The notes under the pieces: generated by a model
Databases searched by the model: none
Told to the model about the DNA's origin: nothing
Seen by the model: the letters and a program-made list of their open reading frames with translations, nothing else
Assembly (NCBI RefSeq): GCF_058153355.1
Contig: NZ_CM177019.1
DNA length: 64,000 bases
Direction: 5' to 3' (one strand)
In this document: positions 1-64,000 of the stretch, one piece after another
Numbering within the stretch: the stretch's first letter is position 1
Layout of the letters: each line of letters begins with the position of its first letter
Program-made: the position numbers and the translations under genes

Positions 1-10066: not shown

Positions 10067-10644
10067 AGCATGTACTGCATACCTCCTGCCTTAGAATTAT
10101 CTCCGGCTAACTCCACCAAACATGGCTGTACACAGCCAGATAAGAACGCTTGCGCGCATCTGGATATCATACCGCTGCTGGAACTGTTTCTTAATCATCC
10201 TACCTTATTCGACCTATTCGTTACTGGCCATTATGAAGGACGCAAAGTAAGCGCTTTTTATGCGTTTTGGCCTAGTTATTATCACGTTACCTTAATATTA
10301 TCAGGAACGAGTTAACGCTGCTCATAACGGTCAAACCGATACTATAAAGCCCAATAATTGAAACCTTTTCATCATGTCAGGAAGATAGTCATCCTTATGA
10401 TCTTTATATAAAAAAGCCAACCATGGGGTTGGCAAAGTGGCACAAACCAGCATAAAAGCTATGCTTTGTTTACAAATCTTCTTTGAATTAAATATATATC
10501 GTCCTGACTAAACAGAACTAAAACGGAATGAATTATTTAATCATATTACTAAATTTCATTTTGTTTAGACTCTGTTGAGATCCCTTGTTTTAAATTTCAT
10601 TTAGATAAAATTCTTAATTAAATCCTTGGGAGTCAATTATCTCT

Positions 10645-10899
10645 ATGCAAAGTCAAGGAATGTACTTTGAAATGAACCTATACGCATATTTGAATAAATA
10701 TGATAGTCGGCTTTCAGAAGAAAAACTTGCAATTGATAAGGCAGTTAGAGATTTATATCTTTGCAACGAACACGTGGATAACAAGAGCATTATACTGAAA
10801 TTGCTCTCATTTTTATCATCTGCTGATGACATTGTTGAAAAAGATATTATCAGGAATGCTTTGGAAGTGGTGCTTCTTTTTACATTAGACGATATTTAA
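10645..10899 (+). CDS. AriR/YmgB-family paralog (connector-like small protein)
   Basis: 84-aa ORF; C-terminal half NKSIILKLLSFLSSADDIVEKDIIRNALEVVLLFTLDDI aligns with Ari[40 protein letters not shown]. Confidence 0.7.
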   Translation: MQSQGMYFEMNLYAYLNKYDSRLSEEKLAIDKAVRDLYLCNEHVDNKSIILKLLSFLSSADDIVEKDIIRNALEVVLLFTLDDI

Positions 10900-11147
10900 G
10901 TCATCTCAGGAGTTTTAATACACGAAGAGTGCCCGGATACTAGCGATTATATTCATATTTAATTATTAGTGCGGGGAAAGAGATTATGCATTGGCATATT
11001 TCTCTAACGTCCGCGATAGAAAAACAACTTTAAATATAAATAAAGAACAAACCACCTTTGCATTCAACCTCATCTGAGCTGACTATAGTACAAATTATAT
11101 TGATATTCTTTATCAACATCATTGGAACAGAAGAATAAGGCGAAGAA

Positions 11148-11471
11148 ATGAAGTGTATAGTAATTGATACTGTAATACAACCTTCGTGTGGTATATATTT
11201 TTCAGTCATATGGAGCGATATAAAAATGATCATTTGGTATCGTTCAAATATCTTTCTCCCACCTGGCAGCATATTTACAGTTATTAAGTCAGGTATTATA
11301 CTCGAGGATAAAGAATATCCGATCAGTATTTTTAACGTGGCGCTATTCAACAAAAATTTATGGAATTTAATCAAAAATAGTCAAGAGTGTCCTACAGAAT
11401 CAAACAAAATTACGAATAAATGCCTGCATAAGCATTGCATTATGCAAATATGTCCACATGGTCTCAAGTAA
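11148..11471 (+). CDS. iraM: Anti-adaptor protein IraM
   Basis: 107-aa [21 protein letters not shown]...[18 protein letters not shown]; recognised as IraM. Confidence 0.88.
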
Positions 11472-11518
11472 TGGGGGTTATTTAACCTTCCCTATATGCT
11501 ATAGATAAATCTACCAAA

Positions 11519-11560
11519 AACTGCCCCTTCGTAGAGGGGCTCTATGATTTTGTTTTATTT
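11519..11560 (+). terminator. Rho-independent terminator after iraM
   Basis: GC hairpin CTGCCCC-TTCGTAG-AGGGGC followed by a T-rich tract. Confidence 0.6.
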
Positions 11561-12205
11561 GAAGGCATGGTGCTGAATGTACTCGTTGAATCCAGATTCA
11601 ACACCTGAAGCTACACTTAACCCATAATACTTGTTTCTGGTTCCTCTACCGAGTGGTCAAACAATGATATGTATGTGACGTCAGAGTTTATTTTTTTAGT
11701 GTTTAATGCTATTAATTTAACGTAGTTACCTATCTTTTTTCTACCTTCTGAACTAACCTTAGGTTTCAACGTATCCGGCAGGAGGGGCTATCCCCAATCT
11801 TAAATTTTGCTGCCCGATTTGCTCAAGCCAAAGTTTTAATTTTACAACCTATAAACCTGAGTTAAATCAACCTCATGGTGCTGTCTGTTCCCGCTGTGGA
11901 ACAAGACTCACTGCAACATCTTGCATTCCTAAACTTCGCAGAAGGCGATGGGCAAAAACTGTACTGTAATGTTATTTCGATGTCTCTTATGGTAAATAGG
12001 AGGCGTCGAGGCTAAGTGAGTAGCCTGCTTGCTTCTCAAGCCTGGATACTATCAGCATTCACGTCAGATGAAATGATGATATTTCGCGTAAGAAAGAGGC
12101 ATTTTTTTATCAACTTCACATCGGAGATGGTAATAATCCTATGGGTCCAGTCCATATGAGGGGGTCAACATACTATAAAATTCACAATCATAAATTAACT
12201 ATATA

Positions 12206-13663
12206 TCAAGAACGCCAAAAAAATCCTGAAAATAGTATAATAACAGGGTAAATTTCAAGTCGACCAAGAATCATAGCAATACACATGAGATATTTTGCAA
12301 TATCATTAAGAACACCGAATGAGGATGCGGTAGCCCCAAAACCCAGCCCCATATTATTAATGCATGCAGCGACTGTCGCAAATGATGTAAGGAAATCATA
12401 TCCCATACCGTTTAGCACCAGTATAAAAAACACTGTAAAGAAAGTATAAAGAAAAAAGAAACTCCATACAGACCTCATTACGCGGTCTGTAACAATCTTC
12501 CCTCCTACATTTACACTAAGCAATGCTCTGGGATGAGAAAGCTGATTTATTTCGTGTTTACTTTGTTTAAAAAGTATAAGAAATCTAAGTGATTTAATTC
12601 CGCCGCACGTTGAGCCTATACATCCCCCAAAAAAACTTGACAGCAGCAAAAAAACTATCGTATGTGTGGGCCAGTTTGAATAATCCTGCGTAGCTAAACC
12701 ATTATCAGTGAGCATGGAGCTAGCAAGAAAAAACGAATGAACAACACTTCCAGTTAAGTCATACATACCTATATGCCAGACCTGGAAAGAGGTAACAATA
12801 ATAACACCTGAAGCTATTAACAAAAAGAAACGAAGTTCAACATCTGTGAGTAAGGGTTTTATTGTTTTCCTGCTTATAACAACATACCAAAGAGTGAAGT
12901 TGAAAGCCGATAACAGAGAAAAAGAGCCCGCCACCAGTTCAATCAAATAATTATTGAAATAGCCGATACTCTCACTATGAGTTGAAAAACCGCCAAGAGA
13001 AACTGTAGAAAGTCCATGACAAATAGCATCAAACAAAGGCATTCCTGCAAGTCGATAACAAACAATACAAGCAATGCCTAATAAAGAATAAGTTATCCAA
13101 AGTGTCCGCGACGTATCAGCCAAGCGTGGAGTCAGTTTGTCATCCTTAAATGGCCCTGGCATTTCTGACTGATAAAGTTTTGCACCACCAATACCCAATA
13201 ATGGCAACACAGCAACTGCCAGAACAATAACCCCTAAACCGCCGATAAAATTTAATTGTGACCGGTAGAACAAATATGCCCGAGATAATGAACTGACATC
13301 ATCAATTACTGTTGCTCCTGTTGTTGTTATTCCGGAAACCCCTTCAAACAGCGCGTCAGCAAACGTTAAATTAAGCTCTGAATCAATCCATAATGGAAAT
13401 GCGCTAATAATAGAAAATAAAATCCAAAACATTACAATTATAATAAACCCATCACGGGTGCGTAATTGAATGCCAGATTTTTTAGTGGTATACCACGCTC
13501 CGCCACCAATACAAAAAAATATAACAAAAGTAATAAAAAAAACGAACAAGCTTTTTTCTTTATAAAACAATGCTACAACCATTGGTGGTAACATTGAAAG
13601 ACTATAGAGCCAGACCAAGAACCCACACATATGAGTTACAACTCTTACATGAGATGTATTCAT
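12206..13663 (-). CDS. trkG: TrkH/TrkG-family K+ uptake membrane protein (TrkG-like)
   Basis: Multi-pass membrane protein with TrkH-family motifs (SGITTTGATV, repeated G-rich pore loops); 485 aa from MNTSHV (ORF could start 18 nt upstream at 13681); very AT-rich. Confidence 0.7.
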   Translation of the reverse strand: MNTSHVRVVTHMCGFLVWLYSLSMLPPMVVALFYKEKSLFVFFITFVIFFCIGGGAWYTTKKSGIQLRTRDGFIIIVMFWILFSIISAFPLWIDSELNLTFADALFEGVSGITTTGATVIDDVSSLSRAYLFYRSQLNFIGGLGVIVLAVAVLPLLGIGGAKLYQSEMPGPFKDDKLTPRLADTSRTLWITYSLLGIACIVCYRLAGMPLFDAICHGLSTVSLGGFSTHSESIGYFNNYLIELVAGSFSLLSAFNFTLWYVVISRKTIKPLLTDVELRFFLLIASGVIIVTSFQVWHIGMYDLTGSVVHSFFLASSMLTDNGLATQDYSNWPTHTIVFLLLSSFFGGCIGSTCGGIKSLRFLILFKQSKHEINQLSHPRALLSVNVGGKIVTDRVMRSVWSFFFLYTFFTVFFILVLNGMGYDFLTSFATVAACINNMGLGFGATASSFGVLNDIAKYLMCIAMILGRLEIYPVIILFSGFFWRS

Positions 13664-14099
13664 ATCCAAATGTTCTTTCAATTATAACCACCTTACTGCA
13701 ATGTCATGATTATACTGTATAAATTTTAACTCTTCTTAGATCTTACTTCACTGGTCCTTATGAAACAATCAGCAAAATGAATCTTATTATAACACTGTTC
13801 GGTTATGTATTGTTGAGCCTTCCCGCTGGGCCTGCATCATTACAAGTCGCTCCCTATGGGGCTTTGTCGAATAAATAATTTTTCGGTAAGTATCCCCTGA
13901 GCAGGTTGTATCTTCAGGCAGTATGAACACTTTCTGGCATACCTACCTTCGTCATTATGTTCAGCGTATGCACCATGACCAAAGCCTCTGCAACCGGCCG
14001 ATCATAATCTAGCAACATCAGAGAACCTCAGAATAACTGTTTTACCCTGTACATTGCCGTTTCCGCTATTGAGCAACGATTGTAATCTTTTGTCCATTT

Positions 14100-14530
14100 T
14101 CACCGGGAATTACCCTCGGTCAATCGCTGATACGCGACTGCACAGTTACGGTCGGCATACTCACCGGACCAGTAACCCGCTCCTTTTTGGGGTGGGATGA
14201 GCGCGCTGATTTTCACACGGCGCAGCTGCTCGTAACAGAGCCGAGAGGCGTAAACTCCGTCTGCTGCTGTCCTGATTTTTTGATGGGTTTGCCGGATTAA
14301 TCCGGCTACACCTCTACATCCGTTACGCTGAATGCTGAGGTCGCCCTTGGGAAGAAGGCATTGCTGACTTATACCAATCCGAAATCACCTCCTCGTGCAA
14401 CCAGACAGGGAGGGGCCTCGGTTGATAAGAGCTCTGTTATTGATGTGCCAGTTGGTGATTCTAACTTTTGCTTTGTAACGGGACGAGCCGTGTTGGCAGA
14501 TGATGTGTGGTCTGATCCTTAAACTCAGTA
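14100..14530 (-). pseudogene. IS5-family (IS903-group) transposase remnant
   Basis: Minus-strand frame without start codon encodes ...VAGLIRQTHQKIRTAADGVYASRLCYEQLRRVKISALIPPQKGAGYWSGEYADRNCAV..., matching the C-terminal region of the IS903 transposase as I recall it; truncated by stops; no intact ORF. Confidence 0.6.
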
Positions 14531-14544
14531 AAAGTACGATTTAT

Positions 14545-14585
14545 TCAAAAAAGCCCCTCCACTATGATTTCGATTTAAGGGGCTG
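14545..14585 (-). terminator. Rho-independent terminator downstream of the 458-aa gene
   Basis: On the minus strand, AGCCCCTT...AAGGGGCT hairpin followed by TTTTTGAATAAA. Confidence 0.5.
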
Positions 14586-14615
14586 ATGATTATGTAACGC
14601 GAATTTACCGGATCC

Positions 14616-16001
<1,386 letters not shown>

Positions 16002-16320
16002 TCAGGGGGGTTGATATTCCGGATCATGCCGTGTTTGCCCACGGCTCCCCCTGGAGAGCTGCAGACCTGTTTATTTAACTCGCACAGCGCCGGGGCCTGT
16101 CAGCAAACAGGGAGCATAACCGTCGTGCCATTAAACGCCAGACGGGAGATCATTATTATTTTATTAATACAGATTCGTTGCATTCCGGTCTTTACCGCAG
16201 TTTAAAAGAAAAGAGAATAGGGACTTAGGCAGTAGAGCAGTCATTGGACAGACCACACTACCCCAAACTAGCAGGGGAGTTTTGATAAAATTTTGATAAC
16301 CGTTAGCATGCTAACAAAAA

Positions 16321-16383
16321 ACAACGGGCGTGTTATACGCCCGTTTCAATATTTAACACATGTAGTGATTACATATTCTTGAT
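16321..16383. repeat. icd 3'-end/terminator repeat (copy B, native icd end)
   Basis: Partner of repeat A at 10005..10066; includes the icd terminator hairpin 16323..16345 and the icd stop codon and last codons. Confidence 0.6.
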
Positions 16384-17619
16384 GATCGCGTCACCAAACT
16401 CTGAACATTTCAGCAGTTTAGCGCCTTCCATCAGACGTTCGAAGTCATAGGTTACAGTCTTCGCGTTGATTGCGCCTTCCATACCTTTAACAATCAGGTC
16501 TGCGGCTTCAGTCCAGCCCATATGGCGCAGCATCATCTCAGCGGAGAGGATGATAGAGCCTGGGTTAACTTTGTCCTGACCAGCATACTTCGGCGCAGTA
16601 CCGTGGGTGGCTTCAAACAGCGCGCATTCGTCACCGATGTTTGCGCCTGGGGCGATACCGATACCGCCAACCTGCGCTGCCAGAGCATCAGAAATGTAGT
16701 CACCGTTGAGGTTCATACAGGCGATAACGTCGTATTCAGCCGGACGCAGCAGGATCTGTTGCAGGAATGCGTCAGCAATCACGTCTTTAATGACGATCTC
16801 TTTGCCGGTGTTCGGGTTTTTGACTTTCAGCCACGGCCCGCCGTCGATCAGTTCACCGCCAAACTCTTCACGCGCCAGCTGGTAACCCCAGTCTTTAAAC
16901 GCGCCTTCGGTGAACTTCATGATGTTGCCTTTGTGCACCAGGGTCACAGAGTCACGGTCGTTAGCAATTGCGTATTCGATCGCGGCACGAACCAGACGTT
17001 TGGTGCCTTCTTCCGAACACGGCTTGATACCGATACCGCAATGTTCCGGGAAGCGAATTTTCTTCACGCCCATCTCTTCACGCAGGAATTTAATCACTTT
17101 CTCAGCGTCGGCAGAGTCAGCTTTCCATTCGATACCCGCATAAATATCTTCCGAGTTTTCACGGAAGATAACCATATCGGTCAGTTCAGGATGTTTAACC
17201 GGGCTTGGGGTGCCCTGATAGTAACGTACCGGACGCAGGCAGATGTAGAGATCCAGTTCCTGGCGCAGAGCTACGTTGAGAGAACGAATACCGCCGCCAA
17301 CCGGAGTGGTCAGAGGGCCTTTAATGGCAACGCGATACTCACGAATCAGATCAAGGGTTTCAGCAGGCAGCCAGACATCCTGACCATAAACCTGTGTGGA
17401 TTTTTCACCGGTGTAAATTTCCATCCAGGAGATTTTACGCTCGCCTTTATAGGCTTTCTCGACCGCAGCGTCGACCACTTTCAGCATGGCTGGGGTTACA
17501 TCTACACCGATTCCATCACCTTCAATGTAAGGGATAATCGGATTTTCAGGAACGTTGAGTTTGCCGTTTTGCAGGGTGATCTTCTTGCCTTGTGCCGGAA
17601 CAACTACTTTACTTTCCAT
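16369..17619 (-). CDS. icd: Isocitrate dehydrogenase (NADP)
   Basis: 416-aa [41 protein letters not shown]...; unmistakable Icd. Confidence 0.97.
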
Positions 17620-17790
17620 TCACCTCTCCTTCGAGCGCTACTGGTTTGCTCGTCTGCCACCACGTTGCATATGCGTTTGCGTCCTGCGATACGGATGCTT
17701 TAGAGCAATTTTTTGTTAATGATTTGTAATTGGCTTGTCAATACTACCCTATTGTTTGCCGTCATGAAAGATGCGCGTTATTAGGCTATA

Positions 17791-18444
17791 ATGCGGCAAT
17801 TCATAATCTCTGAAAATACCATGCAAAAAACTTCTTTTAGAAATCACCAGGTTAAGCGATTCAGCTCGCAACGTTCTACCAGGCGAAAACCTGAAAACCA
17901 GCCCACGCGTGTGATCCTGTTCAATAAACCCTACGATGTTCTTCCGCAGTTCACCGATGAAGCCGGACGCAAAACATTAAAAGAATTCATCCCGGTTCAG
18001 GGGGTGTATGCGGCAGGTCGTCTCGACCGCGACAGCGAAGGGTTACTGGTGCTGACCAATAACGGCGCTTTGCAGGCGCGTTTAACCCAGCCGGGTAAAC
18101 GTACCGGGAAAATCTATTATGTACAGGTAGAAGGTATTCCCACGGAAGACGCCCTTGAAGCGTTGCGCAATGGCGTAACCTTAAATGATGGCCCTACCCT
18201 GCCCGCAGGTGCGGAGATGGTTGAGGAGCCGGAATGGTTATGGCCCCGTAATCCGCCAATTCGTGAACGAAAAAGTATTCCCACCAGCTGGCTTAAGATC
18301 ACCTTATATGAAGGACGTAATCGCCAGGTGCGCCGCATGACCGCCCATGTTGGTTTTCCCACGCTGCGACTGATTCGCTATGCGATGGGTGATTACTCTT
18401 TGGATAATCTTGCCAATGGCGAATGGCGAGAAGCGACAGATTAA
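17791..18444 (+). CDS. rluE: 23S rRNA pseudouridine synthase RluE
   Basis: 217-aa ORF with RluA-family catalytic motif ([15 protein letters not shown]). Confidence 0.92.
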
Positions 18445-18453
18445 GGACGCAAA

Positions 18454-20075
<1,622 letters not shown>

Positions 20076-20110
20076 TTATTTTCTTTACTTAAAACAAGGA
20101 AGCAGTGAAC

Positions 20111-20752
20111 GTGGCAAAGAATTACTATGACATCACCCTCGCCCTGGCCGGTATTTGTCAGTCGGCACGCCTGGTGCAACAACTCGCTCACCAGGGGCAT
20201 TGTGATGCCGATGCGCTACACGTCTCACTCAACAGTATTATTGATATGAACCCCAGCTCGACGCTGGCGGTTTTTGGCGGCAGCGAAGCCAACCTGCGCG
20301 TCGGGCTGGAAACATTGCTCGGCGTGCTCAATGCCAGCAGTCGCCAGGGCTTAAACGCTGAGTTAACCCGCTACACACTCAGCCTGATGGTGCTTGAGCG
20401 CAAACTCTCCTCAGCGAAAGGCGCGCTCGACACTCTGGGCAACCGGATCAACGGCCTGCAACGCCAGCTCGAACACTTCGATTTACAGTCCGAAACGCTG
20501 ATGAGCGCGATGGCTGCTATCTATGTTGATGTGATTAGCCCGCTTGGCCCACGCATTCAGGTCACCGGTTCCCCTGCTGTACTGCAAAGTCCACAGGTAC
20601 AGGCGAAAGTCCGCGCTACCCTGCTGGCAGGCATTCGCGCCGCCGTGCTCTGGCACCAGGTCGGCGGCGGACGTCTGCAACTGATGTTTTCTCGTAATCG
20701 CCTGACCACTCAGGCAAAACAAATTCTTGCTCATTTAACCCCGGAGTTGTGA
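20111..20752 (+). CDS. hflD: Lysogenization regulator HflD
   Basis: 213 aa from GTG ([24 protein letters not shown]...). Confidence 0.88.
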
Positions 20753-22126
<1,374 letters not shown>

Positions 22127-22217
22127 GCCTCAAATCAGTGCCGGATGGCGATGCTGTCCGGCCTGCTTATTAAGATTATCCGCTTTTTATTTTTTCTCTT
22201 TACCTCCCCTCCCCGCT

Positions 22218-22234
22218 GGTTTATTTAATGTTTA
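22218..22234 (+). promoter_or_regulatory. PhoP box in the phoPQ promoter
   Basis: Direct repeat GGTTTA-TTTAA-TGTTTA about 60 bp upstream of the phoP start, matching the (T/G)GTTTA-N5-(T/G)GTTTA consensus. Confidence 0.7.
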
Positions 22235-22294
22235 CCCCCATAACGACATAATCGCGTTACACTATTTTAATAATTAAAACAGGGAGAATGAAAA

Positions 22295-22966
22295 ATGCGC
22301 GTACTGGTTGTTGAAGACAATGCGTTGTTACGTCACCATCTTAAAGTTCAGATTCAGGATGCTGGTCATCAGGTCGATGACGCAGAAGATGCCAAAGAAG
22401 CCGATTATTATCTCAATGAGCATTTACCGGATATTGCGATTGTCGATCTCGGTTTGCCTGACGAGGACGGTCTGTCATTGATTCGCCGCTGGCGTAGCAA
22501 TGATGTTTCACTGCCGATTCTGGTATTAACCGCCCGTGAAAGCTGGCAGGACAAAGTCGAAGTATTAAGTGCCGGTGCTGATGATTACGTGACTAAACCG
22601 TTTCATATTGAAGAGGTGATGGCGCGAATGCAGGCATTAATGCGGCGTAATAGCGGTCTGGCTTCCCAGGTCATTTCGCTACCACCGTTTCAGGTTGATC
22701 TCTCCCGCCGTGAATTATCTATTAATGACGAAGTGATCAAACTGACCGCGTTCGAATACACCATTATGGAAACGTTGATACGCAATAATGGCAAAGTGGT
22801 CAGCAAAGATTCGTTAATGCTACAACTCTACCCGGATGCGGAGCTGCGGGAAAGCCATACCATTGATGTACTGATGGGACGTCTGCGCAAAAAAATTCAG
22901 GCACAATATCCGCAAGAAGTGATTACCACCGTTCGCGGCCAGGGCTATCTGTTCGAATTGCGCTGA
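22295..22966 (+). CDS. phoP: Response regulator PhoP
   Basis: 223-aa OmpR-family regulator ([25 protein letters not shown]...). Confidence 0.96.
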
Positions 22967-24426
22967 TGAAAAAATTACTGCGTCTTTTTTTCCCGCTCTC
23001 GCTGCGGGTACGTTTTCTATTGGCAACGGCAGCGGTTGTACTGGTGCTTTCGCTTGCCTACGGAATGGTTGCGCTGATCGGTTATAGCGTCAGTTTCGAT
23101 AAAACCACGTTTCGGCTGTTACGTGGCGAGAGCAATCTGTTCTATACCCTTGCGAAGTGGGAAAACAATAAGTTGCATGTCGAGTTACCCGAAAATATCG
23201 ACAAGCAAAGCCCCACCATGACGCTAATTTATGATGAGAACGGGCAGCTTTTATGGGCGCAACGTGACGTGCCCTGGCTGATGAAGATGATCCAGCCTGA
23301 CTGGCTGAAATCGAATGGTTTTCATGAAATTGAAGCGGATGTTAACGATACCAGCCTCTTGCTGAGTGGAGATCATTCGATACAGCAACAGTTGCAGGAA
23401 GTGCGGGAAGATGATGACGACGCGGAGATGACCCACTCGGTGGCGGTAAACGTCTACCCGGCAACATCGCGGATGCCAAAGTTAACCATTGTGGTGGTGG
23501 ATACCATTCCGGTGGAGCTAAAAAGTTCCTATATGGTCTGGAGCTGGTTTATCTATGTGCTCTCAGCCAATCTGCTGTTAGTGATCCCGCTGCTGTGGGT
23601 CGCCGCCTGGTGGAGTTTACGCCCCATCGAAGCCCTGGCAAAAGAAGTCCGCGAACTGGAAGAACATAACCGCGAATTGCTCAATCCAGCCACAACGCGA
23701 GAACTGACCAGTCTGGTACGAAACCTGAACCGACTGTTAAAAAGTGAACGCGAACGTTACGACAAATATCGTACGACGCTCACCGACCTGACCCATAGTC
23801 TGAAAACGCCACTGGCGGTGCTGCAAAGTACGCTGCGTTCTCTGCGTAGTGAGAAGATGAGCGTCAGTGATGCTGAGCCGGTGATGCTGGAGCAAATCAG
23901 CCGCATTTCACAGCAAATTGGCTACTACCTGCATCGTGCCAGTATGCGCGGTGGGACATTGCTTAGCCGCGAGCTGCATCCGGTCGCCCCTCTGTTGGAC
24001 AATCTCACCTCGGCGCTGAACAAAGTGTATCAACGCAAAGGGGTCAATATCTCTCTCGATATTTCACCAGAGATCAGCTTTGTTGGTGAGCAGAACGATT
24101 TTGTCGAGGTGATGGGCAACGTGCTGGATAACGCCTGTAAATATTGCCTCGAGTTTGTCGAAATATCTGCAAGGCAAACCGACGAGCATCTCTATATTGT
24201 GGTCGAGGATGATGGCCCCGGTATTCCATTAAGCAAGCGAGAGGTCATTTTCGACCGTGGTCAACGGGTTGATACTTTACGCCCTGGGCAAGGTGTAGGG
24301 CTGGCGGTAGCCCGCGAAATCACCGAGCAGTATGAGGGTAAAATCGTCGCCGGAGAGAGCATGCTGGGCGGTGCGCGGATGGAGGTGATTTTTGGTCGCC
24401 AGCATTCTGCGCCGAAAGATGAATAA
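22966..24426 (+). CDS. phoQ: Sensor histidine kinase PhoQ
   Basis: 486-aa ORF with two TM segments, H-box ([12 protein letters not shown]) and ATPase domain; start overlaps phoP stop. Confidence 0.96.
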
Positions 24427-24501
24427 ATATGTCCATACTTCACGCATTACGTTAAGCATCCGTTATAATCGGTTGCAGATACCAGCCTGTGGATGCTTAA
24501 C

Positions 24502-25623
24502 ATGGAATACCAACTCACTCTTAACTGGCCCGATTTTCTTGAACGTCACTGGCAGAAACGCCCGGTGGTGTTAAAACGCGGCTTTAATAATTTTATTGAC
24601 CCGATCTCTCCAGACGAGTTGGCGGGTCTGGCGATGGAAAGCGAAGTCGACAGTCGACTGGTCAGTCACCAGGATGGCAAATGGCAGGTCAGCCACGGCC
24701 CGTTCGAAAGCTACGATCATCTCGGTGAAACCAACTGGTCGTTACTGGTACAGGCAGTGAACCACTGGCATGAGCCGACCGCCGCGCTGATGCGGCCGTT
24801 CCGTGAACTACCGGACTGGCGTATTGATGACCTGATGATCTCTTTTTCCGTACCTGGCGGCGGCGTCGGCCCACATCTCGATCAGTACGACGTGTTTATC
24901 ATTCAGGGTACCGGACGTCGTCGCTGGCGAGTGGGCGAAAAGCTACAAATGAAACAGCACTGCCCGCACCCGGATCTGTTACAGGTCGATCCGTTCGAAG
25001 CCATCATCGATGAAGAGCTGGAGCTTGGCGATATCCTTTATATTCCGCCAGGATTCCCGCATGAAGGCTACGCGCTGGAAAATGCGATGAACTATTCCGT
25101 GGGTTTTCGCGCGCCAAATACGCGGGAACTGATTAGCGGATTTGCCGATTATGTGCTGCAACGTGAACTGGGCGGCAACTACTACAGCGATCCTGATGTT
25201 CCACCTCGCGCTCATCCTGCGGACGTTCTGCCGCAAGAGATGGATAAACTGCGTGAGATGATGCTCGAATTGATCAACCAGCCGGAACACTTTAAGCAAT
25301 GGTTTGGCGAGTTTATATCCCAGTCACGTCATGAACTGGATATCGCGCCGCCGGAGCCGCCTTATCAGCCGGATGAAATCTACGATGCGCTGAAACAAGG
25401 TGATGTGCTGGTGCGCCTGGGTGGTCTGCGCGTATTGCGCATTGGCGACGACGTGTATGCCAATGGTGAGAAGATCGATTCCCCGCACCGTCCGGCACTG
25501 GATGCGCTCGCCAGCAACATTGCGCTGACCGCGGAGAATTTTGGCGATGCGCTGGAAGATCCGTCATTCCTCGCGATGCTCGCGGCGCTGGTCAATAGCG
25601 GATACTGGTTCTTCGAAGGGTAA
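24502..25623 (+). CDS. roxA: Ribosomal protein uL16 arginine hydroxylase RoxA (YcfD)
   Basis: 373 aa from MEYQLTLNWPDFLERHWQKRP; JmjC/cupin-type fold. Confidence 0.9.
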   Translation: MEYQLTLNWPDFLERHWQKRPVVLKRGFNNFIDPISPDELAGLAMESEVDSRLVSHQDGKWQVSHGPFESYDHLGETNWSLLVQAVNHWHEPTAALMRPFRELPDWRIDDLMISFSVPGGGVGPHLDQYDVFIIQGTGRRRWRVGEKLQMKQHCPHPDLLQVDPFEAIIDEELELGDILYIPPGFPHEGYALENAMNYSVGFRAPNTRELISGFADYVLQRELGGNYYSDPDVPPRAHPADVLPQEMDKLREMMLELINQPEHFKQWFGEFISQSRHELDIAPPEPPYQPDEIYDALKQGDVLVRLGGLRVLRIGDDVYANGEKIDSPHRPALDALASNIALTAENFGDALEDPSFLAMLAALVNSGYWFFEG

Positions 25624-25671
25624 GTTTGGATTTAAGCCGGATGCGACATCACATGCCGCATCCCTTTTCGC

Positions 25672-26898
25672 TTACTTCCGTTGCGCCGTTAACTCGGCAA
25701 TACGGACGATCACCTGCACCGCTTTTTCCATACCTTCCAGAGTCACAAATTCATGCTTACCATGGTAGTTGTAACCGCCAGTGAACAGGTTCGGACACGG
25801 TAATCCCATAAACGACAACTGCGCGCCGTCGGTACCACCGCGGATCGGTTTCAGTTCCGGCTCAATATCGCAGTCACGCATCGCCTGCTGAGCGATATCG
25901 AGAATATGCGGATGCTCAACCACTTTCTCGCGCATATTGTAGTAACTGTCTTCAATCACCAGTTCAATGTAGCAATCAGGATGTAACCCTTTGCCCACTT
26001 TTTTGGCGATCTCCATCATTTTACGTTTACGCGCTTCAAACTGTTTACGGTCGAAATCACGAATGATGTAGTGCATATCGGCCCGTTCAACGGTGCCTTT
26101 CATGCTCGCCAGGTGATAGAAACCTTCATAGCCTTCTGTCATTTCCGGGCTTTCATTTGCCGGAACTTCCGCATGAATACGTGCCGCCAGCGAAAGCGCA
26201 TTTACCATCACTCCTTTCGCCGTGCCCGGGTGAACATTGTTACCGACAATTTTGATATTGACCGACGCGGCGTTGAAGTTTTCAAACTCCAGTTCGCCTA
26301 CGCCACCACCATCAACGGTGTAAGCCCAGCGGGCATCGAAGGCGTCAACATCAAAATGTTTCGCCCCTTTACCCACTTCTTCATCCGGGGTAAAGGCGAC
26401 ACGAATATCACCATGCGGAATGTTTTTTTGTTGTAATACCGCCAGCGCGGTCATGATTTCTGCAATACCAGCTTTATCATCGGCACCTAACAAGGTTTTA
26501 CCATCGGTGGTAATCAGCGTCTGACCCAGTAGCTGATGCAGCACCGGGAACATAACCGGTGATAAAACTTCATCGCCGATACCCAGCGCAATATCGCCAC
26601 CACGATAGTTTTCAACAATTTGCGGATTCACATTTTTGCCGCTGCAATCCGGTGAGGTATCCACATGAGAAATAAAGCCAATCGCCGGGATATCGCCAGG
26701 GACGTTAGCCGGTAACGTCGCCATCAAAGTGCCCTTCTCACTTAAGGTCACATTGATAAGCCCCATCTCTTCGAGCTGCTCTTTCAGCAGATGCAATAAC
26801 TTCCATTGGCCTTCCGTGCTGGGAACCTGTCTCACCCCTGCCTTTGATTGGGTATCCAGAGACACGTAGTTCAAAAATCGCTCAAGTAGTTTATCCAT
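25672..26898 (-). CDS. pepT: Peptidase T
   Basis: 408 aa from [19 protein letters not shown]20 metallopeptidase. Confidence 0.95.
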
Positions 26899-27147
26899 GT
26901 AGTCACCCTCACTTTTTGTGACAACATTATTAAGAAGCAAGAAAAGACAAATATTGCGTCAGGTCACTTTTACCCCTGCAAGCGGGAATATTTATCAGCA
27001 TTACCTTAATGAATATAAAGCTAAGCCAGTAATTCACAACAAAGATTGGCGATTCAAGCGGTTTGCCGTAGAATTACCGCCCTCATTAAGAGTCACCAAG
27101 GTGGTTAACCACAAACCCCGCATCGGTAAGCCATCCGTTGCGTTTAC

Positions 27148-28284
27148 ATGGGACAGAGTAAAAAATTGAATAAACAACCGAGTTCGCTTTCACCGCTGGT
27201 GCAATTGGCGGGAATTCGCAAATGCTTTGATGGTAAAGAGGTCATTCCCCAGCTGGATCTGACTATCAATAATGGCGAGTTCCTCACGCTGCTTGGCCCT
27301 TCTGGCTGCGGTAAAACAACCGTTCTTCGCCTGATCGCAGGTCTGGAAACTGTTGATTCCGGACGCATCATGCTGGATAACGAGGACATCACCCACGTTC
27401 CGGCTGAAAACCGCTATGTGAACACTGTTTTCCAAAGCTACGCACTTTTCCCCCACATGACCGTGTTCGAAAATGTGGCCTTTGGGTTGCGCATGCAAAA
27501 AACCCCCGCAGCTGAAATTACGCCCCGCGTGATGGAAGCCCTGCGGATGGTGCAGCTGGAAACCTTCGCTCAACGCAAACCGCATCAGCTCTCTGGCGGT
27601 CAACAGCAACGCGTTGCCATTGCCCGCGCGGTGGTTAACAAGCCTCGTCTGTTGTTGCTGGATGAGTCGCTCTCAGCGCTGGATTACAAACTGCGCAAGC
27701 AAATGCAGAACGAGCTGAAAGCGTTACAGCGTAAGCTTGGCATTACATTCGTGTTCGTAACTCACGACCAGGAAGAAGCACTTACCATGTCGGACAGGAT
27801 TGTGGTGATGCGCGATGGTCGCATTGAGCAAGACGGCACGCCGCGTGAAATCTACGAAGAGCCGAAAAACCTGTTTGTTGCTGGGTTTATCGGTGAAATC
27901 AATATGTTTAATGCCACGGTCATCGAACGTCTCGACGAGCAGCGCGTACGCGCCAACGTTGAAGGCCGCGAATGTAATATCTACGTTAACTTCGCCGTTG
28001 AGCCAGGGCAAAAACTGCATGTTCTGCTACGTCCTGAAGACTTACGCGTTGAAGAGATTAACGACGATAACCACGCTGAAGGCCTGATTGGTTATGTTCG
28101 CGAGCGTAACTACAAAGGCATGACGCTGGAGTCGGTTGTTGAACTGGAAAATGGCAAGATGGTGATGGTCAGCGAATTCTTCAATGAAGACGATCCTGAC
28201 TTTGACCACTCTCTCGACCAAAAAATGGCCATTAATTGGGTAGAAAGCTGGGAGGTCGTACTGGCTGATGAAGAACACAAGTAA
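27148..28284 (+). CDS. potA: Spermidine/putrescine ABC transporter ATPase PotA
   Basis: 378-aa ORF with Walker A (GPSGCGKTT) and ABC signature (LSGGQQQR). Confidence 0.96.
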
Positions 28285-29125
28285 GTTCCAGAATGTAGTG
28301 ATTGTCACTATTGTCGGTTGGCTTGTGTTGTTTGTCTTTCTGCCCAACCTGATGATCATCGGCACCAGCTTTTTGACCCGCGACGACGCCAGTTTCGTCA
28401 AAATGGTCTTTACGCTGGATAACTACACGCGACTGCTCGATCCGCTTTATTTTGAAGTGCTATTGCACTCGTTGAATATGGCGCTGATCGCCACCCTCGC
28501 CTGCCTGGTGCTGGGCTACCCGTTTGCCTGGTTTCTGGCAAAGCTGCCACACAAGGTGCGTCCGCTGCTGCTGTTTCTGCTGATTGTTCCGTTCTGGACC
28601 AACTCATTGATTCGTATCTATGGGCTGAAAATTTTCCTCAGTACCAAAGGCTATCTCAACGAGTTTTTGCTCTGGCTGGGCGTTATCGATACACCAATTC
28701 GCATCATGTTCACGCCTAGTGCGGTGATTATCGGTCTGGTTTACATTCTGCTGCCGTTTATGGTGATGCCGCTGTACTCCAGTATCGAAAAACTGGATAA
28801 GCCGTTGCTTGAGGCGGCGCGCGATCTCGGTGCCAACAAGTTGCAGACCTTTATCCGTATCATTATCCCACTGACGATGCCGGGGATTATTGCCGGATGT
28901 CTGCTGGTGATGCTGCCAGCGATGGGCCTGTTCTACGTGTCTGACCTGATGGGCGGTGCGAAAAACCTGCTGATTGGTAACGTCATCAAGGTCCAGTTCC
29001 TCAATATTCGTGACTGGCCGTTTGGTGCTGCCACCAGCATTACGCTGACTATCGTAATGGGCCTGATGTTGCTGGTTTACTGGCGCGCTTCTCGTTTGCT
29101 GAATAAGAAGGTGGAACTCGAATGA
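28268..29125 (+). CDS. potB: Spermidine/putrescine ABC transporter permease PotB
   Basis: Polytopic permease ORF following potA; true start may be the GTG at 28298. Confidence 0.9.
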
Positions 29126-29916
29126 TCGGTCGACTGCTTCGCGGCGGTTTTATGACCGCTATCTACGCGTACCTGTATATCCCAATCATTATTTTGATTG
29201 TGAACTCCTTTAACAGCTCGCGCTTTGGCATCAACTGGCAGGGTTTTACCACCAAATGGTATAGCCTGCTGATGAACAACGACAGCCTGTTACAGGCAGC
29301 TCAGCATTCTCTGACGATGGCGGTGTTTTCGGCGACGTTTGCTACGCTTATCGGTTCACTGACGGCAGTTGCGCTGTACCGTTATCGCTTTCGTGGTAAG
29401 CCGTTCGTTAGCGGAATGCTGTTTGTGGTGATGATGTCACCAGATATCGTAATGGCGATTTCGCTGCTGGTGCTGTTTATGCTGCTGGGTATTCAGCTTG
29501 GCTTCTGGTCGCTGCTGTTCTCGCATATCACCTTCTGCCTGCCGTTTGTGGTGGTGACGGTGTATTCGCGCCTGAAAGGTTTTGATGTGCGAATGCTGGA
29601 AGCGGCGAAAGATCTCGGTGCCAGCGAATTTACCATTCTGCGAAAAATCATTCTGCCACTGGCAATGCCTGCGGTGGCGGCGGGCTGGGTGTTAAGCTTT
29701 ACCCTGTCGATGGACGATGTAGTAGTTTCTTCGTTCGTCACCGGACCAAGCTATGAAATTCTGCCGTTAAAAATTTATTCGATGGTCAAAGTCGGCGTAT
29801 CGCCGGAAGTTAACGCGCTGGCAACCATATTACTGGTGCTGTCGCTGGTGATGGTAATTGCCAGCCAGCTTATTGCTCGTGATAAAACGAAAGGTAACAC
29901 AGGGGACGTTAAATGA
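29122..29916 (+). CDS. potC: Spermidine/putrescine ABC transporter permease PotC
   Basis: 264-aa permease; start overlaps potB stop. Confidence 0.94.
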   Translation: MIGRLLRGGFMTAIYAYLYIPIIILIVNSFNSSRFGINWQGFTTKWYSLLMNNDSLLQAAQHSLTMAVFSATFATLIGSLTAVALYRYRFRGKPFVSGMLFVVMMSPDIVMAISLLVLFMLLGIQLGFWSLLFSHITFCLPFVVVTVYSRLKGFDVRMLEAAKDLGASEFTILRKIILPLAMPAVAAGWVLSFTLSMDDVVVSSFVTGPSYEILPLKIYSMVKVGVSPEVNALATILLVLSLVMVIASQLIARDKTKGNTGDVK

Positions 29917-30959
29917 AAAAATGGTCACGCCACCTGCTCGCGGCGGGTGCTCTGGCACTGGGCATGAGCGCCGCTCACGCCGATGACAACAACACGCTGT
30001 ATTTCTACAACTGGACCGAGTACGTGCCGCCAGGACTGCTTGAACAGTTCACCAAAGAAACCGGTATTAAGGTTATCTATTCGACTTACGAGTCGAACGA
30101 AACCATGTACGCGAAGCTGAAAACGTACAAAGACGGTGCCTATGACCTGGTGGTTCCTTCAACCTATTACGTCGATAAAATGCGTAAAGAAGGGATGATC
30201 CAGAAGATCGATAAGTCGAAGTTAAGCAACTTCAGCAATCTCGATCCAGACATGCTCAACAAGCCGTTTGACCCGAATAACGACTACTCCATTCCGTATA
30301 TCTGGGGGGCGACGGCGATTGGCGTTAACGGTGATGCGGTTGACCCGAAATCTGTCACCAGCTGGGGCGATCTGTGGAAGCCTGAGTACAAAGGCAGCCT
30401 GCTGCTGACCGACGATGCCCGTGAAGTGTTCCAGATGGCGCTGCGCAAACTGGGCTACTCCGGTAACACCACCGATCCGAAAGAGATTGAAGCTGCATAC
30501 AACGAGCTGAAAAAACTGATGCCAAACGTCGCGGCGTTTAACTCCGATAACCCGGCGAACCCGTATATGGAAGGCGAAGTTAACCTCGGCATGATCTGGA
30601 ACGGTTCTGCTTTCGTTGCACGCCAGGCGGGTACGCCAATTGATGTGGTGTGGCCGAAAGAAGGCGGCATTTTCTGGATGGACAGCCTGGCGATCCCGGC
30701 AAATGCTAAAAACAAAGAGGGCGCGCTGAAATTGATCAACTTCCTGCTGCGCCCGGATGTGGCAAAACAGGTTGCTGAAACTATCGGTTATCCAACGCCA
30801 AACCTCGCCGCGCGTAAGCTGTTAAGCCCGGAAATAGCGAACGACAAGACGCTCTACCCGGATGCTGAAACCATTAAAAATGGCGAATGGCAGAATGACG
30901 TTGGCGCAGCCAGCAGCATTTATGAAGAGTATTATCAGAAGCTGAAAGCAGGACGTTAA
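29913..30959 (+). CDS. potD: Spermidine/putrescine-binding periplasmic protein PotD
   Basis: 348-aa ORF with signal peptide; start overlaps potC stop. Confidence 0.96.
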   Translation: MKKWSRHLLAAGALALGMSAAHADDNNTLYFYNWTEYVPPGLLEQFTKETGIKVIYSTYESNETMYAKLKTYKDGAYDLVVPSTYYVDKMRKEGMIQKIDKSKLSNFSNLDPDMLNKPFDPNNDYSIPYIWGATAIGVNGDAVDPKSVTSWGDLWKPEYKGSLLLTDDAREVFQMALRKLGYSGNTTDPKEIEAAYNELKKLMPNVAAFNSDNPANPYMEGEVNLGMIWNGSAFVARQAGTPIDVVWPKEGGIFWMDSLAIPANAKNKEGALKLINFLLRPDVAKQVAETIGYPTPNLAARKLLSPEIANDKTLYPDAETIKNGEWQNDVGAASSIYEEYYQKLKAGR

Positions 30960-30966
30960 TTCAGCA

Positions 30967-30996
30967 AGCGGGCGGTGGTATTACCGCCCGTTTTTT
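30967..30996 (+). terminator. Rho-independent terminator of the pot operon
   Basis: GCGGGCGGTGGTATTACCGCCCG hairpin followed by TTTTTTC. Confidence 0.8.
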
Positions 30997-31063
30997 CATT
31001 TAGCAAGGATGTGGCTAATGTTGCTGTTATGGACGAGTAAACACTAAAAGAGGCAGTAAATAT

Positions 31064-31097
31064 GCCAGATGCGGCGTCAACGCCTTCTCTGGTCTAC
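31064..31097. repeat. REP-like palindromic unit just 5' of the intron
   Basis: GCCAGATGCGGCGTCAACGCCTTCTCTGGTCTAC resembles the REP consensus GCCGGATGCGGCGTGAACGCCTTATCCGGCCTAC. Confidence 0.55.
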
Positions 31098-31697
31098 GAG
31101 TGCGACAAGAAGTCGTCCAACATATTGTTTTGATAAATTATTTATATAAAACCAACTATTCCATTAGTTGTAGCCTACTGAGGCAGGCAAAGCTGGTAAC
31201 GGCTCTGTCTGAAGCCCTTGGGACAATGTAGCTTAGCAAATATTGCTTCAGTTAATCGTGAGAAAACCTGATCGCTACAAGCATCATGCGGCGAGAGCGC
31301 TAGGCTGGGCGGTATGGTTAACATAGTGAACTGTCGTTAAACGTCGTAACAGAGAACGAGCCAAAGATGCTGATAGGCTTGCACCAAAAGGTAAGGGGTA
31401 AGGCTATTCCTGTTCGTAGTGGGAATACATGGACAATAACTCCCCCGGCGGATAGACAGAACCTAACCCGTTCTTTGTATGTTGGTCGGAACTTGGTAAG
31501 CCCGAATTCTCGCCCTAGTGGCAGGGGCACCGTAAGGCAAACTGATGAGAATGCGGGTAAAGGAGGATGGAAAAAGCGAAAGCCGGACTGTAATCGTGCG
31601 GATAGAGGTTCAATATTTGCCTTAACGGGAAACCGTGCTGACTTCCATCTGGTCTTTAATTGCGAAACATCTGCGAAGGTTTCTTTGGATGACATGT

Positions 31698-33377
31698 ATG
31701 AAAATTACATCTAACAATGTAACTGCGGTCATCAACGGAAAAGGTTGGCATTCCATTAACTGGAAGAAATGCCATCAACACGTTAAAACCATACAGACAA
31801 GAATCGCAAAGGCGGCATGTAACCAGCAATGGCGTACAGTCGGTAGATTGCAACGATTGCTGGTTCGCTCATTCAGCGCCAGAGCACTGGCGGTGAAACG
31901 AGTTACGGAAAATAGCGGGCGTAAAACCCCCGGAGTTGATGGTCAAATCTGGAGTACTCCAGAATCAAAATGGGAAGCGATATTCAAACTCAGGCGAAAA
32001 GGGTACAAGCCCCTACCGCTAAAAAGAGTTTTTATACCCAAATCTAATGGCAAGAAAAGACCATTAGGAATCCCCGTCATGCTTGACAGGGCAATGCAGG
32101 CCCTGCATCTGCTGGGATTGGAGCCTGTATCGGAAACTAATGCAGATCACAACAGTTATGGTTTCAGACCAGCGCGATGTACGGCTGACGCCATTCAACA
32201 GGTATGTAATATGTATAGTTCCCGGAACGCCTCGAAATGGGTTCTGGAAGGCGATATTAAAGGATGCTTTGAACACATTAGCCACGAGTGGCTGCTTGAA
32301 AATATTCCTATGGACAAGCAAATACTCCGTAATTGGTTGAAAGCCGGGATCATCGAAAAAAGCATATTCAGCAAAACTCTCTCGGGTACACCCCAGGGAG
32401 GAATCATATCTCCAGTTCTGGCAAACATGGCCCTGGATGGACTGGAAAGACTGCTGCAAAATCGCTTTGGTCCGAAACGCTCAAAAACATTCAGGAAACA
32501 TCAGGTTCACTTCGTCCGGTATGCTGATGATTTCATCATTTCCGGAAAGTCGAAAGAACTTCTGGAGGAGAATGTTCTTCCGTTGGTGAAATCATTTCTT
32601 GCAGAAAGAGGGCTGACGTTATCCGAAGAGAAAACGGTCATCACTCACATTACTGACGGATTTGATTTCCTTGGGCAGCACGTCCGACGCTTCGGTAGAA
32701 AACTCATAATCAGACCAGCCAAGAAAAACGTTAAACAATTTCTTAGCAAGATCAGAGAGACTATTGAAGGTAACCGAACGGTTCCTGCATGGGTGCTAAT
32801 AAATCTGCTTAATCCAATCATCACCGGGTGGGCAAACTATCACCAACATGTAGCATCGGCAGAGACATTTAACTATGTCGACAACCAAATCTGGCGCAAA
32901 ATCTGGCAGTGGTGCAGAAGGAGACATCCCGGCAAAGGCCGGAGATGGATCTTCCGAAAGTACCACACGACAATAAAAATGTGTCATGGTCGATTTTATG
33001 GAGTCGATCCGGAGGGTAGGAAATATGTTCTGTCCCGGGCCAGCGACATCCATATTAATCGCTATATAAAAATAAAGGGAACGGCAAATCCATATGATCC
33101 CGAGTGGGAAACATACTTCGAAAGAAGGCTGGACTACTCATGGAAGAAATCCCAACAGGGGCAGAAAAGGATTCTCGCTATATGGAAAAGGCAAGGATCG
33201 CGCTGCCCTTTATGTGAGCAACCGATTAATCGCGATACAGGATGGAATGTTCATCATTTGCTCAAGAAATCTCTTGGCGGTAGCGATGATGTGAGCAATT
33301 TAGTCCTACTCCATCCCAACTGCCATCGACAACTACATAGTAATGACGCTGGTCTCCCACAAGGTGGAGGCTTATAA
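31698..33377 (+). CDS. Group II intron-encoded protein (reverse transcriptase / maturase / HNH endonuclease)
   Basis: RT motifs including YADD (HFVRYADDFIISG), maturase/X region, C-terminal HNH (CPLCEQPI...HHLLKKSLGGSDDVSNLVLLHPNCHRQLH); start could be 31635 or 31689. Confidence 0.88.
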   Translation: MKITSNNVTAVINGKGWHSINWKKCHQHVKTIQTRIAKAACNQQWRTVGRLQRLLVRSFSARALAVKRVTENSGRKTPGVDGQIWSTPESKWEAIFKLRRKGYKPLPLKRVFIPKSNGKKRPLGIPVMLDRAMQALHLLGLEPVSETNADHNSYGFRPARCTADAIQQVCNMYSSRNASKWVLEGDIKGCFEHISHEWLLENIPMDKQILRNWLKAGIIEKSIFSKTLSGTPQGGIISPVLANMALDGLERLLQNRFGPKRSKTFRKHQVHFVRYADDFIISGKSKELLEENVLPLVKSFLAERGLTLSEEKTVITHITDGFDFLGQHVRRFGRKLIIRPAKKNVKQFLSKIRETIEGNRTVPAWVLINLLNPIITGWANYHQHVASAETFNYVDNQIWRKIWQWCRRRHPGKGRRWIFRKYHTTIKMCHGRFYGVDPEGRKYVLSRASDIHINRYIKIKGTANPYDPEWETYFERRLDYSWKKSQQGQKRILAIWKRQGSRCPLCEQPINRDTGWNVHHLLKKSLGGSDDVSNLVLLHPNCHRQLHSNDAGLPQGGGL

Positions 33378-33383
33378 AGGCTT

Positions 33384-33417
33384 GAGCGGTATGCGGGGAA
33401 ACTCGCACGTACCGTTC
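33384..33417 (+). ncRNA. Group II intron domain V (catalytic hairpin)
   Basis: GAGCGGTATGCGGGGAAACTCGCACGTACCGTTC matches the domain V consensus (GAGC...GNRA loop...GTTC, AGC triad context). Confidence 0.7.
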
Positions 33418-33477
33418 TTAGGGGGCGGCGAGACAGTAATGAATCGCTGCTACCCGACCACCCGCAAATTCAATTCA

Positions 33478-33512
33478 TTGCGCCCCATCGCAGGCCTGAT
33501 AAGCGTAGCGCA
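33478..33512. repeat. REP element between the intron and cobB
   Basis: GCAGGCCTGATAAGCGTAGCGCATCAGGCAATG, a classic REP palindrome. Confidence 0.7.
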
Positions 33513-33531
33513 TCAGGCAATGCTTCCTGCT

Positions 33532-34353
33532 TTATAAGCCCTTCAGCAACTTTTCAACAAACTCTGGCACCACCTGGCTTGCCGGGCCGTAATATTTCTC
33601 GGCAAATTCATTACCGACCTGACTCGGTTCAAGATTGAGTTCCACAGTGTGCGCACCATGCAGTTTCGCTTCGTGAACAAATCCAGCCGCCGGATAAACA
33701 TGCCCGGAAGTACCAATGGCAATGAAAATATCGGCCATCGACAACGCCATATAAATTTCATCCATGCCGAGTGGCATTTCGCCAAACCAAACGACGTGCG
33801 GGCGCAAGGGTGCCGGGAACTGGCAACAATGGCATTTATCTTCTGGCGTAACGTCTCCGGTCCAGTCGAGAATCTGACCACTTTGCGAACAACGTACTTT
33901 CAGCAATTCCCCATGCATATGAATCACATTGGTATTACCTGCGCGTTCGTGCAGATTGTCGATATTCTGCGTCACCAGCAAAAAGCGATCGCCGAGAGCA
34001 TCTTGCAGTTTAGCTAGCGCAAGATGCGCGGCGTTAGGCTGAATTTCTGGCTGCTGTAGCTGTCGACGACGGGCGTTATAAAACGCTTGCACCAGTTCAG
34101 GATCGCGATCGAAACCTTCCGGCGTTGCCACATCTTCAACCCGATGTTCTTCCCACAGGCCATCTGCGGCGCGAAAGGTACGAATACCTGATTCCGCGGA
34201 AATCCCTGCCCCTGTCAGTACGAGTACTCTTGGTTTTTCCATTGCTTCCGGCACCACTTTATCTCTGAAAAAAATACGCTGACGCAAACGCTCGCGCAGG
34301 CGGCGTTTATTTTTACGAAAACGACTTAACCGATGACCCCGACGCGACAGCAT
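33532..34353 (-). CDS. cobB: NAD-dependent protein deacylase CobB (sirtuin)
   Basis: 273-aa ORF; Sir2 motifs ([25 protein letters not shown], Zn-binding CxxC...CxxC). Confidence 0.94.
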
Positions 34354-34368
34354 AGCAACCTCTGTTGT

Positions 34369-35280
34369 TTAATCGGTTAGATGTAGGAAAGCCGCACCAC
34401 GCATTCCTCCCGCATCACCGTGGCGCGCGCGTTCAATGCGCGGAACACGAGCTACAGGTAAGAGATGACGAGGCAGCCTGTCCGCCAGTTGCGTTGTGAT
34501 TGCCGGGAAATTCGATAAGCCACCACCAATGACGACCAGGTCAGGGTCAACAATGGTCAGGATATTTCCCAGACAAACCGCTAATAAATCCAGATAACGC
34601 TCAACGTGCGCCCTTGCCTGCTCATCGCCTTGATCATAAAGCGCAATAATTTCGGGAGCCTGCAACGGTTGATGATAATAGTGTTGATACAGCCACGCAA
34701 AACCGCGACCAGACAGATAATTTTCAATGCAGCCATGCTGACCACAGCCGCAGCGGCGTAATGGGAAATCCAGCCCCATCATGGTTAACGCATCAACCGG
34801 CAGACGCATATGGCCAAACTCGCCGGTAATATAGCTTTTACCGGTAATTGGTTTACCGTTGAAAATCAGCCCGCCGCCAACGCCGGTGCCGAGAATCAAC
34901 CCCATCACCAGTGGATATTGAGTAAATTCATCATCCCAGGCTTCTGAAAGGGCAAAACAGTTGGCATCGTTATCAAGGCGGACATCGCGATCAAGACGTG
35001 CGCTCAGATCTGCACGCAGCGATTTACCGCTGGCAGCGGGGACATTGGCGGCATACAGCGTACCATCTTCTGTTTCCGGCATTCCCGGAATACCGATGCC
35101 GACAGAACCTTTACAGCCAAAACGCTTATCGGCTTCAGCCACCAGCTCGCACACTGCATCTAAAAATGCGTCATAGCTGTCACGCGGTGTCGGCACGCGC
35201 TTTTCCCACTGCAACTGCCGACCGCTATTAAACACGCCAAGCGCAATTTTTGTTCCACCAATATCAAACCCGTAATACAT
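34369..35280 (-). CDS. nagK: N-acetyl-D-glucosamine kinase NagK
   Basis: 303 aa from [17 protein letters not shown] (ROK family). Confidence 0.94.
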
Positions 35281-35308
35281 TGCCGCTCCTTGTTTTAATG
35301 TACTGCCT

Positions 35309-38557
<3,249 letters not shown>

Positions 38558-38707
38558 TCAATCGGCTAAATTGCCATGTTTTATCATCAATCTTGCCGCC
38601 TGATCTTAATCTGAAAAATCATCCAATACAGACAGATACCCATTACACCTCGGGTCATAACCCGCAGGATCAACCGCATGTAAATTAAAAAAGAGCGTGT
38701 TGTCCTG

Positions 38708-39781
38708 ATGAAACAAAAAGAGCTATGGATTAACCAGATCAAAGGGTTATGTATTTGTCTTGTAGTGATTTATCACTCGGTCATTACCTTTTATCCGCAT
38801 CTGACCACTTTTCAGCATCCGTTATCGGAAGTCCTGAGCAAATGCTGGATCTATTTCAATCTTTACCTTGCCCCCTTTCGTATGCCGGTTTTTTTCTTTA
38901 TTTCTGGCTATTTGATTCGCCGCTATATCGACAGCGTACCGTGGGGAAATTGTCTCAATAAACGCATCTGGAACATCTTCTGGGTGCTGGCGCTGTGGGG
39001 CGTGGTGCAGTGGCTGGCGTTAAGTGCGCTGAATCAGTGGCTGGCACCTGAGCGCGATTTAAGCAATGCCTCCAATGCCGCTTATGCCGATTCCACCGGT
39101 GAGTTCCTGCACGGGATGATCACCGCCAGCACCAGCTTGTGGTATCTGTATGCTTTAATTGTCTATTTCGTGATATGTAAACTTTTTAGCCGTCTGGCGC
39201 TGCCACTATTCGCCTTGTTTGTGCTGCTGAGTGTCTCTGTTAATTTCGTTCCCACGCCGTGGTGGGGAATGAACAGCGTGATCCGCAATTTGCCTTATTA
39301 CAGTCTTGGCGCATGGTTTGGCGCAACATTAATAACCTGTGTTAAAGCGGTGCCGTTGCGCCGCCATCTGCTGATGGCTTCTTTGTTGGCCGTTCTGGCG
39401 GTCGGTGCCTGGTTGTTTAATATCTCGCTGCTGTTGTCGCTGGTATCGATTGTGGTGATCATGAAACTGTTTTATCAGTACGAGCAACGCTTCGGTATGC
39501 GCTCCTCCAGCCTGCTGAATGTGATTGGCTCCAACACCATTGCTATCTATACCACCCATCGCATACTGGTAGAAATATTCAGCTTAAGCCTGATTCCGCA
39601 AATGAACGCGGCACGCTGGTCGCCGCAAATCGAACTGACGCTCCTGCTGGTTTACCCCTTTGTCAGTTTGTTGATTTGTACTGTTGCGGGCTTGCTGGTA
39701 AGAAAACTTTCACAGCGCGCATTCAGCGATCTGTTGTTCTCCCCGCCTTCTCTGCCCGCTACCGTCAGTTACTCCCGCTAA
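38708..39781 (+). CDS. ycfT: Inner-membrane acyltransferase-family protein YcfT
   Basis: 357-aa polytopic membrane ORF; position between lolC and mfd. Confidence 0.88.
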   Translation: MKQKELWINQIKGLCICLVVIYHSVITFYPHLTTFQHPLSEVLSKCWIYFNLYLAPFRMPVFFFISGYLIRRYIDSVPWGNCLNKRIWNIFWVLALWGVVQWLALSALNQWLAPERDLSNASNAAYADSTGEFLHGMITASTSLWYLYALIVYFVICKLFSRLALPLFALFVLLSVSVNFVPTPWWGMNSVIRNLPYYSLGAWFGATLITCVKAVPLRRHLLMASLLAVLAVGAWLFNISLLLSLVSIVVIMKLFYQYEQRFGMRSSSLLNVIGSNTIAIYTTHRILVEIFSLSLIPQMNAARWSPQIELTLLLVYPFVSLLICTVAGLLVRKLSQRAFSDLLFSPPSLPATVSYSR

Positions 39782-39908
39782 ACCATCGCCCCTGGCGGGG
39801 CGATTCGATTTGCTAAACCATGTCGATTACGGATAATGAACAGCATTGCTTATCAGAGATATGCCCCCATATGTTGAGGCATATCCTAACGAGAATCTGA
39901 CAACCGTT

Positions 39909-42900
39909 ATGCCTGAACAATATCGTTATACGCTGCCCGTCAAAGCGGGTGAGCAGCGTCTGCTGGGCGAGTTAACTGGCGCTGCCTGCGCGACGCTGGT
40001 AGCGGAAATTGCCGAACGTCACGCCGGTCCGGTGGTACTTATTGCACCAGATATGCAAAATGCTCTGCGTTTGCATGATGAAATCAGCCAGTTTACCGAT
40101 CAGATGGTGATGAATCTGGCGGACTGGGAAACCCTTCCCTACGACAGTTTTTCGCCTCATCAGGACATTATCTCCTCACGCCTTTCCACTCTTTACCAGC
40201 TACCAACGATGCAGCGTGGCGTACTGATTGTTCCGGTGAATACGCTTATGCAGCGCGTTTGCCCGCACAGTTTCCTCCACGGCCACGCGCTGATGATGAA
40301 AAAAGGTCAGCGGTTATCTCGTGATGCCTTGCGTACGCAACTGGACAGTGCCGGTTATCGCCATGTTGACCAGGTTATGGAGCACGGCGAATACGCCACG
40401 CGCGGCGCGTTGCTGGATCTTTTCCCGATGGGCAGCGACTTGCCTTATCGTCTTGATTTTTTTGATGATGAAATTGACAGTCTGCGGGTGTTTGACGTCG
40501 ATAGCCAGCGCACGCTGGAGGAAGTAGAAGCGATCAATCTGTTGCCCGCGCACGAATTTCCGACCGATAAAGCGGCGATTGAACTGTTCCGCAGCCAGTG
40601 GCGCGATACCTTCGAAGTGAAGCGCGACCCGGAACATATTTATCAGCAAGTGAGTAAAGGCACATTACCTGCCGGGATCGAGTACTGGCAGCCGCTATTC
40701 TTCAGCGAACCGCTGCCGCCACTGTTCAGTTATTTCCCTGCCAATACGCTATTGGTGAATACTGGCGATCTGGAAAACAGTGCCGAACGTTTCCAGGCTG
40801 ACACGCTGGCGCGTTTTGAAAATCGCGGCGTCGATCCGATGCGTCCACTGTTGCCACCACAATCGCTCTGGCTGCGGGTAGACGAGCTCTTTTCAGAGCT
40901 AAAAAACTGGCCGCGTGTGCAGCTAAAAACTGAACATTTACCGACAAAAGCAGCGAATGCCAATTTAGGTTTCCAGAAGCTGCCAGACCTGGCCGTTCAG
41001 GCACAACAAAAAGCGCCGCTGGATGCGCTGCGTAAGTTCCTCGAGTCTTTCGACGGTCCGGTGGTGTTCTCGGTAGAAAGTGAAGGTCGCCGTGAAGCGC
41101 TGGGTGAACTGCTCGCGCGAATTAAAATTGCTCCTCAACGCATTATGCGTCTTGATGAAGCCAACGACCGTGGGCGTTATCTGATGATTGGCGCTGCCGA
41201 ACATGGTTTTGTCGATACGGTACGTAATCTGGCGCTGATTTGCGAAAGCGATCTGCTCGGTGAACGCGTTGCCCGTCGTCGTCAGGATTCTCGCCGCGCC
41301 ATCAACCCCGATACACTGATCCGTAACCTTGCGGAGCTGCATATTGGTCAGCCGGTGGTCCATCTGGAGCACGGCGTCGGGCGCTATGCAGGAATGACCA
41401 CGCTGGAAGCCGGCGGCATTACCGGCGAGTATTTGATGCTCACCTATGCCAACGACGCCAAACTGTATGTTCCGGTGTCGTCACTGCATCTGATTAGCCG
41501 GTACGCAGGTGGCGCGGAAGAAAATGCCCCGCTGCATAAACTTGGCGGCGATGCGTGGTCACGCGCGCGGCAGAAAGCGGCGGAAAAAGTGCGTGATGTG
41601 GCGGCAGAATTGCTGGATATCTACGCGCAACGCGCCGCCAAAGAGGGCTTCGCGTTTAAACACGATCGTGAACAATATCAATTGTTCTGCGACAGCTTCC
41701 CGTTTGAAACCACGCCGGATCAGGCGCAAGCCATTAATGCAGTGCTTAGCGATATGTGTCAGCCGCTGGCGATGGATCGTCTGGTGTGCGGCGATGTTGG
41801 CTTTGGTAAAACAGAAGTTGCGATGCGCGCCGCTTTCCTGGCGGTAGATAACCACAAGCAGGTGGCGGTGCTGGTGCCTACCACCCTTCTCGCGCAGCAG
41901 CATTACGACAACTTCCGCGACCGTTTCGCCAACTGGCCGGTACGCATCGAAATGATCTCCCGTTTCCGCAGCGCCAAAGAGCAGACGCAAATCCTTGCGG
42001 AAGTGGCGGAAGGGAAAATCGATATTCTGATCGGTACGCACAAACTGCTGCAAAATGACGTCAAGTTTAAAGATTTAGGTCTGCTGATTGTCGATGAAGA
42101 ACACCGCTTCGGGGTGCGTCATAAAGAGCGCATTAAAGCGATGCGGGCGAACGTGGATATTCTGACACTTACCGCAACGCCGATCCCACGTACGCTGAAT
42201 ATGGCAATGAGCGGAATGCGCGATCTGTCGATTATCGCTACGCCGCCTGCCCGTCGTCTGGCAGTTAAAACCTTTGTCCGTGAGTATGACAGTCTGGTGG
42301 TCCGGGAGGCGATCCTGCGTGAAATTTTGCGCGGGGGACAGGTTTATTATCTCTACAATGATGTGGAAAACATCCAGAAAGCCGCCGAACGACTGGCAGA
42401 ACTGGTGCCAGAGGCGCGGATCGCCATCGGCCACGGGCAGATGCGTGAGCGCGAACTGGAACGGGTGATGAATGATTTCCATCATCAACGTTTCAACGTG
42501 CTGGTTTGTACCACCATTATCGAAACCGGGATCGACATCCCTACCGCTAACACCATTATCATTGAACGCGCGGATCACTTCGGTCTGGCACAACTCCACC
42601 AGTTGCGCGGTCGCGTCGGACGTTCGCATCATCAGGCATATGCATGGTTGCTGACGCCGCATCCAAAAGCGATGACCACCGATGCGCAAAAACGTCTTGA
42701 AGCGATTGCCTCGCTGGAAGATCTCGGTGCAGGTTTTGCGCTGGCAACGCACGATCTGGAGATTCGCGGCGCAGGTGAACTGCTTGGCGAAGAACAAAGC
42801 GGCTCAATGGAAACCATCGGTTTCTCGCTGTATATGGAGTTGCTGGAAAACGCCGTCGATGCGCTGAAAGCCGGACGCGAGCCGTCGCTGGAAGATCTCA

Positions 42901-43355
42901 CTAGCCAGCAAACAGAAGTCGAGCTGCGGATGCCGTCGCTATTACCAGATGATTTCATTCCTGACGTGAATACGCGTTTGTCGTTCTATAAACGTATTGC
43001 CAGCGCCAAAACGGAAAACGAACTGGAAGAGATCAAAGTTGAGCTTATCGATCGCTTCGGCCTGCTGCCGGATCCGGCGCGTACCCTGCTGGATATTGCC
43101 CGTCTGCGCCAGCAAGCGCAGAAACTGGGGATCAGGAAGCTGGAAGGTAATGAGAAAGGTGGGGTGATCGAATTTGCCGAGAAGAATCACGTTAATCCGG
43201 CATGGCTGATTGGTTTGCTGCAAAAACAGCCACAGCATTACCGCCTTGATGGTCCGACGCGCCTGAAGTTTATTCAGGATTTGAGCGAGCGGAAAACGCG
43301 TATCGAATGGGTACGCCAGTTTATGCGTGAACTGGAAGAGAACGCGATCGCTTAA
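39909..43355 (+). CDS. mfd: Transcription-repair coupling factor Mfd
   Basis: 1148 aa from MPEQYRYTLPVKAG; superfamily-2 helicase motifs (GDVGFGKTEVA, DEEH) and TRG region. Confidence 0.97.
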   Translation: MPEQYRYTLPVKAGEQRLLGELTGAACATLVAEIAERHAGPVVLIAPDMQNALRLHDEISQFTDQMVMNLADWETLPYDSFSPHQDIISSRLSTLYQLPTMQRGVLIVPVNTLMQRVCPHSFLHGHALMMKKGQRLSRDALRTQLDSAGYRHVDQVMEHGEYATRGALLDLFPMGSDLPYRLDFFDDEIDSLRVFDVDSQRTLEEVEAINLLPAHEFPTDKAAIELFRSQWRDTFEVKRDPEHIYQQVSKGTLPAGIEYWQPLFFSEPLPPLFSYFPANTLLVNTGDLENSAERFQADTLARFENRGVDPMRPLLPPQSLWLRVDELFSELKNWPRVQLKTEHLPTKAANANLGFQKLPDLAVQAQQKAPLDALRKFLESFDGPVVFSVESEGRREALGELLARIKIAPQRIMRLDEANDRGRYLMIGAAEHGFVDTVRNLALICESDLLGERVARRRQDSRRAINPDTLIRNLAELHIGQPVVHLEHGVGRYAGMTTLEAGGITGEYLMLTYANDAKLYVPVSSLHLISRYAGGAEENAPLHKLGGDAWSRARQKAAEKVRDVAAELLDIYAQRAAKEGFAFKHDREQYQLFCDSFPFETTPDQAQAINAVLSDMCQPLAMDRLVCGDVGFGKTEVAMRAAFLAVDNHKQVAVLVPTTLLAQQHYDNFRDRFANWPVRIEMISRFRSAKEQTQILAEVAEGKIDILIGTHKLLQNDVKFKDLGLLIVDEEHRFGVRHKERIKAMRANVDILTLTATPIPRTLNMAMSGMRDLSIIATPPARRLAVKTFVREYDSLVVREAILREILRGGQVYYLYNDVENIQKAAERLAELVPEARIAIGHGQMRERELERVMNDFHHQRFNVLVCTTIIETGIDIPTANTIIIERADHFGLAQLHQLRGRVGRSHHQAYAWLLTPHPKAMTTDAQKRLEAIASLEDLGAGFALATHDLEIRGAGELLGEEQSGSMETIGFSLYMELLENAVDALKAGREPSLEDLTSQQTEVELRMPSLLPDDFIPDVNTRLSFYKRIASAKTENELEEIKVELIDRFGLLPDPARTLLDIARLRQQAQKLGIRKLEGNEKGGVIEFAEKNHVNPAWLIGLLQKQPQHYRLDGPTRLKFIQDLSERKTRIEWVRQFMRELEENAIA

Positions 43356-43495
43356 TAGTTAATCGGGGGCGTTTCTGCGCCCCCATCTGCAACATTTACA
43401 AATTCTTTGCACTTCCCTGCACTATCCGACACTGTCACCATCCATAATTCAGGCTTATCTGTTTATTACAATAACCTTATATTTATTATGGATTT

Positions 43496-44461
43496 TTGGT
43501 GATGATCAAAACGCGTTTTTCTCGCTGGCTAACGTTTTTTACGTTCGCCGCTGCCGTGGCGCTGGCGCTACCGGTAAAAGCCAACACCTGGCCGCTGCCG
43601 CCAGCAGGCAGTCGTCTGGTTGGCGAAAACAAATTTCATGTGGTGGAAAATGACGGTGGTTCTCTGGAAGCCATCGCCAAAAAATATAATGTCGGCTTTC
43701 TCGCTCTGTTACAGGCTAACCCCGGCGTTGATCCTTACGTGCCGCGCGCGGGTAGCGTGTTAACGATCCCGTTGCAAACCCTACTTCCAGATGCGCCGCG
43801 CGAAGGCATTGTGATCAATATTGCGGAACTGCGTCTCTATTACTACCCGCCGGGTAAAAATTCGGTAACCGTGTATCCCATCGGCATTGGTCAGTTGGGT
43901 GGTGACACGCTGACACCGACAATGGTGACCACCGTTTCTGACAAGCGTGCAAACCCAACCTGGACGCCAACGGCAAACATTCGCGCGCGGTATAAGGCAC
44001 AGGGAATTGAGTTGCCTGCGGTAGTTCCGGCTGGACCGGATAACCCAATGGGCCATCATGCGATTCGTCTGGCGGCCTATGGCGGTGTTTATTTGCTTCA
44101 CGGTACGAACGCCGATTTCGGCATTGGCATGCGGGTAAGTTCTGGCTGTATTCGTCTGCGGGATGACGATATCAAAACACTCTTTAGCCAGGTCACCCCA
44201 GGTACCAAAGTGAATATCATCAACACCCCGATTAAAGTCTCTGCCGAACCAAACGGTGCGCGTCTGGTTGAAGTACATCAACCGCTGTCAGAGAAGATTG
44301 ATGACGATCCACAACTGTTGCCAATTACGCTGAACAGCGCAATGCAATCATTTAAAGATGCAGCGCAAACTGACGCTGAAGTGATGCAGCATGTGATGGA
44401 TGTCCGTTCCGGGATGCCGGTGGATGTCCGCCGTCATCAAGTGAGCCCACAAACTTTGTAA
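43496..44461 (+). CDS. ldtC: L,D-transpeptidase LdtC (YcfS)
   Basis: 321-aa ORF, signal peptide, LysM region and YkuD catalytic motif (HGTN...SSGCIRL). Confidence 0.93.
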   Translation: MVMIKTRFSRWLTFFTFAAAVALALPVKANTWPLPPAGSRLVGENKFHVVENDGGSLEAIAKKYNVGFLALLQANPGVDPYVPRAGSVLTIPLQTLLPDAPREGIVINIAELRLYYYPPGKNSVTVYPIGIGQLGGDTLTPTMVTTVSDKRANPTWTPTANIRARYKAQGIELPAVVPAGPDNPMGHHAIRLAAYGGVYLLHGTNADFGIGMRVSSGCIRLRDDDIKTLFSQVTPGTKVNIINTPIKVSAEPNGARLVEVHQPLSEKIDDDPQLLPITLNSAMQSFKDAAQTDAEVMQHVMDVRSGMPVDVRRHQVSPQTL

Positions 44462-44469
44462 ATCCTGGA

Positions 44470-44510
44470 TAAAAAAATCCCCGCGACACGGCATGTCGCG
44501 GGGAAAAAAA
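44470..44510. terminator. Bidirectional terminator between ldtC and bhsA
   Basis: A-run, CCCCGCGACACGGCATGTCGCGGGG hairpin, A/T-runs on both sides. Confidence 0.75.
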
Positions 44511-44543
44511 TCAGCAGTAGCAGGCATTAATGAGGGTTAATGC

Positions 44544-44801
44544 TTATTTATAAATTACTGCTGTTCCATGGACGGTATTCGGACCGGTTACAGAAGTAAT
44601 ACGGAAAGATTTTGCGCCCATCTCATCCGCTTTTTGCGCCAGCTGCTCTTCCAGCGATCCCAGATTTGTCCCCGCGTTAGCACTGATAGTACCGACTTTT
44701 TGTTGGCCTTCTGGCGTTGACTGAACTTCGACAGCCGCAAAGCTGGCAAATGACATTGAGCTTAAAATCGCCGCAGCGATGAGGGTTTTTACGTTTTTCA
44801 T
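44544..44801 (-). CDS. bhsA: Multiple stress resistance protein BhsA (YcfR)
   Basis: 85-aa ORF with signal peptide; YdgH/BhsA/McbA family. Confidence 0.92.
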   Translation of the reverse strand: MKNVKTLIAAAILSSMSFASFAAVEVQSTPEGQQKVGTISANAGTNLGSLEEQLAQKADEMGAKSFRITSVTGPNTVHGTAVIYK

Positions 44802-45041
44802 AATAGTGGCCTTATGCAGATGAATGACGTCGCAAGCAATTACTTAACGATCGATAACTAAATGATAGATGTGATCTGGATCACATACAAGATATTTTTT
44901 ATAACAATCATTAATTAATTTAAAAATCTTTAAATTTCAGTTAAATAGAAAGCAATTATTTTTATGGTTTGTGGACTGGTGAACGGAGGTGATTATTTTT
45001 ATAATAACCTTTCATTCACAGTCACCAGGTACAACGGCATC

Positions 45042-45674
45042 ATGGCAACTGACTCAACACAATGTGTAAAAAAAAGCCGTGGCCGCCCAAAAGTGTTCGA
45101 CAGGGATGCCGCGCTTGATAAGGCCATGAAATTGTTCTGGCAGCACGGTTATGAAGCGACTTCTCTTGCGGACCTCGTCGAAGCGACCGGAGCCAAAGCG
45201 CCCACGCTATACGCGGAATTTACCAACAAAGAGGGGTTATTCCGCGCCGTACTCGACCGCTATATCGATCGTTTTGCCGCTAAGCATGAAGCACAGCTGT
45301 TTTGTGAAGAGAAAAGCGTGGAGTCTGCGCTGGCTGACTATTTTGCTGCCATCGCCAACTGCTTTACCAGCAAAGACACCCCGGCTGGCTGCTTTATGAT
45401 CAACAACTGCACCACCCTCTCCCCGGATTCCGGAGATATCGCCAATACGCTGAAATCACGCCATGCGATGCAAGAGCGCACTTTGCAGCAGTTTTTATGT
45501 CAACGACAAGCGCGCGGGGAAATCCCGACCCACTGTGATGTGACGCATCTGGCTGAATTCCTTAATTGTATTATTCAGGGGATGTCGATCAGCGCACGCG
45601 AAGGTGCATCGCTGGAAAAACTGATGCAGATTGCCCGAACGACTTTGCGTTTATGGCCCGAACTGGTGAAATAA
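45042..45674 (+). CDS. comR: TetR-family repressor ComR (YcfQ)
   Basis: 210 aa from MATDSTQCVKKSRGRPKVF; N-terminal TetR HTH. Confidence 0.9.
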   Translation: MATDSTQCVKKSRGRPKVFDRDAALDKAMKLFWQHGYEATSLADLVEATGAKAPTLYAEFTNKEGLFRAVLDRYIDRFAAKHEAQLFCEEKSVESALADYFAAIANCFTSKDTPAGCFMINNCTTLSPDSGDIANTLKSRHAMQERTLQQFLCQRQARGEIPTHCDVTHLAEFLNCIIQGMSISAREGASLEKLMQIARTTLRLWPELVK

Positions 45675-45736
45675 GGCGCAAAAAAAAGCCCCTCAGCCTG
45701 AGCGAATGGGGGGCTAAATTGCAGAATACAGCCTTG

Positions 45737-46276
45737 TTATACTTTGTTATTCAAAATCAGTTGCCCGTTGCCATCTAACGGGATCTGCGTACCCGGATCG
45801 CGGTCCATGCGGATTTTGCCCTGCTGATCGCCAATCTTATAGGTCACATCATAACCGAGCATTTTTTCTGACTTGTCATACACCGTTTTACAACGCTGTT
45901 GCGTAGTCGTGTAAGTATCGCTTTCCTGGAGAGAGCCCTGGATCTGGTTACCGGCATAGCCACCTCCCAGCGCCCCCACAACAGTGGCGACATCTTTACC
46001 GCGACCACCGCCAAACTGATGCCCTATCACGCCGCCAGCAACAGCGCCGAGCACCGACCCGGTAATGCGATTTTCATCCTGCACCGGTCGACGATGGGTC
46101 ACTGTGACGTTGCGACACTCCTGACGCGGTGTTTTAACCGTTTCCTTGATTGGGGTTGCAGAAACAACCTGAGCGTATTGCGGGCCACGTTCAAACACGT
46201 TCAGACTGGCCACTGCCGCTACGCCCAACGCAGCTGCGACACCAATCCCCATACCCGCCAACATTGATTTATTCAC
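45737..46276 (-). CDS. ycfJ: Glycine-zipper outer-membrane-associated protein YcfJ
   Basis: 179 aa from GTG (VNKSMLAGMGIGVAAALGV...). Confidence 0.88.
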   Translation of the reverse strand: MNKSMLAGMGIGVAAALGVAAVASLNVFERGPQYAQVVSATPIKETVKTPRQECRNVTVTHRRPVQDENRITGSVLGAVAGGVIGHQFGGGRGKDVATVVGALGGGYAGNQIQGSLQESDTYTTTQQRCKTVYDKSEKMLGYDVTYKIGDQQGKIRMDRDPGTQIPLDGNGQLILNNKV

Positions 46277-46394
46277 GGGAACACCTCCTTCTTTGCTGTT
46301 ATGCCAATCATGCAAGTGAAGGAGAAAAGCAGCTATCAGACAGAAGATGAAAAGCGCGGGAATGGCTGGAAATACTTAGGGATTCGGAGGAGTC

Positions 46395-46492
<98 letters not shown>

Positions 46493-46502
46493 TACAAGCC
46501 GA

Positions 46503-47807
46503 TTAATGCAACTTCAAACGTGGACGGATAACGCGGTTAATACTCCCCACCAGCATCATTAATCCGGTTTTAAAGTAACCATGCAGCGCAATCTGATGCA
46601 TTCTGTATAGCGAGATGTATACAAAGCGCGCAATTCGTCCTTCAATCATCATTGAGCCGCGCGTCAGGTTACCCATCAGGCTACCAACGGTGGAGAAATT
46701 CGACAACGATACCAGCGAACCGTGATCTTTATACTGATAATTTTTCAGCGGCTTACCGTTCATCTGCGCCAGAATGTTGTTCATTGCGCAGGTTGCCATC
46801 TGGTGTGCGGCCTGCGCACGCGGCGGAACAAAGCCCCCTTCCGGACGCGGGCATGACGCGCAGTCGCCAATAGCGTATATGTCTGGATCGCGAGTGGTTT
46901 GCAGCGTCGGTTCCACCACCAGCTGGTTGATACGGTTGGTTTCAAGACCACCGATATCTTTCAGGAAGTCTGGCGCTTTGATCCCGGCTGCCCACACCAT
47001 CAGATCAGCCTCAATATATTCACCATCTTTAGTGTGCAGGCCGCCTTCATCAGCACTGGTGACCATGGTTTGCGTCAGCACGCGAACGCCAAGTTTCGTT
47101 AACTCATTATGGGCCGCAGCAGAAATACGTGGCGGCAACGCAGGCAAAATACGTTCGCCCGCTTCTACCAGCGTTACGTTCAGGGCTTCGTTGGTCAGAC
47201 CTTTATAACCGTAGCTGTGCAGTTGCTTGACCGCGTTGTGCAATTCTGCGGAGAGTTCTACACCCGTCGCGCCGCCGCCGACAATCGCAATGTTCACTTT
47301 ACCATTCGCGCCCAGGTTGGCGGAGTATTTCAGGAACAGATTCAGCATCTCCTGGTGGAAACGACGCGCCTGATGCGGGTTATCGAGGAAAATGCAGTTC
47401 TCTTTGACTCCTGGCGTATTGAAATCGTTAGAGGTGCTGCCCAACGCCATTACCAGGGTGTCATAGGCGATTTTACGTTCCGGAACCAGCAGTTCACCTT
47501 TCTCGTCGCGCAGTTCTGCAATAGTGATTGTTTTCGCTTCACGATCAATATCAATGACGGAACCCAGCTGGAACTGGAAACCATGATTGCGCGCATGGGC
47601 CAGATAGCTCAACGCATCGACGCCTTCATCAAGCGAGCCAGTCGCCACTTCGTGCAGCAGCGGTTTCCACAAGTGGCTGTGGTTACGATCGACCAGCGTA
47701 ATTTTGGCTTTTTTCTTGCGTCCCAGCTTATGTCCCAGCTGTGTCGCCATTTCCAGCCCACCAGCACCGCCGCCGACAATCACAATTTTTTTCAATGGCG
47801 TAGTCAA
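46503..47807 (-). CDS. ndh: NADH dehydrogenase II (Ndh)
   Basis: 434 aa from TTG start ([17 protein letters not shown]) after AAGGGGG; FAD/NAD Rossmann motifs. Confidence 0.95.
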
Positions 47808-48128
47808 CGTGACCCCCTTAAATTTATTAACCAATTGTTAACTAATAGTTATTAATATAGCTCTTAATTAACAACAGGTTACAGCAATGAAAATGTTCTT
47901 CGTTATTGAGAATAACATGAATGGTGCATTGGTCATACCAAAATTGATGTTAATCAAGTTTTGTTGCTGAAAAGATAGGCTGATTTACCGGATGAGATCA
48001 AAAAATACAGCTTATTGTTTATTATTCAAACGAATTCAGGAGGGTGAGACGTATATGGAGGGCGTTTGGTAGATACTGTTATGGCCTGCAAGTTTTTTTC
48101 TACCCCGGTTTCCCAGATTGCAGGCATG

Positions 48129-49440
<1,312 letters not shown>

Positions 49441-49492
49441 GAATCTGGAACGCATCAGGTATCAGCAAGGTTACCTGATGCGACGAGGGCAT

Positions 49493-50035
49493 TTAACCGA
49501 GGGTTTTGAACGCTTTAATGCGCTGCAAATGCGGGGAGATATTCTTGAATTTGTGCGTCTGCTCTTCGTCCCAGACAATCTCGTAATAATGATGCAACTC
49601 TTCAGATGTCCGCTGGCTGTTAAGCGCTTCATCGTTACGCGACAAAATCACCAGACAGCGATCGCGATTCTTCTCGCGGAAGTTGGTCACACACTTAGTG
49701 GCAATATCGGCATACTCTTCCGGGCGATCAATCTTGCCTTCCATGTTCTCATAAGGGAACAAATTAGGATTGAAGATCACCTGGCGGATATCGCAAAGAA
49801 AACCAATTCGCTCCGCCCAGTATCCGCCCAGACCAACGCCGCATATCAGCGGACGCTCATCGACGTTTAGTTGCAGCATTTTGTCCACTTCTTTGAGCAG
49901 ATGCTGCATATCATGTTTCGGATGCCGCGTACTGTAGCTTATCAAGCGTACATCCGGGTCAATAAACTGCAATTGTAAGACTTTCTCGTGGTTACCCGGA
50001 CTGTTAGAGTCAAAACCGTGTAAATAGATAATCAT
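49493..50035 (-). CDS. ycfP: UPF0227 esterase-like protein YcfP
   Basis: 180 aa from [18 protein letters not shown] (alpha/beta hydrolase). Confidence 0.9.
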
Positions 50036-50057
50036 CGCTTCCTCACATAAGCCAGGG

Positions 50058-51898
<1,841 letters not shown>

Positions 51899-51918
<20 letters not shown>

Positions 51919-52543
51919 CTTTACCTGACCAGATAATTTCACCCGTCTGCACCAGCATCAGCTGCATTTGTAGGGTCGGAGCGTTAACGTTGCCAGAGGC
52001 GCTGGAGTACAGCACGTAATGAGCGCCGACATTGCGGGCAATGCCTATGGCTTTACTACGGGTACCTAAACTGTCCTGCGGCGACAAACCTAACTGTTGC
52101 TTCGCCATCGACAGCTGCTGGGCGGAAACCAGGGTAAATTTACCGTTATTAGCCAGCGCATTTCGCAGCGTTTCGGTCGCTTCTGCGGCATTCAGCGAAC
52201 CGTTAGTACGGTTGTTAACGCTATCAACCAGAAGGACGCTACCCGCAGTCACCCCGTCAGCCCCAAGCATCTTACTGACCATCGGCTGCATTGCGCCATT
52301 CCAGTCATAATGGCGAATATGCGGTGCAGGCGGTGCAGTTTGATCTTCGTGCTCAATTGGGCCTGGCTGCTGCGGGATCGTCGGCACCGATGGCACCGTG
52401 GGCACAGGCTGTTGTGGCTCGGCTGGTTGTTCCGGCGCTGGTTTCACTTCTTCTACCGGTGCAGGTTCACGTTGCCCCACACACCCGGCGAGAAACATCG
52501 CCAGCGCGGCAATCAAAGCGTAGCGACTCATTTTTATCATCAA
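51899..52543 (-). CDS. lpoB: Penicillin-binding protein activator LpoB
   Basis: 214-aa lipoprotein (lipobox LAGC) with Pro-rich linker; overlaps thiK start by 20 nt. Confidence 0.92.
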
Positions 52544-52553
52544 GATTCACCCC

Positions 52554-52931
52554 TTACAAATATAGATAAAGTCTGACTTTGTGCGCCCCCAGAAAATTGG
52601 CGCTGCCGTATAGCGTTACCGCCGAATGTGCGGGAATGGTAACGCTGCGTGGCGTTTCCAGAGGATGCATCTCAAGTCCTCTGGCGTCATACCAGTAAAA
52701 ACGATAATGAACGGTAACGGGTTCTTGCCTTTCGTTATAAAGCGTTGAGGATGCTGAAGGTTGAATATCAGACGTCGAAAGGACGGGCTTTTCTGCACTG
52801 ATGCCCGCAGCCAATAAAGATGACTCCATCACCAGCGATTGCTCATCATTCACCGGAATTTCCGGATGTGAACGACAGCCCACCAGCACTAACAACGCCA
52901 GAGACACCAGCCCAAAGCATCCTTTTCTCAT
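52554..52931 (-). CDS. ycfL: Lipoprotein YcfL
   Basis: 125-aa ORF with lipobox (LVGC). Confidence 0.9.
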   Translation of the reverse strand: MRKGCFGLVSLALLVLVGCRSHPEIPVNDEQSLVMESSLLAAGISAEKPVLSTSDIQPSASSTLYNERQEPVTVHYRFYWYDARGLEMHPLETPRSVTIPAHSAVTLYGSANFLGAHKVRLYLYL

Positions 52932-52933
52932 CG

Positions 52934-53293
52934 TTACAGACCTTTATGCGCCAGCATTGGTCCCAGCGGACGGCCACCCAACAAGTGCATATGGATGTGA
53001 TACACCTCTTGTCCGCCATGGCGATTGGTGTTCATGATCAGACGATAGCCATCTTCGGCAATACCTTCTTGCTCAGCAATTTTTGCCGCTACGGTGATCA
53101 TGCGTCCCAGCGCCTGCTCATGCTCAGCAGACACGTCGTTCACAGTCGGAATGAGGATATTTGGAATGATCAGAATATGCGTTGGCGCTTGCGGCGAAAT
53201 ATCGCGAAACGCCGTTACCAGATCATCCTGGTAGACGATATCGGAGGGGATCTCACGACGAATAATTTTGCTAAATATAGTTTCTTCTGCCAC
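52934..53293 (-). CDS. hinT: Purine nucleoside phosphoramidase HinT
   Basis: 119 aa from GTG; HIT motif HIHMHLL. Confidence 0.92.
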
Positions 53294-53506
53294 GACATTT
53301 TCCTTTTTCAAATAGCCATGCGTTGCGCCATGCTACGCCGCGCCATACTGCGAGTATAGAGTATGGTCGAGTTAAACCTGCTCTTTCAACCTTAACTCAC
53401 GATTTCTTAAGCAAAAAATCGTTTTGCTGCCGTATATATCGCCATTATTCCCATTTCTGCCTGCGAATTCGCTGAAAAGACATTCTTTGTTTGGTTTACA
53501 CGTCAA

Positions 53507-53560
53507 ATATGAATGCGTATATTTCTCATTTGCATTTGCATGCAAAATTATTCGCACACT
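53507..53560 (+). promoter_or_regulatory. Candidate Fur-box region in the fhuE promoter
   Basis: AT-rich repeated GCATTTGCATGCAAAATTATTCGC-type sequence about 70-120 bp upstream of fhuE; fhuE is known to be Fur-regulated; exact site not resolved. Confidence 0.3.
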
Positions 53561-53626
53561 AAATATAACCGCTCATCATCCTCCTCCTGCATGAGCCTGA
53601 CGACAACATAAACCAAGAGATTTCAA

Positions 53627-64000: not shown

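What the first reader, a model, noticed from the sequence alone, without database searches (positions are those of the whole stretch)
10645..10899. Second AriR/YmgB-family connector-like gene between ycgX and iraM
The 84-aa ORF shares the C-terminal helix motif of AriR (NK.IIL.L...L....DI...D.IR..LE.VL..T.DD), yet the canonical ycgZ-ymgA-ariR-ymgC operon is present 4.5 kb away. A paralogous small regulator adjacent to the anti-adaptor iraM could extend the RcsB/RpoS-connected biofilm and acid-resistance circuitry.
Basis: seen in the sequence. Interest (0 to 1): 0.45.

Follow-up and report, generated by a model that had tools for sequence, protein, structure and literature searches.

The report
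Rare AriR-like gene upstream of iraM
This is a real but uncharacterised small gene of the AriR/YmgB family, found in about 0.5% of complete E. coli genomes, and its remnant in K-12 suggests that the well-studied iraM gene inherited its upstream control region from it.

Summary
The 84-codon ORF at 10645-10899 (+) is real. It passes Pfam's YmgB/AriR model (52 bits; cut-off 22). It is 36% identical to the AriR encoded 4.5 kb away. Its predicted structure superposes on the YmgB crystal structure (2OXL; rmsd 0.7 Å). It is under purifying selection (dN/dS 0.10-0.16 in frame, about 1.4 out of frame).

It is not new as a sequence: RefSeq already calls it "biofilm development regulator YmgB/AriR family protein". 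I found no paper that studies it.

The context is the more interesting result.
- **Distribution:** only 29 of 5,426 complete E. coli genomes carry it, as two old alleles about 75% identical. Both checked loci lie between ycgX and iraM. A non-coli Escherichia has the same gene-iraM pair.
- **Loss:** K-12-type genomes (3,882 of 5,426) keep its upstream region and first codons, then lack about 0.43 kb up to 21 nt before iraM.
- **Likely control (inferred):** that upstream region holds PhoP-box-like repeats. One lies 12 nt from a -10-like hexamer, as at phoP in this window. No terminator-like site separates the gene from iraM.

Most likely it is the first gene of an ancestral PhoP-type two-gene unit with iraM. 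PhoP control, co-transcription and protein partners (Rcs, SpoT) are untested.

The parts
10645..10899 (+). CDS of an 84-aa YmgB/AriR-family protein (stop codon included). Alternative in-frame starts lie at 10660 and 10672; RefSeq uses about 10672 (75 aa) in strain 2013C-4282.
   Evidence: ORF listed. Pfam PF10798 at 52.4 bits. 2OXL match at E=5.7e-11. AlphaFold2 model with pLDDT 82 superposes on 2OXL_A at TM(target) 0.96 and rmsd 0.7 Å. dN/dS is 0.10-0.16 in frame and 1.38-1.45 out of frame. All family-invariant columns are kept. RefSeq annotation.
10562..10578 (+). PhoP-box-like direct repeat TGTTTA-GACTC-TGTTGA, 67 nt upstream of the ATG (inferred regulator site).
   Evidence: It is the only match to TGTTKA-N5-TGTTKA in 64 kb, where 0.04 is expected. 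It has one mismatch to (T/G)GTTTA-N5-(T/G)GTTTA; the same search recovers the authentic phoP promoter box at 22218-22234. It is conserved in four haplotypes, with a degenerate second half-site in K-12. No binding data exist.
10509..10525 (-). Second, inverted PhoP-box-like repeat (CGTTTT-AGTTC-TGTTTA on the - strand; 2 mismatches), about 50 nt upstream of the first.
   Evidence: Read from the sequence. The homologous K-12 site was reported with 2 mismatches. The block CTAAACA(G/A)A(A/T)CTAAAACG is nearly invariant across the four haplotypes aligned. It is a weak consensus match, so its function is inferred only.
10591..10596 (+). Candidate -10 hexamer TAAATT inside the conserved block TTGTTTTAAATTT. 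It lies 12 nt after the PhoP-like box. The inferred transcription start is near 10603-10605.
   Evidence: Sequence. The block is conserved in all four haplotypes and reads TATAAAT in the non-coli Escherichia. The phoP promoter in this window has the same 12-nt spacing, from the box ending at 22234 to CATAAT at 22247-22252. The generic sigma-70 scan did not report this site, as expected for a promoter without a -35 hexamer.
10625..10632 (+). Purine-rich Shine-Dalgarno-like element (GGGAG), 12 nt before the ATG at 10645.
   Evidence: Sequence. The element aligns with GGGGG in the non-coli Escherichia and GGGGGGG in K-12. The spacing is longer than optimal, which is one reason the start codon is uncertain.
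10900..11147 (+). 248-nt spacer between the gene and iraM. It has no terminator-like site on the + strand. It is homologous to the promoter and transcription-start region of prophage-borne iraL.
   Evidence: The terminator scan finds none on the + strand between 10899 and 11148; the first + strand site is 11523-11540, after iraM. The alignment with regions upstream of iraL shows homology, including the published iraL mRNA 5' end ACATCACCAGC..., which aligns with ACATCATTGGA in the window (PMC4045071). This spacer is missing in K-12 except for its last 21 nt.
11148..11471 (+). iraM, a divergent allele (72% aa identity to K-12 IraM), the likely downstream partner gene.
   Evidence: ORF. Alignment. 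RefSeq annotates the same sequence as anti-adapter protein IraM. This allele (95% nt identity or more) occurs in 18 records, the same number as carry the window-type YmgB-like gene. The gene-iraM pair is conserved in GF4-3 and in a non-coli Escherichia.
11523..11540 (+). Terminator-like hairpin after iraM, the probable end of the transcription unit.
   Evidence: stem GCCCCTTCGTAGAGGGGC followed by a T-rich tail.

Best explanation
The ORF is a functional gene for a small, all-helical protein of the YmgB/AriR family. It belongs to an old, divergent paralogue lineage and is not a recent copy of ariR. It is the promoter-proximal gene of a conserved two-gene unit with iraM. The unit lies behind an upstream region with PhoP-box-like repeats and a -10 hexamer, arranged as at the phoP promoter.

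In most E. coli, including K-12, a deletion of about 0.43 kb removed the gene body and the spacer. This fused the gene's upstream region, ribosome-binding site and first codons directly to iraM. A 22-codon remnant ORF is left, whose TGA stop overlaps the iraM ATG. The window therefore shows the undeleted state in one of two deeply diverged haplotypes.

Proposed mechanism (inferred): under PhoP-activating conditions such as low Mg2+ or mild acid, the cell makes this protein together with IraM. IraM blocks RssB and so stabilises RpoS. The AriR-like protein acts by protein-protein contact, as AriR does. Candidate routes are activation of the Rcs phosphorelay and/or binding of SpoT to raise ppGpp. 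Either would reinforce the same stress, acid-resistance and anti-biofilm output.

Shown here: coding status, family and predicted fold, selection, distribution, the gene-iraM pairing, and the deletion scar. Inferred only: PhoP control, co-transcription and the protein's partners.
For: **Family and fold**
- PF10798 matches at 52.4 bits against a cut-off of 22.3, and 2OXL at E=5.7e-11.
- The AlphaFold2 model (pLDDT 82, pTM 0.74) superposes on 2OXL_A with TM 0.96 (target-normalised) and rmsd 0.7 Å over 61 columns. No other PDB match reaches E<=0.001.
- All four invariant and eleven near-invariant columns of a 31-sequence family alignment are kept, including R70, the equivalent of AriR R74.

**Selection**
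- dN/dS is 0.157, 0.102 and 0.155 for the three pairs of haplotypes, at dS 0.66-0.80.
- The two wrong frames give 1.38-1.45.

**Old paralogue**
- Among 1.84 billion representative proteins, one other representative scores E<=1e-30 (73% identical, the second E. coli allele), alongside three short fragments.
- The next relatives are 32-48% identical and include E. coli AriR at 39%.

**Pairing with iraM**
- The pair is found in the window, in GF4-3 and in a non-coli Escherichia whose flanking genes are 88.8% identical to E. coli.
- The spacer is 242-248 nt in each case.
- There is no + strand terminator-like site until after iraM.

**Deletion in K-12**
- GF4-3 has K-12-like ycgX (98.8% nt) and iraM (97.2% nt) but keeps the gene.
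- K-12 aligns through the upstream region and the first 25-50 nt of the ORF, then resumes 21 nt before iraM.
- The junction is present in 3,882 of 5,426 genomes.
- The 22-codon remnant stays open in three K-12-type genomes.

**PhoP-type promoter region**
- The PhoP-like box is unique in the window, against 0.04 expected.
- It has the same 12-nt spacing to a -10 hexamer as the genuine phoP promoter in the window.
- It is conserved across haplotypes.
- iraM is reported to be induced through PhoP/PhoQ under Mg2+ starvation (review PMC10948607), and ycgW falls to 0.09-fold in a Shigella phoPQ mutant (PMC5775216).

**AriR mechanisms from the literature**
- YmgB binds SpoT mainly through helix 3, and this requires R74 (PMC10704370).
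Against: - No expression, transcription-start or PhoP-binding data exist for this gene. I could not obtain the primary papers that map the K-12 iraM promoter, so equating that promoter with this region is an inference.
- In K-12 the aligned forward box is degenerate (TGTTTA-N5-CATTGA, 3 mismatches to the consensus). Matches of that quality are no more frequent than chance in that locus (51 found against 39 expected).
- The Shine-Dalgarno spacing is long, and RefSeq disagrees on the start codon.
- The spacer is homologous to the iraL promoter region, so iraM in this window may be transcribed mainly from its own proximal promoter.
- Loss from about 99.5% of genomes shows the gene is dispensable.
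- Occasional frameshifted copies exist (P0017 and P0021).
- Helix-3 similarity does not establish that the paralogue shares AriR's partners. It differs at the family's usual L-E motif (L-S here) and at the Y-F-x-x-x-G motif.
Confidence: 0.6

Rival explanations
1. An autonomous AriR-like regulator that merely sits next to iraM. It would be transcribed on its own, probably silenced by H-NS and induced by an unknown signal, and would act like AriR on Rcs or SpoT. iraM would be expressed from its own proximal, iraL-type promoter, with no PhoP link to this gene.
For: The 248-nt spacer is homologous to the region that carries the iraL promoter and transcription start (PMC4045071), so iraM here probably has its own promoter. 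The region is AT-rich, at 32-39% GC. Shimada et al. mark the K-12 ycgX-iraM spacer as H-NS associated (PMC3946193). The PhoP-like boxes are only consensus matches.
Against: The gene-iraM pairing and spacer length are kept in three haplotypes separated by dS of 0.66-0.80. No terminator-like site lies between the genes. In K-12 the only sequence left upstream of iraM, apart from 21 nt, is this gene's upstream region, yet iraM is reported to be PhoP-dependent there.
Confidence: 0.25
2. A decaying relic: an ORF still open in a few lineages but no longer functional, on its way to the loss already seen in most E. coli.
For: The gene is present in only 29 of 5,426 complete genomes. It is deleted in 3,882 and absent from the species-representative genomes scanned. 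Frameshifted variants exist (P0017, P0021). One of the 29 hits aligns with a 1-nt indel (H80).
Against: dN/dS is 0.10-0.16 over dS of 0.66-0.80 in all three haplotype pairs, against about 1.4 in the wrong frames. All 15 invariant or near-invariant family positions are kept. The model is confident and AriR-like. The ORF length is identical (255 nt) across alleles, allowing for the 2-codon start difference.
Confidence: 0.08
3. A modulator of AriR itself. The paralogue would form heterodimers with AriR, or with YmgA or YcgZ, and so tune or antagonise the BluR-controlled connector module rather than act on its own targets.
For: YmgB crystallises and behaves as a dimer (2OXL; two-hybrid self-interaction in PMC10704370). 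The paralogue shares the fold and the hydrophobic core residues. Carrier genomes keep both genes.
Against: Nothing here addresses heterodimerisation. The two genes are on opposite strands with different upstream regions. At 36% identity, specificity for self-association is at least as likely.
Confidence: 0.07

Closest known systems
AriR (YmgB) of E. coli K-12, PDB 2OXL, Pfam PF10798
   Same: Same Pfam family, with the same predicted helices 2-4 superposing on the crystal structure at 0.7 Å. Same invariant residues: N-K-x-I-I, D-x-x-R-x-x-L-E-x-V and T-x-D-D. The Arg needed by AriR for SpoT binding is kept. Similar length (84 aa against 88 aa). The locus neighbourhood is the same.
   Different: Only 36% identical overall. 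NCBIfam has no named match. It lies outside the BluR-repressed ycgZ-ymgABC operon, on the other strand, behind a different upstream region, and is paired with iraM. It is present in about 0.5% of complete E. coli genomes rather than most of them. It reads L-S where the family has L-E, and D where the family has G. Its function is untested.
YcgZ and YmgA, the other small proteins of the ycgZ-ymgABC operon
   Same: These are small helical proteins of the same gene neighbourhood. YcgZ also passes the PF10798 cut-off at 24.6 bits.
   Different: They are 19% identical to the ORF in the alignment. YmgA gives no Pfam hit. The ORF is much closer to AriR-type members than to either protein.
iraM (ycgW) of E. 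coli K-12 and its PhoP-dependent upstream region
   Same: The K-12 sequence upstream of iraM is homologous to the region upstream of this ORF. It includes the PhoP-box-like repeats, the -10 block, the ribosome-binding site and the first codons.
   Different: K-12 lacks the gene body and the 248-nt spacer. It carries only a 22-codon remnant ORF that overlaps the iraM start and is not annotated in NC_000913.3. The window's IraM is 72% identical to K-12 IraM.
PmrD, and the connector concept of small PhoP-induced proteins that link two-component systems
   Same: IraM has a PmrD-like fold and binds a response regulator (bioRxiv 10.1101/2023.01.07.523045). AriR is described as a connector to the Rcs system. 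The unit here would therefore encode two connector-type proteins behind a PhoP-type promoter region.
   Different: The ORF itself has no similarity to PmrD. PhoP control of the ORF is inferred, not shown.

Membership tests
YmgB/AriR family (Pfam PF10798) | Sequence match to the family profile above the curated gathering score | tested here: met
   52.4 bits against a cut-off of 22.3, E=4.8e-14, covering profile positions 2-59 of 59.
YmgB/AriR family (Pfam PF10798) | Compact helical fold as in the YmgB crystal structure 2OXL | tested here: met
   AlphaFold2 model with pLDDT 82 and pTM 0.74. Foldseek gives 2OXL_A at E=3.5e-4, probability 1.00, TM(target) 0.96 and rmsd 0.7 Å over 61 columns, with no other match at E<=0.001. 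This is a predicted, not a solved, structure.
YmgB/AriR family (Pfam PF10798) | Family-invariant residues (N-K-x-I-I; D-x-x-R-x-x-L-E-x-V; T-x-D-D) | tested here: met
   In a 31-sequence alignment, the four invariant positions (L53, D67, R70, L73) and the eleven near-invariant positions are all present in the ORF.
YmgB/AriR family (Pfam PF10798) | Homodimer formation | not testable with these tools
   No multimer prediction or experiment is available here. AriR dimerises (2OXL; PMC10704370).
AriR orthologue (the characterised biofilm/acid-resistance regulator) | Third gene of the BluR-repressed ycgZ-ymgA-ariR-ymgC operon, with high identity to K-12 AriR | tested here: not met
   The true ariR is at 5876-6142 (-) and is 97.8% identical in protein to K-12 AriR. 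The ORF is 36% identical to it, lies on the other strand beyond bluR-ycgX, and has no NCBIfam match.
AriR-like function | Activates the Rcs phosphorelay, represses biofilm and raises acid resistance | not testable with these tools
   This is known for YmgB (PMC3509220). There are no data for the paralogue.
AriR-like function | Binds SpoT through helix 3, which requires Arg74 | tested here: inconclusive
   The equivalent Arg (R70) and most of helix 3 are conserved (PMC10704370). Binding itself cannot be tested here.
PhoP regulon promoter | (T/G)GTTTA-N5-(T/G)GTTTA box about 12 nt upstream of a -10 hexamer; PhoP binding and PhoP-dependent expression | tested here: inconclusive
   The box at 10562-10578 has 1 mismatch and is unique in the window for the relaxed pattern, against 0.04 expected. 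It has the same 12-nt spacing to a -10-like hexamer as the phoP promoter at 22218-22252, and it is conserved. No binding or expression data exist. The K-12 copy is degenerate.
Operon with iraM | Same strand, conserved adjacency, no intervening terminator, one transcript | tested here: inconclusive
   Same strand and a 242-248 nt spacer in three haplotypes. No terminator-like site lies between the genes. However, the spacer resembles the iraL promoter region, and no transcript data exist.

The most novel reading that the evidence does not exclude
The PhoP-dependent upstream region and leader of K-12 iraM are the fossil of this lost gene. On this reading, the ancestral Escherichia locus was a PhoP-controlled bicistron encoding two connector-type proteins, an AriR-like helical protein and the PmrD-like anti-adaptor IraM. 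IraM would also have had a proximal, iraL-type constitutive promoter. A single deletion of about 0.43 kb, now present in about 72% of E. coli, removed the first gene and the proximal promoter. That would leave iraM dependent on the distal promoter and translationally coupled to a 22-codon remnant ORF. It would explain why IraM is induced by low Mg2+ whereas the prophage-borne IraL is expressed in log phase. The rare carrier strains would then couple PhoP not only to RpoS stability but also to Rcs and/or ppGpp signalling through the AriR-like protein.
Probability: 0.4. Interest if true: 0.55.

Novelty: new member of a known kind. Interest (0 to 1): 0.35.

Why it matters
As a gene, this is an ordinary addition: one more small protein of the AriR/YmgB family, already labelled as such by automatic annotation. 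Two things give it some value.

First, it offers a natural experiment. A few E. coli strains carry an extra AriR-like protein that is probably tied to iraM and PhoP. They could show whether members of this family have distinct partners (Rcs, SpoT, or something else).

Second, it suggests where the upstream region and leader of K-12 iraM came from. iraM is a widely used model for control of RpoS stability. The comparison gives a concrete, testable reason why IraM and IraL are regulated differently. It also points to an unannotated 22-codon ORF overlapping the iraM start codon in K-12, which may influence iraM translation.

Tried and rejected
1. Recent duplication of ariR: rejected. The protein is 36% identical to the window's AriR. 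It is about equally distant from Enterobacter, Cedecea and Erwinia/Pantoea members.

2. Phage or plasmid cargo: rejected for the collections searched. tblastn found nothing in 50,697 phage records. In plasmid records it found only ariR itself, on records that look like mislabelled chromosome pieces. The related iraL, by contrast, is prophage-borne and has no YmgB-like neighbour.

3. Orthologues in other species: a scan of one genome per species (GTDB representatives) with subfamily peptide patterns found none. A scan with IraM found only E. albertii (iraL-like), a 558-bp stray contig and Superficieibacter, none with a YmgB-like neighbour. The only non-coli carrier came from exact-protein look-up of P0011 in Logan assemblies. 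Its species could not be named beyond a non-coli Escherichia lineage, because the 90% identity protein cluster of its HglS holds mainly unclassified Escherichia and E. whittamii, together with some records labelled E. coli.

4. Remnant in K-12 at protein level: tblastn found only ariR. The remnant is too short for that and was found by DNA alignment.

5. Primary papers mapping the K-12 iraM promoter (Bougdour 2008; Battesti 2012) are not in the held library. Searches for iraM with 'PhoP box' gave nothing usable. The RpoD-holoenzyme promoter reported between iraM and ycgX (TTCATA-17-CATAAT, PMC3946193) lies just before ymgL, about 650 nt upstream of iraM, and is not the region discussed here.

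6. Known RNA families in 9800-11700: no match reached its family's gathering score.

7. The generic sigma-70 scan gave no more sites than shuffled sequence and did not flag the proposed promoter. This is expected for an activator-dependent promoter without a -35 hexamer, so it is uninformative.

8. The overlapping - strand ORF (10653-10832, 59 aa) was considered and dismissed. The + frame carries the Pfam match and the low dN/dS.
Full report

Yes. The ORF listing gives an 84-codon ATG-initiated ORF at 10645..10899 on the + strand.

The window is an E. coli chromosome segment. On the - strand lie pdeG, ymgC (5507-5755), ariR (5876-6142), ymgA (6171-6443) and ycgZ (6486-6722). On the + strand lie bluF, bluR (8452-9183), ycgX (9404-9808), the ORF and iraM (11148-11471). 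A trkG-like gene follows on the - strand, then icd, with phoPQ further downstream.

The resemblance to AriR is statistically solid:
- Pfam PF10798 (YmgB) matches at E=4.8e-14 and 52.4 bits against a curated cut-off of 22.3, over almost the whole profile.
- The only convincing PDB sequence match is YmgB, 2OXL, at E=5.7e-11.
- Identity to the AriR encoded 4.5 kb away is 36%.

One correction to the title is needed. YcgZ also passes the Pfam cut-off (24.6 bits), so this is the third, not the second, PF10798 hit in the window.

**2. Is it a real gene?**

Three independent lines say yes.

(a) Structure. An AlphaFold2 model built on nine subfamily sequences has mean pLDDT 82 and pTM 0.74, with four helices. 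Foldseek against the PDB returns 2OXL_A with TM-score 0.96 (normalised to the target) and rmsd 0.7 Å over 61 columns. Nothing else reaches E<=0.001.

(b) Residues. In an alignment with 27 family members from other clusters, the ORF keeps all four invariant columns (L53, D67, R70, L73). It also keeps all eleven near-invariant ones: E26, N46, K47, I49, I50, L57, E74, V76, T80, D82 and D83.

(c) Selection. Three diverged copies exist: the window, strain GF4-3, and a non-coli Escherichia. Pairwise Nei-Gojobori dN/dS is 0.157, 0.102 and 0.155 at dS 0.66-0.80. The same sequences read in the two wrong frames give 1.38-1.45.

The start codon is less certain. RefSeq uses a 75-aa form in 2013C-4282, 84 aa in GF4-3, and other records use 86 aa. 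The ATG at 10645 is conserved everywhere, even in the K-12 remnant.

**3. Is it already known?**

As a sequence, yes. The exact 84-aa protein is on at least 328 contigs in public data. Its names there are "biofilm development regulator YmgB/AriR family protein" and, in UniRef, "Two-component-system connector protein AriR". RefSeq annotates it in every complete genome that has it.

As a studied gene, apparently not. Full-text searches that combined iraM with AriR, or that targeted the ymg genes, returned no paper that appears to address it. NCBIfam has no specific model for it.

**4. Distribution**

blastn at low stringency finds the gene in 29 of 5,426 complete E. coli genomes. It is always single-copy and chromosomal. 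Eighteen copies are at least 98% identical to the window and eleven are about 80% identical. The two loci inspected, one of each type, lie between ycgX and iraM.

The two allele classes are about 75% identical in protein. The window-type iraM allele (95% nt identity or more) is found in 18 records, the same number as the window-type gene.

It was not found in phage records. In plasmid records only ariR itself matched. It was also absent from one-genome-per-species representatives.

In 1.84 billion representative proteins, one other representative reaches E<=1e-30: the 73% identical second E. coli allele. Three short fragments also appear. The next relatives are ordinary AriR-type proteins at 32-48% identity, including E. 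coli AriR (P0023), Enterobacter (P0022), Cedecea (P0024) and Erwinia/Pantoea (P0031) members. It is therefore an old paralogue lineage, not a recent copy of ariR.

**5. The pairing with iraM**

The third copy (P0011, 86% identical to the window protein) lies in assemblies whose housekeeping genes (hglS, opgD) are only 88.8% identical to E. coli. That makes it a different Escherichia lineage.

In that organism the whole block sits between cybB and ydcI rather than next to icd, and ycgX is absent. The block runs ymgC-ariR-ymgA-ycgZ, then bluF-bluR, then the YmgB-like gene. An uncalled 106-codon iraM homologue follows the gene after 245 nt.

So the gene-iraM pair, with a 242-248 nt spacer, survives in three haplotypes that differ by dS of about 0.7-0.8. 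No terminator-like site occurs on the + strand between the two genes in the window. The first one follows iraM, at 11523-11540.

**6. What most E. coli have instead**

K-12 has 698 bp between ycgX and iraM, against 1,339 bp in the window. Three observations point to a deletion:
- GF4-3 carries K-12-like ycgX (98.8% nt) and iraM (97.2% nt) yet keeps the gene.
- K-12 aligns with GF4-3 through the whole upstream region and into the ORF. The alignment is unambiguous for the first 25 nt, ATGCAAAATCAAG(G/A)AAT(G/A)AA(T/C)ATCC, and with a small indel extends to about codon 18.
- K-12 then resumes 21 nt before the iraM ATG.

This is the signature of a deletion of about 0.43 kb in the K-12 lineage. An insertion in the carriers is unlikely, because the retained piece is the in-frame 5' end of a Pfam-matching gene.

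A 131-nt probe across the junction finds it in 3,882 of 5,426 genomes.

The scar leaves a 22-codon ORF. It reads MQNQEINILMNHIKYRGIRHNK in K-12 and MQNKEMNIQMNYIKYRGIRHNK in a strain whose junction region is about 93% identical to K-12's. Its TGA overlaps the iraM ATG. It is not annotated in NC_000913.3, which lists only ymgK and ymgL in this spacer.

CFT073-type genomes have no iraM here. Their homologue iraL lies in a lambdoid prophage.

**7. The upstream region**

The 250 nt before the ORF are well conserved among the window, GF4-3, the non-coli Escherichia and K-12, with mean column identity of 81%. They contain three relevant elements:
- A direct repeat TGTTTA-GACTC-TGTTGA at 10562-10578. 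It is the only match to TGTTKA-N5-TGTTKA in the 64-kb window, against 0.04 expected.
- An inverted, weaker repeat at 10509-10525.
- A conserved block, TTGTTTTAAATTT. It places a -10-like TAAATT 12 nt after the direct repeat.

As an internal control, the stricter PhoP-box pattern with at most one mismatch gives four hits in the window. One is the perfect box at 22218-22234, in front of phoP (22295-22966). That box lies 12 nt from CATAAT, the same spacing as here.

Reviews state that iraM is induced through PhoP/PhoQ under Mg2+ starvation (PMC10948607). In Shigella, ycgW falls to 0.09-fold in a phoPQ mutant (PMC5775216). In K-12 almost the only sequence left upstream of iraM is this region, so the PhoP-responsive iraM promoter most likely is this gene's promoter.

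This step is an inference for two reasons. I could not obtain the papers that map the promoter. The K-12 copy of the forward box is also degenerate.

**8. The spacer and iraL**

The 248-nt spacer aligns with the sequence upstream of prophage-borne iraL. [quoted passage not shown]

The window's iraM may therefore also have a proximal promoter of the iraL type. The K-12 deletion removed that region. This offers a simple, testable reason why IraL is expressed in log phase while K-12 IraM depends on PhoP.

**9. Likely mechanism of the protein**

What is known for AriR/YmgB:
- It activates the Rcs phosphorelay, and so lowers curli and biofilm (PMC3509220).
- Independently of Rcs, it binds the TGS-helical region of SpoT and raises ppGpp. 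Most loss-of-interaction substitutions lie in helix 3, and R74 is essential (PMC10704370).

The paralogue's most AriR-like part is exactly helix 3: DIVEKDIIRNALEVVLLFTLDDI against [23 protein letters not shown]. The Arg is kept.

IraM has a PmrD-like fold and blocks RssB (bioRxiv 10.1101/2023.01.07.523045).

My best reading is a two-gene unit that, under PhoP-activating stress, stabilises RpoS through IraM. At the same time it would push Rcs and/or ppGpp signalling through the AriR-like protein. I put about 0.95 on "real YmgB-family gene" and about 0.85 on "ancestral partner of iraM, deleted in K-12". I put about 0.5 on PhoP control and co-transcription. I put about 0.3-0.4 on any particular protein partner.

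**10. Rivals**

- An autonomous regulator unrelated to iraM or PhoP (0.25).
- A decaying relic (0.08), which the low dN/dS and the residue conservation contradict.
- A modulator that heterodimerises with AriR (0.07), which is untestable here.

**11. Verdict**

The gene itself is an ordinary, already annotated but unstudied member of a known family. It is rare, and most E. coli have lost it. The added value is evolutionary and regulatory. The gene marks the undeleted state of the iraM locus. It also suggests where the K-12 iraM upstream region and leader came from.

Noticed in passing
L002 (K-12) 7039-7107; also L013 and L014, at -65 to +3 relative to the iraM ATG: There is an unannotated 22-codon ORF, the remnant of the deleted gene. 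Its TGA overlaps the iraM start codon (ATGA). It stays open in three K-12-type genomes despite sequence differences, and could couple or attenuate iraM translation.
   Followed up: partly
window 12206-13681 (-), and 9500-14000 generally: A trkG-like potassium transporter gene lies next to iraM; in K-12, from my own knowledge, trkG sits in the Rac prophage. In the near-identical strain 2013C-4282 an IS5-family transposase fragment and a hypothetical gene lie between it and icd. The whole stretch is AT-rich (32-39% GC), consistent with acquired, H-NS-targeted DNA beside the icd integration site.
   Followed up: no
window 10416-10433 and about 10422-10455: A conserved GC-rich hairpin followed by a T-run on the - strand is kept in all four haplotypes upstream of the gene. 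It overlaps the start of K-12 ymgK. The ymgK reading frame is only 10 codons in the window, against 14 in K-12, so the conservation may reflect the hairpin rather than the peptide.
   Followed up: no
window 10331-10453 (-); L006 5629-5802 (-): A small - strand ORF has recognisably similar translations in the window and the non-coli Escherichia (...PWLAFLYK...D.MM..FQ.L.FIVSV). It contains the terminator-like hairpin, so it may not be a gene.
   Followed up: no
window 6486-6722 (-): YcgZ passes the Pfam YmgB gathering score (24.6 bits against 22.3), whereas YmgA and YmgC give no Pfam hit. The operon therefore holds at least two detectable members of the family.
   Followed up: partly
L006/L007 (Logan assemblies ERR3970404 and ERR3970605): In a non-coli Escherichia, the whole ymgC-ariR-ymgA-ycgZ / bluF-bluR / YmgB-like / iraM block lies between cybB and ydcI instead of next to icd. 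It lacks ycgX and is followed by an IS3-type transposase fragment. The block therefore appears to have moved as a unit.
   Followed up: partly
window 22218-22234 and 22295-24426: phoP-phoQ lie about 11 kb downstream of the locus. A perfect PhoP box sits 12 nt upstream of CATAAT. I used it as a positive control for the motif search.
   Followed up: yes
L005 4001-4336 and L009 3001-3321: iraL-type homologues (64% identical to the window IraM) sit among the late genes of a lambdoid prophage in E. coli JCM 5491, and an iraL-like homologue is present in the E. albertii type strain. Their upstream 100 nt are homologous to the window's gene-iraM spacer.
   Followed up: partly
window 5876-6142 (-) compared with K-12: ariR differs from K-12 at dS 0.27, against 0.04 for bluR, while its protein is 97.8% identical. 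The divergent haplotype, or a recombination tract, may therefore extend beyond the ycgX-iraM segment.
   Followed up: no
window 11511-11636 (-): There is a weak, sub-threshold Rfam match to the sRNA family STnc100 (22.9 bits against a gathering score of 47; E=0.024), just downstream of iraM and overlapping the terminator hairpin. It is probably chance.
   Followed up: no

What the first reader, a model, noticed from the sequence alone, without database searches (positions are those of the whole stretch)
12067..12106. Second copy of the 40-bp MPLSYA-encoding element, between iraM and the trkG-like gene
This is the partner of the 1987..2026 copy. Here the minus-strand mini-ORF is only 12 codons (MPLSYAKYHHFI*) and lies about 100 bp downstream of the trkG-like 3' end, with no obvious downstream gene. 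That is consistent with a remnant of a rearranged or duplicated 5' region inside the island.
Basis: seen in the sequence. Interest (0 to 1): 0.3.

Follow-up and report, generated by a model that had tools for sequence, protein, structure and literature searches.

The report
Orphan scrap of an autotransporter leader
The 40-bp repeat is real, but it is most likely a dead, roughly 50-bp leftover of the untranslated leader that precedes YpjA/EhaD-type adhesin genes in E. coli, stranded in a decayed prophage island next to icd; it is ordinary genome debris rather than a new gene or element.

Summary
Window 12067-12106 matches 1987-2026 at 38/40, with none expected by chance. The minus-strand mini-ORF is MPLSYAKYHHFI*, 103 nt past the trkG stop. 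Homology extends only to about 47-56 bp (12052/12061-12106). It includes a 1-nt deletion that creates the early stop. No further flank similarity exists.

The element is not a two-copy oddity. Most E. coli carry it upstream of ypjA as well as at the ymgJ/ycgI locus, with at most three places per genome. Both full copies sit in a roughly 245-bp leader tract that is about 97% identical between two paralogous autotransporter cassettes, which are otherwise about 80% identical.

The "MPLSYA" ORF shows no sign of coding constraint:
- It has no Shine-Dalgarno sequence.
- All 9 observed changes are nonsynonymous, nonsense or start-loss.
- Its stop position varies and frameshifted variants exist.
- PGAP's "ATPase" label for it has no family support.

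I found no Rfam match and no RNA-structure signal.

Copy 2 lies in a mosaic spacer made of a Rac-type trkG cassette end, a lambdoid ren-nin scrap and unmatched DNA. This spacer sits inside an icd-adjacent island found in 18 of 5426 complete genomes.

Best reading: a non-functional orphan fragment of a ycgI-type leader. Interest is low.

The parts
12067..12106 (-). Orphan copy (copy 2) of the 40-bp core; sense strand is the minus strand
   Evidence: 38/40 to 1987-2026. Identical in all 10 island-bearing loci examined.
12052..12106 (-). Full extent of detectable homology of copy 2 (47 bp strict, 55-56 bp permissive), with a 1-nt deletion after ...TTTCATC
   Evidence: Local alignments and MAFFT alignment
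12064..12102 (-). Mini-ORF MPLSYAKYHHFI* (12 codons plus stop), truncated by the 1-nt deletion; no Shine-Dalgarno upstream
   Evidence: direct reading
1987..2026 (-). Copy 1 of the 40-bp core, inside the leader of the intact AIDA/YpjA-EhaD-type autotransporter gene
   Evidence: PGAP labels 1912-2028 a partial 'ATPase' pseudogene.
1781..2026 (-). Leader tract (5' untranslated region, start codon, first ~20 codons) that is 92-100% identical per 40-nt bin to the K-12 ypjA leader; flanks are 64-83% identical. Conservation tapers upstream to about 2060.
   Evidence: block 1890-2026 is 97.1%; 2027-2219 is 78.6%; ORF part is 81.5%
1..1844 (-). 5' part of the autotransporter gene (AIDA repeat-containing protein; K-12 ycgI is its deleted remnant); paralogue of ypjA
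   Evidence: Annotation of L001. Window 1-2219 is 82.9% identical to K-12 ypjA plus its upstream region.
12156..13854 (-). Rac-type trkG cassette (trkG 12206-13663 plus 50-bp tail and a 3' piece of rzpR). Its homology to all Rac-like prophage copies ends uniformly at 12156, 49 bp from copy 2.
11913..12017 (-). 105-bp scrap about 79% identical to the ren-nin intergenic region of lambdoid (including Stx) prophages
11509..12155 (.). Mosaic spacer between the iraM terminator and the trkG cassette. Apart from copy 2 and the ren-nin scrap it matches nothing outside the island-bearing genomes.
11148..11471 (+). iraM, a divergent allele (about 80% DNA identity to K-12), followed by a bidirectional terminator-like hairpin at 11523-11547
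10001..10066 (.). Repeat of the icd stop/terminator region (partner 16317-16383); marks the far edge of the icd-adjacent island that contains copy 2
   Evidence: D6, D7
16317..16383 (.). icd 3' end/terminator region, partner of the 10001-10066 repeat
   Evidence: D6, D7

Best explanation
Copy 2 is a non-functional orphan fragment. It corresponds to the first 47-56 bp of a conserved stretch of the non-coding 5' leader that precedes YpjA/EhaD-type (AIDA-family) autotransporter genes in E. coli. It is stranded in a patchwork of prophage debris between iraM and a Rac-type trkG cassette, inside an island next to icd, the e14 attachment gene. Shown: it is homologous to the leaders at the ymgJ/ycgI locus and at ypjA; it is truncated on both sides; it carries a frameshifting 1-nt deletion; and its neighbours are other short unrelated scraps. 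Inferred: it descends from a longer copy of a ycgI-type leader, probably part of an autotransporter cassette or a picked-up piece of the nearby ymgJ/ycgI locus. That copy was carried in a prophage once integrated at icd and was then whittled down by deletions. It does nothing today beyond being passively transcribed, if at all, as part of the trkG 3' region.
For: The repeat is real and not due to chance. A 65-nt query around copy 2 finds 7857 places in 5287 of 5426 complete E. coli genomes, at most 3 per genome. The examined examples are the ymgJ/ycgI leader and the ypjA leader. Window 1-2219 is 82.9% identical to K-12 ypjA plus 385 bp upstream. Within that, the leader block is 97.1% identical against 78.6% upstream and 81.5% in the ORF, so the 40-mer is the start of a conserved leader block. 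Copy 2 keeps only 47-56 bp and has a 1-nt deletion that creates the stop. At the one diagnostic site it has the ycgI-type base (CTCTTTC, 5/5 ycgI-type copies) rather than the ypjA-type (CTCATTC, 13/13). The context is prophage debris. The trkG cassette ends at 12156 in all 39 Rac-like loci that cover that end. A 105-bp lambdoid ren-nin scrap lies 35-50 bp away. IraM belongs to a PHROG family. An IS5 fragment is present, and icd-terminator repeats bound the island. Evidence against a coding role: no SD by direct reading; 9 of 9 differences among cassette copies are nonsynonymous, nonsense or start-loss; frameshifted variants P0005-P0007 exist; there is no family hit. Evidence against an RNA role: no credible Rfam hit, folding z-scores from +0.9 to +1.3, and 0 covarying pairs.
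Against: No other remnant of an autotransporter, invertase or ymgJ-like sequence is detectable in the island, so the 'once longer copy' is not directly shown. No intermediate or fuller version of the island was found: all 18 complete genomes and 9 further contexts show the same structure. The 40-bp core is better preserved (5% divergence) than the adjoining 15 nt (33%), which could hint at constraint on the core. The spacer is about 99.6% identical among carriers, so selection on copy 2 cannot be assessed.
Confidence: 0.62

Rival explanations
1. The patch was never part of a longer copy. About 50 nt were copied directly from the neighbouring ycgI-type leader, 10 kb away, into a break or junction by template switching, illegitimate recombination or short-patch conversion. 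This happened during the rearrangements that joined the trkG cassette to the iraM side. It is still non-functional.
For: Copy 2 carries the ycgI-type diagnostic base and its closest match is the same window's copy 1 (38/40). Both of its edges are novel junctions with unrelated DNA. The spacer is a patchwork of very short pieces of 50-105 bp. No other cassette remnant exists.
Against: Two substitutions plus an indel in about 47 bp, and a fuzzy 10/15 extension, suggest age and decay rather than a clean recent patch. No donor-acceptor microhomology is evident at the edges beyond an A-run. The mechanism is not testable with one fixed structure.
Confidence: 0.22
2. The 40-mer is a self-contained functional cis-element of the autotransporter leader, such as a binding site for a protein or sRNA or a translation-control sequence. 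The orphan copy is retained because it places the trkG 3' region under the same factor or acts as a decoy.
For: The leader block is about 97% identical between paralogues that are otherwise about 80% identical, which suggests constraint or conversion. The core of copy 2 is better preserved than its extension. No terminator is predicted between trkG and copy 2 on the minus strand, so it is probably co-transcribed with trkG.
Against: Only the first third of the conserved block is present. The 10-bp palindrome CATCATGATG of the full copies is destroyed by the deletion. There is no Rfam hit, structure signal or covariation. The orphan occurs in only 18 of 5426 complete genomes. High paralogue identity can equally come from gene conversion.
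Confidence: 0.07
3. It is a genuine small-protein gene: the MPLSYA... peptide, a leader peptide of the autotransporter, with copy 2 as a second, shorter allele.
For: An ATG-initiated ORF is present in all three locus types. PGAP annotates the 39-aa version as a CDS ('ATPase' or hypothetical, e.g. WP_001120794.1).
Against: There is no SD in either window copy. All 9 observed differences are nonsynonymous, nonsense or start-loss and none is synonymous. ORF length varies: 39 aa in K-12, 102 aa here, 12 aa in copy 2. Frameshifted natural variants exist. One strain has ATG changed to ATA. No homologues occur outside this Escherichia locus among 5.8 billion proteins. There is no NCBIfam, Pfam or PHROG family.
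Confidence: 0.03
4. The two direct repeats are attachment or recombination sites that bound a mobile 10-kb segment (2027-12066: ymgI...bluF...iraM).
For: They are 40-bp direct repeats in the same orientation, 10,080 bp apart.
Against: The enclosed ymg-blu-iraM genes are present in the same order in K-12, which lacks copy 2. No recombinase gene is adjacent. The island's real boundary repeats are the icd-terminator copies at 10001-10066 and 16317-16383. The longest perfect runs are only 17 and 18 bp. A third copy sits at ypjA with no such partner.
Confidence: 0.02

Closest known systems
5' leader of ypjA (K-12 b2647; PGAP 'adhesin-like autotransporter YpjA/EhaD') and of its paralogue at the ymgJ/ycgI locus
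   Same: Copy 2 matches the start of the conserved block of this leader at 37-38/40. It has the same orientation relative to the (lost) downstream side and the same A-run/ATG start.
   Different: Only 47-56 of about 245 conserved bp are present, with a 1-nt deletion. No autotransporter gene follows. The flanks are unrelated.
ymgJ (K-12 b4594) and the PGAP 39-aa ORF labelled 'ATPase' or hypothetical (e.g. WP_001120794.1)
   Same: The 40-mer overlaps the last 44 nt of annotated ymgJ and the first 36 nt of the 39-aa ORF in K-12.
   Different: Neither ORF is conserved. The ymgJ frame stops after 11 codons in this window. The 39-aa ORF varies in length, start and frame among strains. Copy 2 retains 12 codons only.
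Short gene or leader fragments left in cryptic-prophage regions of E. coli K-12 (icdC at e14, pinH next to ypjA, psaA at CP4-57)
   Same: It is a small recognisable piece of a sequence whose full copy lies elsewhere. It sits at or near a prophage integration site among other scraps.
   Different: icdC and psaA arise directly from site-specific integration (att duplication). Copy 2 is not at the island edge and has no such mechanism. Both of its ends are illegitimate junctions.
Prophage-borne AIDA-family adhesin genes (e.g. eaa in atypical EPEC, PMC12399667)
   Same: This is a precedent for AIDA-family autotransporter genes travelling as prophage cargo. ypjA itself abuts CP4-57 and a truncated Pin-type invertase gene.
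   Different: Here no adhesin gene remains in the island. Cargo status of a former third cassette is inferred, not shown.

Membership tests
Leader of YpjA/EhaD-type autotransporter cassettes (homologous fragment) | Significant nucleotide homology to the conserved leader block | tested here: met
   38/40 to the window's own leader and 37/40 to K-12 ypjA and ycgI leaders; 0 expected by chance
Leader of YpjA/EhaD-type autotransporter cassettes (intact, functional member) | Full ~245-bp conserved tract followed by an autotransporter ORF with its extended signal peptide | tested here: not met
   Homology stops after 47-56 bp. tblastn with YpjA and the AIDA protein finds nothing in 9901-16400.
Small protein-coding gene (39-aa MPLSYA ORF / PGAP 'ATPase') | Intact ORF of conserved length with a ribosome-binding site | tested here: not met
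   12 codons in copy 2; 39, 67 (longer upstream start) or 102 aa elsewhere; no SD upstream of the ATG
Small protein-coding gene (39-aa MPLSYA ORF / PGAP 'ATPase') | Purifying selection (excess of synonymous changes) and homologues beyond the locus | tested here: not met
   0 synonymous out of 9 differences; frameshift and start-loss variants; only Escherichia same-locus hits; no NCBIfam family
Dispersed bacterial repeats (REP/BIME, ERIC/IRU, MITEs) | Many copies per genome at unrelated intergenic sites; palindromic structure or terminal inverted repeats | tested here: not met
   At most 3 places per genome for the 65-nt query and at most 4 for the whole leader. All examined examples are autotransporter leaders plus this orphan. 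No inverted-repeat structure.
Structured regulatory RNA or sRNA | Match to a curated family, or stable or covarying secondary structure | tested here: not met
   Only hits far below gathering scores overlapping the element, E about 4-7. z-scores +0.9 to +1.3. 0 compensatory pairs, although the sequences are too similar for covariation to be informative.
Site-specific recombination (att) repeat | Direct repeats at the two ends of a variably present segment, with a recombinase gene nearby | tested here: not met
   The enclosed segment is present in K-12 without copy 2. No recombinase is adjacent. The island is bounded instead by icd-terminator repeats.
Intrinsic terminator of trkG | GC-rich hairpin followed by a U-run on the trkG strand | tested here: not met
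   No minus-strand terminator-like site between 12205 and 11541. The nearest is at 11540-11523.

The most novel reading that the evidence does not exclude
The first ~40-55 nt of the YpjA/EhaD-type leader form an autonomous regulatory module, such as a binding site for an unknown protein or sRNA that controls these usually silent adhesin genes. The orphan copy behind trkG would be kept in this lineage as a decoy, or as a way of coupling trkG mRNA to the same control. The near-identity (~97%) of the leader between paralogues that are otherwise ~80% identical would then reflect selection rather than gene conversion.
Probability: 0.04. Interest if true: 0.45.

Novelty: new member of a known kind. 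Interest (0 to 1): 0.1.

Why it matters
The finding has little biological weight. It shows that this short repeat is debris, not a gene or a mobile element. It corrects two annotation habits: PGAP's 'ATPase' name for a 39-aa ORF, and treating ymgJ as a conserved gene. It also documents that the icd-iraM junction in a minority E. coli lineage is a graveyard of prophage scraps. The more useful by-product is the roughly 245-bp leader that is nearly identical between the ypjA and ymgJ/ycgI autotransporter cassettes. That leader is a reasonable candidate for a regulatory region of these poorly expressed adhesins.

Tried and rejected
- **Phage gene start.** tblastn of the ORF and blastn of the spacer against 50,697 phage records gave nothing.
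- **Real protein family.** The 5.8-billion-protein search returned only 7 same-locus Escherichia ORFs. NCBIfam, Pfam and PHROGs gave nothing for the ORFs.
- **Other species.** The exact-pattern scan of GTDB species representatives gave only two contigs. By their blast matches to the window these look like E. coli contamination or mis-binning.
- **My own error.** I first took the 10 IMG/VR hits for ymgJ-locus alleles with an inserted island. Searches showed they are the paralogous ypjA locus, and I reinterpreted the conservation profile as a between-paralogue comparison.
- **Rac origin.** All trkG-bearing Rac-like loci that include the region downstream of trkG share only the 50-bp tail, and none has the element.
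- **Fuller or empty versions of the island.** None were found.
- **Remnants in the island.** Searches for autotransporter, PinE, McrA, YnaK and YdaY remnants were not significant. The best was McrA, 15/40 identities, E = 0.07, which I rejected as inconclusive.
- **RNA structure, Rfam, promoter and terminator.** All negative for the element.
- **Fur-box or invertase crossover-site resemblance.** Checked by eye against consensus sequences recalled from memory; no convincing match; not formally tested.
- **Literature.** Nothing on MPLSYA, on ymgJ function, or on a ypjA leader.

Full report
**Observation**

The finding is accurate as a description. Window 12067-12106 (GATGAAATGATGATATTTCGCGTAAGAAAGAGGCATTTTT) differs at two positions from 1987-2026. 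A search allowing three mismatches finds only these two sites in the 64-kb window, with none expected in shuffled sequence. On the minus strand the ATG at 12102-12100 opens MPLSYAKYHHFI*. The partner opens MPLSYAEYHHFIMMSLMSGEHN.... trkG (PF02386) ends at 12206, 103 nt upstream on that strand.

Local alignment extends the match a little on the 3' (sense) side. The strict alignment is 1980-2026 vs 12061-12106 with one gap. The permissive alignment is 1971-2026 vs 12052-12106, score 39 against a shuffle maximum of 25. The gap is a 1-nt deletion that converts ATC ATG ATG into ATC TGA, which is why the ORF is only 12 codons long. Upstream of the A-run there is no similarity.

**Where the window comes from**

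The window is E. coli chromosome. The gene order is:
- an intact AIDA/YpjA-EhaD-type autotransporter gene, whose 5' end is at 1844 on the minus strand;
- ymgI-like, ymgG, ymgD, ymgF, pdeG, ymgC, ariR, ymgA, ycgZ, bluF, bluR, ycgX;
- an extra YmgB-family gene and iraM;
- trkG (minus strand), an IS5 fragment and a 458-aa hypothetical protein;
- icd, rluE and onward to phoPQ.

The iraM-trkG arrangement occurs in only 18 of 5426 complete E. coli genomes. It is nevertheless a stable allele, seen in 878 blocks of a larger assembly collection, always in the same context. The spacer is about 99.6% identical among carriers.

**What the element belongs to**

In K-12 the 40-mer lies at the 3' end of annotated ymgJ, upstream of the ycgI autotransporter pseudogene. 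A 65-nt query around copy 2 finds 7857 places in 5287 genomes, at most three per genome, and the 18 island genomes have three. The third locus type is the region upstream of ypjA. It lies next to the pinH invertase fragment, ypjB/C, ileY and ygaQ, at the edge of CP4-57.

Window 1-2219 is 82.9% identical to K-12 ypjA plus 385 bp upstream. The ymgJ/ycgI-locus gene and ypjA are therefore paralogous cassettes. Identity along the cassettes is very uneven:

| Segment | Identity |
|---|---|
| Upstream, ymgJ-like part (2027-2219) | 78.6% |
| Leader block (1890-2026) | 97.1% |
| Rest of leader (1845-1889) | 95.6% |
| First ~60 nt of the ORF | 95-97.5% |
| ORF part in the window (1-1844) | 81.5% |

These figures are; the same pattern shows in the multiple alignment. 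The 40-mer is thus the start of the block at 1890-2026, inside a conserved leader tract of about 245 bp that is shared by two autotransporter cassettes. Conservation tapers upstream to about 2060. Copy 2 is a third, fragmentary occurrence. A search with the whole leader finds at most four places per genome and no further divergent family members.

**Is it coding?**

I conclude that it is not. The evidence is as follows.
- Neither window copy has a Shine-Dalgarno sequence upstream of the ATG.
- ORF length varies: 39 aa in K-12, 102 aa here and 12 aa in copy 2.
- Among the full copies there are nine differences. Seven are amino-acid replacements (L/H, E/G, M/V, G/S, L/P, K/Q, V/A), one is Arg/stop and one is ATG to ATA. 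None is synonymous.
- Natural frameshift variants exist (P0005-P0007).
- A search of 5.8 billion proteins returns only these same-locus Escherichia ORFs.
- NCBIfam finds nothing for the ORF.
- PGAP's product name 'ATPase' is attached to the 39-aa ORF itself and has no family support.
- The K-12 ymgJ frame is also not conserved. In this window it stops after 11 codons.

**Is it an RNA or DNA signal?**

There is no credible Rfam hit. Folding energies are no better than shuffles, with z-scores from +0.9 to +1.3. There are no covarying pairs, although the sequences are too similar for that test to be informative. No promoter-like or terminator-like site coincides with the element. No minus-strand terminator is predicted between trkG and the hairpin at 11540-11523, so copy 2 is probably co-transcribed with trkG; this is an inference. 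The full copies contain a 10-bp palindrome, CATCATGATG, which the deletion destroys in copy 2.

**Context of copy 2**

The spacer from 11509 to 12155 is a patchwork.
- The trkG cassette, including a 3' piece of rzpR, is 89% identical to Rac. Its homology ends at 12156 in K-12 and in all 39 Rac-like loci recovered from viral contigs that cover that end.
- 11913-12017 is about 79% identical to the ren-nin intergenic region of lambdoid and Stx prophages.
- The rest matches nothing in phages, in plasmids (tested for 12040-12130 only) or in other E. coli.

The whole island (about 10067-16316) is bounded by repeats of the icd stop/terminator region (D6 and D7). It lies at the gene where e14 integrates in K-12. 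IraM itself belongs to a PHROG family. No remnant of an autotransporter, Pin invertase, McrA, YnaK or YdaY is detectable. The best candidate, McrA at E = 0.07, is inconclusive.

**Explanation**

The best-supported reading is that copy 2 is a non-functional orphan fragment of a ycgI-type leader. At the single diagnostic position it has CTCTTTC like all five ycgI-type copies, not CTCATTC like all 13 ypjA-type copies. It is truncated on both sides, frameshifted, and lies among other 50-105-bp scraps.

How it arrived is inferred. I favour erosion of a longer copy that lay in a prophage once integrated at icd. That copy could have been an autotransporter cassette carried as cargo, or a piece of the nearby ymgJ/ycgI locus that a prophage picked up. 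Two observations make this plausible. ypjA itself abuts a prophage and a truncated invertase gene. AIDA-family adhesins are known prophage cargo (PMC12399667).

A direct short-patch copy from the leader 10 kb away is a serious rival, because nothing else of a cassette survives. Functional readings cannot be excluded but have no positive support. These include a regulatory module kept as a decoy or coupled to trkG, a small protein, and an att site. The att and small-protein readings fail direct tests.

**Comparison with known things, and novelty**

The fragment is homologous to the ypjA and ycgI leaders but fails the tests for an intact member: there is no full tract and no downstream gene. It is not a member of any dispersed repeat family, RNA family or protein family. 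As a kind of object it is familiar: a short leftover in a cryptic-prophage region, comparable in spirit to icdC, pinH or psaA in K-12. I rate it a new member of a known kind, with low interest. The by-product worth noting is the conserved leader shared by the two autotransporter cassettes. I could not decide whether selection or gene conversion explains that conservation.

Noticed in passing
window 1781-2026 (tapering to ~2060), minus strand; K-12 L078 8665-8916 region: A leader tract of about 245 bp (5' untranslated region plus the first ~20 codons) is 92-100% identical between the ymgJ/ycgI-locus autotransporter cassette and the ypjA cassette. The rest of the cassettes is 64-83% identical. 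This could be regulatory constraint or gene conversion; it is unresolved.
   Followed up: partly
window 10001-10066 and 16317-16383: Direct repeats (93% and 79% identical parts) of the icd stop/terminator region bracket a ~6.25-kb island. The island holds a YmgB-family gene, a divergent iraM, the mosaic spacer, trkG, an IS5 fragment and a 458-aa ORF. K-12 has a comparable icd-like remnant near ymgL. This suggests iraM itself sits in an old integrated element at icd.
   Followed up: partly
window 11913-12017: A 105-bp scrap about 79% identical to the region just downstream of ren (ren-nin intergenic) in lambdoid and Stx prophages of O157:H7 and others.
   Followed up: yes
window 3295-10039 vs 16280-31020: The ymgF-to-ycgX (pdeG/blu) block is only 91.8% identical to K-12. 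The core on the other side of icd (icd to potD) is 97.2% identical. The 18-genome lineage therefore carries a divergent haplotype for the whole autotransporter-to-icd stretch, possibly imported. One near-identical ORF is recorded from 'Escherichia sp. HH091_1A'.
   Followed up: partly
window 2131-2166, minus strand: The equivalent of K-12 ymgJ (GTG start) runs into TGA after 11 codons here, and the ypjA-type copies have TAA at the same place. ymgJ is not a conserved ORF.
   Followed up: yes
window 1912-2028 (L001 4913-5029); L018 1417-1536: PGAP names the 39-aa MPLSYA ORF 'ATPase' (as a CDS or a partial pseudogene). No family or homology supports that name.
   Followed up: yes
window 14616-15992, minus strand: A 458-aa ORF lies next to icd, where e14 has its integrase. 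It has no Pfam or NCBIfam hit and only weak PHROG hits of unknown function.
   Followed up: partly
window 11511-11636, minus strand: A weak sub-threshold Rfam match to the gammaproteobacterial sRNA STnc100 (22.9 bits against a gathering score of 47, E = 0.011). It overlaps the bidirectional iraM terminator hairpin at 11523-11547.
   Followed up: no
window 3164-3294: The K-12 ycgH autotransporter pseudogene (between ymgF and ymgD) is absent here and replaced by about 130 bp. Conversely, the gene that K-12 has only as the ycgI remnant is intact here.
   Followed up: partly
L078 9135-9305 (K-12 pinH) and 9111: The Pin-invertase homology of pinH (PinE residues 38-94) ends 24 bp before the point where ypjA-locus and ymgJ-locus homology begins. 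The shared autotransporter cassette therefore starts right at a truncated invertase gene. One E. coli protein record fuses the two as 'invertase fragment' (P0003).
   Followed up: partly
window 10645-10899: An extra YmgB/AriR-family gene (PF10798, E = 5e-14) sits just upstream of iraM inside the island. K-12 has no counterpart at this position.
   Followed up: no

What the first reader, a model, noticed from the sequence alone, without database searches (positions are those of the whole stretch)
12206..13681. AT-rich TrkG-like potassium transporter gene inside the icd island
The ORF has TrkH-family pore-loop motifs and is 485 aa from the second Met, the length I associate with TrkG, the paralog that in K-12 lies in the Rac prophage and is also strongly AT-rich. 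Here a TrkG-like gene sits at a different, icd-adjacent locus next to an IS remnant. This suggests repeated horizontal carriage of this transporter on prophage-type islands.
Basis: partly seen in the sequence, partly recalled or inferred. Interest (0 to 1): 0.5.

Follow-up and report, generated by a model that had tools for sequence, protein, structure and literature searches.

The report
Second trkG allele beside icd
This is an intact copy of the known phage-borne potassium transporter gene trkG, left beside the icd gene by a decayed lambda-like prophage rather than sitting in the usual Rac prophage; it is a tidy example of repeated phage delivery of one host-useful gene, but not a new kind of system.

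Summary
Window 12206..13663 (-) encodes a 485-aa protein that is 96.3% identical, without gaps, to K-12 Rac TrkG and 40.5% identical to TrkH. GC is 37% (GC3 29%). The gene lies in a 4.9-kb island between icd and iraM, next to an internally deleted IS903-like element.

It is a separate allele, not a displaced Rac copy and not an assembly artefact. DNA identity to Rac trkG is 90.5%. dS is 0.46, against 0.02-0.22 for flanking core genes, and dN/dS is 0.044. The whole island occurs in 18 of 5426 complete E. coli genomes, each with no Rac-type copy; about 1530 genomes carry the Rac-type allele.

Homology to Rac covers only the gene plus 190 bp upstream and 50 bp downstream. The upstream part contains a fossil of the 3' end of the phage Rz spanin gene. 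The adjacent icd 3' end is of the phage-21 attachment type.

My best reading is that a lambdoid prophage carrying trkG after Rz integrated at icd and then decayed, leaving trkG under purifying selection. E. albertii holds a third allele at a third locus.

The gene family, function and prophage origin are already known, and PGAP already names this gene trkG. Interest is low to moderate.

The parts
12206..13663 (-). trkG coding sequence: 485 aa plus stop. The mechanical ORF extends to a TTG at 13681.
   Evidence: Identity is 96.3% to K-12 TrkG with 0 gaps and 40.5% to TrkH. dN/dS is 0.044. PGAP uses the same start in L001 and L006.
13664..13791 (-). Conserved trkG upstream region (probable promoter/leader). 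It includes a TATAAT at 13709..13714 that is conserved in the Rac, E. albertii and E. fergusonii copies.
   Evidence: Alignments. The consensus promoter scan did not flag a full -35/-10 pair here, so promoter function is inferred.
13792..13854 (-). Fossil of the 3' end of a lambdoid Rz (i-spanin) gene. It reads RERLVMMQAQ.EG / AQQYITEQC, with a 2-nt frameshift and an 18-nt deletion that removes the stop codon.
   Evidence: compared with Rz of phage vB_EcoS-683R6 and Rac. Homology to Rac and the phages starts at 13854.
12156..12205 (-). 50-bp downstream end of the cassette shared with Rac and the phages.
13860..14555 (-). IS903-like (IS5 family) remnant. Both inverted repeats are present, about 380 bp are deleted internally, and identity to IS903 is 77-80%. 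The transposase is a pseudogene.
   Evidence: A possible decayed 9-bp target duplication, CATAG(T)GGAG, flanks it (inconclusive).
14616..15992 (-). Orphan hypothetical protein (455-458 aa) with internal repeats. It is the island's only other intact gene.
   Evidence: It has no Pfam or NCBIfam match and only E. coli homologues. Its C-terminus weakly matches phrog_11707 (1.6e-8).
16314..16533 (-). Phage-21-type 3' end of icd (last 165 nt, giving a C-terminus ...IIKNM), plus 55 nt after the stop that include the terminator at 16323..16345.
   Evidence: 158/165 and 53/55 identical to AF017626 (phage 21 attL), against 151/165 and 39/55 for the e14 type and 153/165 and 50/53 for K-12 icdC. Also.
16280..16313 (-). 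About 35-40 nt resembling the left end of e14 just after its icd terminator. This is the mosaic left edge of the island.
   Evidence: 32/41 identical to e14
11472..12155 (.). AT-rich spacer (39% GC) of unknown origin between the trkG cassette and iraM. It has no credible ORF and contains a bidirectional terminator at 11523..11540.
   Evidence: It is present only in the same 18 genomes and has no match in the phage or plasmid collections.
9850..11471 (+). Linked divergent haplotype: an iraM allele (11148..11471, 81.5% nt identity to K-12), an extra YmgB/AriR-family gene (10645..10899), and a 67-nt relic of the icd 3' end and terminator (10001..10066).
   Evidence: It is restricted to the same 18 genomes.

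Best explanation
**What the gene is**
- It is a functional allele of trkG, the K+-translocating membrane subunit of the Trk uptake system.
- TrkG is a TrkH-family protein with four pore loops. From the K-12 protein it would work with the host's TrkA, take up K+ in a Na+-dependent way, and be partly repressed by H-NS because it is AT-rich. These properties are inferred from the K-12 protein, not shown for this allele.

**How it got here (inferred from sequence relics)**
1. trkG was an accessory gene of a lambdoid phage, lying just after the Rz lysis gene, as in Rac and in sequenced phages.
2. Such a phage integrated at the phage-21/e14 attachment site at the 3' end of icd and replaced the end of icd with its own copy.
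3. The prophage then decayed by deletions and an IS903-like insertion.
4. Only the last ~65 nt of Rz, the trkG promoter region, trkG and 50 bp downstream survived. trkG stayed under purifying selection.
5. The ~9-kb block containing the island was later shared among E. coli lineages by homologous recombination.

This acquisition is independent of the Rac trkG.
For: **Identity (shown)**
- 96.3% identical to TrkG, 40.5% to TrkH, no gaps.
- Family matches and solved TrkH structures 4J9U and 3PJZ at E about 4e-118.
- The residues that PMC9898762 implicates are retained.

**Constraint**
- dN/dS is 0.044 against Rac and 0.043 against E. albertii.
- Among five icd-type copies, 6 of 7 segregating sites are synonymous and all ORFs are intact.

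**Independent origin**
- dS is 0.456 against Rac, compared with 0.02-0.22 for 11 core genes in the same genome pair.
- The >=99% allele occurs only in 18/5426 genomes, always at icd, and never together with a Rac-type copy.

**Phage origin**
- Homology to Rac is limited to 13854..12156.
- An Rz C-terminal fossil lies upstream.
- In the lambdoid phage ON470595, trkG sits between Rz and parB/terminase.
- All 39 full-length trkG copies in IMG/VR have the Rz C-terminus upstream.
- TrkG has its own PHROG.

**icd site**
- The icd 3' end is phage-21 type.
- Near-identical ends are seen in genomes with a duplicated icd end, which I take to be lysogens.
- icd is a documented attachment site for phage 21 and for e14 (PMC12803456).
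- trkG points away from icd, which fits the late-gene direction of a lambdoid prophage whose attL is at icd (inference from the standard lambda map).

**Spread by recombination**
- The window and strain WL297 differ by 0.1-0.9% over about 7000..16300, but by 1.6% over potA..icd.
Against: - The island has no integrase, no attR (duplicated icd end) and no recognisable phage gene apart from the 65-nt Rz fossil.
- The 684-bp spacer and the 458-aa gene have no phage match of substance.
- No intact phage or prophage with the icd-type allele was found in INPHARED, PLSDB or IMG/VR.
- The phage-21-type icd end is common in E. coli and could come from an unrelated earlier lysogeny.
- A possible target-site duplication around the IS remnant would mean the hyp458/Rz' junction predates the IS, leaving that junction unexplained.
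- Function, TrkA dependence, Na+ dependence and H-NS repression are all extrapolated from the K-12 allele. Substitutions A329S and S330N lie next to D327.
Confidence: 0.75

Rival explanations
1. Intragenomic move. The Rac trkG of E. coli was transposed or recombined to the icd region by the adjacent IS903-like element, so this is one acquisition rather than two.
For: An IS903-like remnant abuts the start of the cassette within about 5 nt. Island-bearing genomes lack a Rac-type trkG, as a cut-and-paste move would predict.
Against: - dS of 0.456 between the alleles is 2-20 times that of core genes in the same two genomes.
- There is only one IS copy, so no composite transposon.
- No genome among 5426 has the icd-type allele in Rac, or an intermediate allele: identity bands are >=99% in 18 genomes and 90-95% in 1533, with nothing between.
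Confidence: 0.07
2. Import of a ready-made block. The whole icd-to-ycgX haplotype (hyp458, IS remnant, Rz'-trkG, divergent iraM, extra ariR-like gene) was assembled in another Escherichia lineage or a close relative. It entered E. coli by homologous recombination, so no phage ever integrated at icd in the E. coli lineage. This concerns the route into E. coli, not the phage origin of the cassette, and is partly compatible with the best explanation.
For: - iraM is only 81.5% identical to K-12 iraM, and the iraM/ariR-like block is confined to the same 18 genomes.
- The block is more conserved between strains than its flanks.
- The bluR side is also unusually divergent from K-12, at 92.6%.
Against: - No donor was found among 100,044 species representatives. 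The closest non-E. coli allele (E. albertii) is more distant, at 84.8% nt, and lies at another locus.
- The exact protein was found only in E. coli-type icd contexts.
Confidence: 0.3
3. Decaying relic. The gene is intact only by chance and is silent or non-functional here. The low dN/dS would then reflect constraint while it was still in a phage, not in its present position.
For: - Everything around it is degraded: the Rz fossil, the IS pseudogene and the missing int/att.
- The AT-rich DNA is a likely H-NS target (PMC9898762).
- No consensus promoter was found by the scan.
Against: - The 1458-nt ORF is intact in all five copies compared, with 6 synonymous and 1 non-synonymous polymorphism. PGAP names trkG under the match in all 18 island-bearing genomes.
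- The upstream 190 bp, including TATAAT, is conserved across alleles.
- In K-12, H-NS lowers trkG expression but does not silence it (PMC9898762).
- In IMG/VR, some Rac-type copies do carry frameshifts (L061, L064), so decay is visible where it happens.
Confidence: 0.1

Closest known systems
E. coli K-12 TrkG (P23849, b1363) in the Rac cryptic prophage
   Same: - 485 aa, 96.3% identical, no gaps.
- Same low GC (37-38%).
- Same 190-bp upstream and 50-bp downstream sequence.
- Same Rz-trkG junction.
- D121, E231, D327 and G322 retained.
   Different: - Located at icd rather than in Rac at ttcA.
- 138 nucleotide differences (dS 0.46).
- 18 amino-acid substitutions, including A329S and S330N next to D327, and R273T.
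- The surrounding prophage is reduced to a 65-nt Rz fossil.
- Present in 0.3% of complete E. coli genomes, against about 28% for the Rac allele.
TrkH (E. coli b3849; Vibrio parahaemolyticus TrkH structures 3PJZ and 4J9U)
   Same: Same Pfam family and fold class: four M1-P-M2 repeats. Strong sequence match to the solved TrkH chains.
   Different: - Only 40.5% identity.
- Fails the NCBIfam TrkH equivalog cut-off (445 against 866 bits).
- TrkH is a core gene of normal GC, and is Na+-independent with no Na+ uptake (PMC9898762).
Accessory genes of lambdoid phages placed after the lysis cassette (Rz/Rz1), e.g. trkG in phage vB_EcoS-683R6 (ON470595) and Salmonella phage SPF_0923
   Same: The cassette begins inside the Rz 3' end and ends about 50 bp after trkG, exactly as in these phages.
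   Different: Here no lysis, terminase or structural genes remain. The allele is about 10% diverged in DNA from every phage-borne copy found.
icd-integrating prophages e14 and phage 21 (and NC-SV)
   Same: The island starts right after an icd whose last 165 nt plus 55 nt are of phage-21 type. The next ~40 nt resemble the e14 left end.
   Different: There is no integrase or excisionase, no duplicated icd end at the far side, and no e14 genes. The island is 4.9 kb, against 15 kb for e14.
TrkG-clade genes elsewhere in Enterobacterales (E. albertii, E. fergusonii, Citrobacter, Pectobacterium, Pantoea, Buttiauxella, Serratia, Morganella)
   Same: One paralogue clade at 61-93% identity, clearly separate from TrkH and patchily distributed.
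   Different: - Most have host-like GC: Buttiauxella 51% and Morganella 47-49%.
- The E. fergusonii copy lies in a non-phage context.
- E. albertii keeps the low GC and part of the Rz fossil, but sits between copD/yebY and pphA.

Membership tests
TrkG (Rac-type Trk K+ transporter subunit) | Much closer in sequence to E. coli TrkG than to TrkH, full length, no gaps | tested here: met
   467/485 identical to K-12 TrkG with 0 gaps; 195/482 identical to TrkH. PGAP names the near-identical WP_001360580.1 'TrkG'.
TrkG (Rac-type Trk K+ transporter subunit) | TrkH-family architecture with four pore loops and their conserved glycines | tested here: met
   PF02386 scores 478 bits over residues 40-483. 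TIGR00933 scores 404 against a cut-off of 331. G322 was checked by position, and the P-loop motifs TTTGAT, LGGFST, TDNGLAT and NNMGLG are identical to K-12 TrkG.
TrkG (Rac-type Trk K+ transporter subunit) | Acidic residues D121, E231 and D327 near the filter, linked to Na+-dependent activity (PMC9898762) | tested here: met
   D327 was checked by position; D121 and E231 are not among the 18 substituted positions. Neighbours 329-330 differ (AS to SN). This is sequence only; the phenotype was not tested.
TrkG (Rac-type Trk K+ transporter subunit) | K+ uptake activity dependent on TrkA; Na+ dependence; Na+ uptake | not testable with these tools
   This needs complementation and ion-uptake assays. 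It is inferred from 96% identity to the characterised protein (PMC9898762).
TrkG (Rac-type Trk K+ transporter subunit) | Residence in the Rac prophage (a historical attribute of the K-12 gene, not a property of the protein) | tested here: not met
   The gene lies between icd and iraM. No Rac genes are in the island.
TrkH equivalog (NCBIfam NF008020) | Score at or above the curated cut-off of 866 bits | tested here: not met
   445 bits
Lambdoid-phage accessory gene in the post-Rz slot | Gene immediately downstream of the Rz/Rz1 spanin genes, with shared junction sequence | tested here: met
   A fossil of the Rz C-terminus (RERLVMMQAQ / QQYITEQC) lies at 13854..13792, collinear with the phage and Rac junctions.
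Lambdoid-phage accessory gene in the post-Rz slot | Embedded in a recognisable (pro)phage genome | tested here: not met
   The island has no other phage genes. No phage carrying this allele was found.
icd-integrating prophage (phage 21 / e14 type) | Phage-derived replacement of the icd 3' end (attL) | tested here: met
   158/165 and 53/55 identical to phage 21 attL (AF017626).
icd-integrating prophage (phage 21 / e14 type) | Integrase/excisionase, and a duplicated native icd end (attR) at the far boundary | tested here: not met
   There is no integrase ORF. The only other icd-like sequence is a 67-nt relic at 10001..10066, beyond iraM.

The most novel reading that the evidence does not exclude
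trkG may be a long-standing, actively selected conversion gene of lambdoid phages, fixed in the slot after Rz. On this reading it has been captured by Escherichia hosts at least three separate times: Rac at ttcA, the icd island here, and copD/yebY-pphA in E. albertii. Each time the carrier prophage decayed around an intact, strongly constrained trkG. That would imply a recurrent fitness benefit of Na+-coupled K+ uptake to the lysogen, or to the phage during infection, which has not been identified experimentally.
Probability: 0.4. Interest if true: 0.4.

Novelty: new member of a known kind. Interest (0 to 1): 0.22.

Why it matters
- **A natural replicate.** It adds a second case to the textbook one of a 'foreign' transporter domesticated from a prophage. 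The same gene, delivered by a different phage event to a different hot spot, was again kept intact while the phage was lost.
- **Support for host benefit.** This strengthens the view that trkG is retained because it benefits the host.
- **Material for structure-function work.** It offers a naturally diverged allele with 18 substitutions, two of them next to D327, for work on Na+ dependence.
- **The icd-iraM interval.** It also shows this interval to be a layered graveyard of integration events.
- **Limits.** It does not reveal a new mechanism or open a long-standing question.

Tried and rejected
- **Assembly chimera of Rac sequence.** Rejected. The allele differs from Rac by 9.5%, and the arrangement recurs in 18 complete genomes and 2 other assemblies.
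- **The island is e14.** Rejected. Only about 40 nt after the icd terminator resemble e14.
- **attR search.** I looked for a duplicated icd end between trkG and iraM and found none. The only copy is a 67-nt relic at 10001..10066.
- **684-bp spacer.** No ORF of 60 aa or more. No blastn or tblastx match to Rac, phage, E. albertii or E. fergusonii loci beyond the first 50 bp. No hit in the phage or plasmid collections.
- **458-aa neighbour.** No Pfam, NCBIfam or PADLOC match, and only E. coli orphan homologues. I did not pursue it further.
- **TrkG as a defence gene.** No PADLOC hit.
- **Phage carrying the icd-type allele.** An allele-specific 26-mer found nothing in IMG/VR. All 39 full-length IMG/VR copies are Rac-type.
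- **Promoter scan.** It gave no more sites than shuffled sequence, and none directly upstream of trkG.
- **Rfam scan.** It found no RNA family in the island.
- **Literature.** I found no paper describing trkG at icd.
- **IS903 target-site duplication.** A 9-of-10 match with one indel, which I regard as inconclusive.
Full report

Yes. The six-frame ORF list shows a 491-aa ORF at 12206..13681 on the minus strand, starting at TTG. The first ATG, at 13663, gives 485 aa. PGAP uses this start for the same gene in near-identical genomes and names it trkG.

The protein hits Pfam TrkH (PF02386, 478 bits) and the TrkH-family subfamily model TIGR00933 (404 bits, cut-off 331). It fails the TrkH equivalog model NF008020 (445 bits, cut-off 866).

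A global alignment gives 467/485 identities and no gaps against K-12 TrkG, and 195/482 against K-12 TrkH. GC is 37.4% (GC3 29.4%). That compares with 38.1% for K-12 trkG, 53% for trkH and 51% for the neighbouring icd.

The gene lies between icd (16369..17619, -) and iraM (11148..11471, +). An IS5-family remnant lies upstream.

**2. What is around it?**

Read in the direction of icd and trkG, the interval from the icd stop to the iraM stop (16368..11472, 4.9 kb) contains the following.

- The icd terminator (16323..16345).
- About 40 nt resembling the left end of e14.
- An orphan 455-458-aa gene (14616..15992).
- An IS903-like element with both inverted repeats but an internal deletion (14555..13860, 77-80% identical to IS903).
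- The trkG cassette (13854..12156).
- A 684-bp AT-rich spacer with no credible ORF.

In K-12 the same interval holds the 15-kb e14 element followed by a 165-nt icd pseudo-end. The window has neither.

**3. Relation to Rac trkG**

BLAST against the K-12 Rac region shows that homology is confined to 13854..12156. That is the gene plus about 190 bp upstream and 50 bp downstream, at about 90% identity.

Within the coding sequence there are 138 differences in 1458 nt: dN 0.020, dS 0.456, dN/dS 0.044. Eleven core genes compared between the window and K-12 have dS of 0.02-0.22. The two trkG alleles are therefore several-fold older than the divergence of their host genomes, and they have evolved under strong constraint.

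In 5426 complete E. coli genomes, 1533 carry a copy 90-95% identical to the window (the Rac type) and 18 carry a copy at >=99%. Nothing lies between 95% and 99%, and three records fall at 80-90%.

The 18 are exactly the genomes that hold the whole island, at 99.3-99.7% identity. Each has a single trkG place, so none also has a Rac-type copy. The exact protein is also encoded in two further assemblies in the same context. One of them is 99.98% identical to the window over 17.5 kb. Misassembly and chimerism are excluded.

**4. Phage ancestry of the cassette**

In the lambdoid phage vB_EcoS-683R6 (ON470595), trkG lies between the i-spanin gene Rz and a parB-like gene followed by terminase. This is the classic slot for accessory genes.

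The window's homology to this phage and to Rac begins inside the end of Rz. Translation of 13854..13792 gives RERLVMMQAQ.EG and, after a 2-nt frameshift, AQQYITEQC. This matches the Rz C-terminus ...TLRERLVMMQAQLEGAQQYITEQCLK. An 18-nt deletion removes the stop codon. The icd-adjacent cassette thus carries a fossil of a phage lysis gene.

All 39 full-length trkG copies in IMG/VR viral contigs also have the Rz C-terminus upstream. All are Rac-type, at 98.6-100% nt identity to K-12, and two carry frameshifts. TrkG has its own PHROG family. Rac-type cassettes also occur on plasmids of Citrobacter, Klebsiella and Enterobacter.

I found no phage carrying the icd-type allele.

**5. The icd end**

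The last 165 nt of the window's icd and the next 55 nt match the phage-21 attL sequence (AF017626) at 158/165 and 53/55. The e14-type end of K-12 icd matches at 151/165 and 39/55. The native K-12 pseudo-end icdC matches at 153/165 and 50/53.

The diagnostic ...atcaagaatatgtaatcactac... (protein ending IIKNM) is shared only with phage 21. Highly similar ends occur in many genomes that have two copies of this segment, which I take to be lysogens at icd. icd is a documented attachment site for phage 21-like lambdoid phages and for e14 (PMC12803456).

trkG points away from icd. That is the direction of late genes in a lambdoid prophage whose attL is at icd (inference from the standard lambda map).

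Against a simple story, the island has no integrase and no attR. The phage-21-type end is common enough that it could stem from a different, earlier lysogeny.

**6. The IS remnant**

The IS903-like remnant ends about 5 nt from where homology to Rz begins. This suggests the IS took part in removing the rest of the prophage.

However, the sequences flanking its inverted repeats (CATAGTGGAG and CATAGGGAG) look like a decayed target duplication. That would instead mean a simple insertion into an existing junction. I leave this open.

**7. Wider haplotype and spread**

The iraM next to the island is only 81.5% identical to K-12 iraM. It is followed by an extra YmgB/AriR-family gene. This 1.6-kb block is restricted to the same 18 genomes.

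A 67-nt copy of the icd end and terminator sits beyond it at 10001..10066. K-12 has the same relic between ymgK and ymgL, which points to older integration scars.

Between the window and strain WL297, divergence is 0.1-0.9% from about 7000 to 16300, but 1.6% over the core genes potA..icd. This suggests that a block of about 9 kb including the island has moved between E. coli lineages by homologous recombination.

**8. Other alleles**

A scan of one genome per species found a third low-GC allele in E. albertii NBRC 107761. It is 92.8% identical in protein, with dS 0.93 to both E. coli alleles and dN/dS of 0.043-0.047. It lies between copD/yebY and a truncated pphA followed by rsmF, and keeps part of the Rz-derived upstream sequence.

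E. fergusonii has a 79%-identical gene between an OmpC-family porin and hchA.

More distant members of the same clade, at 61-77% identity, are scattered through Citrobacter, Pectobacterium, Pantoea, Buttiauxella, Serratia, Xenorhabdus and Morganella. In Buttiauxella and Morganella the GC is host-like. TrkG is therefore an accessory paralogue clade of Enterobacterales, distinct from TrkH.

**9. Function and mechanism**

By 96% identity to the characterised protein, the product should be the membrane subunit of a Trk K+ uptake system. For K-12 TrkG, K+ uptake requires Na+, the protein also takes up Na+, D327 is implicated in Na+ activation, and H-NS lowers but does not abolish transcription (PMC9898762). 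The requirement for TrkA is established knowledge of the Trk system, not something I read in that paper.

The window allele keeps G322, D121, E231 and D327. It has 18 substitutions, including A329S and S330N beside D327, and R273T, which is polymorphic among icd-type copies.

A TATAAT at 13709..13714 is conserved in all four Escherichia versions, although the generic promoter scan found nothing significant.

Among five icd-type copies, 6 of 7 polymorphisms are synonymous.

The sequence identity, constraint and context are shown. The transport activity, partners and regulation are inferred.

**10. Comparison with what is known, and verdict**

The gene family, its function, its low GC and its prophage origin are textbook. 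trkG is known as one of the few well-conserved Rac genes (PMC5700373). PGAP already labels this very gene trkG.

What appears undescribed in the literature I could search is this second, diverged allele at the icd hot spot with its Rz fossil, and the E. albertii third locus.

That makes it a new member of a known kind. It is a neat case of repeated phage delivery and host retention of one transporter, of modest interest (0.22).

Noticed in passing
window 31020..33460 (+): A complete-looking group II intron. Rfam D1-D4 (RF02012) matches at 31152..31299 with 112 bits. A 580-aa reverse-transcriptase/maturase ORF lies at 31635..33377. Domains V-VI (RF00029) match at 33382..33458. It lies in a 2.4-kb segment that replaces the K-12 ycfZ-ymfA region.
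   Followed up: partly
window 48036..49427: A 1.3-kb insertion relative to K-12 between ycfP and ndh. It carries an IS110-family transposase ORF (48178..49158, -). Next to it is a naRNA4/CssrE REP-type element at 49352..49427.
   Followed up: partly
window 9850..11471: The iraM allele is only 81.5% identical in DNA to K-12 iraM. An extra YmgB/AriR-family gene (10645..10899, +) accompanies it. Both are confined to the same 18 of 5426 genomes as the trkG island. IraM also matches a PHROG family.
   Followed up: partly
window 10001..10066: A 67-nt copy of the last 15 nt of icd plus its terminator (84% identical). K-12 has the same relic between ymgK and ymgL. It looks like the scar of an older integration at icd, which would place iraM itself inside an ancient island.
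   Followed up: partly
window 14616..15992 (-): A 455-458-aa orphan protein with two internal repeat pairs. It has no Pfam, NCBIfam or PADLOC match. Its homologues are only E. coli hypothetical proteins (55-61% identical, about 513 aa, more than 1000 member sequences). Its C-terminal 130 residues weakly match phrog_11707.
   Followed up: partly
L009 (E. albertii NBRC 107761) 7819..9462; L019 (E. fergusonii) 7001..8458: E. albertii has a third low-GC trkG allele between copD/yebY and a truncated pphA. E. fergusonii has a 79%-identical TrkG-clade gene between an OmpC-family porin and hchA. These are further independent chromosomal positions for this transporter.
   Followed up: partly
window 14540..14575 (-): The left inverted repeat of the IS903-like remnant (GGGGCTTTTTTG...) also supplies the 3' half and T-run of a hairpin (AGCCCCT...AGGGGCT) just after the 458-aa gene. 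The IS end may therefore serve as that gene's terminator (read from the sequence).
   Followed up: no
window 1..1845 (-): An AIDA-repeat autotransporter gene runs off the start of the window, preceded by a small ATPase pseudogene fragment. This follows the annotation of the near-identical strain WL297.
   Followed up: no

What the first reader, a model, noticed from the sequence alone, without database searches (positions are those of the whole stretch)
14100..14530. Start-less IS903-like transposase fragment between the unknown gene and the trkG-like gene
A minus-strand frame of about 95 codons with no initiator encodes ...GLIRQTHQKIRTAADGVYASRLCYEQLRRVKISALIPPQKGAGYWSGEYADRNCAV..., recognisably the C-terminal DDE region of an IS5-family (IS903-group) transposase, ending in a premature stop. 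It marks past IS activity in the island and may have mediated its assembly or decay.
Basis: partly seen in the sequence, partly recalled or inferred. Interest (0 to 1): 0.35.

Follow-up and report, generated by a model that had tools for sequence, protein, structure and literature searches.

The report
Dead, internally deleted IS903-type insertion sequence
This is the decayed wreck of a small jumping gene (an IS903-type insertion sequence) lying between two genes of an E. coli genomic island; public annotation already marks it as a pseudogene, and it is ordinary.

Summary
The minus-strand stop-to-stop frame 14103-14384 (94 codons) encodes the C-terminal part of an IS903-group (IS5-family) transposase. 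It is only part of a larger object. Window 13860-14555 is a 696-bp IS903-like element that keeps both 18-bp terminal inverted repeats. It aligns end to end with the 1057-bp IS903B at about 79.5% identity, apart from a roughly 352-bp internal deletion.

The gene is thoroughly dead:
- Both possible start codons are mutated.
- Two 1-bp frameshifts lie in the N-terminal part.
- Codons 66-183 are gone, including the first catalytic Asp.
- One codon is deleted, and there are two in-frame TGA stops.

Substitutions private to this copy are spread evenly over the three codon positions, which indicates long neutral decay.

The same wreck, with the same lesions, sits at the same icd-trkG locus in 18 of 5426 complete E. 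coli genomes. RefSeq annotates it as an IS5/IS1182 transposase pseudogene. No closer intact parent and no second copy were found.

The flanks look like a decayed 9-bp target duplication (chance about 0.001), which favours simple insertion. The element also lies 5 bp from the point where Rac-prophage (Rz'-trkG) homology stops, so a role in assembling the island cannot be excluded. Interest is low.

The parts
13860..14555 (-). Complete extent of the IS903-like relic (696 bp), with the transposase reading on the minus strand.
   Evidence: Aligns with IS903B (1057 bp) in two blocks, nt 1-228 and nt 581-1057 in transposase orientation, at 78-80% identity (E = 5e-120 and 3e-46). Four-way alignment. 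In the plasmid search, 4965 of the 5000 best-scoring records cover at least 80% of it in two pieces spanning about 1057 bp.
14538..14555 (-). Left terminal inverted repeat (transposase 5' side): GGCTTTTTTGAATAAATC.
   Evidence: Matches the IS903B terminal repeat GGCTTTGTTGAATAAATC at 17/18 positions.
13860..13877 (+). Right terminal inverted repeat (transposase 3' side): GGCTTTGTCGAATAAATA.
   Evidence: Matches the IS903B repeat at 16/18 positions. The inverted-repeat finder pairs 13858-13876 with 14539-14557. These are the only exact matches to the degenerate repeat pattern in the 64-kb window.
14335..14474 (-). Remnant of transposase N-terminal codons 18-64, split over two reading frames.
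   Evidence: tblastn segments KAKVRITNWHINNRALINRG and LPVWLHEEVISDWYKSAMPSSQGRPQ. 1-bp deletions at 14462/14463 and 14411/14412. The start codons are mutated: TTG to TTT at 14521-14523 and GTG to GTT at 14477-14479.
14330..14331 (.). Joint of the internal deletion. About 352 bp are missing, corresponding to IS903B nt 229-580 (codons 66-183), including the first catalytic Asp (D136 in the 322-aa numbering).
   Evidence: Alignments. The joint is shared by all 18 genomes that carry the element.
13917..14303 (-). Remnant of transposase C-terminal codons 193-322, all in one frame. It has two in-frame TGA stops (14100-14102 and 14028-14030) and a one-codon deletion (14264/14265). The catalytic D208 (14259-14261) and E274 (14061-14063) codons are retained.
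   Evidence: tblastn: 95/130 identities, E = 1e-63. Lesion table. RefSeq annotates 13914-14303 as an IS5/IS1182 family transposase pseudogene.
14103..14384 (-).
   Evidence: Matches NCBIfam NF033579 (E = 5.3e-7) and Pfam PF01609 (E = 7.8e-4).
13850..13858 (+). Left copy of a probable decayed 9-bp target-site duplication: CTCCCTATG.
   Evidence: It differs from the right copy by one inserted base. A match this good arose in about 0.1% of 200,000 random flank pairs drawn from the window. Caveat: it lies 1 bp outside the canonical GGC terminus, whereas in an active relative the duplication abuts GGC/GCC directly.
14557..14566 (+). Right copy of the probable target-site duplication: CTCCACTATG.
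   Evidence: It is unchanged in the strain variants examined.
13787..13859 (-). Context rather than part of the IS: the truncated 3' end (about 24 codons) of a Rac-type Rz lysis gene. Rac-like homology (12156-13854, including trkG) stops 5 bp from the IS end.

Best explanation
Window 13860-14555 is a fossil of an IS903-group (IS5-family) insertion sequence. It most likely entered by ordinary transposition into the intergenic DNA between the 455-aa orphan gene and a truncated Rz'-trkG block, duplicating about 9 bp of target. It then lost all function and has been drifting neutrally since.

The damage is as follows:
- Both candidate initiator codons are lost.
- Two 1-bp frameshifts lie in the N-terminal part.
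- A deletion of about 352 bp removes codons 66-183, including the first catalytic Asp.
- One codon is deleted.
- Two TGA nonsense codons interrupt the C-terminal part.

It encodes no transposase. No related active copy is present in the host genome, so it cannot move. It has no detectable present role and is inherited passively as part of a rare island at the icd locus of E. coli.

Shown here: its identity, extent, lesions, neutral substitution pattern, distribution and single-copy state. Inferred: the order of events, the mode of arrival (simple insertion), and that the decay largely predates the spread of the island within E. coli.
For: Identity and extent:
- blastn against IS903B gives two blocks, E = 5e-120 and 3e-46.
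- tblastn gives E = 1e-63.
- NCBIfam IS5 transposase model: E = 4.9e-20.
- The inverted repeats sit at both ends.
- Plasmid-borne IS903B copies cover 99-100% of the element in two pieces spanning about 1057 bp.

Lesions: mapped base by base.

Neutral decay:
- Substitutions private to this copy are 22/30/26 at codon positions 1/2/3. The two intact lineages show 12/1/15 and 4/4/33.
- Against IS903B, 34 codons differ non-synonymously and 27 synonymously. Between two intact elements the figures are 9 and 46.

Not an artefact, and not mobile now:
- The same element with the same joint lies at the same locus in 18 of 5426 complete E. coli genomes, once per genome.
- The same context appears in draft and metagenome assemblies.
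- A 22-mer spanning the deletion joint is absent from the GTDB species representatives and from the JGI metagenomes.
- In one strain the relic was later hit by IS100.

Simple insertion: the flanks CTCCCTATG and CTCCACTATG differ by one inserted base, with a chance probability of about 0.001.

Known properties of IS903, taken from papers: 1057 bp, a 969-nt transposase ORF with a TTG start, and 9-bp target duplications (PMC9282650).
Against: - The putative target duplication is imperfect (one inserted base). It also sits 1 bp outside the canonical GGC/GCC termini on both sides, whereas an active relative has its duplication directly abutting the termini.
- No empty site could be found to prove simple insertion.
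- Homology to Rac-type prophages ends at 13854-13855, inside the putative target duplication. Under simple insertion this is an unexplained coincidence.
- No parent IS closer than about 80% nucleotide or 75-78% amino-acid identity was found. How much of the divergence is decay and how much is descent from a distinct IS species is only partly resolved.
Confidence: 0.9

Rival explanations
1. The IS created the junction it sits on. It first inserted into the Rz gene of a Rac-like prophage. Then an IS903-type adjacent deletion, or recombination between two IS copies, removed the rest of the prophage and fused the IS to the orphan-gene segment. On this reading the relic marks an IS-mediated step in the assembly or decay of the island.
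For: - Rac-like homology (89.7% identity over 12156-13854, in more than 1500 genomes) stops 5 bp from the IS end, inside a truncated Rz gene. The DNA on the other side of the IS (14556-16314) has no counterpart in those prophages.
- IS903 is known for frequent adjacent deletions that need both IS ends (PMC11708052).
Against: - Adjacent deletion or inter-IS recombination should leave unrelated flanks. Here the flanks differ by a single inserted base, with a chance probability of about 0.001.
- There is no second IS903-type inverted repeat or fragment anywhere in the 64-kb window.
Confidence: 0.15
2. It is a non-autonomous, MITE-like deletion derivative that keeps both ends and can still be moved in trans by an IS903-type transposase.
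For: Both terminal repeats are present and close to consensus (16/18 and 17/18), and the deletion is internal.
Against: - There is exactly one copy per genome, always at the same locus.
- The deletion-joint 22-mer is absent from the GTDB representatives and the JGI metagenomes.
- The best-matching genome shows a single place in the megablast search, so it has no related IS copy at that sensitivity.
- IS903 transposase acts preferentially in cis (Derbyshire et al. 1990, as cited in PMC12903888).
- The two repeats differ from each other at 3 of 18 positions.
Confidence: 0.03
3. The apparent damage is a sequencing or assembly artefact, and the gene is really an intact transposase.
Against: - The element is 361 bp shorter than IS903B and has eight separate indels, two nonsense codons and two mutated start codons.
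- The same structure appears in 18 finished genomes from different laboratories, hosts and countries, in draft assemblies and in a metagenome contig.
Confidence: 0.01

Closest known systems
IS903 / IS903B (IS5 family, IS903 group; 1057 bp)
   Same: - The terminal repeats match GGCTTTGTTGAATAAATC at 16/18 and 17/18 positions.
- The element is colinear with IS903B from end to end at 79.5% identity.
- The transposase C-terminal 130 residues are 73% identical, with the second Asp and the Glu of the DDE triad in place.
- The flanks are consistent with a 9-bp target duplication.
   Different: - It is 696 bp, not 1057 bp.
- About 352 bp are deleted internally, including the first catalytic Asp.
- There is no start codon, and there are frameshifts and nonsense codons.
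- It is about 20% diverged in DNA from IS903B. That is too far to be a copy of IS903B itself; two intact group members differ from each other by 15%.
The IS903-group element present in 23 places in E. coli NMBU-W12E19 and on plasmid pECO-109b (loci L002 and L003; annotated 'IS5 family transposase')
   Same: It has the same architecture and the same ends. It gives the best megablast identity over the C-terminal arm (80.5% over about 370 bp).
   Different: Overall identity is only 76-77%. That element carries a clean 9-bp duplication abutting GGC/GCC and is multicopy, so presumably active. The window element is a single dead copy.
RefSeq/PGAP pseudogene feature 'IS5/IS1182 family transposase' (for example C6996_RS26985 in strain 2013C-4282)
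   Same: It is the same DNA. The feature covers window 13914-14303 and is flagged 'internal stop; incomplete; missing N-terminus'.
   Different: The public feature covers only the C-terminal coding remnant. It does not record the terminal repeats, the N-terminal remnant, the internal deletion or the flanking duplication.

Membership tests
IS5 family (DDE transposase, Pfam DDE_Tnp_1 / NCBIfam transpos_IS5_2) | The encoded protein is homologous to IS5-family DDE transposases. | tested here: met
   NF033579: E = 4.9e-20, 72 bits, below the 140-bit full-length cut-off because only 129 residues remain. PF01609: E = 1.6e-4, 22 bits against a cut-off of 23. tblastn against the IS903B transposase: E = 1e-63.
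IS5 family (DDE transposase) | A complete catalytic D-D-E triad. | tested here: not met
   The first Asp (D136 in the 322-aa numbering) lies in the deleted segment. D208 and E274 codons are retained. This shows the copy is dead; it does not show it is unrelated. Which residues are catalytic in IS903 is from my own memory of the IS903 literature and was not checked here.
IS903 group | 18-bp terminal inverted repeats GGCTTTGTTGAATAAATC at both ends. | tested here: met
   16/18 at 13860-13877 and 17/18 at 14538-14555.
IS903 group | Colinear nucleotide homology with IS903-type elements over the whole length (about 1057 bp, one ORF). | tested here: inconclusive
   It is colinear and 79.5% identical over all 696 retained bases, but 361 bp are missing and the ORF is destroyed. 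The result is a derivative of a group member, not an intact member.
IS903 group | A 9-bp target-site duplication. | tested here: inconclusive
   CTCCCTATG and CTCCACTATG differ by one inserted base, with a chance probability of about 0.001. They are displaced by 1 bp from the canonical termini. No empty site was found.
IS903B / IS903 / IS102 as a named IS species | Near-identity to the reference. My recollection is that ISfinder treats less than about 90% nucleotide or 95% amino-acid identity as a different IS. | tested here: not met
   79.5% nucleotide and 73% amino-acid identity to IS903B. The best hit among 5.8 billion proteins is 75-78%. ISfinder itself could not be queried.
MITE-like non-autonomous IS derivative | Multiple dispersed copies of the same deletion derivative. 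| tested here: not met
   One copy per genome at one locus. The joint 22-mer is absent from the other collections scanned.

The most novel reading that the evidence does not exclude
The relic is the only surviving trace of an otherwise unsampled IS903-group insertion sequence. It decayed by about 13% neutral change in some other host before the island reached E. coli. Its position exactly at the seam between the Rac-derived Rz'-trkG block and the orphan-gene block would then reflect an IS-promoted joining event rather than coincidence.
Probability: 0.15. Interest if true: 0.2.

Novelty: already known. Interest (0 to 1): 0.08.

Why it matters
It matters little in itself. Decayed IS copies are common in enterobacterial islands, and this one is already flagged as a pseudogene in RefSeq.

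Its modest uses are these:
- It is a clean lineage marker for a rare island at the icd locus (orphan gene, IS relic, Rz'-trkG), found in 18 of 5426 complete E. coli genomes.
- Its roughly 13% private, position-independent substitutions contrast with under 1% variation among the E. coli copies. This suggests that the island, or at least this part of it, is much older than its spread within sampled E. coli.
- It lies at the seam between two modules of different origin, which is a small puzzle about how such patchwork islands are built.

Tried and rejected
Searches for an empty site, all negative:
- A reconstructed empty-site query of 313 bp was run against 5426 complete E. coli genomes in sensitive mode. 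No record covered both halves.
- A right-flank 22-mer was absent from the GTDB species representatives and from the JGI metagenomes.
- Exact-protein context look-ups for the orphan protein, for its 98% variant and for this TrkG allele always returned the same IS-containing context.

Looking at relatives of the orphan gene for the ancestral flank: the 55-61% paralogues lie between ygjK and fadH and share only the N-terminal two thirds. They say nothing about the IS flank.

Search for a closer parent IS: nothing above about 80% nucleotide identity in E. coli genomes or plasmids, and nothing above 75-78% amino-acid identity in the protein collection. That listing showed mainly short or partial proteins, so it is a soft negative.

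Search for spread of the deletion derivative: none found.

Search for a second IS903-type end that would indicate a composite transposon around trkG: none beyond chance-level hits with 3 mismatches.

Functional overlays:
- No Rfam match in 13400-14800 at E up to 1.
- Promoter-like and terminator-like sites are no more frequent than in shuffled sequence.

The 'sequencing error' reading is rejected.

Full report
**Where the window comes from**

The region is 100% identical to the chromosomes of E. coli 2013C-4282 and WL297. It lies in the variable segment next to icd, where K-12 carries prophage e14. The local order on the minus strand is:
- icd (16369-17619)
- a 455-aa hypothetical gene (14616-15983)
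- the finding
- trkG (12206-13663)

iraM follows on the plus strand.

**Checking the observation**

The stop-to-stop frame is 14103-14384 (94 codons). It has no ATG and ends at TGA 14100-14102. The similarity is not chance:
- The 94-aa frame matches NCBIfam NF033579 (IS5 family transposase, E = 5.3e-7) and Pfam DDE_Tnp_1.
- The extended 129-aa conceptual product scores E = 4.9e-20.
- tblastn of an IS903B transposase against the region gives E = 1e-63.

**What is really there**

The frame is part of a larger object. The inverted-repeat search pairs 13858-13876 with 14539-14557. These are the only exact matches to the degenerate IS903 repeat pattern in the 64-kb window.

Aligned to an annotated IS903B copy (locus L004, 1057 bp), window 13860-14555 matches from the first to the last base of the IS in two blocks. 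In transposase orientation these are IS903B nt 1-228 and nt 581-1057, at 78-80% identity. In the plasmid search, 4965 of the 5000 best-scoring records cover at least 80% of the 700-bp query, and the best do so in two pieces spanning about 1057 bp.

So the object is a complete-ended IS903-like element of 696 bp with an internal deletion of about 352 bp. The terminal repeats match the IS903B repeat at 16/18 positions (13860-13877) and 17/18 positions (14538-14555). According to PMC9282650, IS903 is 1057 bp, has a 969-nt transposase ORF with a TTG start, and makes 9-bp target duplications.

**Lesions (numbering of the 322-aa PGAP protein)**

- The TTG start is now TTT (14521-14523).
- The alternative GTG at codon 16 is now GTT (14477-14479).
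- 1-bp deletions at 14462/14463 and 14411/14412 put codons 18-37 and 39-64 in different frames.
- Codons 66-183 are deleted, with the joint at 14330/14331. This removes the first catalytic Asp.
- A further 1-bp deletion lies at 14300/14301.
- One codon is lost at 14264/14265.
- TGG has become TGA at 14100-14102, and GGG has become TGA at 14028-14030.

The codons for the second Asp (14259-14261) and the Glu (14061-14063) survive. The assignment of the catalytic residues is from my memory of the IS903 literature. RefSeq annotates 13914-14303 as 'IS5/IS1182 family transposase; internal stop; incomplete; missing N-terminus'.

**How old and how dead**

I aligned the relic with two intact IS903-group lineages: IS903B, and the multicopy element of strain NMBU-W12E19.
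- Substitutions private to the relic are spread evenly over codon positions (22/30/26). Those private to the intact lineages are concentrated at third positions (12/1/15 and 4/4/33).
- Over the C-terminal 128 codons the relic differs from IS903B by 34 non-synonymous and 27 synonymous codons. The two intact elements differ from each other by 9 and 46.

That is the pattern of neutral drift. About 13% of coding sites carry private changes. By contrast, the 18 E. coli copies differ from one another by less than 1%. I infer that most of the decay predates the spread of this island among sampled E. coli.

No closer parent was found:
- The best DNA identity is about 80% in E. coli genomes and plasmids.
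- The best protein identity is 75-78% in the 5.8-billion-protein collection.

**Distribution and mobility**

The same element, with the same joint, lies once per genome at the same locus in 18 of 5426 complete E. coli genomes. The same context appears in draft and metagenome assemblies reached through exact-protein look-ups. In strain EC42405 an IS100 has since inserted into the relic. A 22-mer across the deletion joint is absent from the GTDB species representatives and from the JGI metagenomes. There is therefore no sign that the deletion derivative has ever been mobilised. IS903 transposase acts preferentially in cis (Derbyshire et al. 1990, cited in PMC12903888).

**Did it build the island?**

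Two observations pull in opposite directions.

1. Evidence for a role. Homology to the lysis-trkG region of Rac-type prophages covers window 12156-13854 at 89.7% identity in more than 1500 genomes. It stops inside the 3' end of the Rz gene, 5 bp from the IS end. Everything from the other IS end to about 16314 is absent from those prophages. IS903 is known for adjacent deletions (PMC11708052).

2. Evidence against a role. The DNA just outside the element reads CTCCCTATG on the left (13850-13858) and CTCCACTATG on the right (14557-14566). These differ by one inserted base. In 200,000 random flank pairs from the window, allowing symmetric offsets of 0-2 bp, a match this good occurred with frequency about 0.001. 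A target duplication is the mark of simple insertion. It is not expected after an adjacent deletion or after recombination between two IS copies.

There is a caveat on the second point. The duplication lies 1 bp outside the canonical GGC/GCC termini on both sides, whereas an active relative has its 9-bp duplication directly abutting them.

I could not find an empty site to settle the matter. On balance I favour simple insertion into an already formed junction. I give that roughly 0.75-0.8 given that the object is an IS relic, and about 0.15 to an IS-mediated rearrangement. I record the 5-bp coincidence as unexplained.

**Other checks**

- No Rfam family matches 13400-14800 at E up to 1.
- Promoter-like and terminator-like sites are at background frequency.
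- There is no second IS903-type end in the window, so trkG is not in a composite transposon of this IS.

**Verdict**

This is a real, correctly recognised and entirely ordinary feature: an old, dead, internally deleted IS903-group insertion sequence that public records already annotate as a pseudogene. The added anatomy covers the ends, the N-terminal remnant, the deletion, the continuation past the stop, and the probable target duplication. It refines the picture without making it more surprising.

Noticed in passing
window 14616-15983 (minus): A 455-aa orphan protein next to the relic. It has no Pfam, NCBIfam or PADLOC match, and only weak PHROG hits (11707 and 10109, both of unknown function) to residues 319-452. 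It has no tblastn match in the phage records at E <= 1e-5. All named hits in the family are from E. coli. Paralogues at 55-61% identity sit at a different locus, between ygjK and fadH, and share only the N-terminal two thirds (window 16215-14931). That shared part contains two internal repeats. The gene looks chimeric.
   Followed up: partly
window 13787-13859 (minus) and 12156-13854: The last 24 or so codons of a Rac-type Rz (i-spanin) lysis gene survive upstream of trkG. The whole 1.7-kb Rz'-trkG block is 89.7% identical to the lysis-trkG region of lambdoid prophages in more than 1500 E. coli genomes. Here it has no other prophage genes around it.
   Followed up: partly
window 10001-10066 and 16317-16383: A 67-bp direct repeat at 83.6% identity. 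It consists of the last 15 nt of icd plus the 52 nt downstream, and it brackets about 6.2 kb that includes iraM, trkG, the IS relic and the orphan gene. It may be an att-like or icdC-like scar of past integration at icd.
   Followed up: no
window 11143-11508: The iraM allele here is only about 80% identical in DNA to the K-12-type iraM region. The segments 11509-12155 and 13855-16314 have no counterpart in the K-12-like comparator.
   Followed up: no
locus L005 (E. coli EC42405), equivalent to window ~14086/14087: In one carrier strain an IS100 (IS21 family, istA/istB) has inserted into the relic and split the pseudogene in two.
   Followed up: yes
locus L006 (E. coli HUE1 and similar strains): In some other strains a lysis-trkG-ynaK' segment flanked by two IS1 copies lies next to icd, beside an integrase fragment. 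trkG has therefore reached the icd locus independently through a different IS.
   Followed up: no

Follow-up and report, generated by a model that had tools for sequence, protein, structure and literature searches.

The lack of ymfA and ycfZ between potD and cobB in the DNA analysed here, and the presence of a group II intron in the same interval, very probably go back to two separate events: a deletion of the gene pair came first, and a clean insertion of a hok-site intron at a REP came later. The pair appears to be missing through an older deletion that other E. coli strains also have. The deletion has left a scar, and the same scar occurs in 14 complete E. coli genomes with the intron's target intact and unoccupied; the intron has exact borders, a recognizable home in hok genes on plasmids, and a landing site in the chromosome that closely resembles this home.

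Gene content of the potD-cobB interval

The window (the whole 64,000-nucleotide stretch under analysis) carries potA, potB, potC and potD on the + strand of this neighbourhood and cobB, nagK and lolE on the - strand. The left border of the interval is potD (29913-30959, +), the last gene of potABCD, and the right border is cobB (33532-34353, -), which encodes a Sir2-family deacetylase and is convergent with potD; both are identified by their open reading frames and by annotation in matching genomes. The intergenic interval is thus exactly 30960-33531, with both flanking genes where a sequence-only reading of this DNA had placed them. That reading gave a K-12 gene order in which ymfA and ycfZ lie between cobB and potD, and this order is right: annotated complete E. 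coli genomes (for example SCU-102 and a K-12-type strain) have both genes there, and ymfA adjoins potD also in the K-12 derivatives MC1061 and ET12567. YmfA is a DUF3592 protein of 153 amino acids and YcfZ a TPM-domain protein of 261-262 amino acids (Pfam).

Neither protein has a coding sequence in the 64-kb window, where the best TBLASTN match has E=2.7; the pair is therefore absent from the interval and from the rest of the window. When the 1438-bp interval of the long allele is compared with the window by BLASTN, only its two ends match. Every base of the window interval can be assigned: to a terminator, a 30-nt remnant, a REP, a 2359-bp intron, a spacer and a second REP. The description of the interval as devoid of ymfA and ycfZ and occupied by an intron and REPs is confirmed. 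The intrinsic terminator of potD (30966-30993, +) consists of a 12-bp stem followed by a T run and is kept in short and long alleles. At the other end of the interval, the 35 nt of 3' exon and spacer that follow the intron (33459-33493, +) lead into the second REP unit, GCCTGATAAGCGTAGCGCATCAGGC (33494-33518, +), which is found in all alleles and beyond which lies the cobB stop codon.

A deletion scar shared with other strains

What remains of the gene pair is a scar of 30 nt (31018-31047, +) in which the ymfA ATG runs in frame straight into the last 8 codons and the stop codon of ycfZ; in the alignment of short and long alleles it reads ATG TTG CTG TTA TGG ACG AGT AAA CAC TAA. The ymfA start codon is kept in its native context, GGATGTGGCTAATG, and directly after it comes TTGCTGTTATGGACGAGTAAACACTAA, which is the last eight codons of ycfZ with their stop; in long alleles the 3' end of ycfZ reads ...GCGTT(G/A)(T/C)TATGGACGAGTAAACGGTAA. 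The normal ycfZ-cobB spacer with its REPs follows on the 3' side of the scar. Survival of the ycfZ 3' end together with the ymfA ATG establishes that a deletion of ~1.2 kb (designated type A), and not ancestral absence, accounts for the short interval. The type A junction in the window is GGCTAATG joined to TTGCTGTTATGGACGAGTAAAC, followed by the REP with the tail CTCTGGTCTACGA.

The empty site was reconstructed by joining window positions 30960-31099 to 33459-33537. Of 5426 complete E. coli genomes, 14 have it at full length, at 96.3-99.5% identity; Z0117EC0005 and N96 are among these intron-less type A genomes, and in all 14 the intron target is intact and unoccupied. The identical junction in 14 finished genomes led us to reject an assembly artefact. 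Of the "strain-specific deletion" offered by the sequence-only reading, the deletion is upheld by the surviving 3' end of ycfZ; its restriction to one strain is contradicted by the 14 other genomes with the same junction.

The type A allele, possibly with its intron, may have entered this strain from another lineage by homologous recombination instead of being inherited vertically, a proposal that we take seriously while leaning against it. In potCD and cobB-nagK, type A strains such as Z0117EC0005 share 98.7-99.0% identity with the window, and across the neighbouring 24 kb N96 is 98.7% identical while every other complete genome is at most 97.4% identical. The high local identity of type A strains hints at possible transfer of the allele between lineages by recombination. 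Such transfer would, however, concern how the allele spread and not what the allele is, and it is compatible with a deletion followed by a separate intron insertion.

An intact group II intron at a REP tail

The intron is complete, with a length of 2359 bp (31100-33458, +) and with borders defined by alignment to the empty site. It starts with GTGCG (31100-31104) and ends with ...CCCGAC at 33458, which fits the GUGYG / AY rule. Relative to the type A empty site the window has exactly 2359 additional bp, and no flanking base has been lost or duplicated; the junctions read ...GGTCTACGA/GTGCG...CCCGAC/CACCCGC (slashes at the intron borders). Two Rfam models recognize its RNA: RF02012 (group-II-D1D4-7) at 31152-31299, with 112.5 bits (gathering score 34), and RF00029 (Intron_gpII, domains V-VI) at 33382-33458, with 65.5 bits (gathering score 40). 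The intron-encoded protein (IEP; 559 amino acids, 31698-33377, +) is uninterrupted and contains RVT_N, RVT_1, GIIM (maturase) and HNH endonuclease domains, all of which exceed the Pfam cut-offs. It is full length, as is the IEP of a plasmid copy from E. albertii; the copy on pRHB33 has a premature stop codon. By its ends, domains, IEP and target pairing, the element can be classed as a mobile-type, ORF-containing group II intron. Its position, 3' of the potD terminator in the gap between two convergent genes, means that it interrupts no coding sequence.

By GC skew, which gives a weak signal here, the strand that bears the intron would serve as template for leading-strand synthesis. This orientation would fit, faintly, endonuclease-dependent rather than Okazaki-primed integration; we do not rely on it.

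The insertion point is set by a REP unit of the Y type (31064-31097, +), which fits the REP pattern, recurs at 49397-49430, and contributes its 3' tail to the intron target. The 5' exon target (31085-31099, +) comprises IBS2, TTCTCTG (31085-31091), and IBS1, CTACGA (31094-31099). Their putative partners in the intron are a candidate EBS2, CAGAGAA (31350-31356, +), which is the reverse complement of exon positions -15 to -9, and a candidate EBS1, TCGTAG (31414-31419, +), the reverse complement of exon positions -6 to -1. The window target CTCTGGTCTACGA and the E. coli hok site CTCTGGCCTACGA are identical at 12 of 13 bases, and this resemblance of the REP tail to the hok homing site explains why the intron landed at this REP. 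The first base of the 3' exon is C in the window versus A at the three plasmid hok sites whose 3' exons were read; on account of this C, the window site is an ectopic site and not a perfect homing site.

The REP of long alleles has the tail TATC(T/C)GGCCCACAAA, which contains no match to IBS1, and would not be expected to pair with the intron's EBS1. Among the alleles compared, the type A REP is the only one that matches both IBS1 and IBS2. The intron can therefore be found on the type A allele without any causal link to the deletion. REP-containing sequence is repeated in these genomes: a query made of the short allele, which carries both REPs of the interval, has matches at a median of 9 places per E. 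coli genome, and interval queries overall give medians of 9-16.

These observations bear directly on the main idea of the sequence-only reading, namely that insertion of the intron itself removed ymfA-ycfZ in a single replacement event. The idea draws on the proximity of intron and deletion within the same 2.6-kb interval and on the fact that the intron is seen only on the deletion allele. It is nonetheless most improbable: the scar lies 52 bp upstream of the intron, with unique sequence and a REP between them; the identical scar and an intact target exist in 14 genomes without the intron; the intron has precise borders, and no flanking base is missing; and the match of the type A REP alone to IBS1 and IBS2 is enough to account for the co-occurrence. 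A deletion coincident with acquisition of the intron, as had been proposed, is contradicted by the 14 intron-less type A genomes and by the clean 2359-bp insertion.

Home site of the intron

Megablast of the intron against 5426 complete E. coli genomes yields 2 matches, both plasmid-borne and 97% identical, and no chromosomal copy; at the potD-cobB site, no complete genome covers 80% or more of the query. Compared with these genomes, the window holds the sole chromosomal copy of this hok-homing intron. A plasmid collection contains 20 full-length copies (77-99.6% identity) with hosts in Escherichia, E. albertii, Salmonella, Citrobacter and Enterobacter, and most of the plasmid matches listed lie across a gene annotated as Hok-family. 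Junctions were read for 3 plasmid and 5 metagenome copies: in each the intron follows ...GG(C/T)(C/T)TACGA, and 7 of these 8 copies sit at the 3' end of a hok coding sequence. (The 3' exon, which starts with A, was read at hok sites for three plasmid copies only.) The five metagenome loci, found by a scan with the 5' end of the intron, divide into 4 in hok and 1 at another ectopic site; none of the five is at potD-cobB. Judged from these flanks, the intron is normally at home on IncF-type plasmids, at the 3' end of the hok toxin gene.

The copy on plasmid pRHB33-C08_2 is 99.6% identical to the window intron (10 nt differ), and copies that encode exactly the same IEP, from two sequencing runs, differ by 1-2 nt and occupy hok-type sites; a look-up of the exact IEP returned 3 short contigs, with hok-type flanks in the two shown. 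The small number of nucleotide differences from other copies and the full-length IEP are evidence that the hop was recent.

In the literature searched, neither a hok-homing group II intron nor a group II intron in a REP is described; the introns of IncF plasmids that do appear there (E.c.I11 and an intron downstream of ycjA) are unrelated. The E. coli introns E.c.I1-I9 home to IS elements or Rhs, and none of them is in hok (Leclercq & Cordaux 2012, PMC3522654).

Distribution of ymfA-ycfZ

The full-length ymfA-ycfZ pair is present in 4826 of the 5426 complete E. coli genomes (89%); comparison with this panel shows that ymfA and ycfZ do lie between potD and cobB in most genomes. A second deletion, type B, occurs in 560 of the 5426. 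It keeps the first 42 nt of ymfA, which pass at an ATTG microhomology into the spacer immediately ahead of the second REP, and it also takes out the first REP; its junction recurs in Escherichia sp. E1V33, the representative of a separate species. Types A and B together make up 574 of the ~600 complete E. coli genomes that lack the full-length pair. The type B deletion is independent of type A, and the pair has been lost at least twice.

Beyond E. coli, the locus was surveyed in one genome per species with PotD as query, and YmfA, YcfZ, CobB and NagK were placed by TBLASTN on 80 loci. In E. whittamii and in the E. coli species representative, potD and cobB enclose the pair; in E. albertii it is directly 3' of potD, on a contig that ends inside ycfZ, before cobB. 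Outside Escherichia it is almost always absent from the loci scanned. TBLASTN finds no remnant of the pair in the 40-110 bp that separate potD from cobB in Citrobacter, Salmonella enterica subsp. arizonae, and most Enterobacter, Kluyvera, Trabulsiella and others. Phytobacter massiliensis has a distant version of the pair at the same position (58% and 51% identity), and in some Klebsiella, Raoultella, Kosakonia and Enterobacter the place is taken by 0.5-4.9 kb of other DNA. By this distribution, ymfA-ycfZ is a gain at about the level of the genus Escherichia, and the state of the window is a secondary loss.

The window itself comes from a divergent lineage of E. coli, one that finished genomes sample poorly: over the 24 kb next to the locus no complete E. 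coli genome is more than 98.7% identical, and most are ~97% identical. That divergence, together with the direct apposition of potD and cobB (gap of 40-110 bp) in most Enterobacteriaceae outside Escherichia, speaks for the view that the pair was never in this lineage, the short interval being ancestral and the genes an addition in K-12 and its relatives; the view is scarcely tenable in view of the ymfA ATG in native context, the last 8 ycfZ codons with their stop, and the ycfZ-cobB spacer that the window retains, and of the pair's presence at this site in E. albertii, E. whittamii, the E. coli species representative and 89% of complete E. coli genomes. The suggestion of a K-12-lineage addition must therefore be given up, given the 4826 E. 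coli genomes and two other species with the pair and the ycfZ tail in the window; addition survives at another level, as a gain at that of the genus, since potD abuts cobB outside Escherichia.

The genes are unusually variable where they occur. Alleles of ymfA-ycfZ differ by up to 25% in protein sequence (YmfA identity among strains goes down to 74.5%) while the flanking genes differ by 1-3%. A PADLOC scan of YmfA and YcfZ for a link to defence systems gave no match. In the literature searched, ycfZ and ymfA figure in incidental gene lists only, and the polymorphism of the pair is not described.

History and significance

The following sequence of events would account for the locus. An ancestor lost ~1.2 kb of ymfA-ycfZ, from just past the ymfA ATG to 8 codons before the ycfZ stop codon, and the resulting type A allele circulates at low frequency in E. 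coli without an intron. Much later, the hok-site intron of IncF-type plasmids would have moved into the chromosome by reverse splicing immediately 3' of the REP downstream of the scar, where the tail of the type A REP, TTCTCTGGTCTACGA, is predicted to pair with EBS2 (CAGAGAA) and EBS1 (TCGTAG) no less well than the hok site. Since the deletion allele exists without the intron, deletion first and intron later is the simplest order; it is an order that we infer by parsimony from other genomes. Movement from plasmid to chromosome, rather than the reverse, and endonuclease-dependent target-primed reverse transcription as its mechanism are likewise inferred, as the probable course of the second step.

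What looks like a replacement is, on the two-event reading, gene loss by deletion and ectopic insertion of an intron, well-known processes that are unrelated to each other, and no new mechanism is needed. Presence or absence of ymfA-ycfZ is an ordinary gene-content polymorphism; the intron is one unusual ectopic hop. The hop does illustrate that a chance REP variant can provide a plasmid intron with a harmless chromosomal landing pad, and the unusual strain-to-strain divergence of ymfA-ycfZ may hold a hint to the function of the pair.

A bolder proposal has two independent parts, and we put it forward as speculation that is rather unlikely to be borne out: that the REP tail is a working secondary homing site, and, separately, that ymfA-ycfZ is a hypervariable surface or envelope pair under diversifying selection. 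If the REP tail does work in this way, REPs would offer hundreds of near-cognate ...GGCCTACG sites per genome, through which a plasmid-borne hok intron could colonise chromosomes. If the pair is under diversifying selection, it might be, for example, the target of a phage or a toxin, and repeatedly lost.

Comparison with known systems

The older of the two events resembles other short-homology deletions in E. coli, in that a clean stretch of ~1.2 kb with two non-essential genes has been lost, and lost recurrently and independently. It differs from the usual loss of accessory genes by this route in that the two genes concerned are themselves hypervariable from strain to strain.

The known bacterial group II introns retrohome and also retrotranspose to ectopic sites that look like their homing sites. 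With mobile introns such as EcI5 and Ll.LtrB, the window intron shares the 5' GUGCG and 3' AC ends, domains V-VI, an IEP that combines reverse transcriptase, maturase and HNH endonuclease, EBS1/IBS1 and EBS2/IBS2 pairing, and the absence of target duplication. It is not among the common introns of E. coli, as megablast finds it in 2 of the 5426 complete genomes, both times on a plasmid. Its home site is hok, and this copy is chromosomal and follows a REP. Class C group II introns, which insert after terminator stem-loops, share with it an intergenic site just 3' of a palindromic stem-loop. They are as a rule shorter, and their IEPs are not known to have an endonuclease domain. An assignment to class C was rejected: the window intron has 2359 bp and an HNH domain, and IBS2/IBS1 pairing and the match to hok account for its target.

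The insertion sequences IS1397 and ISKpn1 recognize REPs as their regular target, and they have in common with the window intron an insertion in a REP cluster between convergent genes. In the 5426 complete E. coli genomes, this intron is seen at no other REP. Unlike IS1397 and ISKpn1, the window intron met a REP only through the chance mimicry of hok by one REP variant.

Variation and loss of ymfA-ycfZ

The ymfA-ycfZ pair is hypervariable among E. coli strains (L002, a locus from another strain, 3018-4261; also loci L088, L089 and L090). Compared at the DNA level with one allele, the pair is 80-90% identical in 1476 genomes and 90-95% identical in 2788, whereas in every genome the flanking genes show 95-99% identity. 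YmfA protein identity between allele classes is only 74.5%, and the alleles are mosaic: YmfA and YcfZ of K-12 belong to different classes.

The type-B deletion, which arose independently of the window's own type-A allele, has a junction that passes from nt 42 of ymfA through ATTG into the spacer (L011, 3304-3466; O157:H7 TR01, L003, 2941-3097). That this junction is common to 560 E. coli genomes and to the representative of a separate species, Escherichia sp. E1V33, indicates that the type-B absence allele either is old or has passed between species.

The potD/cobB junction is also a variable spot across the family (loci L013-L087). The gap between these two genes is 40-110 bp in most genera of Enterobacteriaceae; Klebsiella, Raoultella, Kosakonia, Lelliottia and some Enterobacter hold 0.5-4.9 kb of unrelated DNA there.

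Chromosomal setting of the window

Over 24 kb (36000-60000), the finished E. coli genome closest to the window is that of strain N96, from a Tibetan pig, at 98.7% identity; every other finished E. coli genome is at or below 97.4%. The window lies unusually far from the finished genomes of E. coli, which points to a source in some divergent or cryptic lineage of the species. The left part of the window (1-16000), which adjoins icd, is low in GC (41-42%, compared with ~51% elsewhere) and carries BLUF-EAL, MerR/MlrA-like and CSS-EAL genes (bluF/bluR/pdeG-like). It also has a gene of the TrkH family at 12206-13681, and at 14616-15992 an ORF of 458 aa that matches nothing in Pfam. At icd, the window shows no prophage of the e14 type. 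In strains Z0117EC0005 (L001, 1-956) and O157:H7 TR01 (L003, 1-936), a phage integrase gene lies directly upstream of potC, in the place of potB, pointing to a prophage inside the pot operon; the window, unlike these two strains, has potABCD intact.

Group II introns in hok genes and elsewhere

A family of group II introns, whose members are 77-99.6% identical, breaks hok toxin genes at their 3' ends (L005, 2501-4859; L006, L007 and L091-L094) on IncF-type plasmids of Escherichia, Salmonella, Citrobacter and Enterobacter. These introns lie in sense orientation relative to hok, and the annotated Hok ORF of an interrupted gene runs on into the intron. Our search of the literature found no description of this hok-interrupting family. 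One metagenomic copy of the window's intron is located at a non-hok site ending in ...CTACGTTGATGGCTTACGA (L095, around 1998), where an IBS1-like GGCTTACGA is kept; this copy is a second instance of ectopic insertion, away from the hok home site.

Follow-up and report, generated by a model that had tools for sequence, protein, structure and literature searches.

Among described group II introns, EcI5 (E.c.I5), carried by plasmid pO157 of E. coli O157:H7, belongs to the structural class discussed here, IIB1/CL1, and its EBS2a and EBS2 have been defined experimentally (PMC8643678). In IIB introns, the 5′ branch of helix ID(iv) is followed by a 3-nt spacer, in which the middle base is EBS2a and the next is A, and then by a 5-nt EBS2; in EcI5, the EBS2a-IBS2a pair is essential for mobility (PMC8643678). 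A model of DNA-target recognition is available for the IIB1 RNP of Thermosynechococcus, T.el4h (Th.e.I3; PDB 6ME0/6MEC) (PMC8643678). Kl.pn.I5 and other Enterobacteriales introns have been described as identical plasmid and chromosome copies in intergenic positions with conserved IBS (Leclercq & Cordaux 2012, PMC3522654). For introns of E. coli, the targets given in that survey are IS, Rhs, and terminator sequences; hok and REP do not appear among them. A further IIB1 intron of E. coli IncF/IncI plasmids, here called L011, is probably the "putative group II intron downstream of ycjA" of F33 plasmids (PMC6052338). Its target (A-GCCGA-AG-GTGCGC/C, the slash marking the insertion point) lies outside hok. 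Class IIC introns, which have neither EBS2 nor an En domain, recognize terminator or attC hairpins directly and insert behind them, and IS1397 is an IS element specific for REP/BIME sequences.

The window, a stretch of 64,000 nt, contains a complete, intact, and probably mobile group II intron of class IIB1/CL1. It has in common with EcI5 the 5′ end (GUGCGACA.GAAGUCG), near-identical domains V and VI (DV/DVI), the layout of the EBS2 loop (CGUCG, 3-nt spacer, 5-nt EBS2, A), the RT-X-D-HNH layout of the protein, and carriage on F-type plasmids, but the intron-encoded proteins (IEPs) are 53% identical, the DNA shows no megablast-level similarity, and the target of EcI5 (CC.AA-CTGGT-GC-TCGAAT/C) is unlike that of the window intron. 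Identity with EcI5 was rejected on these grounds, together with the lack of a megablast match to any pO157. L011 has the same architecture, and the two introns are ~66% identical in DNA from end to end and 60% identical in the IEP, but L011 is far commoner, with full-length copies in 321 of the 5,426 complete E. coli genomes, and differs in target. T.el4h provides the closest protein of solved structure (residues 15-551); its host is cyanobacterial and its targets are different, but at the protein level the likeness is such that its cryo-EM model of target recognition should be transferable to the window intron. Kl.pn.I5 is a different intron that shares with the window intron this pattern of plasmid-to-chromosome retrohoming. 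IIC introns and IS1397 reach the same outcome, a harmless element just past an intergenic palindrome. Class IIC identity was rejected, as the HNH domain is present and EBS2 is present and covarying, leaving only the position behind a hairpin in common; the site is explained by ordinary IBS1/IBS2 pairing.

Intron boundaries and setting

The intron parts two inverted REP elements in the potD-cobB intergenic region:

30966..30993, + strand: potD intrinsic terminator, ~100 nt upstream of the intron and co-oriented (terminator scan)
31064..31097, + strand: REP of variant subtype GCCAGATGCG...TCTGGTCTAC, left half of an inverted REP pair (BIME), holding the 5′-exon recognition sequence
31100..33458, + strand: complete group II intron (IIB1/CL1), 2,359 nt, from GUGCG to ...CUACCCGAC
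33490..33519, + strand: second REP of the BIME, inverted, parted from the first by the intron

An empty site in E. coli R32_14_1F (L003) joins 31099 exactly to 33459 (...GGTCTACGA followed directly by CACCCGC...), and the 5′ junction in the window reads CTACGA+GTGCGACAAGAAGTCG. This comparison with an intron-less allele, which the earlier note had proposed, recovered the precise junction and bears out that note's placement of the element between potD and cobB, in an intergenic REP context, as well as its GTGCG start, now fixed at 31100, right behind the REP-like palindrome (31064-31097) plus GA. The 3′ end, formerly put at 33453, had to be moved 5 nt further along to 33458 because the empty site proves the boundary there. 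Both termini (GUGCG at 31100 and ...GAC at 33458) conform to the GUGYG/AY pattern, these ends recur in full-length homologues of 2,357-2,363 nt, and alignment of the window with the intron-less E. coli allele shows no target duplication. None of the 5,426 complete E. coli genomes matches the flanks in the window at more than 98.6% identity.

The flanking REP departs from the REP consensus at 4 positions, with two of the changes being compensatory within the stem, and was therefore missed by a consensus pattern that allowed at most 3; we recognize it as a REP because of its genome-wide repetition and its comparison with typical BIMEs. The REP-pair portion finds a median of 8 matching places per E. 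coli genome. In the empty allele the variant REP is unchanged, and the two REPs pair with each other. A promoter scan from the potD terminator to 31100 found nothing convincing and no sigma-70-like site. Given this result and the upstream terminator, the intron would be transcribed only through read-through or from a weak, unrecognized promoter; lying behind the potD terminator, it interrupts no gene and is probably weakly transcribed. GC skew suggests that the sense strand of the intron is the leading-strand template, which would fit En-dependent insertion, but this evidence is too weak to use.

Ribozyme and intron-encoded protein

The modules of the intron are arranged as follows:

31152..31299, + strand: domain I core module (Rfam group-II-D1D4-7, RF02012), covering the full model (1-151)
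31698..33377, + strand: intron-encoded protein, 559 aa from the ATG at 31698, or 562 aa if the ATG at 31689 is used
32520-32531, + strand: YADD, reverse transcriptase motif
about 33204-33341, + strand: HNH endonuclease, in the C-terminal part of the IEP
33384..33417, + strand: domain V, with AGC triad, 2-nt bulge, and GAAA tetraloop (RF00029, fold, 4 compensatory pairs)
33421..33455, + strand: domain VI, with a bulged branch-point A at 33452, the 7th nt from the 3′ end (fold, compensatory pairs)

The Rfam scan that had been suggested for the catalytic domain detected both the domain I module (RF02012 at 31152-31299; 112.5 bits, E = 7e-23, gathering score 34) and DV/DVI (RF00029 at 33382-33458; 65.5 bits, E = 1e-10), with scores far exceeding chance. 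The domain V hairpin that had been noticed just past the stop codon lies at 33384-33417, and DV/DVI folds with z = -5.2, with A33452 bulged and 8 compensatory pairs across related introns. Failure of domains I, V, and VI to fold, which had been named as the result that would speak against an intron, did not occur by any of these measures.

The open frame, situated in domain IV, spans 31635-33377 and encodes the Pfam domains RVT_N, RVT_1, GIIM, and HNH, which together with NCBIfam TIGR04416 (369 bits against a cut-off of 300) uphold the earlier reading of an RT-maturase-HNH protein that starts at 31698 and contains YADD. The best PDB match is 6ME0_C, the T.el4h CL1 maturase (E = 2.4e-187), and LtrA (IIA) and the IIC reverse transcriptases are found at ~1e-39 or weaker; on this sequence evidence the IEP is assigned to the CL1 lineage with D and En (HNH) domains. 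Its dN/dS of 0.06-0.14 indicates purifying selection. The 580-aa form that starts at GTG matched no record in a search for identical proteins. A retron or stand-alone reverse transcriptase was excluded: retron models scored 50.6 against a cut-off of 235, GIIM, domain I, DV, and DVI are present, and the insertion is exact.

Target recognition

Pairing between intron and exons involves the following elements:

31086..31099, + strand: 5′-exon target, comprising IBS2a (T-14, 31086), IBS2 CTCTG (31087-31091), G-8 and T-7 (31092-31093), and IBS1 CTACGA (31094-31099)
31342-31346 and 31446-31450, + strand: helix ID(iv), CGUCG and CGGCG, paired strands
31347..31355, + strand: EBS2 loop, with spacer UAA (31347-31349), EBS2a (A31348), EBS2 CAGAG (31350-31354), then A31355
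31414..31419, + strand: EBS1 UCGUAG, in a hairpin loop of the consensus fold and complementary to CTACGA
31451..31454, + strand: 3′ strand of the coordination loop, GAUA, with U31453 the best EBS3 candidate
33459..33459, + strand: IBS3 position (+1), C, the sole mismatch to the intron

The EBS2 loop was placed by column-for-column alignment with EcI5, by the consensus fold, and by covariation with the exons. Definition of the exon-binding sites through a known bacterial intron had been proposed beforehand, and with EcI5 as the reference both EBS2a and EBS2 could be transferred: CGUCG-UAA-CAGAG of the window intron aligns with CGUCG-UUA-ACCAG-A of EcI5, as a loop of the IIB type. EBS1 reads UCGUAA in the copies whose exon is TTACGA, and over 23 junctions both EBS1 and EBS2 change in step with the exons. 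The window flank T-CTCTG-GT-CTACGA pairs with EBS2a, EBS2, and EBS1 at all 12 positions (1 + 5 + 6), and this target motif occurs once in the window, even when 2 mismatches are allowed.

The coordination loop was located relative to ID(iv) as described in PMC3123198. Its third base covaries with position +1 in three families only (U:A here, G:C in EcI5, and G:C in L011), and U31453, which on the strength of these three families is a candidate EBS3, fits the A+1 of 23 copies. An EBS3 in the 5′ strand of the loop was dropped, as that strand does not covary with +1. At all 23 other junctions (22 tabulated plus L014) the +1 base is A, and the window alone has C. Because C+1 mismatches the candidate EBS3, the efficiency of reverse splicing should drop; in RmInt1, excision is not impaired by an IBS3 mismatch (PMC3123198).

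Plasmid home, origin, and significance

Only 2 of the 5,426 complete E. coli genomes carry the intron, both on plasmids, and none carries it in the chromosome. PLSDB contains 20 full-length copies: 17 overlap annotated Hok/Gef or DUF5431 genes, and another 2 fall within a srnB remnant. Removal of the intron in silico restores intact Hok-family ORFs (NF007279, PF01848) with the insertion point at the conserved C-terminal ...(L/M)AYE codons. Outside the window, the family is thus found nearly always in Hok/Gef toxin genes at the ...AYE codons, and the sub-lineage with EBS2 CAGAG and EBS1 UCGUAG fits the srnB-type gene that F-like plasmids carry, in which most of its copies reside (L001, L004, L016, L018, and L022-24). 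The natural hok/srnB sites form no Watson-Crick EBS2a-IBS2a pair, unlike those of EcI5, where the pair is U-A, and of L011, where EBS2a(U) pairs with A-14 alongside perfect EBS1 and EBS2 matches; the target rules of this intron family are thus incompletely understood. A 28-mer from the 5′ end of the intron had no match in GTDB representatives (one genome per species) or in viral contigs. The open-access literature yielded no relevant precedent for a group II intron with hok, type I toxin-antitoxin, or REP, an absence of evidence; hok-homing and REP mimicry appear to be undescribed, and mildly surprising at most.

The window intron has no differences over 2,333 nt from plasmid copy L016, which sits in a srnB-type hok gene beside finO and represents the putative donor. 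Chromosomal copy L019 and plasmid copies L001/L018 form a second donor-recipient pair with 0 nt different, and copies at several precise insertion sites differ by 0-1 nt. In assembly GCA_042204225.1, a plasmid-chromosome chimera (L021) may reflect integration by way of homology between intron copies. L019 and L020, at ybaL/gsk, occupy the same position relative to a REP of the same subtype, as does L014, right behind such a REP in the tRNA-Leu/rsmC spacer; only 12 nt of 5′ flank are available for L014, whose REP context is read from the matching empty site, L017. Each of the three chromosomal copies of the sub-lineage lies 2 nt past the base of the REP hairpin, in the same orientation. At all three REP sites the -14 base is T, a Watson-Crick partner of EBS2a A31348, and at the srnB sites it is A. 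Typical REPs (TTATCCGGCCTACAAA) fail to match the EBS sites. By an arithmetic estimate, a site with IBS1 6/6, IBS2 at least 4/5, T-14, G-8, and A+1 is expected by chance ~0.6 times per 5-Mb genome, and REPs of this subtype provide ~2 or more such sites per genome, so sequence alone predicts that REPs dominate the ectopic sites.

We consider it very probable that a plasmid hok/srnB intron inserted ectopically, by base-pair-guided retrohoming, into a REP that mimics its homing site, and this mimicry would explain the REP context. An RNP made from a plasmid copy would have reverse-spliced into the chromosomal variant REP, in which T-CTCTG-GT-CTACGA, made up of the 3′ arm and the tail, base-pairs perfectly with EBS2a, EBS2, and EBS1, and the HNH/RT protein would then have finished target-primed reverse transcription, giving a precise insertion with no duplication. 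We infer that the window intron is foreign to the chromosome, having been copied there ectopically from a plasmid intron with use of the En domain in target-primed reverse transcription, and that it is presently active. Judged by its modules, it would retain all parts for splicing and for re-homing into incoming hok/srnB plasmids.

The uniform placement and orientation of the three chromosomal copies behind the hairpin base could also mean that the REP hairpin itself is recognized, in the manner of IIC introns, as a target defined by structure and not by a mimicking sequence. This is highly improbable. The intron has the full IIB apparatus, of which EBS2, EBS2a, and the En domain are missing from IIC introns; with IBS2 located in the 3′ arm of the REP, pairing requires that the hairpin first be melted; the natural targets in hok/srnB are stretches of coding sequence; and the site arithmetic already predicts the dominance of REPs. 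That T-14 pairs with A31348 at the REP sites and A-14 is found at srnB, in a pair essential for EcI5 mobility (PMC8643678), and that more than 5,190 of 5,426 genomes offer an unoccupied REP target, would fit a sub-lineage with EBS2a = A that has shifted toward REPs as its preferred chromosomal niche and no longer meets them by accident. Such a shift is unlikely: the majority of the sub-lineage remains in srnB, the complete genomes hold no chromosomal copy, only three REP sites are available, and the sister lineage also has no Watson-Crick EBS2a pair at perfect hok sites, so that the rule may be relaxed.

The upstream terminator, the lack of a detectable promoter, and the +1 base mismatched to the candidate EBS3 might instead mark the window copy as a dead relic, unable to splice or move. 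We regard this as quite unlikely for an intron identical to its plasmid copy, with ribozyme modules that all score normally and an IEP that is full length relative to its relatives with YADD and HNH intact, whereas sister copy L001 has a premature stop; moreover, excision of RmInt1 tolerates an IBS3 mismatch (PMC3123198). Beyond retrohoming into a mimicking REP, we speculate, with low confidence, that the CAGAG/EBS2a = A sub-lineage fits the REP subtype (T-14, (A/C)TCTG, GN, CTACGA) at least as well as srnB, making REPs a standing chromosomal landing pad, unoccupied in nearly every E. coli, for a plasmid-borne IIB1 intron; more broadly, this would be a family of introns resident in type I toxin genes, with splicing gating the production of toxin.

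By itself the window copy is unremarkable, a mobile group II intron of textbook type at an intergenic site where it does no harm, and is a selfish and probably near-neutral passenger. The locus nevertheless allows a probable natural case of ectopic retrohoming from plasmid to chromosome to be explained base by base, in which nature has put to the test both the EBS2a-IBS2a rule and how well an IBS3 mismatch is tolerated. If active, a relative of EcI5 with another target preference could also become a targetron scaffold. More broadly, an enterobacterial IIB1 family is documented whose home is the hok/srnB post-segregational-killing toxin gene, raising the testable idea that toxin expression is modulated by splicing. 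Nearly every E. coli has REPs of this subtype, which can serve as landing sites for such introns, and the copies borne by REPs could supply homology for recombination between plasmid and chromosome.

Anatomy and class of the intron

In the closest complete E. coli genomes potD directly adjoins cobB, and their intergenic sequence equals that of the window minus 31100-33458 (...GCCTTCTCTGGTCTACGA/CACCCGCAAATTC..., a slash here and below marking the insertion point). This comparison gives the intron a length of 2,359 nt, exact ends (5′ GUGCG, 3′ ...CUACCCGAC), and no target-site duplication; the earlier note had placed the start correctly and the end at 33453, 5 nt short. It had also proposed a group II intron with a reverse transcriptase (RT)-maturase-HNH ORF, and both RNA and protein bear this out. 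An Rfam scan at gathering thresholds matched the domain I and DV/DVI modules, DV and DVI fold with z = -5.2 and show eight compensatory pairs in an alignment with relatives including EcI5, and the consensus fold of domain I is canonical, with EBS1 and EBS2 in loops of the ID arm. The intron-encoded protein (IEP) has RVT_N, RVT_1, GIIM, and HNH domains and scores 369.5 against a cut-off of 300 in the curated NCBIfam model for group II RT/maturases; in the retron and defence-RT models it falls far under the cut-offs.

Features of the intron and its flanks (window coordinates; EBS2a, EBS2, and EBS1 transferred from the experimentally defined EcI5 sites by domain I alignment)
31064-31097: 5′-flanking REP, followed by GA before the intron
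31152-31299, + strand: domain I module (RF02012, 112.5 bits, E = 7e-23, full model covered)
31348: EBS2a (A)
31350-31354: EBS2
31414-31419: EBS1 (UCGUAG)
31635-33377: long ORF, candidate ATG starts at 31689 or 31698
33382-33458, + strand: DV/DVI model (RF00029, 65.5 bits)
33384-33417: DV, with AGC triad, 2-nt bulge, and GAAA loop
33421-33455: DVI, with bulged A33452
33490-33519: second REP, in inverted orientation

The best solved-structure relative of the IEP is the T.el4h (Th.e.I3) maturase-RT (6ME0, E = 2.4e-187), whereas LtrA (IIA) and IIC RTs match at about 1e-39 or weaker. T.el4h and EcI5 are IIB1 introns with CL1 RTs (PMC8643678), and the window intron is an additional member of this kind. 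Our EcI5 reference (L010), from a pO157-type plasmid, has flanks carrying the published critical positions C-18, C-17, A-15, A-14, and T+5; its IEP is 53% identical to that of the window and its domain I aligns column for column (CGUCG-UUA-ACCAG-A in EcI5, CGUCG-UAA-CAGAG-A in the window). EBS3 is expected immediately 3′ of helix ID(iv) (PMC3123198), and we take U31453 as the putative EBS3 because in three families the third base of the GAUA loop (31451-31454) changes in step with +1 (U:A, G:C, and G:C). The plasmid intron L011 is a different IIB1 intron (~66% DNA and 60% IEP identity to the window's), and its type is widespread, with full-length copies present in 321 of the 5,426 E. coli genomes. 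Copies of that type are mostly plasmid-borne (example matches H65, H66, H81, and H87), and matches sometimes overlap annotated chromosomal genes (GntP-family permease, zinc metallopeptidase, yegP, and amino-acid permease).

Plasmid toxin genes as the home of the family

By megablast, the window intron occurs in just 2 of 5,426 complete E. coli genomes; each of these copies lies on a plasmid and overlaps a Hok toxin annotation. In PLSDB, 20 copies are present at full length, with 77-99.6% identity, on Escherichia, Salmonella, Citrobacter, and Enterobacter plasmids, 17 of them over Hok/Gef or overlapping DUF5431 genes. The family normally inserts at the C-terminal ...AYE codons of these type I toxin genes, and taking the intron out in silico yields intact toxins (...EVAAFMAYE/SGK and ...VQVTLAYE/ARK) that match the Hok family model and Pfam HOK_GEF. 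There are two homes, hok near psiB-psiA and an srnB-type gene near finO/RepFII, where the models identify the adjoining 68-aa ...LAYEARK protein as Hok/Gef only; we take it to be F-plasmid SrnB. The plasmid and metagenome loci assigned to these homes were L002, L004-L008, L016, L024, L028-L031, and L033-L040.

Two sub-lineages are present, and in each the EBS sites covary with the exons. The first has EBS2 CAUGA or CAUAA and EBS1 UCGUAA or UCGUAG, facing hok exons T(C/T)ATG GC TTACGA, with perfect pairing at the canonical TTC-ATG-GCT-TAC-GA/A site in L028-L030; the second has EBS2 CAGAG and EBS1 UCGUAG, facing srnB-type exons CTCTG GC CTACGA. The IEP has a dN/dS of 0.06-0.14, so selection maintains the protein. 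Some copies carry damaged IEPs: the longest ORF of L008, on an Enterobacter plasmid, is 426 aa with no annotated ltrA, and the E. coli plasmid copies L001/L018 end five codons prematurely through a C-to-T change at the position matching window 33360.

REP elements as probable target mimics

Within the CAGAG sub-lineage, to which the window intron belongs, L016 (in an srnB-type gene carried by a plasmid contig of GCA_043012465.1) matches it exactly across all 2,333 comparable nt. L001, the copy with the premature stop in its IEP, has 10 differences from the window intron, whose own IEP is intact. The 5′ exon in the window, T(-14) CTCTG(-13 to -9) GT CTACGA(-6 to -1), pairs 12/12 with EBS2a, EBS2, and EBS1, and from -13 to -1 differs from the srnB site only at unpaired position -7. 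The sole mismatch falls at +1, where this site has C and all 23 other junctions have A. The REP-pair segment has a median of eight occurrences per E. coli genome. Typical REPs end TTATCCGGCCTACAAA, which does not match the EBS sites, nor does the commoner ycfZ-cobB allele (TTATCCGGCCCACAAA); the REP that does match is a variant with a GCCAGA...TCTGG stem, and its potD-cobB allele (30960-33531; L012) is common to only 18 of 5,426 complete genomes. That allele lacks DUF3592 (ymfA-like) and ycfZ, found in most E. coli. Elsewhere in the window, an Rfam match to naRNA4, the REP325/BIME-derived nucleoid-associated RNA (49352-49427, - strand, 70.9 bits), overlaps the sole consensus-type REP from a pattern search (49397-49430).

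Two further chromosomal sites resemble that of the window. L014, one nucleotide different from the window intron, lies in the tRNA-Leu/rsmC spacer (empty allele GCCAGATGCGACGCGGGCGCGTCTTATCTGGCCTACGA/A). The ybaL-gsk interval contains L019 and L020, which match the plasmid intron of L001/L018 exactly or almost so; they follow GCCAGATGCGGCGTGAACGCCTTATCTGGCCTACGA/A, and the 39-mer of this target is unoccupied in >5,190 genomes. With the potD-cobB site included, all three non-srnB sites of the CAGAG sub-lineage fall in one REP subtype, at the same position and orientation. By our own arithmetic, random sequence would offer <1 equally good site per genome; thus sequence mimicry alone accounts for the REP bias, and hairpin recognition of the IIC kind is unneeded. 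Non-hok ectopic sites of the CAUGA sub-lineage (L009, L032, and L041; GGTCATGGCTTTCGA/A, AATCATGGTTAACGA/A, and GTTGATGGCTTACGA/?) include none in a REP, and one has a further RT gene and an IS66 element as neighbours.

The EBS2a-IBS2a pair is Watson-Crick A-T at all three REP sites (31348 facing 31086 in the window) and non-Watson-Crick (A.A, G.T, or G.A) at natural hok/srnB sites; EBS2a, a G in the sister lineage, forms no Watson-Crick pair at the L001, L004, and L028-L030 junctions. This pattern is at odds with the strict rule of EcI5, where the pair is indispensable. A relaxed rule in this family would account for it, as would a preference of the A variant for REPs, which we judge unlikely.

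Origin and consequences

We infer that a copy on an F-type plasmid most probably gave rise to the window intron by ectopic retrohoming. Following the established IIB1 pathway (PMC8643678), the RNP would have reverse-spliced into the REP mimic, after which the HNH/RT protein would have completed target-primed reverse transcription. There is precedent for group II introns in E. coli, for retrohoming from plasmid to chromosome, and for ectopic sites mimicking IBS sequences (PMC3522654); in the open-access papers searched we found no description of hok/srnB-homing introns or of IIB insertions in REPs. Among 5,426 complete RefSeq E. coli genomes, none exceeds 98.6% identity to the genes flanking the intron, and an intron 28-mer has no match in any GTDB species representative; therefore the source is a divergent E. 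coli-like lineage. The low G+C of window 1-16000 (~0.41 versus ~0.51 for the remainder) suggests a horizontally acquired island. In the draft contig L021 (GCA_042204225.1, ABUXTC010000036.1), a plasmid srnB 5′ flank and a chromosomal gsk/aes 3′ flank are joined across the intron, reflecting either an assembly chimera or a plasmid that integrated when intron copies recombined.

The window copy looks competent, judging from its intact ORF and complete ribozyme modules, and in RmInt1 an IBS3 mismatch leaves excision unimpaired (PMC3123198). Its expression is probably low, because the potD terminator lies ~100 nt upstream and no recognisable promoter follows it. The window intron interrupts no gene. 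Insertion in hok splits the mRNA, leaving its 5′ and 3′ portions 2.4 kb apart, and full-length toxin from an intron-bearing hok or srnB would require splicing.

Follow-up and report, generated by a model that had tools for sequence, protein, structure and literature searches.

The UUG initiation codon of the Escherichia coli ndh gene is named in the title of the study by Young et al. 1981 (Eur J Biochem 116:165; cited in PMC3237581). Across the E. coli genome 83% of genes start at ATG, 14% at GTG and 3% at TTG, and in reporter assays GUG and UUG initiate at 10-100% of the level of AUG (10.1101/063800). Published start-site evidence exists for two GTG-initiated genes of K-12: two N-terminal peptides of HinT were found at the K-12 GTG by deformylation-assisted N-terminomics, with support from Ribo-RET and INRI-seq, and an N-terminal peptide of BluR was likewise found at the K-12 GTG (PMC13245402 Table S1). 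The ndh gene of K-12 (b1109) has ycfJ and ycfP as neighbours and starts at a TTG that follows AAGGGGG after a 5-nt spacer. The initiator fMet-tRNA tolerates a mismatch at the first position of GUG or UUG, and formyl-methionine remains the first residue of the protein; base pairing between the Shine-Dalgarno sequence and the 16S rRNA places the 30S subunit. Young and colleagues reportedly also found the N-terminus of the purified enzyme to agree with the ndh sequence.

A stretch of 64,000 nucleotides (the window) from an E. coli chromosome was used for the analysis. The 4.5-kb stretch around ndh matched 5425 of 5426 complete E. coli genomes, and strain N96 was the closest among the 5426 for this stretch (99.4%). 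Genes were placed on the window by BLAST of the RefSeq/PGAP genes of strain N96, and a total of 58 CDS were mapped. The gene order runs, with other genes between, from ymgG over icd, mnmA-hflD-purB and the pot and lol genes to mfd. Beyond mfd come comR, ycfJ, ndh, IS621, ycfP, nagZ, thiK, lpoB, ycfL, hinT, fhuE and ptsG and, further on, fabF and acpP. An insertion of ~2.4 kb was found at about 31095-33458, between potD (end 30959) and cobB (33532-34353), and it encodes a 580-aa group II intron reverse transcriptase/maturase ORF (31635-33377, + strand). At least 80% of this insertion was present in only two of the 5426 complete E. coli genomes, in both cases on plasmids, beside hok and at 97% identity; at the potD-cobB site it was absent from all chromosomes among these genomes.

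Mapping from N96 placed six genes of the window at non-ATG starts: ndh (start 47807, - strand) and ymgG (2442, + strand) at TTG, and hflD (20111, + strand), ycfJ (46276, - strand), thiK (51918, - strand) and hinT (53293, - strand) at GTG. Curated K-12 MG1655 has the same start codons for all six genes and the same protein lengths, namely 434 aa for ndh, 114 aa for ymgG, 213 aa for hflD, 179 aa for ycfJ, 274 aa for thiK and 119 aa for hinT. The initial annotation had held that these genes reach their reference N-termini only from TTG or GTG, and this proved right; the comparison with a curated reference that it had proposed as a check gave agreement at all six start codons. Its list of non-ATG genes was correct in the six entries but incomplete, as bluR (8452..9183, + strand), ldtC (43499..44461, + strand, with an ATG directly after the GTG), nagZ (50058..51083, - strand, GTG in 76 of 78 species) and fabF (61997..63238, - strand, Shine-Dalgarno GGAGG, -9.3 kcal/mol) also start at GTG. 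The start positions of the six genes, and their agreement with the reference annotation, are thus matters of observation. It is very probable that the six are ordinary bacterial genes started at near-cognate UUG or GUG and that their reference starts are right as a set. Their non-ATG starts are real, ordinary and already known, being recorded both in the reference and in current automated annotation.

Analysis of the 58 mapped genes revealed ATG as the start codon in 46, GTG in eight and TTG in two, plus one ATT and one ATC, which are PGAP calls for small hypothetical genes. GTG and TTG starts make up 10 of the 58 CDS (17%; binomial p = 0.53 against the genome-wide values, p = 0.52 for TTG alone), and the frequency of non-ATG starts in the window is that of the genome average. 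On the same sequence in strain N96, PGAP starts a YmgB/AriR-family gene (window 10639-10899) at ATC; this call looks doubtful because an ATG lies two codons downstream.

The ndh CDS (46503..47807, - strand) encodes a type II NADH:quinone oxidoreductase of 434 aa that is 100% identical to the PGAP gene of N96, and the public protein collection lists the identical protein as NDH_ECOLI. The stop codon ends at 46503, and the interval given in the initial annotation, 46503-47807, is exactly this CDS. The TTG start codon (47805..47807, - strand), which is the same codon in K-12, lies 5 nt after the Shine-Dalgarno sequence AAGGGGG (47813..47819, - strand, within TAAGGGGGT). The order described initially, a TTG after AAGGGGG, is what the DNA contains, as the reverse complement of 47793-47819 reads AAGGGGG-TCACG-TTGACTACGCCATTG. 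Comparison with K-12 revealed an identical protein, the same TTG, AAGGGGG and 5-nt spacer, and the same neighbours ycfJ and ycfP; the difference is that IS621 has been added between ycfP and ndh in this strain, with the start region unchanged. This IS621 element (IS110-family) occupies about 48000-49450 of the window, with its transposase gene at 48178-49158 on the - strand, and the end of the transposase gene lies ~370 nt upstream of the ndh TTG. The entire arrangement at 45000-49500 with IS621 was common to only nine of the 5426 complete genomes.

The start candidates of ndh are the TTG at codon -9 (47832..47834, - strand), which opens the longest ORF, the TTG at codon 0, a TTG at +4, a GTG at +8 and an ATG at +19. 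No in-frame ATG is present from the upstream stop (47838-47840) to codon 19. The Pfam domain Pyr_redox_2 was found at residues 6-338 of Ndh (E = 9e-65), and solved NDH-2 homologue structures align from query residue 6. Two dinucleotide-binding GxGxxG motifs are present, GGGAGG at residues 12-17 and GGGATG at residues 176-181. The FAD-binding fold would be truncated by a start at +8 or +19, and an ATG start would lose the FAD-binding strand and loop, since Pyr_redox_2 runs from residue 6, GGGAGG stands at residues 12-17 and the first ATG is codon 19. Calculation of the duplex with the 16S rRNA 3' tail gave -11.9 kcal/mol at the TTG start, compared with +1.0 to -5.4 kcal/mol at the rival starts, and by the same calculation the TTG at codon -9 has no Shine-Dalgarno sequence.

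Conservation of the ndh start was analysed with one genome per species in a total of 80 Enterobacteriaceae loci, the proteins of which are all at least 92% identical. The start column contains TTG in 67 species, ATG in seven and GTG in six, and a non-start codon in none. ATG was found in Kluyvera and relatives, and GTG in Raoultella, Yokenella, Pseudocitrobacter and others. The rival codons behave differently: codon 4 (TTG) is TTA, ATC or CTG in some species, codon 8 (GTG) is GTA, GTC or GTT in some, and codon 19 is ATG in 21 of the 80 species and CTG in 53. Immediately downstream of the start, the three codon positions have variabilities of 0.037, 0.014 and 0.33, and upstream of it the values are 0.105, 0.129 and 0.152, without such periodicity. 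The GGGGG core of the Shine-Dalgarno sequence is kept in nearly all 80 loci. As judged from sequence comparison, this conservation pattern is characteristic of a genuine start codon, in agreement with the title of Young et al. 1981, and the classical UUG start of ndh acts as a true start codon over the 80 species. In 55 of the 80 loci an in-frame upstream start candidate of any kind is absent. The TTG at codon -9 is usable as an in-frame candidate in only 21, its distance to the start being 25, 26, 27 or 28 nt; it was ruled out as the ndh start owing to its missing Shine-Dalgarno sequence, its use being limited to these 21 loci and its drift out of frame. Just upstream of the Shine-Dalgarno sequence, the ndh leader contains the motif CAATTGGTTAAT (47826-47837, - strand), which is present in all 80 Enterobacteriaceae loci, with single-base indels between the motif and the start codon in some of them. 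The motif is probably part of a promoter or operator; scanning the region upstream of ndh for consensus promoters gave no promoter-like site.

For hinT (52934..53293, - strand; GTG 53291-53293), N-terminal proteomics, the other check proposed initially, has an answer in the literature, as its published peptides map to the GTG (PMC13245402 Table S1). In 77 species the hinT start column contains ATG in 56 and GTG in 21. Of the hinT candidates, the annotated start has the strongest Shine-Dalgarno duplex (-5.6 kcal/mol), and the HIT domain extends from residue 12. The thiK gene (51094..51918, - strand; GTG 51916-51918) shares 20 nt with the 3' end of lpoB, and 76 of 78 species have GTG in its start column, a conservation imposed in part by the overlapping lpoB reading frame. 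Its Shine-Dalgarno duplex is also strongest at the annotated start (-4.9 kcal/mol). At codon -8 of thiK this strain has an extra upstream GTG, where K-12 and 57 of the 78 species have GCG. With all in-frame candidates listed, no ATG was found within the first 40 codons of hflD, hinT or thiK. Among the rows listed in the TRAINSPOTTER table, hinT and bluR are present, and ndh, ycfJ, thiK, hflD and ymgG do not appear.

The ymgG gene (2442..2786, + strand) starts at a TTG (2442-2444) that follows the stop of the small ORF ymgI at a distance of 1 nt, and K-12 ymgG (NP_415690.5) has the same TTG. In-frame ATGs occur at codons 20 and 23; a start at either would lose a signal-peptide-like N-terminus (...AMA), which the TTG alone would keep. 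It is this argument, together with the curated record, that points to the TTG. In four distant homologues (Edwardsiella and three metagenome-derived contigs) no start codon is present at the TTG column, two of them having CTG there, and all four have an ATG with a good Shine-Dalgarno sequence ~11 codons upstream. The E. coli ymgG TTG is therefore specific to Escherichia, these distant homologues having no start codon at this position and an upstream ATG instead. The upstream ORF ymgI (window 2260-2441) has AAG in this strain in place of its K-12 start ATG, and in strain N96, where the sequence is the same, the ORF annotated by PGAP has 50 aa and begins at an ATT (2288).

It had been suggested initially that automated annotation would mis-set these starts. 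Allele forms were counted by exact-sequence look-up in the public protein collection, as contigs per form. For ndh the 434-aa form is present on at least 1000 contigs, and other forms of 415 aa (128 contigs), 426 aa (128), 430 aa (50) and 443 aa (40) occur. The 119-aa form of hinT is likewise present on at least 1000 contigs, with a 125-aa form on 65. The 179-aa form of ycfJ is found on at least 1000 contigs and a 175-aa form on 10, the 192-aa form being absent from the collection. For hflD the 213-aa form is found on at least 1000 contigs, a 215-aa form on 498 and a 192-aa form on 13. Some of the shorter forms carry the label "partial" from their source, and this strain's alleles of thiK and ymgG occur in the collection seldom or not at all. 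The suggestion is only partly true and was not supported in the form given: miscalled forms do exist, but PGAP, itself an automated pipeline, sets all six starts in N96 as in K-12 and the miscalls are a minority. The risk of a miscall is real but minor and is largest for hflD; this gene, and to a lesser degree ndh and hinT, is still miscalled in a minority of public annotations.

A neighbouring in-frame codon might be the true start, or might be used together with the reference start, in hflD, ycfJ, ymgG or thiK, in which case the reference N-terminus would be wrong or two forms would exist; we consider this unlikely. Dual starts are common in E. coli, and potA provides an example within the window: its annotated ATG (window 27148-27168 region) has no Shine-Dalgarno pairing, and an alternative TTG six codons downstream, at codon 7 (window 27166), has a peptide and support from N-terminomics, Ribo-RET and INRI-seq (PMC13245402 Table S1). 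This potA TTG is not in the reference annotation. Another gene of the window, trkG (start 13663, - strand), has in-frame TTGs two and six codons upstream of its ATG, and a newly proposed minor start codon and an anomalous lacZ-fusion result were reported for it in tetracycline profiling (PMC4909307). In hflD (20111..20752, + strand), the GTG (20111-20113) and a second in-frame GTG two codons upstream (20105-20107) lie 6 nt apart and use one Shine-Dalgarno sequence, AAGGAAG, with spacers of 3 and 9 nt, and the 215-aa form is the one found on 498 contigs. However, GTG is present at the reference position in five of five genera (Escherichia, Salmonella, Citrobacter, Enterobacter and Kosakonia), Enterobacter has GAC in place of the upstream GTG and AAGGAG 5 nt before the reference GTG, and in Kosakonia the upstream GTG sits within the Shine-Dalgarno sequence. 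The arrangements in Enterobacter and Kosakonia therefore favour the 213-aa reference form, and DUF489 extends from HflD residue 7. In ycfJ (45737..46276, - strand; GTG 46274-46276) in-frame ATGs at codons 4 and 8 would shorten the N-terminus relative to the reference, the codon-4 ATG is invariant in 76 of 76 species and the 175-aa form is on record. Against this, AAGGAGG lies 7 nt before the GTG (duplex -13.0 kcal/mol) and 19 nt before the codon-4 ATG, and the start column is GTG in 69 and ATG in seven of the 76 species. Codons 1-3 of ycfJ are translated, as codon 3 varies only among the serine codons TCA, TCT, TCG and TCC; a minor second start at the codon-4 ATG may conceivably exist beside the GTG. 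The ymgG TTG has a weak Shine-Dalgarno duplex (-3.2 kcal/mol), but a start at codon 20 or 23 would delete the signal-peptide-like N-terminus. Furthermore, the accessible part of the supplements of a tetracycline profiling study that list revised starts names none of the six genes, an absence that fits, as negative evidence only, with no revised start for them.

Two other explanations of the reference starts as a set carry even less probability. The non-ATG starts would be peculiar to this strain if mutation or sequencing error had destroyed ancestral ATGs, and the neighbouring ymgI has indeed lost its K-12 ATG here; but the same six codons are found in K-12 and in strain N96, and they are common to several genera. 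A strain-specific origin is refuted by the comparison with K-12 and with the 80 species, and we regard it as next to impossible. It is also highly improbable that the window is enriched in weak starts as a co-regulated block sensitive to initiation-factor levels. Five non-ATG genes (ycfJ, ndh, nagZ, thiK and hinT) do lie within ~7.5 kb, yet the 10 GTG or TTG starts among 58 compare with an expectation of 17%, and enrichment was rejected (p = 0.53). Moreover, the non-ATG genes are functionally unrelated and are distributed over different transcription units, and in other genera hinT starts mostly at ATG and ndh mostly at TTG, which indicates no co-variation. The reading of the six as ordinary genes with correct reference starts is the one retained; their start codons also behave in evolution as start codons. 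The result is of little importance in itself, and it confirms the soundness of the reference starts of the six genes.

Any tuning or coupling role of the six starts is one that we infer. In ndh and ycfJ a weak codon is combined with a well-spaced Shine-Dalgarno sequence close to the consensus, which would probably give a moderate translation rate. Translation of thiK is probably coupled to that of the overlapped lpoB, and ymgG may be coupled to the small ORF ymgI, as the position of the ymgI stop 1 nt before its TTG is an arrangement that may couple translation.

Among known systems, the lacI GTG is a plausible analogue of the conserved ndh TTG; it is a weak start that is kept in Enterobacteriaceae and reduces protein output, and its effect on fitness has been demonstrated (PMC11445065). 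Tentatively, the ndh TTG with its near-perfect Shine-Dalgarno sequence, found as TTG in 67 of 80 species, might be held by selection, capping NDH-2 synthesis or giving sensitivity to initiation factors, a reading that 80 closely related species do not separate from shared ancestry. If it were true, the ATG of Kluyvera and the GTG of Raoultella, Yokenella and a few other lineages would represent lineage-specific retuning, analogous to the lacI GTG. Compared with the general class of bacterial genes initiated at GUG or UUG, no feature sets the six genes apart, and ymgG alone is atypical in that it abuts an upstream ORF and is without a clear Shine-Dalgarno sequence. What the six genes have in common with that class is the same kind of in-frame near-cognate codon, with a Shine-Dalgarno sequence in front of it and read as fMet, and its interchange with ATG in orthologues.
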